Positions 1 to 64,000 of a stretch of 64,000 bases of DNA are shown in pieces; position 1 is the stretch's first letter; every line of letters begins with the position of its first letter. The notes below the pieces were generated by a model. That model was given only the letters and a program-made list of their open reading frames with translations, was not told the origin of the DNA and made no database searches. Source of the stretch: Catajapyx aquilonaris (Eukaryota); NCBI GenBank assembly GCA_000934665.2, contig KZ538006.1:248001-312000 (forward strand). The letters run 5' to 3'. The position numbers were made by a program, and so were the translations under genes.

Positions 1-654
1 TAACAAGCACCACATGTTTTTTTTGTCGTATTACTAATGCTTGAAAAAAAAATCATCCATGCATCACGTTTTATAATATTAGGAATAAAACTTTGCCGTT
101 GAAAGTTTGTTGTCATGTAGGGCCTACCTAATTATCTTAGGTATAGGTGCATCCAATGTGTGTCCCGAGTGCAAAACAAAACAAAGAAGAAAAGTATACA
201 AATCTCAAACTCAAGTCACTCCAAGCCTCCATCATTGTGTTGTTTGTTGGCTTTAGTTGTTTGTTGCCTCTGTGCAGCGACTATTGCGATTTATAGTGAA
301 ACGTAATAAAGGACAAAGTGCCTCAAATTGAACTTCATTTCATTGTTGTTTACATGAAGCCTGATTATTATTGACAGACGGTGTCGTGCAATTTATTCGT
401 TTGTCGAGAAACTTCTATAGGCTATTATAGGCTATATTAATGCCTCCTGCAATCACCTGAATTTTCACGTGTATGTATTAAACATATTACATTAAATATA
501 TTGGTACACACCAATTCATCATCTTTAAAGGTGACCACGCTTTAAATACAATAATTGTGCTTTTTTCATATTTTAATTTTTTTTATTTCATCTCATTTCT
601 TACATTCAAATTACTCGTACATTATATAATTTAATAGCAGGAATAAATTACAGT

Positions 655-2689
655 TTAGACGATTCCATTGATAGAGAAACCGGCGCAAACTGAGTCCATG
701 GTAGCCATGACAGAAGATGCTGTATAGCCTGCCTCGCACATGTTCACCAAAACTTGCAGGTAACTAGTGCTGTAAGGGTTCTGTAATAAATGCAGCGCAT
801 TATTCAAGGGTGTTCTGCAATGATCTAGAACAATGAGGACAAGTCAAATGACAATACCTTTGCCAAATTGAAGCACTTGTTAGAGAAATGGGCAGTCAAT
901 GCCTGATGACACCTGAGATCAAACAGCCTCATTTTCTCTCCCAGCATTTGCCTGCTCAGGTGCTCATTGTTTGTCACTCCATCTACTATCCTCATGACCG
1001 TTTCCTGCACCAACTGGCGTCCCTAATCAAGCAATATGAAACACACTAACTTCAGCAACAATCCAAAAAATAATATCATATCGAGAGAGAGACTTACAGC
1101 TTCCAAAGCGAGCAGCTTTTCTGAGATTTCCATACGAGTTTTATCGTCCTTTGCAGCCAGCAATTTACGCTGCAAGGTGACCTTTGGAACCTCTCGACTA
1201 GGAATGGCTTCAGTTATTTTGACACTCTTATTTGATTTGGTCATTTTTGAGGGCTCTTTGCGACCCTGGTATTCTGAAACGGTCATGTCGGATATGTTGA
1301 CTTGTCCGTATTGTTGCACGTGGCTGGTGGTGGTCTCCTGCTTCACTGTGAGGTACTGTTGCTTCAAAGTCTCCTGCTGAAGATCTTCCTGAAAGTTGAT
1401 CACTGACGTTATATAGTTTGCTCATAAATATTAGGACTATATAGTTTTATGTGTAGCGGTTTTGCCTCACCTTGTCTGAATCCTCCATCCATTTTACACT
1501 GTAGACATCTCCCAAAAATGTCCCGCGTTTATCGTCCCAGTAGCATGCGAATGACGATTCGTCGGGCGAAGCAGCGGTGGTGGTATAAACTGATAACGCA
1601 ACAATAGCAAATAACGTCTGAGTAGGAAAAAACTTGCACATTGTCATGATAATATTTCAAAATATGACACCTACCGTTGATATCGTTAGGTAAGACGTTT
1701 TCAAACATAGAGCCAGATTCACATGCTTCCACATAAAAAACCAACTGCAAATAAGATTGATCAACGTGTGTTAACGTACTACTATAATATATTATTATGT
1801 AACGTGTTCATTGGCTTACCTTCCCATACATATTTTTGCTGTGCATTGTCTTAATGGCAGCAATGAAATCTTGCACATAGAGATATTCAGAAGGGAATGC
1901 CAGGATACCCACACCTCCATGGTCAGCGAAGTTGACAAACACATGGTCATTAGGGCCACTAAAACGGGATGCAAATATGAAACAAAACATTAAAGCAAGA
2001 CAATAAATTATGTAGACTTATGATCTGTAGATATGACACGTCACCTCTTTAGGACACGTCCAGATCCAATGCCCTTCACGGCTTTTTCGTCTCCAGTGAG
2101 GACGCTGATAAAGTTATTTGGATTTACATCCTGAAAGAAAATGGAAGCGTCACATAATAATTCTACAAGTACTGTATAATAGTCATAGAGCACTTACTTC
2201 GCCTGTGTAATCATTTATGACTCCTTTATACACGTCTGTTCCATTGGGTTTGTTGATAATAATTCCTGGAGTCGGATTCCTAAAATAAAAGAAATTGCAT
2301 GTCAATTGGTAGTCCGCAATACATCAGAAGGATTATTTTGAACTTACTCCTCATTTTTGGCAATATCGTCGTACATCATGACAATAATGTTTTCATCGGG
2401 TATTCCGTGGGAACTCACAACCTGATATGCGTGGCATATGTCGGCCTGAAATCATTTTTTAAATTAGTAAAGTGCTATTTGTTAATTTGGCTTGACTCGG
2501 AAGGTGGACAAATACCTGATGACGATAGTTGCCCCAAGTGTTGGATCCAGCAACAAGAACAGCCCAAATTTTTCCATCACTTTCTTTAGGCACACCGCTC
2601 AAGAAGGTGTCAAAGTTCCTTTCGAGTCGAAAGGACGAACCAAAGGTGGCCAAAGCCAGCAATAAAATAGACAGTGCAGAAGTATACAT
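655..2689 (-). CDS. LGMN: Legumain / asparaginyl endopeptidase (peptidase C13), 10 coding exons
   Basis: Exons 2689-2516, 2445-2348, 2279-2198, 2130-2045, 1958-1820, 1744-1675, 1589-1471, 1388-1098, 1022-858, 780-655, all GT-AG and in frame. Signal peptide [36 protein letters not shown]; catalytic His in FADHGG and Cys in [22 protein letters not shown] at 657-655. Confidence 0.95.
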
Positions 2690-2831
2690 GTTGTGCCGCA
2701 ATTGATTCTGCAATAAGGTTAAATGTTTTAAAAGATTGCATGAAGCTGAACTTATAAAGGAGAAAGCTCCTTACCTGTTATAATATCCTGAAGTCTCGGA
2801 TGAATAGTGTGATGCATATGTTTGTCCCTTG

Positions 2832-2839
2832 CTTTTATA
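2832..2839 (-). promoter_or_regulatory. TATA box (TATAAAAG) of legumain, upstream of a short non-coding exon 1 (donor at 2774, acceptor near 2708)
   Basis: Plus-strand cttttata reads TATAAAAG on the minus strand; a CAG|GTAAG donor lies ~60 bp downstream. Confidence 0.55.
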
Positions 2840-4144
2840 CAGATGTATCCCACGCAGGATGTCAAAAACCACTTGAAATTTTTTGACGTGCTTGATTGAT
2901 ACCTTGGCCTATACGATCAGGGCATATCTTATTTTCTTCATCCCTTCCGGCGGGATGAACCTTTAAGTGATTGCTTATTGTTTGTTGTCTGTGATTGATA
3001 ATGATAGGTGTCTATGATTTGCTGTTGTTTGACTGATTAAATTTGTGAAAAACCCACACATTGCACTGTCGCAATGCCGTATTGGCAATTATTGGTGACA
3101 TAAACAAGTAAAAGTCATTAATCGCACCTACACTTTGAAACCAGATCGTTCCCTGCGACCTCAGAGGTGATTCAGATGCAATAGAAGATAATAAGAATCA
3201 ATCAATTTTATTTAACCTCCGTGTCTGGGGATAAAAGACAATTCACGCTCTTTTTTTTGAATCGTAGTGGATTTAGGACCACAGCAATGTTTACTCTGCC
3301 TATATTAACGTCAAATATGAGTGAAGAAGAAATTAACAACGGGAGTAATTTTTCACATATTGATAATTATTTGAGGACGCATATTAGGTAGAGAGCCTTA
3401 ATATTAGTTATAGTCAACAATAAAGATGGCTGGAAATACCGTAACGAAATTAATATCAGGACATTGTTGCGTTTATGATAGTTTCCAAGAGGAAATAATA
3501 ATAATTTATGGCTGTAATTAATGAGTATCAGCCTTTGGTATCAGCATAAGGTGACGTAGGCCTACATTCATTGTCATATTCCAAGTTAATACTCAAAATA
3601 TTAACAATTGTAGGGGCAAAGGGCACGAAGGCACTACTGTAACCTACAGCGCTACAGGGTGGTGCACTCAAGCTTATTCTTATAGGGGGGGGCTAGATAT
3701 CACGGAATGTTCACCCCAGCAACCCACAGCAATCAGTATTGTATTATTACTCCAGCAATGCAGTCAACAATCGTAATTCAAAAAATTCCGCCATAAAAAG
3801 TATCATGCAAGTAGTTCTAATATACGCCGTAAGATGCCACTAGTTGACTTAAAAGACTACCAGCACCATCTAGCTTCCAATAATTGAAACAGATGACAGG
3901 CTAGTTTACACATGCAAGGTGGTTCCACCATGCGCATGCTCCAAATATGCATTTCGCACCCTGATTGGTTATTATTCGACACATCGTACTTTCCATTGGT
4001 TTGACTGATCCGACGCTGGATGGTTTAAACTGCCTGGATGAGTCCTCCATTTTCATCCATTTAGAACAGACGAGAAGAGAAAAAAGAAGAAGCCTTGGGA
4101 TGTTGAGCGTGGCAGCAATGACCGGGGAATCTGCCGCGGAGAAG

Positions 4145-5938
<1,794 letters not shown>

Positions 5939-6679
5939 AGGACCTGGGGGTCAATGCTGCAGCTCCCTCCTCTTAACTTTTTCCTACACATTTGAAGCTT
6001 AATTATTATTATTCTGATCAATAAATAAAATCCAGTTAGTATACCCACATTGTTCAATATATTGTCATGCACTGCGCAGTAGCGAAATTACGGTAAATCG
6101 GCTCTGTAGCTATAGCTGTTGAAGTGAGCCTATGGGAAGGTTGTACAACAATGGAAGTCAATTGTTGCCCTCTCTCCAACAATCCCCGTCCTGTTGGCAA
6201 GCTCAACATGTGAACCTGACTCTCCTTGAGCCTCGTATCCCTTAGTACTTATAAGTGAATGTTGGATTGGCCAGGTCCCCATTGGCTGCTGGTAATGGTC
6301 GTATGAAATCATGGATTTCAGATGTATTATACCAACTGCCTTCCGTTAGGGAAGCTGTGGTTTGCTCCGGACATCTGCTTCCAGGGTGACCCGCTTTTTA
6401 GTTGGAGGCTTATCTCTCAGGATGTGTAGGTGTAGGCAGGGTGGAAAAAGGCTACACGTGACAATATCCCGAAGGTCAAACACTTTTTTTTGCAGATTTG
6501 CCATACTTGACTCATCTGAGCAATTCAGCAATTTTCCAGGGTGTGTCGGATGTCAAGCTTTGTTCTTATCAGCAGCAAGCAGGGAAAAACATCCTCATGC
6601 AGTAGGCAGGCAGCTTGAAACAGTAGCAGCAGTGCCTTCCTCGCAACAGCATAAAAGGTTCTTGGATAGCGTTAGCATC

Positions 6680-8371
6680 ATGATGAAGATCCTTGTGATA
6701 TGCACTGTCCTGTTGTGTGCAAGTGAGTATTTTGCCAATTACTTTTTACGCCATCCTTACGACTATTAAGTAGACAGGCAATTTTATTCGCTAATATCGT
6801 ACTTTGGCTTATTAAAATTACTTTGGCTTATTAAGACAGTAGTTGTCTTCCCAGAGTGTGATTTGCAATTATTTTTAGCAGCCAGCTCAGCCCAGACTAT
6901 TCCGCAATGCATATGGAGCATCCCCCGGCAGATCGCTCAGCTTGACGACCCAAGTGTCACCCTGGTACAGCAATGCAAGTAAGTTGGGATTTCATGTCTG
7001 TCGCATTTCATTTTTACAATAAAAATTGCTGGGTTTTTGGCATCAGATAATGAAAACAGGCATCTAATTGGCACTAACGAGATCGAGGGGTTATTCACTA
7101 AGGGTAGTCCTTGTATACCTTTTTAAGTAGTCCGAGATAGTCCGGGTAGTCCATGTAAGCAAAAAATGTAAGTGAATAAGCCCTCGAACAAGATATGGAA
7201 AGAACAACAACAACAACAACATCACGACATTTCCCTATGAGGGGTAGTCAGCGATGAAGGGAGACGCAAGCTAATCCAACATATGAACTAATAAAACTCA
7301 TGAGAATAAACCTAAAAACAACCTGTCCCACCCCCCACCCCTGCCCACCTCAGACATCACCTTATCCTCAGACATATTTACCTATTTACCCATCTGCGAT
7401 ATTATGCTGCGATTATTATTTACCAATAAAGAACATGTAATGAATAATAAGTAATCAGTGTGCATGTTCTTCACCATCAGGATTGCTCGAGATATGTTGA
7501 CCTGTGTGGATGAAGCTGTGGAGAACGATTACATTCCTGTACAAGTCAAATTCTTGTACAACAACATGGTCAGGTCACCAGTTTGGAATGAAATTCACGT
7601 GAGTTCGCTTTCATATGCAAGTATTTTTGTCTCTTTAGAAAGTTTTCAGTCAAACTTCATTGCCACATTTTTACTTAGCACTTTGTAGCCGAGCACTGCG
7701 TGAACTGGTGCTCAAAATGAAGATTATTCCCATTTCCCAAAAAATTGGCGTTAACAATTTACGTACTTAGAACTAGTGTATACTTTTTTTACAATTTGGG
7801 AAGGGGGAATAGTTGCACAGCGGTAATATTTCTTCCCACCCATTCGATCCCGGCCCAAGTTTTTCTTCCTGTTATTGTCTGGATAAGCAAGTAAGCTAAA
7901 CCAAAGCACGTGCAAATCAGTAAACTCCACCACAATGCTGTTACTATGCCCAAACAAGCAGGATTGAGGAATTTGACACTGCTGTGATGAACTCATGCAG
8001 GATACATTACTGCAACTCAGCAACTAGTGCCCTCCCACTCATTTTCCAGGATGACACATTCATTTTCTCCCCCATTCTTGTGTGGCTCGTGGACACTCTT
8101 CCTACCCATTGCCATGTCTATTAAATTCTGCACCACACACGATTTTTCTGGCAGTATGATTCAGGCCGACTGCTTCTTAACAAGTGTTGGCAATTTGCAA
8201 GTCCGTAGCCAAAATGTGGTCATGAAAGCAATCCAGTATCACGTAACAGGTTCTTGCTCTTTCCAGGAATCATGTGGTGTGGCTTATGGAGGAGCAGCAG
8301 CTTCACCCACGCCATTGATGCTCATCTTGCCACTGGCTCTGATGCTGCTCTGGCGAAATCTGCAGCACTAA
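6680..8371 (+). CDS. Unrecognised small secreted, probably GPI-anchored protein, tandem copy 1 (~121 aa)
   Basis: Exons 6680-6722 (MMKILVICTVLLCA), 6879-6978, 7481-7598, 8267-8371 (ESCGVAYGGAAASPTPLMLILPLALMLLWRNLQH*). Intron phases 1, 2, 0 join into one ORF in all three copies. AATAAA near 8622. The exon 3 to last-exon junction is inferred. Confidence 0.7.
7083..7187. mobile_element. ~100 bp MITE-like element with 17 bp terminal inverted repeats in intron 2 of copy 1
   Basis: tcgaggggttattcact ... agtgaataagccctcga (1 mismatch), with internal gtagtcc repeats; present in all three gene copies. Confidence 0.6.
7207..7427 (-). mobile_element. Retroposon-like insertion specific to copy 1
   Basis: Absent from copies 2 and 3; flanked by 8 bp direct repeat aaagaaca (7199-7206, 7428-7435); (CAA)n run at left end is a (TTG)n 3' tail on the minus strand. 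Confidence 0.65.
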
Positions 8372-9473
8372 AGTGTGTCGCAGATGTGTTCATTTTTACT
8401 CGGAAGAATGACGCAAGAGTGATTCAAGATGCCACGTTATGAATATTCAGAATGCAAGATTTTGCAGTGTTCAGTTTATCCAGTTCAAATGCATGTTGAC
8501 GGAAGTCATGCACATGCTCACCCTACCTGATCTTCAAGTGCAGGAGCTTAGGGTAAGACGGGCAGATATCTCAGCCTACTTGTGAGACACAGGGTACATA
8601 TGCATACTCGGATAAGTTTTTAATAAAAAAGCCTTACAATATTTGCACTTCATTTTGTTACTACCTCATACCGATTTGATCTAATTGTGCTCATTTATTT
8701 CCCGAGCTTACAATGCTGTCCACTTGAGCATTAGTATTGTCTGGGTCTGGGTCAAGTTGTGAAGTTTGTGATTTTTAATTATAATTGAATTATAATTGGG
8801 GGGGGGGTTAGTGCTTCCACCTCCAAATGGGCGTATTATCACACAGACCTTTATTTAGTCATGTGTGTACATTTGGAACCTATTTTTGAAGCGCCCGGGC
8901 CCACGGGCAGGATGACAGGTGGGGATGTGCAAAGTGCAGCGCGCTGTCGTGGGTGAGGTCATTTTCTTCTTCAGTTAAAATCAAGTTCCAAAGTTTTTTC
9001 TTTGGGATCCAGCATGTAAGCTAAAAAATGAGCTGGTGTCAGAGCCATTTTATATCTGTTTGTGAATTATTTTTTTTTGACGTCTTTGTTTTTAAGCTTC
9101 AATTTCCATTTGAAGCTTCTTCCACACATGTACTGACTCAGAAAATAGTGCAGTTGTTTTTCTGCACACCATCGAGGGCAATCACAATAGCCTTCAAACA
9201 ATTAAGCATATACTCTACATTTCGTTTCAATACAAAATTAGAAACTTGTGTTTGCACTGCTTTATCAATAGTTTCACAATTTTCTTCACAAATTTGTAGC
9301 AAAGTCGTCCAGGCAAGCTACCATGGTATTCCAAAGCACTTCACTTCGGATAACAAGTTTTGGGGCACCAGATTTTCTGTAACATGCATAAGCAAAGTGG
9401 TTGTTTCTGAAGTACTTGATTACATTTAGCACATGTTTTTTTACATTTGGAAACTGAAAATCATTTGCTAGCA

Positions 9474-10104
9474 CAGCGGTTCCCAAACTTTTCTGAAGCG
9501 CAATCCACTATTTACAACAACTAATTTTCGCGACCCACCTAACTGGGGTGGGAGTAATATAATAATAATTTACCCCGTGATAGAGCCATTGGCTCTCTTA
9601 GGGGGGGAGTTCATCCCATTTTTTTTTTTGTCAGGAACTCTTTGCTTTTTACTTTTTGCTTCGCTTTTTAGGAAGGGATAGGGATGGAAGGAAGCGGCTG
9701 TGGCCTGTTAATTACGGAAACAACTCCGGAATTTTCCTGGAGGGACCGTGGGAAACCACAGAAAACCACGGTCAGAGTTGCCGGCCCCGGGATTTGATCC
9801 CAGGACCTCCCGATTAGCAGTCTGGCTCCTTAACCCCTACACCAACCTGCTTCGGTTAACTGGGGTGGGAGTATGTAGTCTATAACTCTTATCGTCATCA
9901 TTATTAGGCCTACTACGTTTTAAAATATACTGTATAAATGGAATATAATTTTCCCACCACGCCTATCCCTATAGAGCTTAGCATAATTATGCCATAATAT
10001 ATTATGGTGCTCATTTCAGGTCTTCATACTAATAATGCAAATTTTTCTAATTCTTCTACGCCCCACCAGAAATCGTCTCGCGCCCCACACTTTGGGAACC
10101 GCTG
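9474..10104. mobile_element. hAT-type non-autonomous element (MITE)
   Basis: TIRs cagcggttcccaaa ... tttgggaaccgctg; perfect 8 bp TSD tgctagca at 9466-9473 and 10105-10112. Confidence 0.9.
9557..9856 (-). mobile_element. tRNA-derived SINE, apparently full length
   Basis: Minus-strand head accgaagcaggttggtgtaggggttaaggagccagactgctaatcgggaggtcctgggatcaaatccc has A-box and B-box-like motifs; (ATT)n tail; 17 bp TSD taactggggtgggagta at 9540-9556 and 9857-9873. Confidence 0.88.
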
Positions 10105-10250
10105 TGCTAGCAGATAATTTAGTACACATGTGCTGAGCATCCATAAGTTATGAGTTATGACATCCAAATCCCCATGATTTTCAGGAAAAAAGACACATTT
10201 TTTGCAACGTTGGCAGCATTATCTGTAACAACAGAAACCTTGCGCTTTAA

Positions 10251-10512
10251 AGGGACACTCCACTCAAAATGCAAGTTGGGCTCTAAAAATCGGGCAAAAA
10301 ATCCTGATTCCGAAGGTGCAATCGGTTTTTTTCTACGCGGAACAGAAAAGCCAGGACGAGGCGTTAAAGACTCAGAATTTGCGTCGTCTGCTAATGAGCT
10401 GCCCCGCCAGCCCAGTCCGCCACCGCCGTGAGCGCCGCCACTGGGCGCTAGGCGAAAGTGTTTAAGTTCTGAAAGTCGGGTCGGGTCAAGAGGTGGCGGG
10501 ATAAACCTGTGG
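10251..10512. mobile_element. Possible left end of a Kolobok-like DNA element, cut by an assembly gap
   Basis: TTAA (10247-10250) followed by agggacactcc, exactly where transposase similarity stops; no matching right TIR before the N at 10513. Confidence 0.35.
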
Positions 10513-10513
10513 N
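10513..10513. other. Ambiguous base or assembly gap (N)
   Basis: Literal n in the sequence. Confidence 0.95.
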
Positions 10514-10683
10514 GGAGTATACAGTGGAATCCTGCCTCTAATACTATTTTGAGTACACAAAAGCGATTTTACCGTAAACCGTACATGTCATTACCGTACA
10601 CCGTACAAAGGAGTAAATTTTACCGTCCGCTCCCACATCAATTACCGTACAGGTTGGCAACGTTGTAATGTTGTATGTTAAAG

Positions 10684-10711
10684 GGGGATTTCCCGTGGAG
10701 TGGGGATTCCC
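10684..10711. promoter_or_regulatory. Pair of NF-kB/Rel-type sites upstream of copy 2
   Basis: GGGGATTTCC (10684-10693) and GGGGATTCCC (10702-10711), ~340 bp upstream of ATG 11050. Confidence 0.55.
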
Positions 10712-11049
10712 CCTTCAGCTCTGGAAGGGAAATTTTTAGAAAAGTAATTGGGATTACTTTTCAGTTTAAAAACCACTTGATTTAAACCGTGGTTTAAACC
10801 AACGTGGTTTAAATAGCAAGTGTGGAAAAAGACTATACGTGACAATATCCCCGAGGGCCAAGCACTTTTTTTTTTTTTTTTGTGCAGATTTGCCACAGTA
10901 CATGACGCATCTCAGAAGTGTCAAGAATTTTCCAGGGTGTGTGGGATATATGTGAAGCTTTGTTCTTGTCAGTACTTAGCGAGCGGGAAACAGTAGCAGC
11001 AGTGCCTTCCTCGCAACAGCATAAAAGGTTCTTGCTTAGCGTAAGCATC

Positions 11050-12491
11050 ATGATGAAGATCCTTGTGATATGCACCGTCCTGTTGTGTGCAAGTGAGTGT
11101 TTTGCAAATTACTTTTTACGCCTTCCTTGCATCCTTACGGCTATCAAGTAGACAGGCCATTTTATTCGCTCAAAACGTACTTTGGCTTATTAAAACAGTA
11201 GTTGTCTTCAGAGTGGGATTTGCAATTATTTTCAGCAGCCAGCTCAGCCCTGAACATTGCGAAATTGATAGGGAGCCTCCGCCAGCAGACCTGTCAGCTT
11301 GAGGACCCAAGTGTCACCCTGGTACAGCAATGCAAGTAAGTTGGGATTTCATGCCTGTCGCATTTAATTTTTACAATAAAAATTGCCTCTCTTTGAAATC
11401 CATTGATTTCAGCTTTTAAGGCATCAGATAATGAAAACTTGCATCTAATTTGAACTAATGAGATCGAGGGGTTATTCACTAAGGGTAGTCCATGTATACC
11501 TTCGTAAGTAGTCCGGGGTAGTCCATGTAAGCAAAAAAATGTAAGTGAATAACCCCTCGAACGAGGTAGTGAAAGAACAGGTACGAGTTGAACATGTAAT
11601 GAATAATAAGTAATCAGTTTGCATATTCTTCACCATCAGGATTGCTCGAGCTGCGTTGACCTGTATGGATAAAGCTATGAAGTGCAATTATGTTCCTGGA
11701 CACATCAAAGTCTGGTACAACCACATGATCACGCTACAGGCTCGGAATGAGACCCATGTGAGTTCACTTTCATATGCAAGTATTTTATCTCTTTAGAAAG
11801 TTTTCAGTCAAACTTCATGCCACATTTTTACTTAGCACTTTGTAGCCGACCACTGTGTGAACTGGTGCTCAAAATGAAGATTATTCCCAAAAAATTGGCG
11901 TTAACAATTTACGTACTTAGAACTTGTGTATACGTTTTCTTACAATTTGGGAAGGTAGCCCTGGCCCGGGTTTTTCTTTCTTTACTTGTCTGGATAAGCA
12001 AGTAAGCTAAACCAAAGCACGTGCAAATCAGTAAACTCCACCACAATGCTGTTACTATGCCCAAACAAGCAGGATTGAGGAATTTGACACTGCTGTGATG
12101 AACTCATACATTACTGCAACTCAGCAACTAGTGCCCTCCCACTCATTTTCCAGGATGACTAATTCATTATCTCCCTCAATCTCGTGTGGCTCGTGGACAC
12201 TCTTCCTATCCATTGCCATGTCCATTAAATTCCGCACCACACGCGTTTATGATTTTCCGTGGTAGTATGATATGGGCCGATGATTGCTTCTTAACATGTG
12301 TTGGCAATTTGCAAGTTCGTATCAGAGAGTAAAGCCAAAATGTGGTCATGAAAGCGATGTAGTGTCACGTAACAGGTTCTTGTTCTTTCCAGGAAATGTG
12401 TCGCGTGGCTTACGGAGGAGCAGCAGCTTCACCCACACCATTGATGCTCATCTTGCCACTGGCTCTGATGCTGCTCTGGCGAAATCTGTAG
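11050..12491 (+). CDS. Unrecognised small secreted, probably GPI-anchored protein, tandem copy 2 (~119 aa)
   Basis: Exons 11050-11092, 11236-11335, 11640-11757, 12393-12491; same intron phases as copy 1; open frame ending LMLILPLALMLLWRNL*. Confidence 0.7.
11464..11560. mobile_element. MITE-like element with perfect 17 bp TIRs in intron 2 of copy 2
   Basis: tcgaggggttattcact ... agtgaataacccctcga. Confidence 0.6.
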
Positions 12492-13393
12492 GACTAAAGT
12501 GTATCGCAGATGTGTTCATTTTCACTCAGGAAAATTAAGCAAGAGTGATTTAAGATGCCATGTTATGAATATTCAAAATGCAAGATTTTGCAGTGTTCAG
12601 TTTATTCAGTTCAAGTGTATGTTGATGGAAATCATACACATGCTCGTTTCCCTGATCTTCAAGTGCAGGAGCGTAGGGTAAGATATCGCAGCCTACTTGT
12701 GGGACACAGGGTACATATGCATACTTGGATTAAGTTCGTAATAAAAGCATTACAATATTTGCACTGCATTTTGTTACTACCTCATACCGATTTGATGAGC
12801 TCATGTATTTTCCGAGCTTACGATGCTGTCCACTTGAGCATTAGTATTGTGTGGGTCTGGGTCAAGTTGTGAAGTTTGTGAATTTGAATTATAATTCAAT
12901 GGCAAAACCACATTTAAAAAAGTAATTACTGACATCATTAGCTTTTAATCATGTATATTTTAATGCTTCATCATTAACCTAAATGCACATACTATACACA
13001 GAAATCCTTCACTCCTTAACCATTACTTATTTGGAATATTTTCCGGAGTTTCGCACCTGAACAGTCGGGAGCCTCACCCATTTAATTTCAGATGACAAAT
13101 GTAAACAGAAATTATGACATTGCATTGCATTGCATTTAAAACCGATGTAATGAACCCAAAATTATTTTTCCCTCTCATGTTCAGGAGCTTATAAAGCTAA
13201 AGTACTTCAACTATAGATCTTAAACTTAAATCTTAAGACTGAAACTTCCACCAACACACACATTTGTCCACGTATGATTAAATTAGTCAGAGCTGATCGC
13301 ATATTTTCATTCAGGAATCATTGTGCTCATGTCAACACAACACAGTAAATACAGTACTGGCATTATCTGAAATCCAGGATATCGAACCCTTCC

Positions 13394-14106
13394 TTAATTC
13401 CTCCTCCGCCTGACCCTGGATATTCTCCAGGCATTGGGCTCTTCATACTTGTTGTACAGCGGCTCCAGCCTCTGGTTCTTCTGGAATTTGCTGAGCTTAG
13501 TTGGATCGGAGAAGCGGAAGAAGGCAGGCGCAAACTCTACCAGCCCTTTGGGGTCAATGGTTGTCACCTCCCGCATGTACTCCTTAGTGGTCAGCACAAG
13601 CTCATGGTACACCACCCACTCCGACTGGCGGTTGAACAGTGCTGAGGACGGATGAATGTACACCACCTGAAAAGATCAGCAGGGATTTAAAATCCATGTT
13701 CACGATCAGCAAATGTACAAAATGATCGAAAGTACCATACCTGCGAGTCCACAAGTGTCCTGTACCCTTCCTGCGGATCTTTCTTGGCAGCGTTTCAGAA
13801 GAACCCTGAGCAGACCACCTTTTGAACACGTACAGTGTTCTTTCCGCATGACACTACATCTAGCTTGTGACGATCCATGATGCCCATCTCCCAGCAACTG
13901 CTTGCGAACATCCTGCGCCCTCTTCAAGGTCCGTATCTGAATGAAGTTCTCACTTCTCATAGCACCATGCATTTGAAAAATTGTTGTTTTTCCACGAGTT
14001 GTAAACGGCCAACAAAGTGAGATGGTCCCCCTCAGGTTGGTTGAACTTTGCCTTCTTCTGGTCGGCCAGAGCCTGCTTGTCCTTTGGACGGTAGAACACA
14101 TTCTGG
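13394..14106 (-). pseudogene. Truncated unprocessed DHX8/Prp22 pseudogene (last exon, last intron, part of penultimate exon)
   Basis: Copy of 17400-18098 with CGA>TGA at 13797-13795, two 7 nt insertions (~13886 and ~13953), W>G, P>S and K>Q changes in the last exon, and no 5' part. Confidence 0.93.
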
Positions 14107-14542
14107 GCAACATTCAAATTTTTTATAGTTAAACAATATTATTGTTTAAGTGTAAATAATAAAATAACAGACTTGAATGGTGCCCACAATTGTACTGTAT
14201 ACAAGTGGGAGGTTAAAAAGTACCTGAACCCTGTACATTATTATAATATTAATGGATGGTCCTTAAGATTATTCAACATATTTGTGTAAATTTAATTTGA
14301 GAATATATTACTATTACTAGAAATTGCATAAGCAGTAATATGCACTGTACGGTATAGCCTACTACTTTGTAAAAAAAATTAAACTGAGATTCATTAAACA
14401 TCATACCTTCATGATGATCATCTATACTTCCATATCTACATATGCACATTTTGATCATATGTCATTTTTCATTCTGGTTACTTCATCACAGGCGATTTTT
14501 ATTATGCAATACGGTGCAATGCATGATTGGATATTGCTAAAG

Positions 14543-14570
14543 GGGGATTTCCCGTGGAGTGGGGATTCCC
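14543..14570. promoter_or_regulatory. Pair of NF-kB/Rel-type sites upstream of copy 3
   Basis: GGGGATTTCC (14543-14552) and GGGGATTCCC (14561-14570), identical to the copy 2 pair; GATA motif (cttatc) near 14788. Confidence 0.55.
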
Positions 14571-14902
14571 CCTTCAGCTTTGGAAGGTAAATTTTAGCAG
14601 TAATTGGGATTACTTAATTCATTTTAACGTGGCTTAAATAGCAAGTGTGGGAAAAGGCTATAGGCCTACGTGACAATATCCCGAGGGCCAAACACTTTTT
14701 TTTGGGGCAGATTTTTTGCCATACATGACGCATCTCAGCGACTGGTGTCAACAATTTTCCAGGGTGTGTCGGATGTCAAGCTTTGTTCTTATCAGCAGCA
14801 AGAGGGGAAAAACATGCTCATGCAGTAGGCAGGCAGCTTGAAACAGTAGCAGCAGTGCCTTCCTCGCAACAGCATAAAAGGTTCTTGGATAGAATTAGCA
14901 TC

Positions 14903-16463
14903 ATGATGAAGATCCTTGTGATATGCAGTGTCCTGTTGTGTGCAAGTGAGTATTTTGCTAATTACTTTTTACGGCTTCCTTACATCCTTACGACTATCAA
15001 GTAGACAGGCAATATTAGCAATTTTATTTGCTAATATCGTACTTTGGCTTTATTAAAACAGTAGTTGTCTTCAGAGTGTGATTTGCAATTATTTTCAGCA
15101 GCCAGCTCAGCCCTGAAGATTCCCATGCTGAAGATTCCCATGCCGAAGATTCCGAAATGGATACCGAGCCTCCGCCAGCAGACCTCTCAGCTTTGGGACC
15201 CACGTGTCACCCTGGTACAGCAATACAAGTAAGTCGGGATTTCATGCCTGTCGAATTTCATTTTTCCAATAAAAATTGCCCCTCTTTGAAATCCATTGAT
15301 TTAAGATTTTAAGGCATCAGGTAATGAAAACTTGCATCTAATTTGAACTAATGAGATCGAGGGGTTATTCACTAAGGGTAGTCCATGTATACTTTCATAG
15401 GTAGTCCGGGGTAGTCCATGTAAGCAAAAAGTGTAATAAGTGAATAACCCCTCGAACGAGATAGGGAAAGAACAGGTATGAGTTGCACATGTAATGAATA
15501 AGAATAATAAGTAATCAGTTTGCATATTCTTCACCATCAGGATTTCTCCACATATGTTGGCCTCTATGGATGAAGCTGTGAAGAGCGATTACATTCCTCG
15601 ACACATCAAACCCTTGACCAAAGACATGATCACGCGGTTCACGCGGTTCACGCCACAGGTTCGGAATGAAAGCCATGTGAGTTCACTTTCATATGCAAGT
15701 ATTTTGTCTCTTTAGAAAGTTTTCAGTCAAACTTCATTGCCACATTTTTACTTAGCACTTTGTAGCCGAGCACTGTGTGAACTGGTGCTGAAAATGAAGA
15801 TTATTCCCAAAAAATTGACATGAACAATGTACGTACTTAGAACTAGTGTATACTTTTTCTTATAATTTGGGAAGGTGGAATAATTGCACAGCCATAATGT
15901 TTCTTCCCACCCATACCAGCCCAGGTTTTTCTTTCTTCTCTTGTCTGGATAAGCAGGTTAGCTAACCCAAAGCATGTGCAATCAGTAAACTCCACCACAA
16001 AGCTGTTACTATGCCGAAACAAGTAGGATTGAGGAATTTGTGACATTTGACACTGCTGTGATGAACTCATGCAGGATATGTTACTGCAACTCAGCCACTA
16101 GTGCCCTCCCACTCATTTTCCAGGATGACGAATTCATTATCTCCCTCAATCTTGTGTGGCTCGTGGACACTCTTCCTATCCATTGCCATGTCCATTAAAT
16201 TCCGCACCACACGCGTTTATGATTTTTTCTGGTAGTATGATATGGGCCGATGATTGCTTCTTAACATGTGTTGGCAATTTGCAAGTTCGTATCGGGCAGA
16301 GTAAACCCAAAATGTGGTCATGAAAGCAATGCCGTATCGCGTAACAGGTTCTTGTTCTTTCCAGGAATTACGTGGTGTGGCTTATGGAGGAGCAGCAGCT
16401 TCACCCATGTCATTGATGCTCATCTTGCCACTGGCTCTGATGCTGCTCTGGCGAAATCTGTAG
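14903..16463 (+). CDS. Unrecognised small secreted, probably GPI-anchored protein, tandem copy 3 (~135 aa, Cys-free mature region)
   Basis: Exons 14903-14945, 15099-15228, 15541-15676, 16365-16463; +30 nt and +18 nt in-frame repeat expansions relative to copies 1 and 2; AATAAA at ~16683. Confidence 0.7.
15357..15455. mobile_element. MITE-like element with perfect 17 bp TIRs in intron 2 of copy 3
   Basis: tcgaggggttattcact ... agtgaataacccctcga. Confidence 0.6.
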
Positions 16464-17399
16464 CACTAAAGATGCGTTCATTGCAAGAGTGATTCAAGAT
16501 GCCATGTTATGAATATTCAGAAGGCAAGATTTTGCAGTGTTCAGTTTATCCAGTTCAAATACATGTTGACGGAAGTCATACACATGCTCACTTTCCCTGA
16601 TCTTCAAGTGCAGGAGTGTAAGGTAAGATATTGCAGCCTACTTGTGAGACAGGGTACATATGTATACTCGGATTAAGTTCGTAATAAAAGCCTTACAATA
16701 TTTGCACTGCATTTTGTTACTACCTCATACCGATTTGATGTAATTGTGCTCATTTATTTTCCGAGCCTACGATGCTGTCCACTTGAGCATTAGTATTGCC
16801 TGGGTCTGGGTCAAGTTGTGAAGCTTGTGAATTTGAATTACAATTCAATGGCAAAACCACATTTAAAAAAGTTATTACTGACATCATTAGCTTTTATTCA
16901 TGTATATTTTAATGCTTCTTCATTAACCTACATGAACATTAACCATACTGTACACAGAAATCCTTCACTCCTTAACCATTACTTATCTGGAATATTTTCC
17001 AGAGTTTCGCACCTGAACAGTGGTGAGCTTCACCCATTTAATTTCATGATGACAAATGTAAACAGAAATTATGACATTTCATTGCATTTAAAACCGATGT
17101 AATGAACCCGAAATTATTTTTCACTCTCATGTTCAGGAGCTTATAAAGCTAAAGTACGTCCACTATGGATCTTAAACTTAAATCTTAAGACTCTAACTTC
17201 CACCAACACACACATTTGTCCACATATGATTAAATTATGCAGAGCTGATCGCATATTTTCATTCAGGAATCATTTTGAATGGTGTCCATGGATGTTAACC
17301 TTTTGAGGCAACCAAATCCTGAAGCACTGTCCTCATGTCAACACAACACAGTAAATACAGTACTGGCATTTTCTGAAATCCAGGATATCGAACCCTTCC

Positions 17400-22092
<4,693 letters not shown>

Positions 22093-22387
22093 GGCTGCTC
22101 AAAATAATTCAGAACCGATCAGAACAAAAATCAGCGACACAAAAACGTTCCATGAAACATTTCGGCCATGTTTGGGGTCGGATATAACACAGCCGCTACG
22201 TTGCAAGTTGCATCACTGTCAAGTAGCGGCTACTAACGGCTCAATACATCGCATATTAGCTACCGGTGGGATCCAATATGGCGTCGGAAAACATGGCGGC
22301 GTTGAACTGATCTTTTTATTTTCTTCTTCATCTTCTTCTTCTTCTTCTCCTTTTGTTGTCCACTTCCCAGAATATTATTGGAAGGGG
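22093..22387. promoter_or_regulatory. Probable bidirectional promoter and 5' UTR region shared by DHX8 and ICMT
   Basis: Divergent ATGs ~295 bp apart; CpG-rich; two YY1/Pho-like AAnATGGCG motifs (~22275 and ~22290). Confidence 0.65.
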
Positions 22388-23543
22388 ATGGCGGGGTGGC
22401 CCAGGTGGTGTCCTGCAGCCTCGCCGGAGGGTGGGTTGAGTCTGAGGTGCTTCCTGTGCGGGGTTTCGTCGGCTGGGTTGCTCCTGGCTGCCGGCGCTCT
22501 CGGTCCTTGGTTCGTGGATATGCTGACCTGCTGCAGCCCGTACCTGCTCGCGTTCCACTTGGCCTTCTTCAACGGGGCCATCTACGCGCTGTTGAAGGGG
22601 CATGACTATCAGGTACAGGCACACGGCTACACTGCATCAGGTGCACACGGCAACACTGCATCAATGTCATCACCTTTGTCTTGTTTTCCAGGTTGGTGTC
22701 CGAGCAGGCTTCCTGGGTTGGGCCTTTGCGCAGGGCCTGTACGTATCCTTCCTGGCGCCTGAGTCGTGGCGGCCGTTTGGTTACTACACGTGTGTGATGG
22801 CATTCTTCCACTACTCCGAGTACCTGACCACTGCGTTGATCAACCCCCATTCCCTGGCTCTTGACTCGTTTCTGCTCAACCACAGCCGAGAGTACTGCAT
22901 CGCTGCGGTTGCCAGTTGGTGCGAGTTTTGGCTCGAGAGGTGGCTCTATCCAGGTCAGAATAATTAGCCGTAAAGCCACCTATTGAGTAAAATCATACAG
23001 CGAAATTATACAAACCATGTTTTTTTTTTCAGGTATGAAAGAGCACTCGTATGTCAGTATCATAGGTGTGCTGATGTGCGTTGTTGGTGAATTTCTTCGC
23101 AAGTTGGCTATGCTTACGGCCAAGAGCAACTTCAACCATGTTATCCAGAGTGTTAGAGCGGATGGGCACACTCTTGTTACTCATGGAGTGTATGGGTATT
23201 TCCGGCACCCCAGTTATGTTGGCTGGTTCTACTGGTCCATTGGCACGCAGGTACTGTTGTTTTATGTGTTGAAGTTACATTTCTTCCTCCAGGAAACATG
23301 GTTTAATCTCACTGTCATATGCACTTTGATGATTAAAATAATTTCCTTTAAAATATTTAGGTAATCCTATGCAATCCGCTCTGTGTGGTGGCATACACAC
23401 TGGCCTCGTGGCAGTTCTTCCGGGAACGTATTCATGTGGAGGAAGTGACGCTTCTCAACTTCTTTGGTGACGAGTACTATTACTATCAGAAGAAAGTTGG
23501 CACTGGTTTGCCATTCATCCAAGGGTACCGAGTCGAGCTATGA
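22388..23543 (+). CDS. ICMT: Protein-S-isoprenylcysteine O-methyltransferase (Ste14)
   Basis: Exons 22388-22612, 22692-22953, 23033-23250, 23361-23543; FFHYSEY, SFLLNHS, LVTHGVYGYFRHPSYVGWFYW, RIHVEEVTLLNFFGDEY, TGLPFI. Confidence 0.95.
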
Positions 23544-25412
23544 CCTGTTGAAGCCCTCACCAAATTGTGTGCCAAAAGCCACTTCAAATGGGCATATGTT
23601 TTTGATGGTTGAGACATGTAATCAGAGTCAGAATATTACGACGCCTGAGTATCTCCTGAGTATCTTCTGAAGGAATATGGTGCAAGTTGCTGAATCGGGT
23701 ATGAGCACATGCAAGGGATGCTGGCACTTTGAAGTGGATTGTCCCACTTTGCCAAAGAAAGTATGTAATGTGTTGATGTGACACATACAATGTCAGAATG
23801 CCTCTAAACTAACCCAGATACCTTCTCAAAACAGACATTGTCAGTTGGCAAGATAATGTGGCCTGCCGCATCTGTTGCAACTTTCAGTATGGCAGCTGCA
23901 GTAGTTTAACTTGGAAAGTCAAATTGCACATGTGATTGTGTCTCGACGTGGAAGAATTCTATTGGCATTATCAATACCGAGAGAATTCCTTCAAGATGAT
24001 GTGCAATGAGATGAGCAATACGCATTTCTAAGTTGATGCACTGGACTTGTTAAACGCAATGTTTCAGCAGCTGTGGTCCACCAAAGGATTAACCAAGATT
24101 ATGTAATACTGTACTATTAGAAGCTCGACAAAATTTACAAGCATTACTGAAATTATTCCTGTTTATAATAATATCTGCATGATGTTACATTCTGAAAGAG
24201 TTTAGTGCCATAATTAACAGTAACATAGAAATTAATCAGCAGCAAGTCTGTAGCATATTTACATGATAATATGAAAACTGGGTGTGGTTGTGTATTTACT
24301 AAGGTATTAGTTCATCGACATGGTATTTCTCTCTTGGAATTACACTTGCCTGTAGAATCAGCGTAGGGGTGTTATTGTTAGTCACTCTTTAGGATGTTCA
24401 AGACATGCCAGTCTCTCTATTGATAAATGATGTAACTATTTTTAAACAGTGAAACTGCCACCAGAATTATCACAAGTAGACTTTAGAGAAGTCATGGATT
24501 GTGTAGAGTTTTCCATAACTAAGCTACTTAACTTTCAGAAGTGAAAATGTAATGTGAATTGACTGATCTTAACATGCCACATGAACAGCTTAAGTCAAGC
24601 TTACATTACCTTTATCTCCCATAAGTTTTCATACTAGGTTGTCATCCTTTTCAGCAGGTTCATTGTACGGTACATTATGCCTGTTTTCAGAGTAAGTGTT
24701 TGATGTTTTTGAGTTTGGCAGTGCCTGTAGTACACTCTGGATATGACCTCAGAAAATTACATTGAAGCATGTGATAAATGGTAATAATTTAAATATAACT
24801 GCAAAAGAAAAGGAAAATTAAATTATGTAAGTCATAATGTGTTTAAGCAAGTGTGTAAAGTAGTGTGTTGCGTAGGGGTAAAGGCAGGTGGAAGTACCTA
24901 GACAACTGATGCTGAAGCCGCAGCCTTCTGGAGCACCATAGGTCAAGCACCTGTAGATCTGAAGTGTTACCTTACTGTTATTCAGACCAATTGCAAGCCT
25001 CTACTGCATGTCACTAGGAATAACTACTGGATTAACATAGAATGTTGCTGGGATTGTGAATATACAGTATATTCTTTAGTATAGTTAATATGGTTTTTAT
25101 ATGGAAGCTGGTGTCATTATCTTTTTCGTGTTTGTAGGAATTTACTTTGCATATCAGAAAAATTAGTACCAGTGAAACTGTCTCGTAGGTTTACTGTCCA
25201 GTGGCAAACTTCAGACTTGTGTAAGCTGTGAAAGTAATATTTATGGCAGAATTTTTAAACTTATCGTATTGCATTAGTCATGCCGTAAATCTTTGTTCAT
25301 GTTTTGGTTTTTGGTTTTTAATAATAATTATGATAAATATTGGTAGCTTGTCTCTGTTACAGCCTATTTTTAATGAATTGTTGTAGTTTAATTACATAAA
25401 AACCAAATTTAA

Positions 25413-25413
<1 letters not shown>

Positions 25414-25485
<72 letters not shown>
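25414..25485. repeat. (TTA)n microsatellite, ~24 units
   Basis: Perfect trinucleotide run. Confidence 0.97.
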
Positions 25486-25488
<3 letters not shown>

Positions 25489-26108
25489 TTTTAAAATAGT
25501 GATAGTCCAATTAATATGGCTAGTGAATTTTGGAGAAAATAATAAAGGCTGACTTAGGAGAAGCATACATCAATATCCACTGGTGGCGTATCTCCTGTGC
25601 CATTTGTTGGTGGACCCTCAGTGCCAAAAAGAATGTTTTTATTCAAAATGTCTTCCTAGAATGTTTGTTTCCTCTGTAAACTTTCCTAATGTAACTATTT
25701 TTAAATATTGTGAATAATAGTTGAGATATACGGTTGATTGGGTCATGCTTGTGAAAATAATGAAGAAATAAATGTTATACTGTTGTTACTACTAGTGTTA
25801 TTTTCACTCCTTGAAAGATTTCCGCTTCTCAGACATTGCCACTGTTATTATTGTGGCATGATGAGAGTTGTGTGAATCTTCAAACCCCGTGATGCTGATA
25901 CTACCTTTGTATCACCTTGACACCTGTGAATACAGGGGTACACATCATTAGCCTAGAAAATAACGGAAATGGTACTGTTTTGTAGTGAGACCATAAGGTG
26001 GAAGTGTGTCAGGTCAATTTCATCTCATTCCTCTAAAACTGTGTGTGCTACCTCTGTCAAACTTTATGAAGATTCATACCTGCAATTTGTTGGGGGGGGG
26101 GGGGGGCC

Positions 26109-26109
26109 N
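26109..26109. other. Ambiguous base or assembly gap (N) after a poly-G run
   Basis: Literal n in the sequence. Confidence 0.95.
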
Positions 26110-27677
26110 AGTGTTGCATGAGGGTTCAACCTAAATTTTTAACAAGCTTTTTCAGTAGTATTTATTGCTACAATGACCCTAAACGGTTCTCCTCCATGCT
26201 TGTGGAGTGTACGGAAAATACTGTGCCTTACTTTCAACTCGTTAATCAATCACCTTGCTGCTTATCAATAGAGGAGAGGTATTTGAGTACGTCACAAGGC
26301 AATGTGTGGGTGTGTAAAGGCCTTGAGGGACACTTTTATTTTCAACCACTCTTCCTCATTCCAGTGTACTATGTTCGGCTCTGTCCGGTTACATTGAGCA
26401 ATTCGAGTTATTTACAATTCCTGCCACTTCAGGTCTAATGGCACGTGGTACAGTATGTGGGGTGTTCCTAGGGCGTGAAATTGTGTGCTAACCGTTCCGG
26501 TTTTTGATGTGTGACAGCCTTCAAGCTCCAATAACCAGCTACTGCTTCACCCCCCACACCCTGGTCATCTACCCAATGGTGCGTGCTTTGCTCCGGTCTG
26601 TGTTCTCATTTCTACAGGAGCCCCCTTTGGCTCAGCGCAAACTTACATACCGGCCACCCTCCTTGTCACATTTGCTCATCACAGAGGGATGGGTGAAAGG
26701 CAAAGGCAAGGCAAAGGCAGTTGGGCCAGTTTTCCTTTTCTGATCGCCCCACACCTTCACACTGCAACACCCACACCTCTTGTACTTGTCTAAAAAGTGT
26801 GCCGCATGTTGGCCAAATAGGCTTTGGAAATACCTTGTAGTTTTTTTCTGTGCCGTATCAAACTTGCCTGATTTAAATAAGTGCAGCTTAGACCGGCTGG
26901 GGTCTGACCTCCAATTGGCACTGGCATTTACCATGGGAGGTTTATGCTTTATTGCCTGACCTCTCACTTCAGAGTACCTTTCTATGTACCCTCATTCTTG
27001 ATTCCAAGTGGAGGGCGTCAGTCAGCCAAGTAGGTAGAAGAAGTATGCGGCTTTTATTTTTTTTTTCATTAACCCACTTTTTTTCAGATTGGGGGGGTCC
27101 AACCTTGTTTTGGAAATTTGCACGGCATTTGCATTCACCAAATTTTTATAGGCAAATTGTGGCACAGATTTAATATCAATTTACACTGCAAAAATCCAAC
27201 AATGTCTGGGTTTCACCTCTGAAGTGAAAGCCAATTCGATTTCCTTCAGTGAAAGTAGGGCAGAAAGTGTAAGGTTTTTGGGAGGGAGAGAAGGTGGGTG
27301 TTGGGCAGGATTTGGTCATCGGGAAAAACATCCAAACACCAAATGTTATGCTCTTATTTTTTTTTATAGGAAATTGTCTGTACAAGTAAATAGACTTCAC
27401 GGTGGCCGACTTGTAGTGTCCAGCAACCTAACTGTCTCCGGAGGAAAAAAAAAAAAACCACACACTTAAAAAAAATATTCTCATTCCAGTACAAACCATT
27501 CCAATTAACATACTTGTGGAATCAAATCAACATGAGGGACACACTCACATTAAAAACTAGGGGATGACAGTCTGTGTACATATTAAGGTCACAACCTTAA
27601 TCACACTCCTTTTTTTTACTCCTCACAACAATTGGGCTTATTTTGTAATTTTTTAAAAGATTCATCCAGCTTCATTG

Positions 27678-30600
27678 TTAGGACGATGGTTGTGGTGCTG
27701 GTCTCCTCAGCCTGGCTCCAGGTCGCTTACCTCTGATACGTTGTTGCAAAAGGGCAAGTCCTCTAGGGGCCTCGCTGGATGGTGGTGCATCTTCCTGGGT
27801 TTCGCCTGTTGGTGAGAGTAAACAAGAATGTTACAAAAAAAAAAACACTGGCTTTTTTCTTCTTCTTTTTCCACCATTGTTGATGGGCAGTCGAGTGCAG
27901 TGGAAGGACAACCAGCAAGGGGGCTATTATTGTTGTTGCTTGGTGGTCATTAATTTTACAGTTACTTCCAGACGGTTTTTTTTATGTAGCGTGACGGAAC
28001 CTACTTTTTGTAGGTGACATTTTGTCAAATGTTCTTCGGTTATTTTGTTATTAAAAAAAAAAAACGATGCAAGAATGCGGTTAATTGAGGTCTATGGGTG
28101 ATATCATCACGAGCCTTGGGAGATAAAAATAGAATAGGTGCAGTTAAGGTTTTCCTTTTTTAGACGCTAATTAAATTCGGCGTCTTGCTGTTGCTGACAC
28201 ACAAAAATACTTACGCCTGCTTATAAATATACCAGCTTTGTACATACTGACATGTTTATTGTTTTTCGTCCCTGGTGAAGTGTATGGACAAAAATATTAT
28301 GCCGAAAATATTGTCAATGTTACAAGTTCAAGGATATTTTTGTGTAGTAAATATTTTGTTGAATATTACAGATTTGACAGTGCATTGTAACAACATTATG
28401 CGTTGCACATAATTAGAGAGGTTTTTTGCTTCAATTAGTTCAACATTAGGCTTTTGAAGCCATATCAGGAAATCTGCTCAATATAGGGGGTGATAGGACC
28501 TTTTCTCCCCAAAAACTACTTCTGGATCATGAGAAACGCCATGTCCATTAACCGTAGCCTTCACACCAGACTGCGTTACCTCGTAACAACTGATGTAACA
28601 AGAATTGGCGAGGTTTTTTTTTGAAGTAATGTAGCACCCACACAAGCGGACGATAAATGACAAATCCTTATAGGAGAGGAAATTCCCTAGACGCCGAGAA
28701 ATTCTTCCTTTTTGGCCTGAAACTTTCACTTTCTAAAGAGCAAGGCAGTGACAGCTCAGAGTAATAGTTTTATTACCTATTTTTGACGTAATGATGAAAA
28801 AGCATGCTACGTGCCTCGTGACACATGCTTGATTCTAATTCTACTTTCTATAACTGCAGCTTCAATTACGGATGGTAAAAATAGATTAAACTTAGAAAAA
28901 CCCTAAGGGCGCAGGTCTTCGTTCGTTAAATGGAAATGATTGTTTCAATACGAACCTGATTGTACTGGTATCTCTGTGCTGTCGACTTCTGCACCACTGT
29001 CGTCGTGTTCGGATTCTTCTGACGTAGGCGCCGGAGTCGACGACGTTGGTGGTCCTTGTCCCACCCTCCTCCTGGCCAAGAGTCCTCCACCTCTTCGGCG
29101 CTCTAGAGGAATAGGTGACGTTGGTGGAGGTGTGCTGCTGGCGCTGGCCAGTCTCGCTCTGTGCCTGAGACGACTTATGAGACCTCCTCGACCTCCTGGA
29201 GGTGACACAGCGGTGTCTGGCTGCGACTCGCCGGATTCTTCCGATGGTGCTTCAGTACCGGCGTTTTCGTGTTCTGTAAATTCAGACAATTTGTCACCTG
29301 TTGATATAGAGATGATCATATGAGCGGGCATACCTTCTTCTTCGCTGCTTGGAGCAGTTGTGGTGGTAGATGTGGTTGCTCTTCCTCTGGTGAGGAGCTG
29401 GAGTCGAGGGTTGGGTCTTGCCCCTGGTGGGCTCCTGCCCCGATGCCGGATGGGTGCTGATGTCGACGAGGGTGCGACTGATGGCTCAGCATGGTCGCTG
29501 TCTTCATCCTCGCCTGCAGGAGTAGTGCTGCTTGCACCAGGTCGTCGACGAGGGTTCAACCTTCAATATTTAATCGGTGCGTTTATACTGTATAACCATC
29601 CTAAACAATCAAGGTCAATGTACTTACCTGTGTAGGGCGGATCCGTCGGTCCTGGAAGGCAGCCTGAACCTGTTTCCTCCTCCTCCTCTGGGTGGTGCCC
29701 TGAAAGAAGGCGCCGCAGTGCTGCTGACCACCGCGTCCTCATCCGCCGGCGTCGATGACGTCTGCTGGCTGAACCTGTTCCGATTGCTGTACGCGCCAGG
29801 TCTCCTCAGGCTGGTGCTTCCGAACCGTGGCCTCTCCGTGGTGCTGCTGGTGGTCGACGTCGGTTCGTCGGTGACGCGGCCTCTTGTTCTCAGACTAGAA
29901 CCGTACGCAGGACGTCGGTTTCGGCCGCGTCCAGGGGCAGGAGTAGGCGCTTCTGTGGTGGTAGTGGTCGTGGTGGTGGTTGTTGTAGTGGTTGTCGGAA
30001 CGGTTGTGGTTGTTGGCGGCAGTGTGGTCTCAATGGTTGTGGGATCCTCCGGCTCGGTGGTGGCTCCTTCTTCGTAAGCATCCTCTGGTGCTGGAACCAC
30101 CTGGTTGGCAGTGTCAGACTCGTGGGCTTTGGACAACGCGTAGATGTCCAGCAGTGACTTCTCCAGTGCCGACACACCGCTGGCGTCGGTGGCATTGTCT
30201 CCTTCTTCGGGTACCACTCCCAAGAAGCGGACTGTGGTGTCTCCGTCTGGTATGGCATGGAAGGCCGGTACTGTCGGTCGTGGCAGGTAAGTCGCTCGTG
30301 TTCGCTCCAGACCCGGTTCTTTGCTGTTCAGTGCGTAATCATCATCCTCCAGTTCTCCAGAGTACGACCCAACATCATCGTCATCCTCATACGACGAAGC
30401 GAAGTATGTAGGCAGAGTTGGCCTGCTCCTAGGAGGGAACCGCGTTTGTTGAGGAAGCCGTTCCTCCGGTACCGACACTTCATTAGGCAGCTTTATTCCT
30501 GGAGCAGCAGGAGAAGCAGCAGCATCGACGCTGCGTCCGAAAATGACTTCGTTCTCACCGTTGTATGTCGAAGCAGGTACTCGTCCCCTGTTGGTTGAGC

Positions 30601-33600
30601 CTCGGACTCTTCCTCTGGATGACTCCAGCGAAGTGGACACCCCTTGACTGTCCTCCGCTTCTGATTCCAGTGGATCTGGAGTGATCCTGTTCCTGTTCCT
30701 TGACGACCCCCTGCTTGGTGCTCGTGTTCTGATGGCAGGCTTTGGAGTGGTTGTTGTGGTTGTCGTGGTCGTAGCCTTTGTCGTGGTCGTGGCTGTAGTC
30801 TTAGGCTTACTGGTGGTCGAACTTCGGAGTGTGTCCACTGCTGGTCCGTCGTGGCTGTTGCTGAACGGGTTCTTCTTGGTGGCGCCTTCCTTTCCGGCTT
30901 CATCATCATCGTAGTCGTAGTAGTAGTACACGTACTCGTACTCGTATTCGTCGCCGTTGGGGTTCTTCTTGAGGGTGACTTTTACTGGCTGGTTTTCCGC
31001 CGGCACTAGGAGTTTGTCTTCCAGTGGATTGGACTTGCCTGTTTGGAAGTCATGCTTATCGATGGACTTGCCGAAGAAGAGATTCTCAGCTATCAGACCG
31101 CTCTGACCGACAGTCGACGAAATTTTGTCGCTGAGTGGAGGCTGAGTGGTTGTGAGCACGGGCAATGGAGCTTCGGTGGTGGTCGTCTTGCTCTCATTTT
31201 CGTCTTTGATGTCATCCGGGTGATGAGATGGTAGCACTCCGACATCACCGTCACCTGGCACGAAATCGACATGCTCGACACCAAGACCCGCTTTTGGAAC
31301 CACTTTGACCCCAGTCTCCTCACTGTCACCCGCATCAGTGCTGATCTTCATCACTGGAGGACTTGTGACAACGCTGACCACCGTCACCACCTCCGGCTCT
31401 TCCTTACTGACGTCGACATTCCCCGACACCAAGTCCACCACCGACACATCCTTCTTCCGCTCCTCATCATCCTCATCTCTTCCTGGTCTCAGAATAATGA
31501 TGTCATCTCCAGTCTCGGTGTCGAACTTCTCAACCTGAAAGGTCTCAGGATGCTTCTTGACCATGTCCATGTCCGGCGACGCTTCTGTAGGTACGGCCTC
31601 ACTGTCTTCGCCTAACCGCCTGACTGCCCTGACTGCAGGCAAAGGCTCCTCCGTGGGTCCAAATGCCCATCTGGCATCATTGAGGTCAAACCGGATTGAC
31701 TGTGGTGACGGTACCGGTACCTCAGCCGCCCTGGACTCTGGCTTTTTCTGCTCATGTTTGCTGACTTTTGGAGACGCGCTTCTAAAGATGACAAACTCTT
31801 GCCCTGGGAGAGGTTCGGTGATCAGCTTTGGCTCCTCCTTGGGTAACTTTATGGAATCACTGCCCGGTAGTGTGTCACCTGATGACCCTCGAAGCTTTCT
31901 GGGTGGAAATCTGAACGATGGTCTGTAGTTGTCTTCTTCCTGGCGACTGGAATGCACCAGTGCCAGCAACAAGGTGCTGAAGAGTATCAGTCTGAAATGG
32001 CAAATAATAAGACAGCTATTAGGTTGTTCGCATCGTTATGAAACACCCTGTATACACACTGGCAGTGCCATTCATTTTTCTTTTTCATGTTGTCTGGTAG
32101 TATTCCAACCAGTGCTACAACAATTTATAGCTGTCCCGCAACTTTCTACGCGGTTCTATCAGTGACGCAAGGACGGGGGTTAAATCATCCGGGATACGAC
32201 TATGCGGGCCACCACTCTCCAGGAACAGACCTGTTAATCCTGTTTTTTAAAATTTTTCGAAAAGAAAATCTTCGCACAATTTGTTTAAAAAATAGGGAAG
32301 ACATTCTTCAGGAGAAAATACGTATATGGAGGAGGGAATCACACTTCCTAGAATTGTGGTGAACATGCTGTTGTTGTGTATAGCATGTCAATATATTTTG
32401 GAAATAGTCAGATTGCTGGGGTGAACAATCGTCTTCTGCACAGTATGGCTGGGCCAACCTGTATGTGTAACCAAAAAATAAATATCAAAATTAATTGACG
32501 GCATATATGAGCTTACTTTTAAGTGAAACGTTTGGTGTAACCTGACAAGAAAGTGATTCCACAGTAATCTAGTTTGATTAGACGTGTTGAGACGATTTTG
32601 AAAGGGATTCGCTGAGCTCACCTTGAACCCGAAGATTGGAAAAGTGGAGCGTGTCACTGGGAAAATTTCAGAATACCTTACCGAATACTTTTCCCCAGAT
32701 ATTCTCACCCGAATTCCGTGACCTGCACTTACGCACTTTTTCATTTTTTTAAACCGATATTAATTAGAAGGAGAGCATTGCCCCCTCTTCCCCAACTTTC
32801 CAATTTCAGATTACACGTGCATATAAAAGGCGTAGTCGGAACTATGGCAAAAGCAATGCATGGGAATGTCATGATGCCACCTACCAGTTCAAGTCGCCCC
32901 CCTTCACTTGCCCTTTCGGAATATCTATTGGCTCTCATCTGGTTTGAAGAAAAAAAAATACCTGTTTTGCAGCTTAAACGCATCTTGCATTATGCATCTG
33001 CTGGGGAAAAAACAGTTATTCTCATATATAGGTAGGTTTAACCTTTATGATACAAGATCTGCTGGAAGATGCTATTGTTGACAGAAATTCTGCTTATTTA
33101 ACTGCAAGTATCACTTTTAGTAGTTAAAAGTACTGATACTAAGTTTGTGCCCACTAGCATTATATGGACAAAAAATTAACCTTCTTCTTTCAATGTATAG
33201 TGAGCGCACATTCCCTGCACTAAGCAATTTTTGGCAAACTAATACAATCGTTACTCATGGACTTTTAAAAATACGTAGGCTACAATATTAGATTGGAAAA
33301 ATCGTATGGCACATGTTAGAAAAATGAGTTATTATAACTCAGCTTAATAACCATAACTAAAAATGTGTTTCTTCCTTGTTTTACCACCATTTATTTTGTG
33401 TCTATCAGCATTTGAGGTCATTCTAGAGCCATCCGTGACCCATAGGCACTTTCACTACACGTATATTTTTTAGAGCTTTACTTTGCCAGTGAGATAAAGG
33501 GCGTGACTTCAGTTCATGATCCCGGGATAGAGTATGTACGTGCCCGTGGTTTTAAATCCGGTTGGATATATACGCAAGATGCATTGAGGAATTCGAAGGG

Positions 33601-36297
33601 CGTGATCAAGAAGGGGGCTGGACCGGTTGCCACATGAAACTGACGCTCCAGAACACAAACGAGTATGACTCTTTTTTTAAAAAATACTGGTGCACCGGAT
33701 AGCCTCGCCTCCATCTGACTGAAACATGAGGCAATAAATTATATCCTGGCATTCAGTATTGTTTGAATATACTTCCTCTCTCAGGGTGAGCAACCCTTAG
33801 GATGTTGCACTAAGCCCAAGAAGGAAACATTGGTACTAATTCTGACCAAAGGGGGATCGAACTCAGGACCTGAAATGGCGTTAACCTTTTCCGCCCTTCC
33901 GCTTCGTAAGACGTTCACGTAGGCGATACCTGTCTCCTAAAACCGATTGTGCCTTCAACCTCAAGCTAGAGCTCATCAAGGTCCATGGGCGAGGAAAGTG
34001 ATGTGCCTACATATGCAAATCAGTTCGCCTAAACACAGCAGGGGTTTTTGGTCACATTTGCATTTCAAATCCGTCTCTATGGGCACCACGGTTTTTCTGG
34101 TGGTAACAACCAGACAGCAGATTGTACTACAGGTGTCCCCGATACCTGGCTCGGTCAGTACCAGACTAAAAACCTCGATTTCACCCTGCTGCCTTGCCCT
34201 TGCTTATTGAAACTGTTGCTGCTGGATTCTGGCCATGACCCTCAGGAAGGCTGTTCAAAGCCCCTTTGGTTGGGTTTCCGGTTTCGCTTTCGCCCCCTTC
34301 GGCCCATGCCGGATTTGGCAGTGCAAGTGCGTACACACGCGTACCGGGCCTCATCACTTTCTCCGTCTGCTTTCTTCTCCCATGCACGCAAGACCAAAAA
34401 ATGTTGTCTGCCGCCTAACTGATGAAAGGTGGTAGCAACAACCCGAGGAGTCAAGGTTGAAATGCTAATTCCGTATCTTAGGAATTTCGATTAATTATGC
34501 AGTCGGAACCTGGAAGCAGTTGCATGGAATTATTCATAATAAGTTGCAGTTGTTGTAAATTTTAATGCGTTGACTGGTAGCATGACGGGTAGTCAAAAAT
34601 GTGCAGGTTCCATATTTAAAACGGGGTCGATGATATCATGTTTAATACTAGGTGTTGCGTTATTAATACATGTGATGTTGTGCAATTAATTGCCAGTTGT
34701 ACTCCCTGTTCAGGCATGCGTGACATGTTATTATTACATACATGATCACAGATATGCGAGCCATGGACCCTCGACTATCTCAGGATGTTCCCATTCCTCC
34801 AGCTGTGCGTACACCGTACTTCCTAAATGCATTGTACCGTGTCACGTAATAATTAGGATGTCTTAAGGTTTTCTTGATATTGTCGTAATCACAGTGCGGC
34901 TTACATAAATACTAGTGCTGCTGGAGGTAACGCTCCGTGATTGGGATTGATGGGGAATTACTGAGATTACTCGATTGAATTCCAAGAGCAGAATGTCGTG
35001 GCAATATTATTGATAACTGCCAGAAAGATTTACAGTTTAAAATGAGCACAAAAATGACACGCGAAACATTGTTCCAGAAACTAATCTAATATCAGTCGGT
35101 ACCCTCTTCCTATTATTTAATAGACAAAATTATTGACATTTTCGCATGTTTTCAATTACTCCTACGCAATTACGCAAATTGATAAACACCATCACTCACA
35201 CGCCAGTTTGTAATTGCTGCGATGAGAGACACATGGCTGTACTCCAGAGAAATGTCTCTAGGGCAATATTTCCTAACCTACCTGTCTCGACTAGTTATGT
35301 CGATAATACTGTGAATTTGCGAACCTAAATTGCACGCTCGCTGAATATTATTTTAGCTAATTAAGCCATTAATCCTTACACACAACTTTCTCCATTGCAA
35401 TCCGATCAATTTAATTCGCGCAATATTATGCGAAGTACGCCAAGAAAAAATTACCCATCGACCCACATCTGATAAAATGATCTGCCCCATCCCCAACCAC
35501 TGAGGCCAAAATCCTCCCTAGAGCATCTGCTTTCTCGCCCCACTTTGTCCCTTTACTTCTTCTTTTTTTTTTTACCTAACAGACCGGACTATTAAGCCTG
35601 CTAGTCCAGGACTAGTCCAGCTTGCTTTTGTTGTCTCGAAGACCAAAAGGAGAATGTTTAACTAAAAGGGGAACGATGGTATGGCACATTCTCCTACTGG
35701 CCCATTCCCAGCAGACGAAAGTGAAACTGGCTTCAAGGTCGGAGCAACTCAACCCCCCCTCACCCACCCCCTTCCCAAGTCTTTATAATAATGGCGGGGA
35801 CCCTTTTGCAGCAACAACACCCGTTATCCCAAGGTTCGAGAGGATGACCGGCAGCGAATGACCCTGATGACCCTGCATCTCTAGAACGTCAAGGACCACA
35901 CCTGCTGAATGGGTGGAGGAAACTTTTGCTTTCTGTCCGCTCGATTTCCTATATCCATCGAAGGGCAGCCGGTGTGCAACAGTATTGTACCGTTATTTTT
36001 GTAAAACTATCCGAGCAGATATCATCTGGGTCCGACCTTAATCTGGCAACTATTATAGTACGTAAAAGAACTACCTTTCCCCAAAGCGAATTGGACACTT
36101 GCCGAACGTGCAAACTGGGTCACTTGCGAAAGCGACTTCGGAAAAAAAACGAGTGGGAGACTCGTACGCTGGCATGAGGCGTTTGGGGGCAGTTGACCCC
36201 AGCTGACTAGGATTGACCTAGCAACAATGTTTAACCTTTGTCGACACCTTCAGACCAAACCTTGCCACCACACGTTCAGAGTCGAACCTTACCTCAT
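27678..36297 (-). CDS. Large secreted mucin-like, low-complexity protein (~1020 aa; poly-Thr tracts, Arg-rich and acidic blocks)
   Basis: Exons 36297-36293 (ATGAG|gtaagg), 31991-29628, 29560-29334, 29297-28956, 27805-27678 join in frame; the spliced N-terminus MRLILFSTLLLALVHS is a signal peptide. The first-exon choice is inferred. Confidence 0.8.
33842..33885 (-). mobile_element. Short tRNA/SINE-like remnant
   Basis: Minus strand ggtcctgagttcgatcccc is B-box/T-arm-like; no full cloverleaf or TSD seen. Confidence 0.3.
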
Positions 36298-39200
36298 TAT
36301 TGGAGATCCTAGATAAGATTGAAGGAACGGCCCGCGAAATGACGGAGCATCCGACGACTTCGCGCGCACTTTGCACTTTGACTACTCTCCTATAGGATAA
36401 CAGTGTCCAGGTGATATCCTGACCCACAAAAGCGCCTTCCTTCCCCTCCTCCGGAGGTGCTGGCAGAACCGAGGGGGTCGTGGTGGAGGAGGAGGAGGAA
36501 GGTACGGCTGATGGTCCGAGGAGAAGTGTTGTGTTGTGCGACAATGCCCAGCCGTTTTGGTCGACGTCCGAAGAGTGAGTTGAATCCTTCGACAGAGCAG
36601 CGGGGTTGTTGAAGGGTGCTGCTCAAGTAGCAAAGAAACTTGGTTGGGGATTGGCCGCCCGGAGAACTCACGTGGCCCACCTGTGTTAAGAAGACTGCCC
36701 ATTGGCCAGAGGCTGTTGTCACGTGAGTTTCCGGTGGGTTTCAGACCTCTTGGAAAAACGTGCCCTTTTCTTGATGATTGCCATGCGAAAAAATTATGTT
36801 GACTGGGCCTGCCAGTACAATAATAGACTAGTTTCCATCTAAAGGTTGCCACGTGCTCTATTTACTCCATATGGCCAAAGGTGTCAGAATATGGCCAAAA
36901 TCCTGCACAACTACTAAATCCGATGATGTTAGTCACTTGCAATTTGCCAATTTATCGATTGTGCAAATAGCACGGGGCTGACAGGTTGTAAACACCAAAC
37001 TGCAGTTAATAGGACATAACATGTTTCTTGCGGCACTCTGCGGATTTCATAATGTAGCCCAATGACTGTCAACAGACCCAGTATTTACTGATCACTCGTT
37101 TTCGTTAAATGTAAACAGCAAATGCGAGGAAGAAGGTCAACAATGAATGCTTTAATTTGCATGATTTGATTCCCAAAGAACATGTCCTGCATTTTTTATG
37201 TTACCTGTTGTGCGGCTGCAGGTTTGTGGGGCATCCCAGAAGAAACATTCTCAGTCGCGCAACCAAGCATCGCGACACTTAGCCCCGGGGCCAAATTAGT
37301 CATCATCCCCCCCACCCCGAATATCTCAACATACCAAGATTGGACCGTTGCGAAATCCTATTACCTTTCACACCATCACAGGGTGGTACACTGCCCAAGT
37401 CCCAACAGTGCTCATAACATAGAAGAGCATGTTTAAAAATGTGTGGCCGTGATTGTTTCCTGATTGTTGATAAGCAATCAGCAATTTCTTCATGTATAAG
37501 TTCGTTCAATTGCTATTGTGAGTATTGGGTTGTGTACCACCCTATGTCTTACACACCCACACACATATAGCGAGCTTTCCCCCGGCGCACCCATGGGTAA
37601 ACACGTACCGTACGTGCGTCTTTTATCGCCTCGCCAACTGCAGCATTGCACACGTCACAATCAAGCAAATGGGAGGTTGATCAACAATGGGCCTCCGTTT
37701 GCGCCCTTCGAATAAGTCCTCCTCCGCCTTTCTCCAGTCAGGGAAAGGTCGGAGGTGACGGCATAAAAGGTCAATTTTTAGTCTGGGCGAAAGGAAACGG
37801 TCGCACTGTGGGGTCATGGTCCAATCTGTCGCGATCATGTTACAATCACATTCTGAGAAGTTACTGGCACGCGACGAGCTCATGATTCCTTCGCCCTCGT
37901 TCTTTTTTTCACATAAGGAGAAAAGAACTACATATGTGTGTGTGTGTATGTATTTAGGAATGTTGGTGTGGAAGGGGGGGGGGGTGTGGCTGCATCATTT
38001 CGATGGGGGGGGAATTTCCGTGTTGATTCACCGCGGGATTTGGGCGATTCCTGTTCAGGTCAACTACATTTTCTGCCCTACATTGTTCTGTTGCAATTGG
38101 GGGTTCACTCGAAGTCCAAAAATTACTGAGAAATTGTTGCATCACGCACTGATTTCGGAGGAGCTTACCTTGCCCGGAGCGATAGAAATCTGGAAATAGA
38201 AATCGAACTGACGTGAGAAATGTAACGTATGTTATGGGAGGAACTGTTGTATAGAGAAATAGGCAACTCCCACACTTCTTCTTTTTAAAAAGTTTTGCGA
38301 GATAGAGAAAAAAAATCCGGTTCAACAATCGCTGCACAGGTTTCTTCGACCTTTTCCCATTTTTATTGTACGATCCATCCAAGGTCCAATCTTTTGTCTC
38401 CTTCACCTTGAAACTAGCTGTTTTTTGGCCATTACCTGAGGAATTTTTGGTAGTTTCAGTCGAATACAAAAAAAATATGGTTACATTTTAGAGCAAGGTT
38501 GTCTACTATATAAGAAAAATTCTCGAGAACCACTCAAGGCGACTGAAGAAGGCCGACGAGTAAGACGGAAGCTGCATTGCAAGAAAATAAGCGCGAGTTT
38601 TTACGTTGTGTAACTTAAACAGATATTGATCTCATTGAAGAAAAAGGCTATAAACTGAACAATTGTCTGAGCAAATTCAATAGAGGAGGAAACAATTACC
38701 GGGGACATTGCAATTACCCTAGTAACCCTTCGAAAAAAAAATAATTGCGTTCCCTTCTTTATTCCCTAGTTATTTTTGCCAAGGTCTTGAACCCAATTTG
38801 AAGCACTCCTTTCTCCTTTTGGCGACTTCTTACAGACTGGAATTTTCAATTGCCACTTGCGGGAACCCTTCAAGGGTATGACTCCGGTCTTCCTGCTTAG
38901 ATGACCTCACTTTTTGAACTTGTCAATAACTATGCCGGCAGCCTGGTTAGTTCTATAAAAGTGATAAGAGAACCTGACTCTAGCAAGGCTTTTTTTCCCC
39001 CCCTTAATTGGATGAAAAACCATGGCATTTATTTCTCATTGCGTTTTCGACCGAATACCAGAAACTACATTTCTCGCGCATACTTTCACCATCTATGGGT
39101 CAAGAAAGGAAACCCGGATAAGGCTCAATTTGGCACAAACAAATGCATAGTTTATCCAAGTCACGCGTGGAGAGAACGGGCGACACGTTTTGGGAGTTTA

Positions 39201-40273
39201 TGAGCGAAATCTTCCTCCCTGGTGACTTCCAAAGGGAGGATGGTGTGCTTTTACTCCCCCCAAAAAAGCAAGACTTCCCTATGATTCTGGGGGTGGGCGG
39301 TGTAGGTACTCACTTTCTAGGACATGAAAATGTCTTGTTTTTTGAAGAAACTACTGCTTTGCCAAGTGTTATACAACCTGTGTGTTCTTATACTTGACTA
39401 ACGACTCGTAATAAGACCGGCCTTTTATACTCCTAATTAATGCAACATGCATGAAGTGAAACATTTACTGCAACCTGCTACACACCTGCCTAGAAACGGT
39501 TTGCAACCAATATTTACTGTTTGTTCGACGACTGTTCAAGGTGTGAAGAGTAAGGGAATTTTTATATGTTGCTCGGAAAAATCCATTGGCTCAATGACAT
39601 ATTTACGAGTGTATATTATGCAAAATGAAGTTTTTGATTCGTAGCAATTTTTTGGTAATCATTTGCCATTTACAGTAGGCCTACATACTGTTGAGGATGG
39701 GAACTTTGCAACTACTTTTCACAAGGCATTAAAACTCAATACTTACATGTCATTTTGATGAAGTGTATGAAGATCTTGTATATTGTAGCAGATTTTTTTT
39801 GCGTAATCATTTTATTAACGTATATACATTGTATGTACACGATTTGATTTAATGTAGGCTACTACTTGGGCCTAATAAGAAAAGAGAGATACAGTGCGTT
39901 TCATAATATTTGTTATAATTGTAATATGCAAGAATTTCAGTTATTTTTAAAGTCTTTAAAAATATATTATTTTTCTCCTGTCATATAGGTCATAATTACT
40001 TTTGTTTAAATGGTTTATACAGCTCTACAGAAAGGGTCACATTAGGTTATGTGAATATGATTGTTGCGGTCATGAAGTATTATGTGCATTAGGATTATGA
40101 CATTAAAATATACTACAGTTGTGCACCAACTACATTCCTGCAATGAGAAACCGTTCGGCACCAGTTCTAGATGTCACCAAATGTCATCATAATATACAAT
40201 CTGAAAAAATGGCAATAATTTCTCAAACATTTTGGTGCTTCCTCCTCAATAATTGTTGCGTGTTGTACTCAGA

Positions 40274-41207
40274 TCATGCTTCGGCGTCATCGCTTCCTTG
40301 ATTTCGTCTTCGGAAGAAGCTCTTACTCCTGAATGAGAAAATGGATTAAGCACGAGTGTGGTCATGGTGTTAGTGTGACCATACCTGCGTGCTGTTTCCT
40401 CCGTGGATGTTTCAGTTGGAGTCGACGGTGCAGCCGGTACACGAGCCTTGAATGGACGCCGTGATCGCCCCCGAAATGACGAACTCTCATCATGTTTGGC
40501 TGCATCACTGGACGGAGCAGCAGTGGCTGTTCCATCATCAGAACTAGGAGCTCTGAAAGACAATAGCCAATTAGTTCATGGCTGAATCGGAGCATTGAAG
40601 TGACTCACTTGTGCCCAAAAGATCTTCCCCTGAATCCACTGGCGGTGCTCTTGTTCTTGAAAGAAGTTGCTGGAGTCACCTCCGATTCGCTGTGAGACGC
40701 GTCGGTGGTGGACGTCAACCTCTCAAGTCGACGACGTCGAAGTGTTTGCAACAGCTCGTCGTTCCTCCTGTTTGCAGCACCGTTCCTGAATCTGTGCGAT
40801 GTCTTCTTGGGCGCATCACTTTCTGGAGCTTCGGTCGCTTCACTGGCCGCCTCCTGCTGAAAAATAGTCATTGAAACAAACTGGAGCGCGTCTCGATCGC
40901 GTCTCATACCTCACGGGGTTCTTCCTCATGATGTTCTTTGGCTGGCTCGGCTACTTCTTCGGCCGGTTCTGCCGGTTCTGTCTCCGGCGACGGTTTGGCT
41001 CGACGCAGAGGGAAGCGACGTCGCTGACCAGCGTCGCTGCCGTCTTCCGGGAAGGCGACGGCGACGCACACCAACAGGAGGCTTTGAGGATGGGAAGCGA
41101 GTAAGTCATCACACCGCCACCATCACTGCGAAGAAGCAACTTGGGTAACCGTCACCAAAGGATTGCAACCACCAGTTGTCTACTCACAGGAGCCAGAGTC
41201 GATTCAT
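40274..41207 (-). CDS. Small secreted Ser/Thr/Glu/Arg-rich protein (~220 aa)
   Basis: Exons 41207-41188, 41081-40910, 40856-40609, 40552-40385, 40328-40274 total 663 nt; signal peptide MNRLWLLLLLVCVAVA; TGA at 40276-40274. Confidence 0.85.
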
Positions 41208-41262
41208 CGCGCCACTAGACTTCCTTTCTCTTCACTCGGGTCAGCCTCCGCGCCTCAACTCG

Positions 41263-41270
41263 CTTTTATA
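41263..41270 (-). promoter_or_regulatory. TATA box (TATAAAAG) ~55 bp upstream of ATG 41207
   Basis: Plus-strand cttttata in GC-rich flanks. Confidence 0.65.
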
Positions 41271-44200
41271 GCGGCCCTCGACTCGGATTATGACCAAACA
41301 CCGCCAGGAGGAGACACTATAAATTGTCGGTACCAAGGGTGCAATACCAGACGGTCACCTAGCAGGTCATGTTCATTGCAGTTGTCATACATATTTTGCT
41401 GATGGTAAGGCTATGTCCATATTTTTATAGTTCAAGGAAGATGCACAGTGTGATTGATTGTTGTAGGATACCAGACTGGACGTTGAAGATTCTCAAGGAT
41501 GGTGACATGTCATGCCATATGAGGAACAAATAAGGCTGAGCTCAGCGACTACCTGGCTGGCAAAAATAAGAGTGGAAATGTGGTCCATTTTGCAAATGCT
41601 TTTATACCGGGATTAAAAGTGGTCCATTTTGATGTGCAGGCAACAGAGAAGAAGAAGAAAAAAAAATGCACGACATAACAAGAAAAAGCGGATTCCTGCA
41701 TGGTTTCAGGCAAGGACACGAAGGGGTTCGCATGCTCGTTAGAATAGTGCCCCAGAATTATCTCACAGGACCTCTACTTTCTATATAAAAAGTGCTATAA
41801 TTAAAAACGCGGCGCGTAATATCAATTTGTACTATTCTTCAAGCGGCAAATTGTTTTTAACAATGGCAAGACGCAAGGGTTTTGTTCAATCTTCGAGAGA
41901 CACGGTGCTCATCCAGTTCATACCAGCTCAGCAGTCCTTCGTTTGTTGCCGAGTGAAAGGAACGTGCTCTCCTCCTCTTCACAAGCCTCCCCCTTCGGAT
42001 CGAGTCCACCCACCAATAACATCGTCACTTTCTAATGGAGCCACATTGTTGCCGAGCTTCCTTAGTTGTAAACAAGGGGACGTGCACCATTGTTGAGGTG
42101 GTTTGCATTCAGCCAGCACTCAAAAAAGAAGAAGAAGGTTTTCGATTTGCACTTTATAATAATTCCGATGTTGGTTGGATTTAGTTCGATGTGACAAAGC
42201 ACGTTTCTCTCGTGATTGTTATCACACTTATCTGCATCTGTCAAGGTCCCAGTGCAGTTTCCCTTTCTTCAGTTAACGATCCAACTGCCCTTCCTGAACC
42301 CTTGTGTCCCTGTCCTTGTCGGAGCAGACTTCCCTTTTCTTGCCTTCGTCTCATTGAGTCACTTCCACTTTCCAAGTTTTCAACTTTTGACAGTTCTTGT
42401 CATTGTAATAATATGGTGCGTATAACACAAGTATAACAGCTATTTCGGTATTTCAAGTAGCCTGCCTCTTAGCCCAGCGATAGGTTTATTAGAAATTGCG
42501 TCACTTCGAAAGTACTCGTACTGACTTATCTTCGTTTCAGTGTAATACGTAATTAATTTCGACAAAAAATGAACACGATGCAAGTGATTACTTTTCCCAA
42601 AACATTTGCAATTATTCATTGATGTGGATGAGAAAATAAATGCTTAATATTTTAATATGGGTGATTGTAGTTCACTCATGGTACAATTTTTACATCCTTG
42701 ATGGCTAAGTCGATGTTATTCATTGTACTGTATTAATTGTATTGAGTTACATGTTTGAATAATCAATAAATGACCATCTCGCATTGTAATATAACGTATA
42801 TGGCGTGTAAGACAAACATAAAACTCTTTATTACCATGATCTGTTTACTATTTTTGCATCGTTAAAACTAACTCAATTTATTACACATTAGTCATATATT
42901 AGCACATCACAATTCATTTTATCTGCAGCGGAAAAAATTGGTGATTTTGAGACAGTTGTTGGCTAAATAATTAGGTGTGCTTAGTTGTGTAATATAACTA
43001 CTATGATATTTTGTGAGCAATGTTTTTCAGTCAACCAAAGGTCAAACAGAATGAGGCGATGTCAGGCGCATCATGTCTGACGCCCTGCGTCTAACGGGTT
43101 AAAATGCTGACTAGCCTTGCACTTTCGCTGGTCCGTCCAGCTTACGGTACACTGTGTATGTTATCAGTGATGTAAGTACTGTACTCTCATAACATGCAAG
43201 CCAAGCCATGTCAGAAGTACCGACTGCAATTTTAAAGCCAACTATATCATTTTGTTTAAAAACAATTGCACGAACAGATTAACATCAACCCTATTTCCAC
43301 GTCCTTGAATTTCCAGGAGTGCACATTGCCATAGTAACTTTCTCATGTAATATGTGAGCCTGCTTTGCACTATTTACACGATAGCATTAATATATTTTTT
43401 AAAGAATTCTAACTATAAATCCTGCCGAGTGCCATGTTAGTTCGTGTAGTTGTTTAGCAAGCGTCGAATTCTCTGTTTGGAAAGTGAAAGTTCAGAGAAG
43501 GCCAAGCAACGCTGGCTCGGATCTCCGGTGTCACAAAATGTTGTGTTCCTCCTCCCATACGAGGAATGGGTGGCCTTTGACCTTTGGGTGAGGATACCGC
43601 ATGCTGATTGCTAAGGAGGGACCAGGGCGGCGTGCATCACGCTTCCTATTCAGGATTAATTGACCCCCTCCACCCTTGCCCCTTTATATACAGTACCGAT
43701 CATGCTTCAGATGTAAAACTTAATGATGTCTAGTAATAACGTGAAGAGTGTGCTGTAATGGGGCCTAGGTTAACTTGGCGGGCTTTTCAGTCAAAGGTTC
43801 ACTACATGGTATAATTTTATGCCTTCTAGAGTGTGTGGTCGATTACCTAGGCCTCATTTCTTGTCACGGAAGGGAGAAGCAATTTTAGGGTATGATGATG
43901 AACTGGTTGATTATATTCATTACAAAGCACATTTACTCATTTCTTGTAAGATATACTAGTGGGTCTGACCTCAATATGTTCGTTGATGACTGATCTGTTT
44001 AAATAATAAGGAGGCGGTATAATCAACGTGATACTATTACCTAATATTAATGACAGTTTTATGGAAAAACTATTAAACCCTATCAAATAATATAATTTTG
44101 CTGTTGTGCTTCTTGACAGGAATTTCAATAGTCTCCAACTGCTTTACATATTAGGCTACATCACCATTGAGCGAGATGTTTAGGCAGTTGTAGTCTGCAT

Positions 44201-45355
44201 GATAAGCACTCAAAGTACCACTATAGTAAAGAGAGCAATATAATTATATTGTGTATATCAGTCATGAGAAGGTAGTTGCTATAGACATTTTCATCTTTTC
44301 ACAAGAGAATGTAAAGATAGTGTTGGCCAAAGCTACTTTACAACATACGAGTTAGAGGAGTTTGTTTTAATAATTTATATTAAGTACAACAGCAGTTCAT
44401 TAGGAATAATATTGTAGAGGGCGATGTGATTTTCATTTTCCTTCCTTGCTGGCTATATTTACATTTACGAGTCATGGTTTTCAAACAAGTGATAAAAATT
44501 CGAGTAAAAAATTCACTGCCACGGCAGTCGTCATTATCACTTTCATATTTTATCAAGCATCCCATGGTGATCTAATATCACTAACCGACACCGATGAAAT
44601 TGCGCACATCTGCCGGAAAAATAACAAGCAATAAATCAGTAAATGCCAAGCTCGATAGTTGCAATATTCAATATGGAAATACACTATAACTTATAACAAT
44701 ATGAAGATAAAAATTACATTTACAAATTAGCACACGCTTTGTGCATCACAATTTAAGACTTGGAATACTGCATGGTCAAATAATCTGCAGAGATTTGTTA
44801 ACTGTGCATTTTAACAATGATAACAGAATTCATTTGTATACCACTATTTACTACTCGTACAATTACCACACTAGGAATAATAATATACAATATTTTCAAC
44901 GTCATAATAATTACAAATCTTTTAAACCACTAAACCTCATCCCACCTGTATAACCTTACATATTACAGTATTACTCTCTTTAAACATCAATTAATTATTA
45001 TCAATCAAAAATCACTATTAGCTCTTCTTCGTCTTTAATTTTTAACCGATTGACTAGTTGTCTCTGAAATAACCACACACAAAAAAAAAACGTGCACCAT
45101 CGACGCCGCGTTAAGGTCACAGGCAGGGTCACCGGATGATATCGCTCCAATAATTTAACTGTGACCATTGTCTGGAAGGCCAATCTGGTGCCTCACTTGA
45201 CCTTGCCCTCAAATCAAACATTTACCTTCGGTTTTCTTAGTACCTGCCGACCTTGCCAGTCCAGCGCCAGCAAAGGTGCTGGGTCACTTTCCATGACCTC
45301 CAGTCACACTTGCCACGGAACATCATCACCGTACTTTTTAACACATTTCCTCACT

Positions 45356-48300
45356 TCACCACAAGACACATTTTTTCCCAGGATTCATGGGTGTTCCTTG
45401 ACGACAACGCCAAACTCGAGCGAATTCTTGAAAGTTCTGGAGGGATCCTATCACACGGAAACGTCCTGGACTGTGGGCTCCAGTCATCAGCTGTTGCTGG
45501 AGTCGACCTGGAGTTGAAGCCGAACACCACACCTGAAATTTAGTTTAAAAAATTAGTAATGAAATTATTTTACCAGGATTAGCCTAATTATTACTTACAT
45601 TGGCAAATGAAATGAAGAAAAGTTGTTCAGGGCTGAACTCCTCGAGACCAGGGAGGCGAGGCTCCGGGCCTTTCCTGGCAGTGTAACTCTTGAAGGCACG
45701 GAAGGCTTGTCGTATACCGCCGTTGTCTGCCATATTTTCTCCCAGGGTCGTCAATCCGTTGACCTAAAGAGAAGTCATAATATTTATGACAAAACCGCCA
45801 CTTTTAAACTGACACGAGACTTAACGGTTGTGGTTCCGTTGTTTCCTGGAAGTTGCTCCACTTCTTTCACCTTGAAATTGTCGTACTGTCTCTGGAAACA
45901 TTGTGCCTTCTGTATGTAGTTGGCAAGGGTTCGTTGGCTCCACCACTGGGACAAGTCTCCATCTTCATCAAACTGACGACCTGTAAAGTGTGTTGTATGT
46001 CAAACAGTAAACTCTGCCGAATGTATTCCGAAATTCATGGAATTTTTAAAAGTAGGTTACCTTGATCATCGAAGCCGTGTGTAATTTCGTGGCCAATGAC
46101 CATTCCGATGGCTCCGTAATTAAGTGACCTATAAAATTAGAGGAGACATGTGACAATTCCATATCTAATTAGCATAACCACAACGTGTGAGCTCACCGCA
46201 GAGGATGGCCATAAAATGGAAGCTGTAAAATTCCAGCCGGGAAGGCTGAAAAGAAACCACATGGTCACAACCATTTTTTGCATTAAATTTTAGTTAATAA
46301 ATAATCCCGCATGACTGGGATACTGACTGATAGAGTTGTAGTTAGGTGCATAAAAGGCGTTAACTACAGAAGGCCCAGCAATCCACTTTTTCCTGTCAGT
46401 TGGCTTCCTCAGTTCCTCCAGTTCTTTTCGAATCCACCAAGCTCCGACGGAATAGAGAGAAGCAAAGTGATCTTCTCTGAAGAGTCGCAGCTGAGTAACA
46501 ATACATAAAATAATAGTAAATGCTGTGATTTGGGGAATGGTTGGAGTGAATGTTGGCTCACCCCATCGTAGTACTTTTCCAGCTTTTCGCTGTCGAGGAC
46601 CCAGTCAGGAAAGGCCATAAATTCTCTCATGGCGGCTGCTTTCTTCTTGGCCGCCACTTTTGTTCTGTGGTCCATCCACTCAGCTGAGTCCACCTGAGCT
46701 CTGAAGGCTGCCTGAAGATCTTTCACTAATTGCACCACCTAATCAACCGAAACAGTGTTAAATGGAATCAATTTTACTCTGATTTATTATACGTCAAAAA
46801 ACAGTTCTATACTTAAATCTCGAGCCACATGGCTGACACTTTTCGAGTTTGTATGAGAAACTAAATGCACGTTTGCAAAATATACTAATGGAAACACGCG
46901 ATATTCCACAATAATTACATTAGCACAATGGGGCATTTAATCAGCAACAGATGCCATGCCCAACATACTGTTGTGAGTTTCACGAGCAAGGCGCGTTACC
47001 ACGATAACAAATCTAGGAGCTTATGACTGCATCTTTGGGTGTTTAGGATAATCAAACGTGATGAAATCTGCATAAATTACAATGTAGAAAACATGTACAA
47101 TAAACGTAATATAGTGCTAGAAAACATTGTACATAAGTTACCTCTGGTTTCTTCGAGCTGTTGAAGTGCTTTCGCACATATTTGCTACCCACTGCCATTC
47201 CTAAGAAGTGGTTTACTTTTTCTGCACACACTTTCCACCTGAAATATATTCAGAATGAATTTACTGGCCGGTAGGTATTTTTCATACTCATTCCTGGAAA
47301 AGGAGTACTTATAAATATAAATTAATATTGAAAAATCAACATTGTGTGTATGTAACCAAATCAGCAAATCTACTGTTTAATGGTTAAAAGTACTCATTAG
47401 CATAAGTTTAGTTGTGGGAAGCAGATTGTTTTAAAAATTCTTTAACACTGCCACACGCAACTGCCTTTCACTCTCTTCTGCTTGGAGTGTTGCCTACCAC
47501 GCAGGATGGAAATATAAAACATGCCCTTGTAAAATCTTCAGTTCTCTCTGCTATAATTTAAAATTGAGCATGTCGTGTAAACTTTGACAAAGTTCTTAGC
47601 TGAAGTTATTAATTATTTAATGACATTTAGCATTTTCATGCATTACATCGCAACGTCTGATATCACGCTGACCTGGGTTCGGGAAATTGAACTCCGGTAA
47701 TTTCCCTGGCAAAGAAGAAAAACTGCATTCCCAGCGCCTCGGATGTCTCCGGCCCAATGTCCAAAAGCATCCTCCATCTCAAGTAATTGGCTGGATAAGG
47801 ATTCGCATGTTACTACTAACAAACATTGCTCCCCCACCGAGAGAAAGTTTCAATAAAACCCCCCCTCTTCCCCCCCTTTATCATCACCTATGACATGCGA
47901 AGGTGTCTTAGCCAGTAAAACAGCCAGGCGACGGAGAAAGTCCACTTCTTGCACTATGATAACCTCATCTCTTCGGATTTTCGCTAGAGATCCAAACATC
48001 GTGGAGAAATACTCGGTCCATACGATCTGCAAAAATAATTTTGAGACAAACACTATTAATTACTGGGAATTGCACTTACCCTTGAATGTTGAGTAAACTT
48101 TGGTTGCCATTGTTCATCATCATTTTCCACCGCCTTTCCTTCCGATATGTCAACACTGTCGGTAAAGAGTTGCAACTCTGCCACCGTCATTGGGTTGTAC
48201 ATGTGTGTCTTATTTCGACGGAATTCTTGAGGAGTAGTAATCTGTACGGAAACATCAAAATTACTGTCCAGCTTTTCACAAATATATTTTTCACAAGTGA

Positions 48301-50521
48301 AGACCAGGGATCGAACTCACGACCCCAACAGGTTAAACGCTATGGCCTTCAACTATGGGCTGACATTTTAAAGCTTAGTTAAGTACTAATGACAGTATGT
48401 AGCTTGAAAAAAAAAGTGAAGTTCCGCTGAACCCAATTTTTAGGCCACGCACTATTACCCATATGGGTGTCACCACGCTTTGAATTATTCATACCTTTGC
48501 CAACTGTGCCTCAAAATCCAACGTCTCGTTGACCATATTTTGCAGCCGCTCGTGCGGAATGTCGAACAAAGCTCCTACCACATTCCATACTCCTTCGCAA
48601 AGTCGTCTATACGCTTCTAACACCGGACGTTTCGAACTGGTCGCATTGAAGAACGATCTATCCAGACCAAGAGTAGGTTGATCCAACTGCAAATAAACAC
48701 AACACGAATATAAATCTTGCAACAGATATTTGCACAAATTATTACATAAATGATGCTGCGACTTGTGTTCCTTTCGTCCAGATAGACCGACGCACTGACG
48801 ATGTAATGTGCGCCAACTTCTCGTCGAAGTTGGCCTAAGACATGGGTGAGTGTCGGAGGAGTCTTGCTCACAGGAGTGACAGGAACTAGTCGAGAGATGA
48901 GCTCGTAGAGAGGCTTCACGCCCATTTTCTCTATCCTTGCTGCAAATAAATCGGTGTCATATATCGGACTGGAACATGTTCAGGATACATTTTGGTCACA
49001 TACATACTGTAGTTCATGCAAGCGTGGTAAAAATTCTTGGCTTGTATGACCGGAGATGGTTCGTGAGGATCGTCAGGTGATTCGAGTATTTCTGAAATGC
49101 GTGCATTAAAAATGAATAATTATTGTACAGTACTACCGGTGAGCAAAAAGCACCTTTGACACGATGGCTTAAATCTTTTCTGAGTCGATCAAACTGACCC
49201 CATCTCGACGCCGTTTCTGGAATAGGATTTCTCTTCAACCATCCTCCGCATGCGAACTGATAAAAATCGTCGCACGGATTCCAGCTTTTGTCAATAGAAT
49301 CGAGCATTGTTGCAGCTGTAATGGAGAGAGGGGGGCAAAAATAATTGACTGGGGCGTGTTTATCGCTCCCCATTTTTATGGGGTTTCCACAGCATCCCCA
49401 ATTCTGGAGCAGAATCCGGATGAGAACGGAAACCTCACCCAGGAAAAAGCATGTTGACGCACTTTAAACGACCAGAAACGCCCATTTTGACACACTCTGT
49501 ACATATGGGCGGGTTTTTCACTCTAAATAGGTCCAAGTGTCATCCACCCATCAACACAACCATTGAGAGAGAAATTTTCTTTGTCAATGTCAACACGTCC
49601 GGATTGTAAGCTGATTATTATTCGCATGCCATATTTTTTTCCCCTTCTTCTTCTCCACAATAATGTTCATAGTTTGCGAATCACGAAATGTTAAGTGAAA
49701 ATACGGTAACTTTCTCTCAGGAAGTTTTTAAGAGGGCCCCCCCGTTTGATCCAACCTGATCGGATGCAATCTGGTGTCATGCAGACTTCGCTGTTTCGAA
49801 CCCGACGAGTTTGAGGACGATCTACGTCGTCGTATCTTCCAAACGATGCCATTTCCTCTTCCAATTCCACGGCCCGGTTTTCCAACTCTCGAGCTGTAAA
49901 AGAATAAACGACAGTGAAGAGTATGCTCTCGTTTTTTTGTGTGTGTGTGGATACTACAGGGTGTTCCATTTACACTTTGTAATTTTTTTTGGTCCTAAAT
50001 TGCGTATTATTAACTAGTGAACCCATTGCCAAAATTTGGCAAAACCTATGACAATCAAACAAGTTTGAAGACATGGCCCGTCGATTTACCACGTAGTACT
50101 ATTCTTCGTTCATAGATGGCGTACGCTCACTCTGCACATTCCTGCCACCTTCAGGTCGATAGCGATACTATCAGGTCGGACAAGCATCCGACGGAGAGAA
50201 TAAGCCTATTAGGAGAAAAATTGATTATGACTTACCCTGTAAGTCGAGCATGACTGTTGCAACAATGGTTCCGACAAGTGCAGTTGTGAGCAGGGCAGCA
50301 GTGGCCAGAAGTGACTTTTCCAAAGATGTCCTCCGCTGCCAGAAGGGTTTAGACGACGAAGTGCTAGAGGTGAGGACCTTCCTTCCATCAGAACTGTTTG
50401 ACACTATTATTGTCGAGGGCACTGGTACCGTATACACACTCACTGACCGTTCTCGAGCTGAGTTGGTGAGGTGCTGCTGACTCTCGCTGGATGTCACAGA
50501 CATTGTTGGGGTCTCGGCCAT
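45356..50521 (-). CDS. Neprilysin/ECE-like zinc metallopeptidase (M13), type II membrane protein
   Basis: 17 coding exons: 50521-50236, 49893-49756, 49315-49154, 49091-49008, 48939-48746, 48686-48495, 48241-48080, 48026-47888, 47790-47673, 47238-47142, 46738-46562, 46490-46328, 46245-46197, 46128-46061, 45980-45826, 45763-45599, 45532-45356. N-terminal TM helix, [34 protein letters not shown]. An acceptor at 50563 implies further upstream exon(s). Confidence 0.95.
48300..48362 (-). mobile_element. tRNA/SINE-like head remnant in a neprilysin intron
   Basis: Minus strand ggggtcgtgagttcgatccctggtc is B-box/T-arm-like; degenerate. Confidence 0.35.
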
Positions 50522-53500
50522 GCTGGCGGCTACTCCTATGGTGATGCCTTTCTTCTCACAGACCTGCACTGGAATATTATGAAAAGTGTTTAAGTCAATA
50601 GAAGTCATGTCCGGATTGGTATTTGTCTTTAACACGTACAAAGTGATAGCCTATACCTTCCTCTGGTATTTTAATGACATGCACAGTCAACACGGTTCTA
50701 TAAAACCGATGTTTATTTGACTGTTTAAAGCGAGTGACACTCATGAGATGACATAAGAAAGAAAGGCGGAAAATATTACTTCATCTCTTTAGCCAATGGG
50801 TTTCAACTCGAGTTGTACTTGACCTTCATCGAGTCACTTCCTTACATTGCCTTTACCATGCGATGGACATATTTTAGTTCATATACAGTATATAAATATC
50901 TCTTCCAAATTATGCTGATAAATACGAGTTGCTTATTCGCAATTTTGTAATTAGAAAAAATTGCAAACATTTAAATATTGGCACTTGTAATGTGTTTCAT
51001 GCCTCAAATGTACATAATCTCAGTAGCAAGAGTGACATGTAACAATGTTCGTCCATTATGTAGCCCATCGCACCATTAAAAAACCTGTAGTAGTACCATG
51101 TAAATTATGCAAATTGACCGTAACGAGAGAGTCTTAACATTGAAGATGACTCTAACACGGAAGAGCACCGAGCCAATAAATTTTTACTGATTCATCTGCC
51201 ATCATCCAGCTAGTAATTCTCGCCTTATACACTCGTAGGCTGGAAAGGCGATCAATCAAGTTCGAACTTTCACCGGTGCATCAATGCGTAATACATTTAT
51301 GTTCCGACATGTACTAAGATATTAACAAACAAGCGTGCTGGCCTGTCATAGTAATTACATTGTTATTGATGAATCACCACGCACCAAAAAACTGTCCACT
51401 TAAAAAAACAACTGTATTAAAATAATGAAATTTTTCCATTGCGGTGTGACATTTCCGAAACTGCTCAACCTTCAAGAACCTATAAAAAAATCTATGCTTT
51501 TTTTTGGTGACAATTACTCTATAACTTTCTCTTTTTATTAGAGGTGACGTTTCACCGGTCGATTCTTCAGTTGAGTGTGCAACACTTAAATCAGGCAAGT
51601 GAATGGGTTTTGGCGCTACAAATGAGCCTTTTAAAAATAGGGGTCCACTTTCAAGAAACTTTTTATAACTTAACATTTAGCAATATAGCTCCCGGGCCAA
51701 AGCGTCCTTTTGCACACGGGAAAAGATGTGTAAAACTGTCAAGTCACATGACATATCCGTACATAAACAAGCCGGATAAAAAAAAATTGTCCGATGCCAC
51801 GTGTTAGGCTGCAAAAAAGTTTATATCCCGCGATAATTATAAGGCGCAACTGTCTGTCTCCGAAACGCGAGTAAAAACGTGCCGCACTTAATTTCCATTT
51901 GTCGACCAAGTGAGGTCATCACATCCTTTGAACCCTTGAAAAGCCCAGTTGGTTTTTTTTCCTCTGCCAAGAAAGCGACAAAGGGACAACAGAAGATGCC
52001 AATCTCGCCAAAAAGTGAAGATGTATCTTGCTATTTTTTTTTTGTTTTGAAAGAAAGTGATTGAATTATGTGCAAGAGTGCGGCCACAGAATTGGTTATT
52101 TTCTCTGCTCTGTCTGGTATATGGTTCGAGCAATTGAGAGAGAAATATTGGGGGGAAAGCATGATTTTTAGCACGAGACCGCATCATCAAACATTTTCAC
52201 TTATACACAGCTCGTCTCGTTCTCAAAATTCTCATTGCCCTACATTTTTTTAAACTTTATTTGGCATAAAAATTAAAAGCACACCCTGTAATTATACACG
52301 CACTTCTTGAGCATTGTACACAAAATTTTTGAACGCAATAAAAGCAATATCATCACCACTGTTGGCAACATGTATCGCAACAAATGGTACTATACAGTAC
52401 CCTTTGATGGCAAAAAAAATGTGCATTCATCCAGCAAAGAAAGATTGTGCAGAAAATATTTTCGACATGCTGTTTACACATGCAAATTATTTCTTCACAA
52501 TAATAGCCTTCAAAAAAATGTGCAATGCCCATTTTTTTAGCACTACTGGCCATGCATTTCTAAAGAAGACACCAAGATGCATAATTGGGGCACCCTTTGT
52601 GCAAAAATATTTTGGTCAATATTTTTCCGGGTCACATTGTACCTACTTATTACCCCCAATAATACCTTAGCAACATACTACCCGATTGATTTCCGTTGCC
52701 AACATGAGGCCAAAGTCCTACTTACCTTTACCTCTCCAGACACAACACCCGTTGTGTCACCGCACTCCTGGTGACATGTCTTCAGCTGGCCTGTTTCATG
52801 CTTCCCCAGATGTTGAAGATGTAATTTTTTGCAATGGTTGTCGGAGACTGTTGGACGTCGAGTGTGGCCAAAAGACAGTGTGTGGTGTGTTAGAGAGGCC
52901 AGTAACCAGTATATCTCTTTTTCCCCGGGCTGTGTTCCCATTGGGCGGTCTGACATGGCGCAGGTTTTCACGTCACTTCCTCTTCTCCTCCTACGGACTC
53001 TTCCTTTCTTTCACTTGGTGGTGGTAGATGCGGAACCCCCATCACTTTTTGCACACTTTTTGGCACCGAGTGAAAATGATGTGCACAGCTATTTGGATCA
53101 TTTCATAAATGATACGTTTTCCTCTTTTTTTTGGATGGGGGGTGAGAGTGGTTTTGCTTTGAAGAAGAATTTTTCGGAGAAGAATTTTCTGCGGTGTATT
53201 TTGACACTAAGCAGACCGGTGCATATTTTATACGGTGTTTGTTAAAACATGTTCAGCACCAGGCTCAAAATAGCGGCCGACTTTCCTGAGTTTCAAACGT
53301 GATATTGAAACCAGATGTTGCTTCGCCTTGACCTAAAGAGGTCGTCACGTTTGGGTTAAAACAGTAAAAAATTTTTAAATGTCCAAAAAATTTTACTGCG
53401 ACATATTTAAAGGTGGTGCTGACACAACAAGCGACACTAAAATAAATCTTGGACACACAGCATGTATTGCAATTAGCTGGTTAATGACATGTCATTATAG

Positions 53501-56500
53501 CTATAAATGGCTCATTGTTGTCACCTTGTCACGCCACAGCGAGCTGCACCCTTGATATCCCAGATAATTGCGCACTTCTCTGACATTTTAATTCCTGGTT
53601 GTCGCAACCAAGTGGCTATGGTTAGAGCGGTTTATTTCAGAGCGTTTTGCCACTTTGATACCACAGGAGATGGTGTGGGGTAAAGGGGTGGGGCTATAGT
53701 CTTCCAAAACTACATTGTTGAGACCTGGCCACAAAATGGGGGAGTAGCCAGAGAGAACTCTCCACTTCCCATTGTGTAATATCGCTGCACACACGCCACT
53801 ACCAATCATCCTAGATTGGATGGTGAAAAAAAAAACTGCGGCTACTTTTACTTTCTGTCGGCGCGTCCAACACAATGCGGATGACACAAATGAATGCCCC
53901 ATTTTTACAAGCGTCATGGTCCTTCCTCTCCAATCTTACCTTGCACTTCTGTCCTCTTTAGTTGGCATAAACACGATTTCCGGATGAACCACAGGAGTTA
54001 ATGCGACCCCGTAAATAAAAACAATTTGTACGATTGCAGAAAAATTTGCTTTTAATTTGTTATGCAAGTGTCATTTAGGAGGATTGTTCTGCAGGCTGCT
54101 GAATTAATTGGAGCGGAATGTTTCTATAATGAATGACCCAATAAAACAATGGACGAAAAGGTAATAAATAAAGTACACTCATTCATGGAATTGGTATTAT
54201 AAAAGCCACTTGTTGTCGGGATCATATTAGCGCCTATAACAATCGAGGATGAGATTTTAATAATTTTGTTTTTTGGATACATTTTATATACCCTGCTGTT
54301 AATTTTGCCTGTGACATTATGGCATTTGAAAACGACAAAACGCATTGCACAACATAGTGGCAGAAAATATTACTTGAGCTGATAAAACACATGCATTTCC
54401 TGTGAACGATAACCAACACTTCTTAGATCGGCGATGAAAAGAAATTAATTGGTAAAGGGGACATTAATTTTTGGTCTTTTTAATATGCTGTAAATTGATA
54501 GCTTGTTACACATCTAGTTTATTGCAAAATTAGAGCATCGCTTATGCAGTTAGTTCAAGAATGGATTTTAATAAATATCATGGACTGTGAGTGACGTTTT
54601 ATCCTGTGACATATGAGTAGACCCTGTTGTTTGGATGGTAAAATGTAATCCCAGAAGCCACCTGCTGGAGCGCAATATTTAGGTGGGCTATAAAAAGTAG
54701 AAAGTATAATTGGGTGCGAAGTAAAACTTGACCGAGGTCAGCTTGATTATTCTTTCGTGAAGAGCTGCAGCTCTCTCATCAGGGTCCCTTCGGTTCATCG
54801 CATACACTGCATGGTACTCTACACATCCTTTTTTAAGGCAATTATACGGTCATTATTGCACTCTGTAGAAACTCATCGCTTAGCCTACGTCTATTCCCCT
54901 CACTGCAATTTTTTTGAAATGAAAAAATAAAGTGACTCGAAACCATTTAAATTGTCACCCGCATGATTTCCCTGAGACCTCGATGGGCGTCTGCAGGACT
55001 ACCTTGTACTGGAAAAGCAGTGAAGCATCCTCAAAATTGAAGTTGGCGCTAGTCATTGCGCAACAATTTTTGCTTAGTCCTCTCTGCACAAAGTACTTAT
55101 CATTCGTACATATTCTCCCATCTGCAACGAACAGCTTCCGTGACCAGAACTGCACACCTTTTACAGTACATTTTTGAAGGACAGCCTGGCTATTTCTCTA
55201 CACTTATACGTGCAGTATCCCTTAGACTCCAGCATGGTCTATTAGGTGGTGTGTATGGTATATGATGAAGGGCCAAAAAAAAAAAAGTATTTTTTTCTGC
55301 TTTTCTTGCGTGCTGCATCTGTTTATGTAATCTTCTTCCTGTTGGGTCGTGACGAGAGTGATCTGGTTACTTGTCATCTTGGCAAAAAAGAGAGATTTCG
55401 CTTTCGAGATCAGCCTGAGAATGGAAGTCACGGTGATTTTTAGATTCTTATGTAAGGCATTCAAGGTGCTTCCATAAAACTTTGCCCCCCTGCAGCTGAT
55501 TTGTTTGAAAAAATATATTATTTGAAAGTAATTGTCAGATAGACTCTTATGGAGTAGCGTATTATTATTGTAATCGAAATAATTACTAAGAGCATATTTC
55601 GAATTAATTATTATTTAACATTTAAACAAAAATGCAGCTTACTCTGGGTCTTCTAATTTTTTTCTTGGTTACCTTCGAGTGTTTCAAATTGCATTTTTTT
55701 TTAAAGAACGGTGTGGTGTGGAGCCCCACATCTTTTACCTAAATCAACAATAACAATAACATGGATGCACAATAATGAAAGGAACAGTCCCGCTGAGTCT
55801 CTTCGCCCGAGCGAATTGAAATGTGACGAAAAGAAGAATAAGCGTTCCCGTAAGCGTGGCCCGTGACACATGTACCTGTCAAAGAGGCAGTTCCATTGTC
55901 ACTATTACCAGCACCAAATGTATGAGATGCGACCACACCACGTCTCCGATGCCTAACCCCATAAGGCGTGGAATTGTATACATTTTTATATACACTCGGA
56001 GAACAAAGAGAAATTGGGTTAGCGCCTTTTTCTTCCTCTTCGTCTCTCAAGTCCCACCAAAAGATCCCTTTTGCCTGATGCACACACACACGATTCCGCA
56101 TCACGCTCTTCCCATGTATTGCGAGTCAACTCCTCAGCATCCACTTTTTCATCCCTTCTTCTCCGCCCATATGGCTGTTTAGAAGGATGATTTAGTGGCC
56201 ACGGCAACACTGGTTTCGCATCCATCACATGCTACTTTTGCATCACTCTCATTTTGATATTTTATTTTATTATCGTAACAATTTCTAACAAATTTATTAT
56301 CATAATACACATTGTATAATATTTATTTGTAATGCAAATAATAATGTATAGTGCTTATTGAGTATAATATGGACATATGAATCATTACTGTGTGTAATAA
56401 TTTTTGGACAATATTACAAAAAAAAAACGAATTTACAGATACTGTACTTTTAGAGTAGACGTTAACCAGTGGCCTGGAGAATCATGGGCTTTATTTTGAA

Positions 56501-59500
56501 CCCTTCACTCTCATAGAGTACTGCACATATGGAATGGGTCAGGCAATCATGAACAACTATTAGCACTTGACTGCTTCCCGCATCATTAAACCCCCTTTTA
56601 AAACTAGCACGACAATTTCACACTTAAAAAGGGTCTGGAGAAAGCGATCGCGGTAATCTGTCATTACCCATCTAATTTTGGAAACGTGCTCATCCCAGAG
56701 AAGGGATTTAATTATTGAATACAAAAATAATTATGCATCGACCTGCTTGGCACATTATACAGGCGAAGAATTATTGACTTTGAAAGCTGCGAGCGTGGGA
56801 CAAGAGAGTCCTTTTTTTCCCGTTCGGTAACCATCCGTGACACTTGGCGTGACCTATTACACCCCGGCTAATTGTTTCTTCATTTCTATGAGTTCCTTCG
56901 CGCCTCTGAGCAAGGCAGAAAAAATAATTATACGCGTGTATATAGGGACTCATTTTTTGTCTTTGTCCTTGGTGTTGATTGATGGGAATGAGATTGAGGG
57001 AGTGGGAGTGTGGGACACTGTGCTGAGAACCTTTAACATCAAAAGTCTGGAGTCTTTTGTGGAATTATTTTTAATTTTTAAGTTTTAAGAACTGTTTGAC
57101 ATTAGGCCTACTCACAAACTGGCCAAAGAAACGCTTGTATCTCTAATCGCTTTATTGTTGCATACAAAATGATGACTACTTTCATCAATAAATTAATTTT
57201 AATAATATTCTTCCTTACCTGCTATTATGTCATTGTTAATGGGAATTCTCATATTGTTTACTCCATATTTTTGGTCGATTCGGGATAAAAAGGAGGAATC
57301 CCGGAATATACACCCGCCTTGGCTTCTTCGGTATAGAGAGTGAAAGGAGTCGTTCCGCATCTCTTGCCCTGTGGTTTCCCTTTCGTCCTTTCTCCCTCAT
57401 CCGACTTCTTTCCATTGAAGAGGACAGACGACAACAACAACAAAACAACAACACTCTTCGGTCTATATAACATACGTCAACCAACAGGTCTGTCACAGAT
57501 GTTGCGATTACACAACCTATGCGGTTCTTGTTTTTTTTTATTGAAGAAAAAATGTTTACGTGTGGGAAGATGGAATGAGAAGAAAATCGACAAATGTAGA
57601 GCGTGATGCACAAATTTTCAAATCAATGGCACATTGACAGGTAAGCGAGATATAGAGCGCGTGCGTGAAAAAAAAGGCGTATGAGAGAAAATCGGGTCAG
57701 ACACAAAATAGGGCTCGTTAGACTGCATACCTCACCACTCCCTTCATGGATATCAACCCCCCCCCCCCCATCACACCTTCTGTAAAATAATCATTACTTA
57801 GTAGGCAATGCAACTCTTGTGATGGGCTGGTAGGGGAAAGCGTTCGGGGCCACCATGAAACCTCCTGGCAACGTGAGATGGCTTGGACGAAAATTGCGTA
57901 AAGTAGTTCAAGTACTGCTATTCCTGGTCATTTCGTAAAGTGCATTGTACAAACAAAGCTTTACAATACACCCAATGCACAGCAGTATGGCTATAACTTA
58001 TTAAAATCACCAGCTCCTGATATCACTAACTTCTGATCCGCCCTTATCATCTCATACTGGCCGGAACTGGCAGATATTGCTGCCATTCACAGCTTCGTCA
58101 AGTTATTAAGTAAGATTTAAAATAGCATGGCTTGTTTCCAATATTATTTTAGATAATAATAAGTAGTTAAGAATATACAGCATCGTAGTTTGGCTCTGTT
58201 TATTGTCAGAAATTCAAAGTTATATAGGCATACATATTGATATTATGATTGACATTAATCAATACAATATTTCATATATGGCTTGATTTTATACTGTGTG
58301 GGTGTTGATGTGAACCTTTAATATAATATTTTTCTAACGGGTTAAGTAACAGACTGCTTTTTTTTGTGTTGCCCCATGATAGGCCCTCTTAGGGGGGCAA
58401 ATTAATGATGATGATACAGTATGATCTGTTTTTACGCATTACAAATAAAAATTTGACACTCACAACGTCCGAGAACGGCGAGAAGCGCAATTATAACGTC
58501 ACTGCCTGCCATACAATACGTAATCCAAAGCAAACTACTTCCACCAAGTGCAATAATACTCGTATTAAAGCTGTTGGGATTCAAAAAGTACCCTTAGGTG
58601 AAGCAGAATAACTTGACTAATTTATTTCTACTGGTGGGAAAGTAATAGGCCTAGTTGCCTGTCTTTCAGGCTTAGTGCATTCTTTAGTTTGCATGTACCG
58701 TACCGTACTTACAGTAACTTATCTTATTACTGACAGCACGGAAAGGGCAGAATATGGAATCAATTGAAATACTGACCTCGATTGATATATCTATACAGTG
58801 TAGACCGTGTGTATAGATTATGCTGGGGGGTGTATTGTGCTATAATTACAGTTTTACTTGATATTGTTGGCAGAGATGTGTGTTTTTAACATATAGGCTG
58901 ATGGCTTGCTTGTAGTTTTAGCAGCAATATTGTTGAACTGACATTGGTAGACAGAATAATGTAATTGTTTTCAGGGCAGTTTATAGTGTTAAGTTTAGTA
59001 GTGTCATCTGTCATGTGGTGTAGGGGAAGTGGAGGCCCGGTGAACCAGGAGTTGTTGACACACTGGTTTGTGTTATGGAATGTGATGTACTGGTTCCTGA
59101 AGGAGAGCTACTGGCTGAGCTCTTCAGCCCAAGAGTTGAAGCGGTTGACTGTTGGCTGCACTTACGTAATGCTTCATTCAGCTTATCAATTTCACCTCTC
59201 GCTGCAATTAAAATAAGTGTTTAAAGTCACTGCAAAGCACTAAAGGTATATGCACGTATGGCAAGGTGGTGCAAGGGCGATCCAATGCTCGAATAATTAA
59301 TATTTCCTGCTGTACGAGTATATTACAACAGGCCAATGTACTTGCCAACTTGCGTATGTCTTGCATGTCTTCTTACAGCATTGATGGATTATTCAGTATT
59401 TAAATCACATTCACTGATGAATTATCCATACGTATTTTCTTTAATCGTCATTTTAATTATGGCAGTACCTAAACTTGTCACATAAAACTGAGCAGGAAAT

Positions 59501-60361
59501 ACATTGTTAGCAATGTCGTAAGTAGGGATTATCTTTGAATTGGATCGTCACTGTCACCCAGCATGAGCCATAAGTCAAGTAAAATTATTATCAGCATACT
59601 TACACTGAATTATGACAGAGATGAGGGCATTGGTGATGCAAAATAGGCTTACGGACAAGCCAACAATGGCTACAATGTACCGTTTCTCCCGCGTCGTCCT
59701 TTTGGCCCAAAATGCACATCTGCTGATATAATTAGAGCACTTTAAGCACAGTACCACATTTAAATACTTGTGGCATCTTCACCTTATGACACTCCTGGAA
59801 TAAAATATTGTTGGTGCCCTACCTTCCTTCTTCTCCGCTGTCTGCCATCTTGAAGTGATGGTGTCAGCACTTTGTCAGCTCGGATTTGCAAGTGTCAAAG
59901 ATACTGGATGTACACCAGGAAAATTTTTGCACTCTGCATTCTACCTTGTTGTAGTCAGAGACAACTGATAAATTGTAATTATGGAAACTGACGTCATAGG
60001 GATCAAGTTCTTAGTTTTGTGATGTGATGAGGGTCGTAAATAATAAATATAAATATTCACGGTATCATATTAATGAAACTGTTATCATACACTGTCAATA
60101 ATCCAGAGGAATTTATACCTTTATTTTACAAGATCCATATGAAGCATAATTTACAATTCTGTATATTACATGCATAACCTTCCTTATTGTCTCTAATACT
60201 ACGTACAAAAAATATTATTAGAGCTGTGCACATTTTTGTTGATCTTGTTTTTGGAAATTTACAGGTAGCAGATTTATATAAGTATTTATATTATACACAG
60301 TCACGCTGTTTGTCTGTGTTTATTATGATGAAGACGTTACATTTAAAGCAACCGTTAAATA

Positions 60362-60752
60362 AATTGAATCGAGCAAAAGAAGAACAGCACATGTCACAAA
60401 ATGCAACTTTTTCAGGAGAGACAAAAAACTGATTACAGAGCTTACCGTTCACGACTGACAGTTCATACTTTCGGCTATATTAGCAGACAGGCATAAACGC
60501 TTCCAGAAATGTAATTTGGTACTCAATACATTAATTAACTATTGAGACGGAAAAACAGCACAAATCCGGGGATATGTGCTGTTCTTCCAGCACACATACA
60601 AACTTTGTCCCGTTCTCCTGCCTTACTCATGCAAGTGACATGTGTTTCTTTTCCATCAAACGATGCACATGGACAAGGACTACCACATCCCACGATAATC
60701 TCATTTTCGCAAAAAATGGACTTGTGCTGTTCTTCTTTTGCTCGATTCAATT
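60362..60752. mobile_element. ~390 bp element bounded by a perfect 30 bp inverted repeat (MITE-like)
   Basis: aattgaatcgagcaaaagaagaacagcaca (60362-60391) and its exact reverse complement (60723-60752); partial internal copies at ~60540-60590; no TSD seen. Confidence 0.7.
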
Positions 60753-61177
60753 GCATTGTGAATTATTTGTGATATGTGGCAAAGATGTTCTTTCACTGGG
60801 CTCGTTCTTCCTTCTGTGTAATAAAACTTTATTAGTTACATATATTATCAATAGCAATATCTCATGGAAACATTTCCCCTTTACAATACGATGCAATAAA
60901 GTGCCACAGAGTCGACACATTTATAACTGTCGCAATTTTGGACTTTCCACTGACTCTTTCAATTTGTAACTAAGCGTGTAACGCACATTACGAGTTTAGA
61001 GTAACATGGTTTGCGCCTAAAAAGCACCAAAAATATTATGTGCGTGAGATGACTATCTTTTATTTTTTAACTTTTTTGTCAGTTTAATTAGTTATTATTA
61101 TTAGTTCAAACTCTACCAGTTGCTACCATTTTCGGCTCTCCTCTCTGTACAATAAGGTTGAGTTGATATCTAATTTT

Positions 61178-64000
61178 TCACCACAAACTGCATGTGTCGC
61201 CAGGCTGTGCAGTGCAATTCCACGCTTCATAAAATGCTTTAAAATTGCGCAATGGTCCCAAAACACGAAAACGACTCGGGCTGTAATGACCTCTCAGTGC
61301 TTGAATGTACAGCGAACTTGGAGTTGAAAAGGAACACCAATTCTGCCACAGAAATATTACAATGCAATTAATAGTTAATAATTCAGAACTGGTTTGCGCA
61401 TAAAACTGACAGGATACCATTACTTACATTTGCAAATGAAATGAAGAAAAGTTGTTCTTCGGTGTAATTCTGGAAACCCGGAAGGTCATACTCTGTGAGT
61501 CCGTTATTCTTTATGTCACTCTGAAAAGACCTAAATGCAATTCGAATACCACCGTCGTCAGCTATGTTTTCGTGTAATGTTAAATTTCCATTTAGATGAA
61601 CCTGCAAAATTAATCGTCATTTTGTATTAATGTTACTGAAATCAAACCAGTACTTTCATCACACCGTAATTATAATATGATACACGAGTTATTACCATAG
61701 TTCCATTTTGAAAAGGAGCTTCAAAATTGTTGTACTCTTGCACAAAACATTGCGCTCTCTTCCGATATTTGTTAATTGTGCCGTAGCTCCACCAGTCAAC
61801 CAAATTGCCATTAGAGTCGTAGTTACGTCCTGAATGTGTCAGAGAAATAATATAATGAGAGTAATAAACCTTATGGTTCATTACGCAAAAGAACTTGCCT
61901 TGATCATCAAATCCGTGAATGATTTCATGGCCAATAATCATTCCAAGAGCTCCAAAGTTAAGTGAGCTGTCGGATTATTAATATTAACTCAAAAATGGTA
62001 TTTTAAACAATGCAAAAACTACGCTTTTTCATTTCATGCTTACCCAAAACCAGGGTCAAAGAACGGAGGCTGCATTATTGCTATAGGAACAGCTAAAAAC
62101 ACAAAATTATAAGTTAATTTAGTGATAGAATGTATGTTAACATTCTCGATCGAGACTAATCTGTGAAACTTACTGATGGAATTCAAATGAGGATAGTAAT
62201 ATGCGTTGACTGTCATTGGAGATCTCTGCCACCTGAATTTTGTTTTATAACTCTGCATTAGTGCATAATTTGTTGATAAACTATTACTGTAAATATGTAT
62301 AGCACATACCCGTCATTTCCTACTTCCTTTCGCAACAGTGACAAAGTTTTCGCAACGCTCCACTGCAACAGGTTCAATACATTTGAAAGGTGATCGGAAT
62401 CGTCCATGGCGAGCTTTATAAAAGTAAAAAAAAAATGTCAGTAAGATCTCTTACGGTTGAGAGAAGTTTTATTTACTAACAAGTGCTTAGCAGGTTGAAG
62501 TGTTAAAAATTAGCTCATTATTTTAAGGTACCTTTTCGTAAAATTGATTTAGATCTGACTGGTCTTCTACAATGGCAGGATACATCACATTCACAGTCAT
62601 AGCTGCAAGTTTTTCTTCTGCTTTTCTTCTCGTTGAAATATCCATCCATTGTAAATGTTGAAGCGAAACATTGAAAGAGTCCTTTAGGCTCAATACCATT
62701 TTAGAAATCTGAAATAACCACAAATAATAAAATGCAATACTTTTACATTGATCTGTGTTTTTACACACCTGTTCAGCGTGGTAATTGTTTCCTTGGTTTT
62801 TATTAATGTACATTTTGGTAAGGGCTAATCCCATAAAGGCGTTCAGATTCGAGATGCAAGTAAACCATCTGTAAAATGAAGTTTTTAATAATTCCCCAAG
62901 TTGGAATAACTGTGTTATGGAAAGTGAAGTTATTTATTTATACTCTCTCTTATACTGTACAAGTGACCCATATATAGGATGATCCTGAAATTAATCAACG
63001 TTACCTGTTACTCTTCTCTGTTGTGGATGTAAGAGGTGGATCAGACCTTACGACTTCTGAGCCTAAATGAAGCATCATTCTAAAAGTGAGGTAATTAACT
63101 GCAACATAATAATCCCATATCAGACAGCGATGCAATGTGGAAAGATTTTATGACTTTACCCAATGTATCCCAACTTGTGTCGTGCAAAAGTTTCAGCATG
63201 TCCGAAAAGTATTTGGGTTTCCGAACTAAGATAGGTTCGTATTCATCAATGGAAATATCTGTTTCTGCAAAAACAGCTACCATATACTCTGTCCAATTCA
63301 TCTAGAAGAAATTAAAAGATAAGCAATATAACGCATGCAAATATTGGTTTACAGGGGTTTACCTTAATTCCATACTCTGAGGGTTCCTCTGAGGATTCTG
63401 AAGAATTTTGCAACATATCTTGCAATTTTTTCAAAGTCATGAATTGGTATGCATGGGAAATTACATTTTGACTGATTGGATATGTCAACTATAGAATGAA
63501 TCGAATCACTTTATTAGTGGAATATCTCACTGTCAGCAGCAGTATTTCTTGTGGTTCATATGAAAAATGTAATTTTGATAATTTTAAAGTATTGCATACA
63601 CACCTTGGCCAATGTAATTTCAAATTCCAAAGTAGAATTTACAATCGCATCAACATCATAACCTGTATAAGTAGAGTATAGGCTGTAGTGCTGCGAGTCA
63701 TTATTTTGTGCCTCCTTAAACAGGCATATCAAATTATGCAATGATGGGTGGAGGTAACAAAATGTACCAATATTTACTAATTATTTTGCCTGTTGTGATC
63801 ATTTAAATATATTTTTGAATGATGGTCTAACCCACATGAAAGTGAGGAGGCAGCTGCTTGGGTCCAAGAATCACGTGCAATTTCTCTGTAATTCCTGAAT
63901 GCAGCTGACTCAACTCCGGTCAACAGGTCATCTCGATCAAGACCTAAGGATGTCGGTTCTACCTGCGAAGTATTCAAATCGTAAATAAGGGCAGTTTAAA
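61178..64000 (-). CDS. Second neprilysin-like M13 peptidase, 3' part only (5' end beyond the window)
   Basis: Exons include 63301-63160, 63098-63005, 62868-62769, 62708-62532, 62413-62310, 62232-62174, 62092-62044, 61966-61899, 61829-61696, 61601-61428, 61342-61178; VNAYY, HEIIH, HENIAD, HYSPSRFRV, TCSLW*. Confidence 0.93.

What the first reader, a model, noticed from the sequence alone, without database searches (positions are those of the whole stretch)
6680..16463. Triplicated unrecognised gene for a small GPI-type surface protein with a hypervariable mature region
Seen: three tandem copies share a 4-exon model (signal peptide, two mature exons, then small residues plus a hydrophobic tail typical of a GPI signal). 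The ORF track shows only fragments of it. By hand count, exon 3 of copy 1 vs copy 2 has ~30 substitutions in 118 nt: 22 of 40 codons change amino acid and only 3 codons differ purely synonymously. The next ~130 nt of intron differ by only ~4 substitutions and 2 indels, and the signal and GPI exons are almost invariant. Established: conserved signal peptide and introns with a hypervariable mature domain is the pattern of immune, toxin and reproductive recognition families under positive selection. Inference: a lineage-specific, diversifying cell-surface recognition or defence family.
Basis: partly seen in the sequence, partly recalled or inferred. Interest (0 to 1): 0.9.

Follow-up and report, generated by a model that had tools for sequence, protein, structure and literature searches.

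The report
Triplicated fast-evolving small surface-protein gene
Three neighbouring copies of a small animal gene keep their secretion signal and membrane-anchor signal almost unchanged, while the exposed middle part changes amino acids about three times faster than neutral DNA, as arms-race or recognition proteins do.

Summary
Window 6.4-18.1 kb holds three tandem copies of a 4-exon gene on the + strand. All splice sites are GT-AG and all frames are open, giving 121, 119 and 135 codons.

Exons 2+3 differ at 16.5-20.6% of sites and the introns at 6.4-9.9% (Fisher p 1e-6 to 4e-5). Exon 3 shows 26-30 differences in 118 nt, against 0-2/46 and 1-2/59 in its flanking intron. For exons 2-3, pairwise dN/dS is 1.7-3.5. 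My own 3-sequence codon model gives omega 3.4 (LRT p about 0.001).

By rule of thumb each protein has an N-terminal signal peptide. It also has a conserved C-terminal run of small residues followed by a 13-14-residue hydrophobic tail, which fits a GPI signal. No GPI predictor was available.

An RNA-like run holds the last exon and 3'UTR of copy 1. No splice junction of this gene was seen.

Single-exon searches found no relatives. The spliced proteins could not be searched.

Verdict: a real, lineage-restricted, positively selected small secreted or surface protein family. GPI anchoring is probable. A recognition or defence role is untested. Interest is moderate.

The parts
6680..6722 (+). copy 1 exon 1: start codon and most of the signal peptide
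   Evidence: GT donor at 6723; differs at 1 of 43 nt from each other copy
6879..6978 (+). copy 1 exon 2: end of signal peptide and first variable part of the mature protein
   Evidence: first 60 nt differ at 12-14/60 from the other copies, last 40 nt at 1-5/40
7481..7598 (+). copy 1 exon 3: hypervariable part of the mature protein
   Evidence: 27-30/118 differences against 0-2/46 and 1-2/59 in the flanking intron
8267..8371 (+). copy 1 exon 4: last 7 mature codons, run of small residues, hydrophobic tail, stop
   Evidence: covered from 8274 by a 360-nt contig of the RNA-like run X5
8372..8633 (+). copy 1 3'UTR, with the only AATAAA at 8622-8627
   Evidence: X5 contig 8274-8633 with 0 mismatches; AATAAA position
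11050..11092 (+). copy 2 exon 1
11236..11335 (+). copy 2 exon 2
11640..11757 (+). copy 2 exon 3 (hypervariable)
12393..12491 (+). copy 2 exon 4; AATAAA follows at 12740
14903..14945 (+). copy 3 exon 1
15099..15228 (+). copy 3 exon 2, 30 nt longer through an in-frame tandem repeat (15113-15153, period 15, 2.7 copies)
15541..15676 (+). copy 3 exon 3, 18 nt longer through an in-frame tandem repeat (15630-15653, period 9, 2.7 copies)
16365..16463 (+). copy 3 exon 4; AATAAA follows at 16683
6540..6679 (+). conserved upstream region of copy 1 (likewise before copies 2 and 3), with CATAAAA 30 nt before the ATG in all three; promoter and/or 5'UTR, start of transcript not known
13300..14113 (-). truncated duplicate of the 3' end of the neighbouring DHX8 helicase gene, carried inside repeat unit 2; shows the array grew by DNA-level segmental duplication and gives a neutral yardstick (1-4% diverged from 17300-18110)

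Best explanation
These are three tandem paralogues of a lineage-restricted protein-coding gene in an animal genome, most likely an arthropod. Each encodes a precursor of about 120-135 residues.

Inferred processing. The N-terminal signal peptide, about 19 residues, directs the protein into the ER. The conserved C-terminal module is cleaved and replaced by a GPI anchor. That module is a run of six small residues, a 4-residue spacer, a 13-14-residue hydrophobic tail and 3-5 polar end residues. The result is a 76-92-residue polypeptide on the outer face of the cell membrane.

Shown here. The exposed polypeptide has been driven apart between the paralogues by positive selection for amino-acid change. 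A scattered set of mostly hydrophobic positions is kept, while the rest changes. The changes include a reversal of net charge (-4, +4, +8), gain and loss of all cysteines, and in-frame repeat expansions.

Inferred from the patchwork of relatedness. Gene conversion or unequal exchange between the copies keeps the promoter, signal, introns and anchor module alike. Selection keeps the mature parts distinct.

Inferred from analogy only. The selective agent is a fast-changing partner, such as microbes or parasites, or mating or self-recognition molecules.
For: Gene reality:
- All 9 introns (3 in each of 3 copies) have GT..AG borders, and all three frames are open.
- The model frame is the only one of six without stops in all three copies, in exon 2 and in exon 3.
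- Non-exon DNA carries 21-27 indel events per pair, of which 7-12 are multiples of 3. The exons carry 0-2, of 30 and 18 nt. Both are tandem repeats of period 15 and 9.
- Only 5.6% of 20,000 neutral simulations kept all three frames open.
- One AATAAA lies at the homologous place after each stop.
- A 360-nt contig of run X5 covers 8274-8633 with 0 mismatches. The same run holds contigs joined across GT..AG introns of the two neighbouring genes.

Selection:
- Exons 2+3 differ at 16.5-20.6% and introns at 6.4-9.9%.
- dS of the mature part (0.07-0.17) matches intron divergence, while dN is 0.25-0.31, so dN/dS is 1.68, 2.61 and 3.46.
- Non-synonymous against intron differences give Fisher p 2e-7 to 2e-8.
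- The codon-model omega is 3.4, with LRT 10.3-10.9 and p 0.0009-0.0013 under three codon-frequency settings.
- Exon 3 differences by codon position are 14/10/6, 13/9/5 and 13/10/3.
- The divergence edges coincide with the exon 3 borders and with the ends of the mature part.

Targeting signals:
- The 9-residue hydropathy maxima are 3.4 at the N-terminus and 2.84 at the C-terminus, against at most 1.43 in between.
- The anchor-signal part differs at 1-3 of 75 nt.
- The general rule for GPI signals comes from the abstract of PMC2289202.

Conversion:
- The copy that is the odd one out changes along the unit.
Against: - No splice junction of this gene was seen. The X5 contig starts 7 nt inside predicted exon 4 and does not bridge to exon 3.
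- The small-residue run lies 4-9 residues before the hydrophobic tail, so the likeliest attachment site is 8-9 residues before it. PMC2289202 gives 10-12. No GPI or signal-peptide predictor was run.
- Exons 1+4 show no significant purifying selection (omega 0.9, p 0.89). Their sameness could simply reflect youth or conversion.
- Cysteines number 4, 5 and 0 in the mature parts, so there is no conserved disulphide scaffold. The domain may be loosely folded.
- A conserved CATAAAA lies 30 nt before the ATG. If it is the TATA box, the transcript would start at about the ATG, so the 5' end of the model is unsettled.
- The codon model is my own script, not PAML or HyPhy, and uses only three sequences that exchange segments.
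- No relatives were found, but only single exons could be searched.
- The region was picked by eye from a scan. A p of 0.001 alone would therefore be weak; the comparison with introns at 1e-7 carries the case.
Confidence: 0.55

Rival explanations
1. The same positively selected gene family, but not GPI-anchored. The C-terminal hydrophobic stretch would be a membrane-spanning anchor with a 3-5-residue cytoplasmic end, or a propeptide removed from a freely secreted peptide.
For: The hydrophobic run is followed by a charged residue and 2-4 more polar residues. The spacing between the small residues and the tail is shorter than the 10-12 residues of PMC2289202. No predictor was run.
Against: The hydrophobic run has only 13-14 residues with two prolines, which is short for a stable plasma-membrane helix (general knowledge). 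The conserved run of six small residues just before it has no obvious role in a plain membrane anchor.
Confidence: 0.2
2. There is no positive selection. The excess divergence of exons 2-3 comes from patches imported by gene conversion from more distant, unseen family members, or from a local mutational hot spot, in a background that conversion keeps uniform.
For: The copies clearly exchange segments. The rest of the genome could not be searched for further members. The immediate intron flanks of exon 3 are more alike (0-4%) than the average intron, as expected after recent conversion of the flanks.
Against: Imported or hyper-mutated DNA would raise synonymous change as much as non-synonymous change. 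Here dS of exons 2-3 is 0.07-0.17, at intron level, third codon positions carry the fewest differences, and omega is 3.4. The divergence edges fall on the splice sites and on the limits of the mature protein, which tracts of conversion or mutation have no reason to respect.
Confidence: 0.08
3. The copies are decaying or never-functional open frames (young duplicates, pseudogenes or non-coding transcripts), and the pattern reflects relaxed constraint.
For: No homologues or Pfam family were found. Exons 1+4 evolve at about the neutral rate. No junction-spanning RNA was seen.
Against: Relaxed constraint gives omega of about 1 and exon divergence equal to intron divergence. It does not give 2.3-2.9 times the intron divergence or omega 3.4. 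There are no stops or frameshifts in any copy, despite 20-25 substitutions per copy in 216 nt and indel-rich surroundings. All splice sites and poly(A) signals are kept.
Confidence: 0.07

Closest known systems
Ly6/uPAR/CD59-type small GPI-anchored three-finger proteins (insect members recalled from memory, not from a call)
   Same: The precursor size is about 120-135 residues. There is an N-terminal signal peptide and a C-terminal small-residue site followed by a hydrophobic tail. The genes have few exons and are often tandemly duplicated.
   Different: The defining set of 8-10 conserved cysteines is absent: the mature parts have 4, 5 and 0 cysteines. None of the 7 exon-coded pieces matched any Pfam family. 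It is not a member.
Sea-urchin 185/333 (SpTransformer) immune genes (PMC4204807; search listing and start of abstract only)
   Same: A tandem cluster of small genes with a conserved leader and a highly variable mature protein, with diversification linked to short repeats.
   Different: From recall, those genes have two exons, encode secreted proteins without a GPI signal, and vary by a mosaic of sequence elements. There is no sequence relationship to test here. The phylum also differs.
Mussel MgCRP-I peptides and conotoxin-type precursors (PMC4558851; search listing and start of abstract only)
   Same: A highly conserved signal/pre-pro region with a hypervariable mature region under positive selection, in multigene families.
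   Different: Those are freely secreted peptides held together by invariant cysteines. Here no cysteine is invariant, and a membrane-anchor signal is the conserved C-terminal module.

Membership tests
Ly6/uPAR three-finger GPI proteins | 8-10 conserved cysteines forming the three-finger fold (feature recalled) | tested here: not met
   Cysteines in the mature parts: 4, 5 and 0; none is invariant.
Ly6/uPAR three-finger GPI proteins | match to the Pfam family model | tested here: inconclusive
   0 of 7 single-exon pieces matched any Pfam family at E up to 1. The pieces have only 32-45 residues, and the spliced protein could not be submitted.
GPI-anchored proteins (class) | N-terminal ER signal peptide | tested here: met
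   By rule of thumb only: one basic residue, then a hydrophobic core with a 9-residue hydropathy maximum of 3.4, then small residues at -3 and -1 of the presumed cut after residue 19. SignalP was not available.
GPI-anchored proteins (class) | C-terminal hydrophobic domain | tested here: met
   A 13-14-residue hydrophobic run with a hydropathy maximum of 2.84, ending 3-5 residues before the stop, identical in the three copies.
GPI-anchored proteins (class) | pair of small residues 10-12 residues before the hydrophobic domain (PMC2289202, abstract) | tested here: inconclusive
   A conserved run of six small residues lies 4-9 residues before the hydrophobic run, so the best candidate site is 8-9 residues before it, one or two short of the stated range.
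GPI-anchored proteins (class) | positive call by a trained predictor (NetGPI, PredGPI, big-PI) or release by PI-PLC | not testable with these tools
Families with a conserved signal and a hypervariable mature part under positive selection (a functional kind, not a homology family) | dN/dS above 1 confined to the mature region, with conserved targeting modules, in tandem paralogues | tested here: met
   Omega is 3.4 (p about 0.001) for exons 2-3 and 0.9 for exons 1+4. The divergence edges fall at the mature-protein limits.

The most novel reading that the evidence does not exclude
This would be a GPI-anchored cell-surface recognition or defence family restricted to one arthropod lineage and not related to any described family. 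Tandem paralogues share one secretion-and-anchor chassis through gene conversion, while selection drives their exposed 76-92-residue parts to opposite charge (-4, +4, +8) and different length. That would amount to a small germline-encoded repertoire of surface binders or decoys, engaged in an arms race with microbes or parasites, or in mate or self recognition.
Probability: 0.3. Interest if true: 0.65.

Novelty: new variant of a known kind. Interest (0 to 1): 0.45.

Why it matters
Small, fast-evolving, lineage-restricted genes are the ones that automatic annotation and homology searches miss. Several immune, venom and fertilisation systems were first found as such genes.

This array is a clean case. 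Young duplicates have introns, synonymous sites and a co-duplicated helicase fragment as internal neutral yardsticks. Against these, the mature protein alone shows a three-fold excess of amino-acid change, and that excess stops at the borders of the processed protein.

If the GPI anchor and a binding partner are confirmed, this would add a new type of variable surface molecule in arthropods. It would also be a handy model for how gene conversion and diversifying selection divide a gene between them. If not, it remains one more orphan secreted family.

Tried and rejected
RNA runs:
- No RNA holder is listed on record for the stretch.
- In run X5, copies 2 and 3, exons 1-3 of copy 1 and the introns have little or no cover. 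I draw nothing from this.
- 9 joints were not shown, so junctions of this gene may or may not be among them.

Whole genome:
- None is held, so further paralogues could not be sought.

Spliced protein:
I stopped that step.
- SignalP-like, GPI, fold and full-length homology tests of the spliced proteins were therefore not done.

Single-exon searches by window reference all came back empty:
- Exon 4 in the 5.8-billion-cluster collection: 14 word candidates, 0 at E up to 10 (after a too-short query).
- Exon 3: no candidate.
- Exon 4 profile of the three copies against 1,835,955,588 representatives: 0 at E up to 0.001.
- Pfam: 0 of 7 pieces matched.
- These are weak tests, because the pieces are short and the organism's own proteome seems absent.

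Other frames and strands:
- An antisense frame of exon 3 looks conserved (omega 0.22-0.28). It has stops in two copies and would need a synonymous divergence of about 50% of sites, far above neutral. It is a mirror effect and was rejected.
- An antisense open frame over intron 2 (111 codons in copy 2) is broken in copies 1 and 3. It is chance.

Other empty searches:
- No fourth copy in the 64 kb.
- No Rfam family and no tRNA in 6000-18500.
- Earlier findings of the scan: nothing by place, sequence or words.
- Literature word searches gave analogues but no description of such a family. A nameless family cannot really be found by words, so this is no proof that it is not in print.


Full report
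What is there. Between about 6.4 and 18.1 kb the window holds three direct copies of one unit, with starts about 4.37 and 3.85 kb apart. All 9 introns have GT..AG borders and all frames are open, giving 121, 119 and 135 codons. The coordinates are in the parts list. Copy 3 is longer because of two in-frame tandem repeats. One has period 15 nt in exon 2 (15113-15153) and one has period 9 nt in exon 3 (15630-15653). No fourth copy exists in the 64 kb. No whole genome is held.

Is it coding? The model frame is the only one of the six without stops in all three copies, both in exon 2 and in exon 3. Non-exon DNA of the unit carries 27, 27 and 21 indel events per pair of copies, of which 8, 12 and 7 are multiples of three. 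The exons carry 0, 2 and 2, namely the 30-nt and 18-nt repeats. In 20,000 neutral simulations with the observed numbers of substitutions (25, 20 and 22 in 216 nt), all three frames stayed open in 5.6%. Each copy keeps a single AATAAA at the homologous place about 220-250 nt after its stop (8622, 12740, 16683).

Divergence pattern. Exon 3 of copy 1 vs copy 2 shows 30 differences in 118 nt. Of 40 codons, 22 change the amino acid and 3 differ only synonymously. The next about 130 nt of intron have 4 substitutions. Over all pairs, exons 2+3 differ at 45/218, 44/218 and 36/218 sites. The introns differ at 88/1026, 106/1075 and 69/1081. Fisher p is 1.5e-6, 4.3e-5 and 4.3e-6.

The edges are sharp. 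There are 26-30/118 differences inside exon 3, but 0-2/46 just before it and 1-2/59 just after it. In exon 2 the first 60 nt vary (6-14/60) and the last 40 hardly do (1-5/40). In exon 4 the first 21 nt vary (2-6/21) and the remaining 75 nt hardly do (1-3/75). The variable zone therefore runs from just behind the presumed signal-peptide cut to just before the presumed anchor site. That is the processed protein. In a sliding scan of the whole copy 2 / copy 3 unit (3442 aligned sites), the exon 3 window has the highest value of the homologous part, 24/100.

Selection tests. By Nei-Gojobori counting on the mature part (codons 20-87), dN is 0.29, 0.31 and 0.25 and dS is 0.17, 0.12 and 0.07. This gives dN/dS of 1.68, 2.61 and 3.46. 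dS is at the level of intron divergence. Non-synonymous against synonymous differences give one-sided Fisher p of 0.14, 0.037 and 0.018. Non-synonymous against intron differences give p of 2e-7 to 2e-8. Synonymous sites do not differ from introns (p 0.26-0.76).

I also wrote a Goldman-Yang-type codon model on the three-sequence star tree, with 72 codons of exons 2-3. It gives omega 3.40, with LRT 10.3-10.9 against omega = 1 and p 0.0013, 0.0009 and 0.0010 under three codon-frequency settings. Exon 3 alone gives omega 2.8 (p 0.02). Exon 2 alone gives an unbounded omega because it has almost no synonymous change (p 0.007). Exons 1+4 give omega 0.9 (p 0.89). Differences in exon 3 fall on codon positions 1/2/3 as 14/10/6, 13/9/5 and 13/10/3.

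Because the region was picked by eye from a scan, the p of 0.001 alone would be weak. The comparison with introns is strong enough to survive a genome-wide correction. The script is not PAML or HyPhy, and there are only three sequences.

Controls and rivals. One antisense frame of exon 3 looks conserved (omega 0.22-0.28). It has stops in two copies and would imply synonymous change at about half of its sites, far above the neutral 6-10%. It is the mirror image of the excess of first-position changes in the sense frame.

The copy that is the odd one out changes along the unit:
- Upstream and intron 1: copy 2.
- Exon 2 and intron 2: copy 1.
- Exon 3: star-like, with 10, 13 and 14 private changes.
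- Exon 4: copy 2.
So the copies exchange segments by gene conversion or unequal crossing-over, and yet exon 3 stays distinct in all three.

Import of exon 3 from unseen distant members, or a mutational hot spot, would raise synonymous change too, and that is not seen. Relaxed constraint would give omega of about 1 and exon divergence equal to that of introns.

The proteins (rules of thumb computed; no trained predictor was available). The N-terminus has a basic residue, a strongly hydrophobic core (hydropathy maximum 3.4) and small residues at -3 and -1 of a cut after residue 19. The C-terminus has an invariant run of six small residues, four spacer residues and a 13-14-residue hydrophobic run with two prolines (maximum 2.84). 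It ends in 3-5 polar residues. Nothing in between exceeds 1.43.

This is the general make-up of a GPI signal. The abstract of PMC2289202 gives it as a pair of small residues 10-12 residues before a hydrophobic domain. Here the best site is 8-9 residues before the hydrophobic run, so the rule is nearly met, not exactly.

Cut in this way, the mature parts have 76, 76 and 92 residues. Their net charge is -4.2, +4.0 and +8.0 (pI 4.6, 9.0, 10.2), and they have 4, 5 and 0 cysteines. Copies 2 and 3 have one N-glycosylation sequon each at the end of exon 3. The positions that stay the same are mostly hydrophobic. That suggests a small folded core with a changing surface, but this is an inference.

RNA. 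No run on record as RNA holds the stretch. Run X5, of unrecorded kind and from the same coded organism but another study, holds contigs joined across GT..AG introns of the neighbouring proteasome ATPase gene (4574>4739, 5287>5349, 5713>5796) and of DHX8. It therefore behaves as RNA. It also holds a 360-nt contig that matches 8274-8633 without a mismatch. That is exon 4 from its eighth base through the 3'UTR, ending 6 nt past the AATAAA. No contig bridging an intron of this gene was listed, and 9 joints were not shown. Transcription of copy 1 is therefore supported, but the splicing of the model is not yet shown.

Homology. As a result, no full-length search, fold or predictor was run on the spliced proteins.

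Searches with single exons by window reference found nothing:
- Exon 4: 0 of 14 word candidates scored.
- Exon 3: no candidate.
- Exon 4 profile: 0 of 1.84 billion representatives at E up to 0.001.
- Pfam: 0 of 7 pieces matched.
These are weak tests. Moreover, the best hits to the neighbouring DHX8 exon (606 codons) reach only 93% identity. They are crickets, termites, a cockroach, a damselfly and locusts among the 120 listed of 8000 scored, and none is higher. So the organism is probably an arthropod whose own proteome is not in the collection. 'Unrecognised' cannot be judged, and 'lineage-restricted' is only suggested.

Context and origin. Upstream lies a proteasomal AAA ATPase gene and downstream, on the minus strand, lies DHX8 (Pfam). 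Repeat unit 2 carries a truncated copy of the last about 800 nt of DHX8, including its small intron (13300-14113). It is only 1-4% diverged from the real gene end. The array therefore grew by recent DNA-level segmental duplication next to copy 3. Copy 1 is followed by high-copy repeats. No Rfam family and no tRNA lie in 6000-18500.

Comparison with what is known. In size and targeting signals the proteins resemble Ly6/uPAR-type GPI proteins, but they lack the defining cysteines and are not members. In evolutionary mode they resemble the sea-urchin 185/333 genes, mussel MgCRP-I and conotoxin precursors, which have conserved leader modules and a hypervariable mature part. I know those from search listings and abstract starts only. 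This family differs in having no invariant cysteine and a membrane-anchor signal as its conserved C-terminal module. Word searches of the literature turned up no description of such a family. That is no proof that none exists.

Verdict.
- A real coding tandem family under positive selection on the mature part is well supported.
- GPI anchoring is probable, perhaps 55-60%.
- A recognition or defence role is a reasonable guess without direct evidence.
It is a new variant of a known kind of fast-evolving secreted or surface family, and the interest is moderate (0.45).

Noticed in passing
window 13300-14113 (-): Truncated, frame-broken duplicate of the 3' end of the neighbouring DHX8 helicase gene (Pfam OB_NTP_bind). 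It includes the gene's small intron and lies inside repeat unit 2. It is only 1-4% diverged from 17300-18110.
   Followed up: partly
window 16962-20700 (-): DHX8/PRP22-type helicase gene with very few introns. One exon has more than 600 codons, and two small introns (17671-17744, 18203-18286) are shown by a spliced contig of run X5. Its 3' end lies under 300 nt from the poly(A) signal of copy 3, tail to tail.
   Followed up: partly
window 7192-7330 and 9313-10426: Very high-copy repeats, with word depth up to about 158,000 in DNA run X1 against about 31-36 for single-copy DNA. One sits in intron 2 of copy 1 and the other between copies 1 and 2. They are also present in the RNA-like run. No tRNA or Rfam match.
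   Followed up: no
window 29624-32035 (-): Open frame of 803 codons, rich in Thr, Ser and Pro, with long Thr runs (mucin-like). It has no Pfam family.
   Followed up: no
window 46.3-49.5 kb and 61.6-62.9 kb (-): Exons of one or two M13 (neprilysin-type) peptidase genes (Pfam Peptidase_M13_N and Peptidase_M13).
   Followed up: partly
window 6650-6656, 11020-11026, 14873-14879 (+): A CATAAAA motif is conserved exactly 30 nt before the start codon of all three copies. If it is the TATA box, the mRNAs would have almost no 5'UTR.
   Followed up: no
window 22987-23364 (+): Exon of an isoprenylcysteine carboxyl methyltransferase (Pfam ICMT).
   Followed up: partly
window 10513 and 26109: Single N bases in the assembly.
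   Followed up: no
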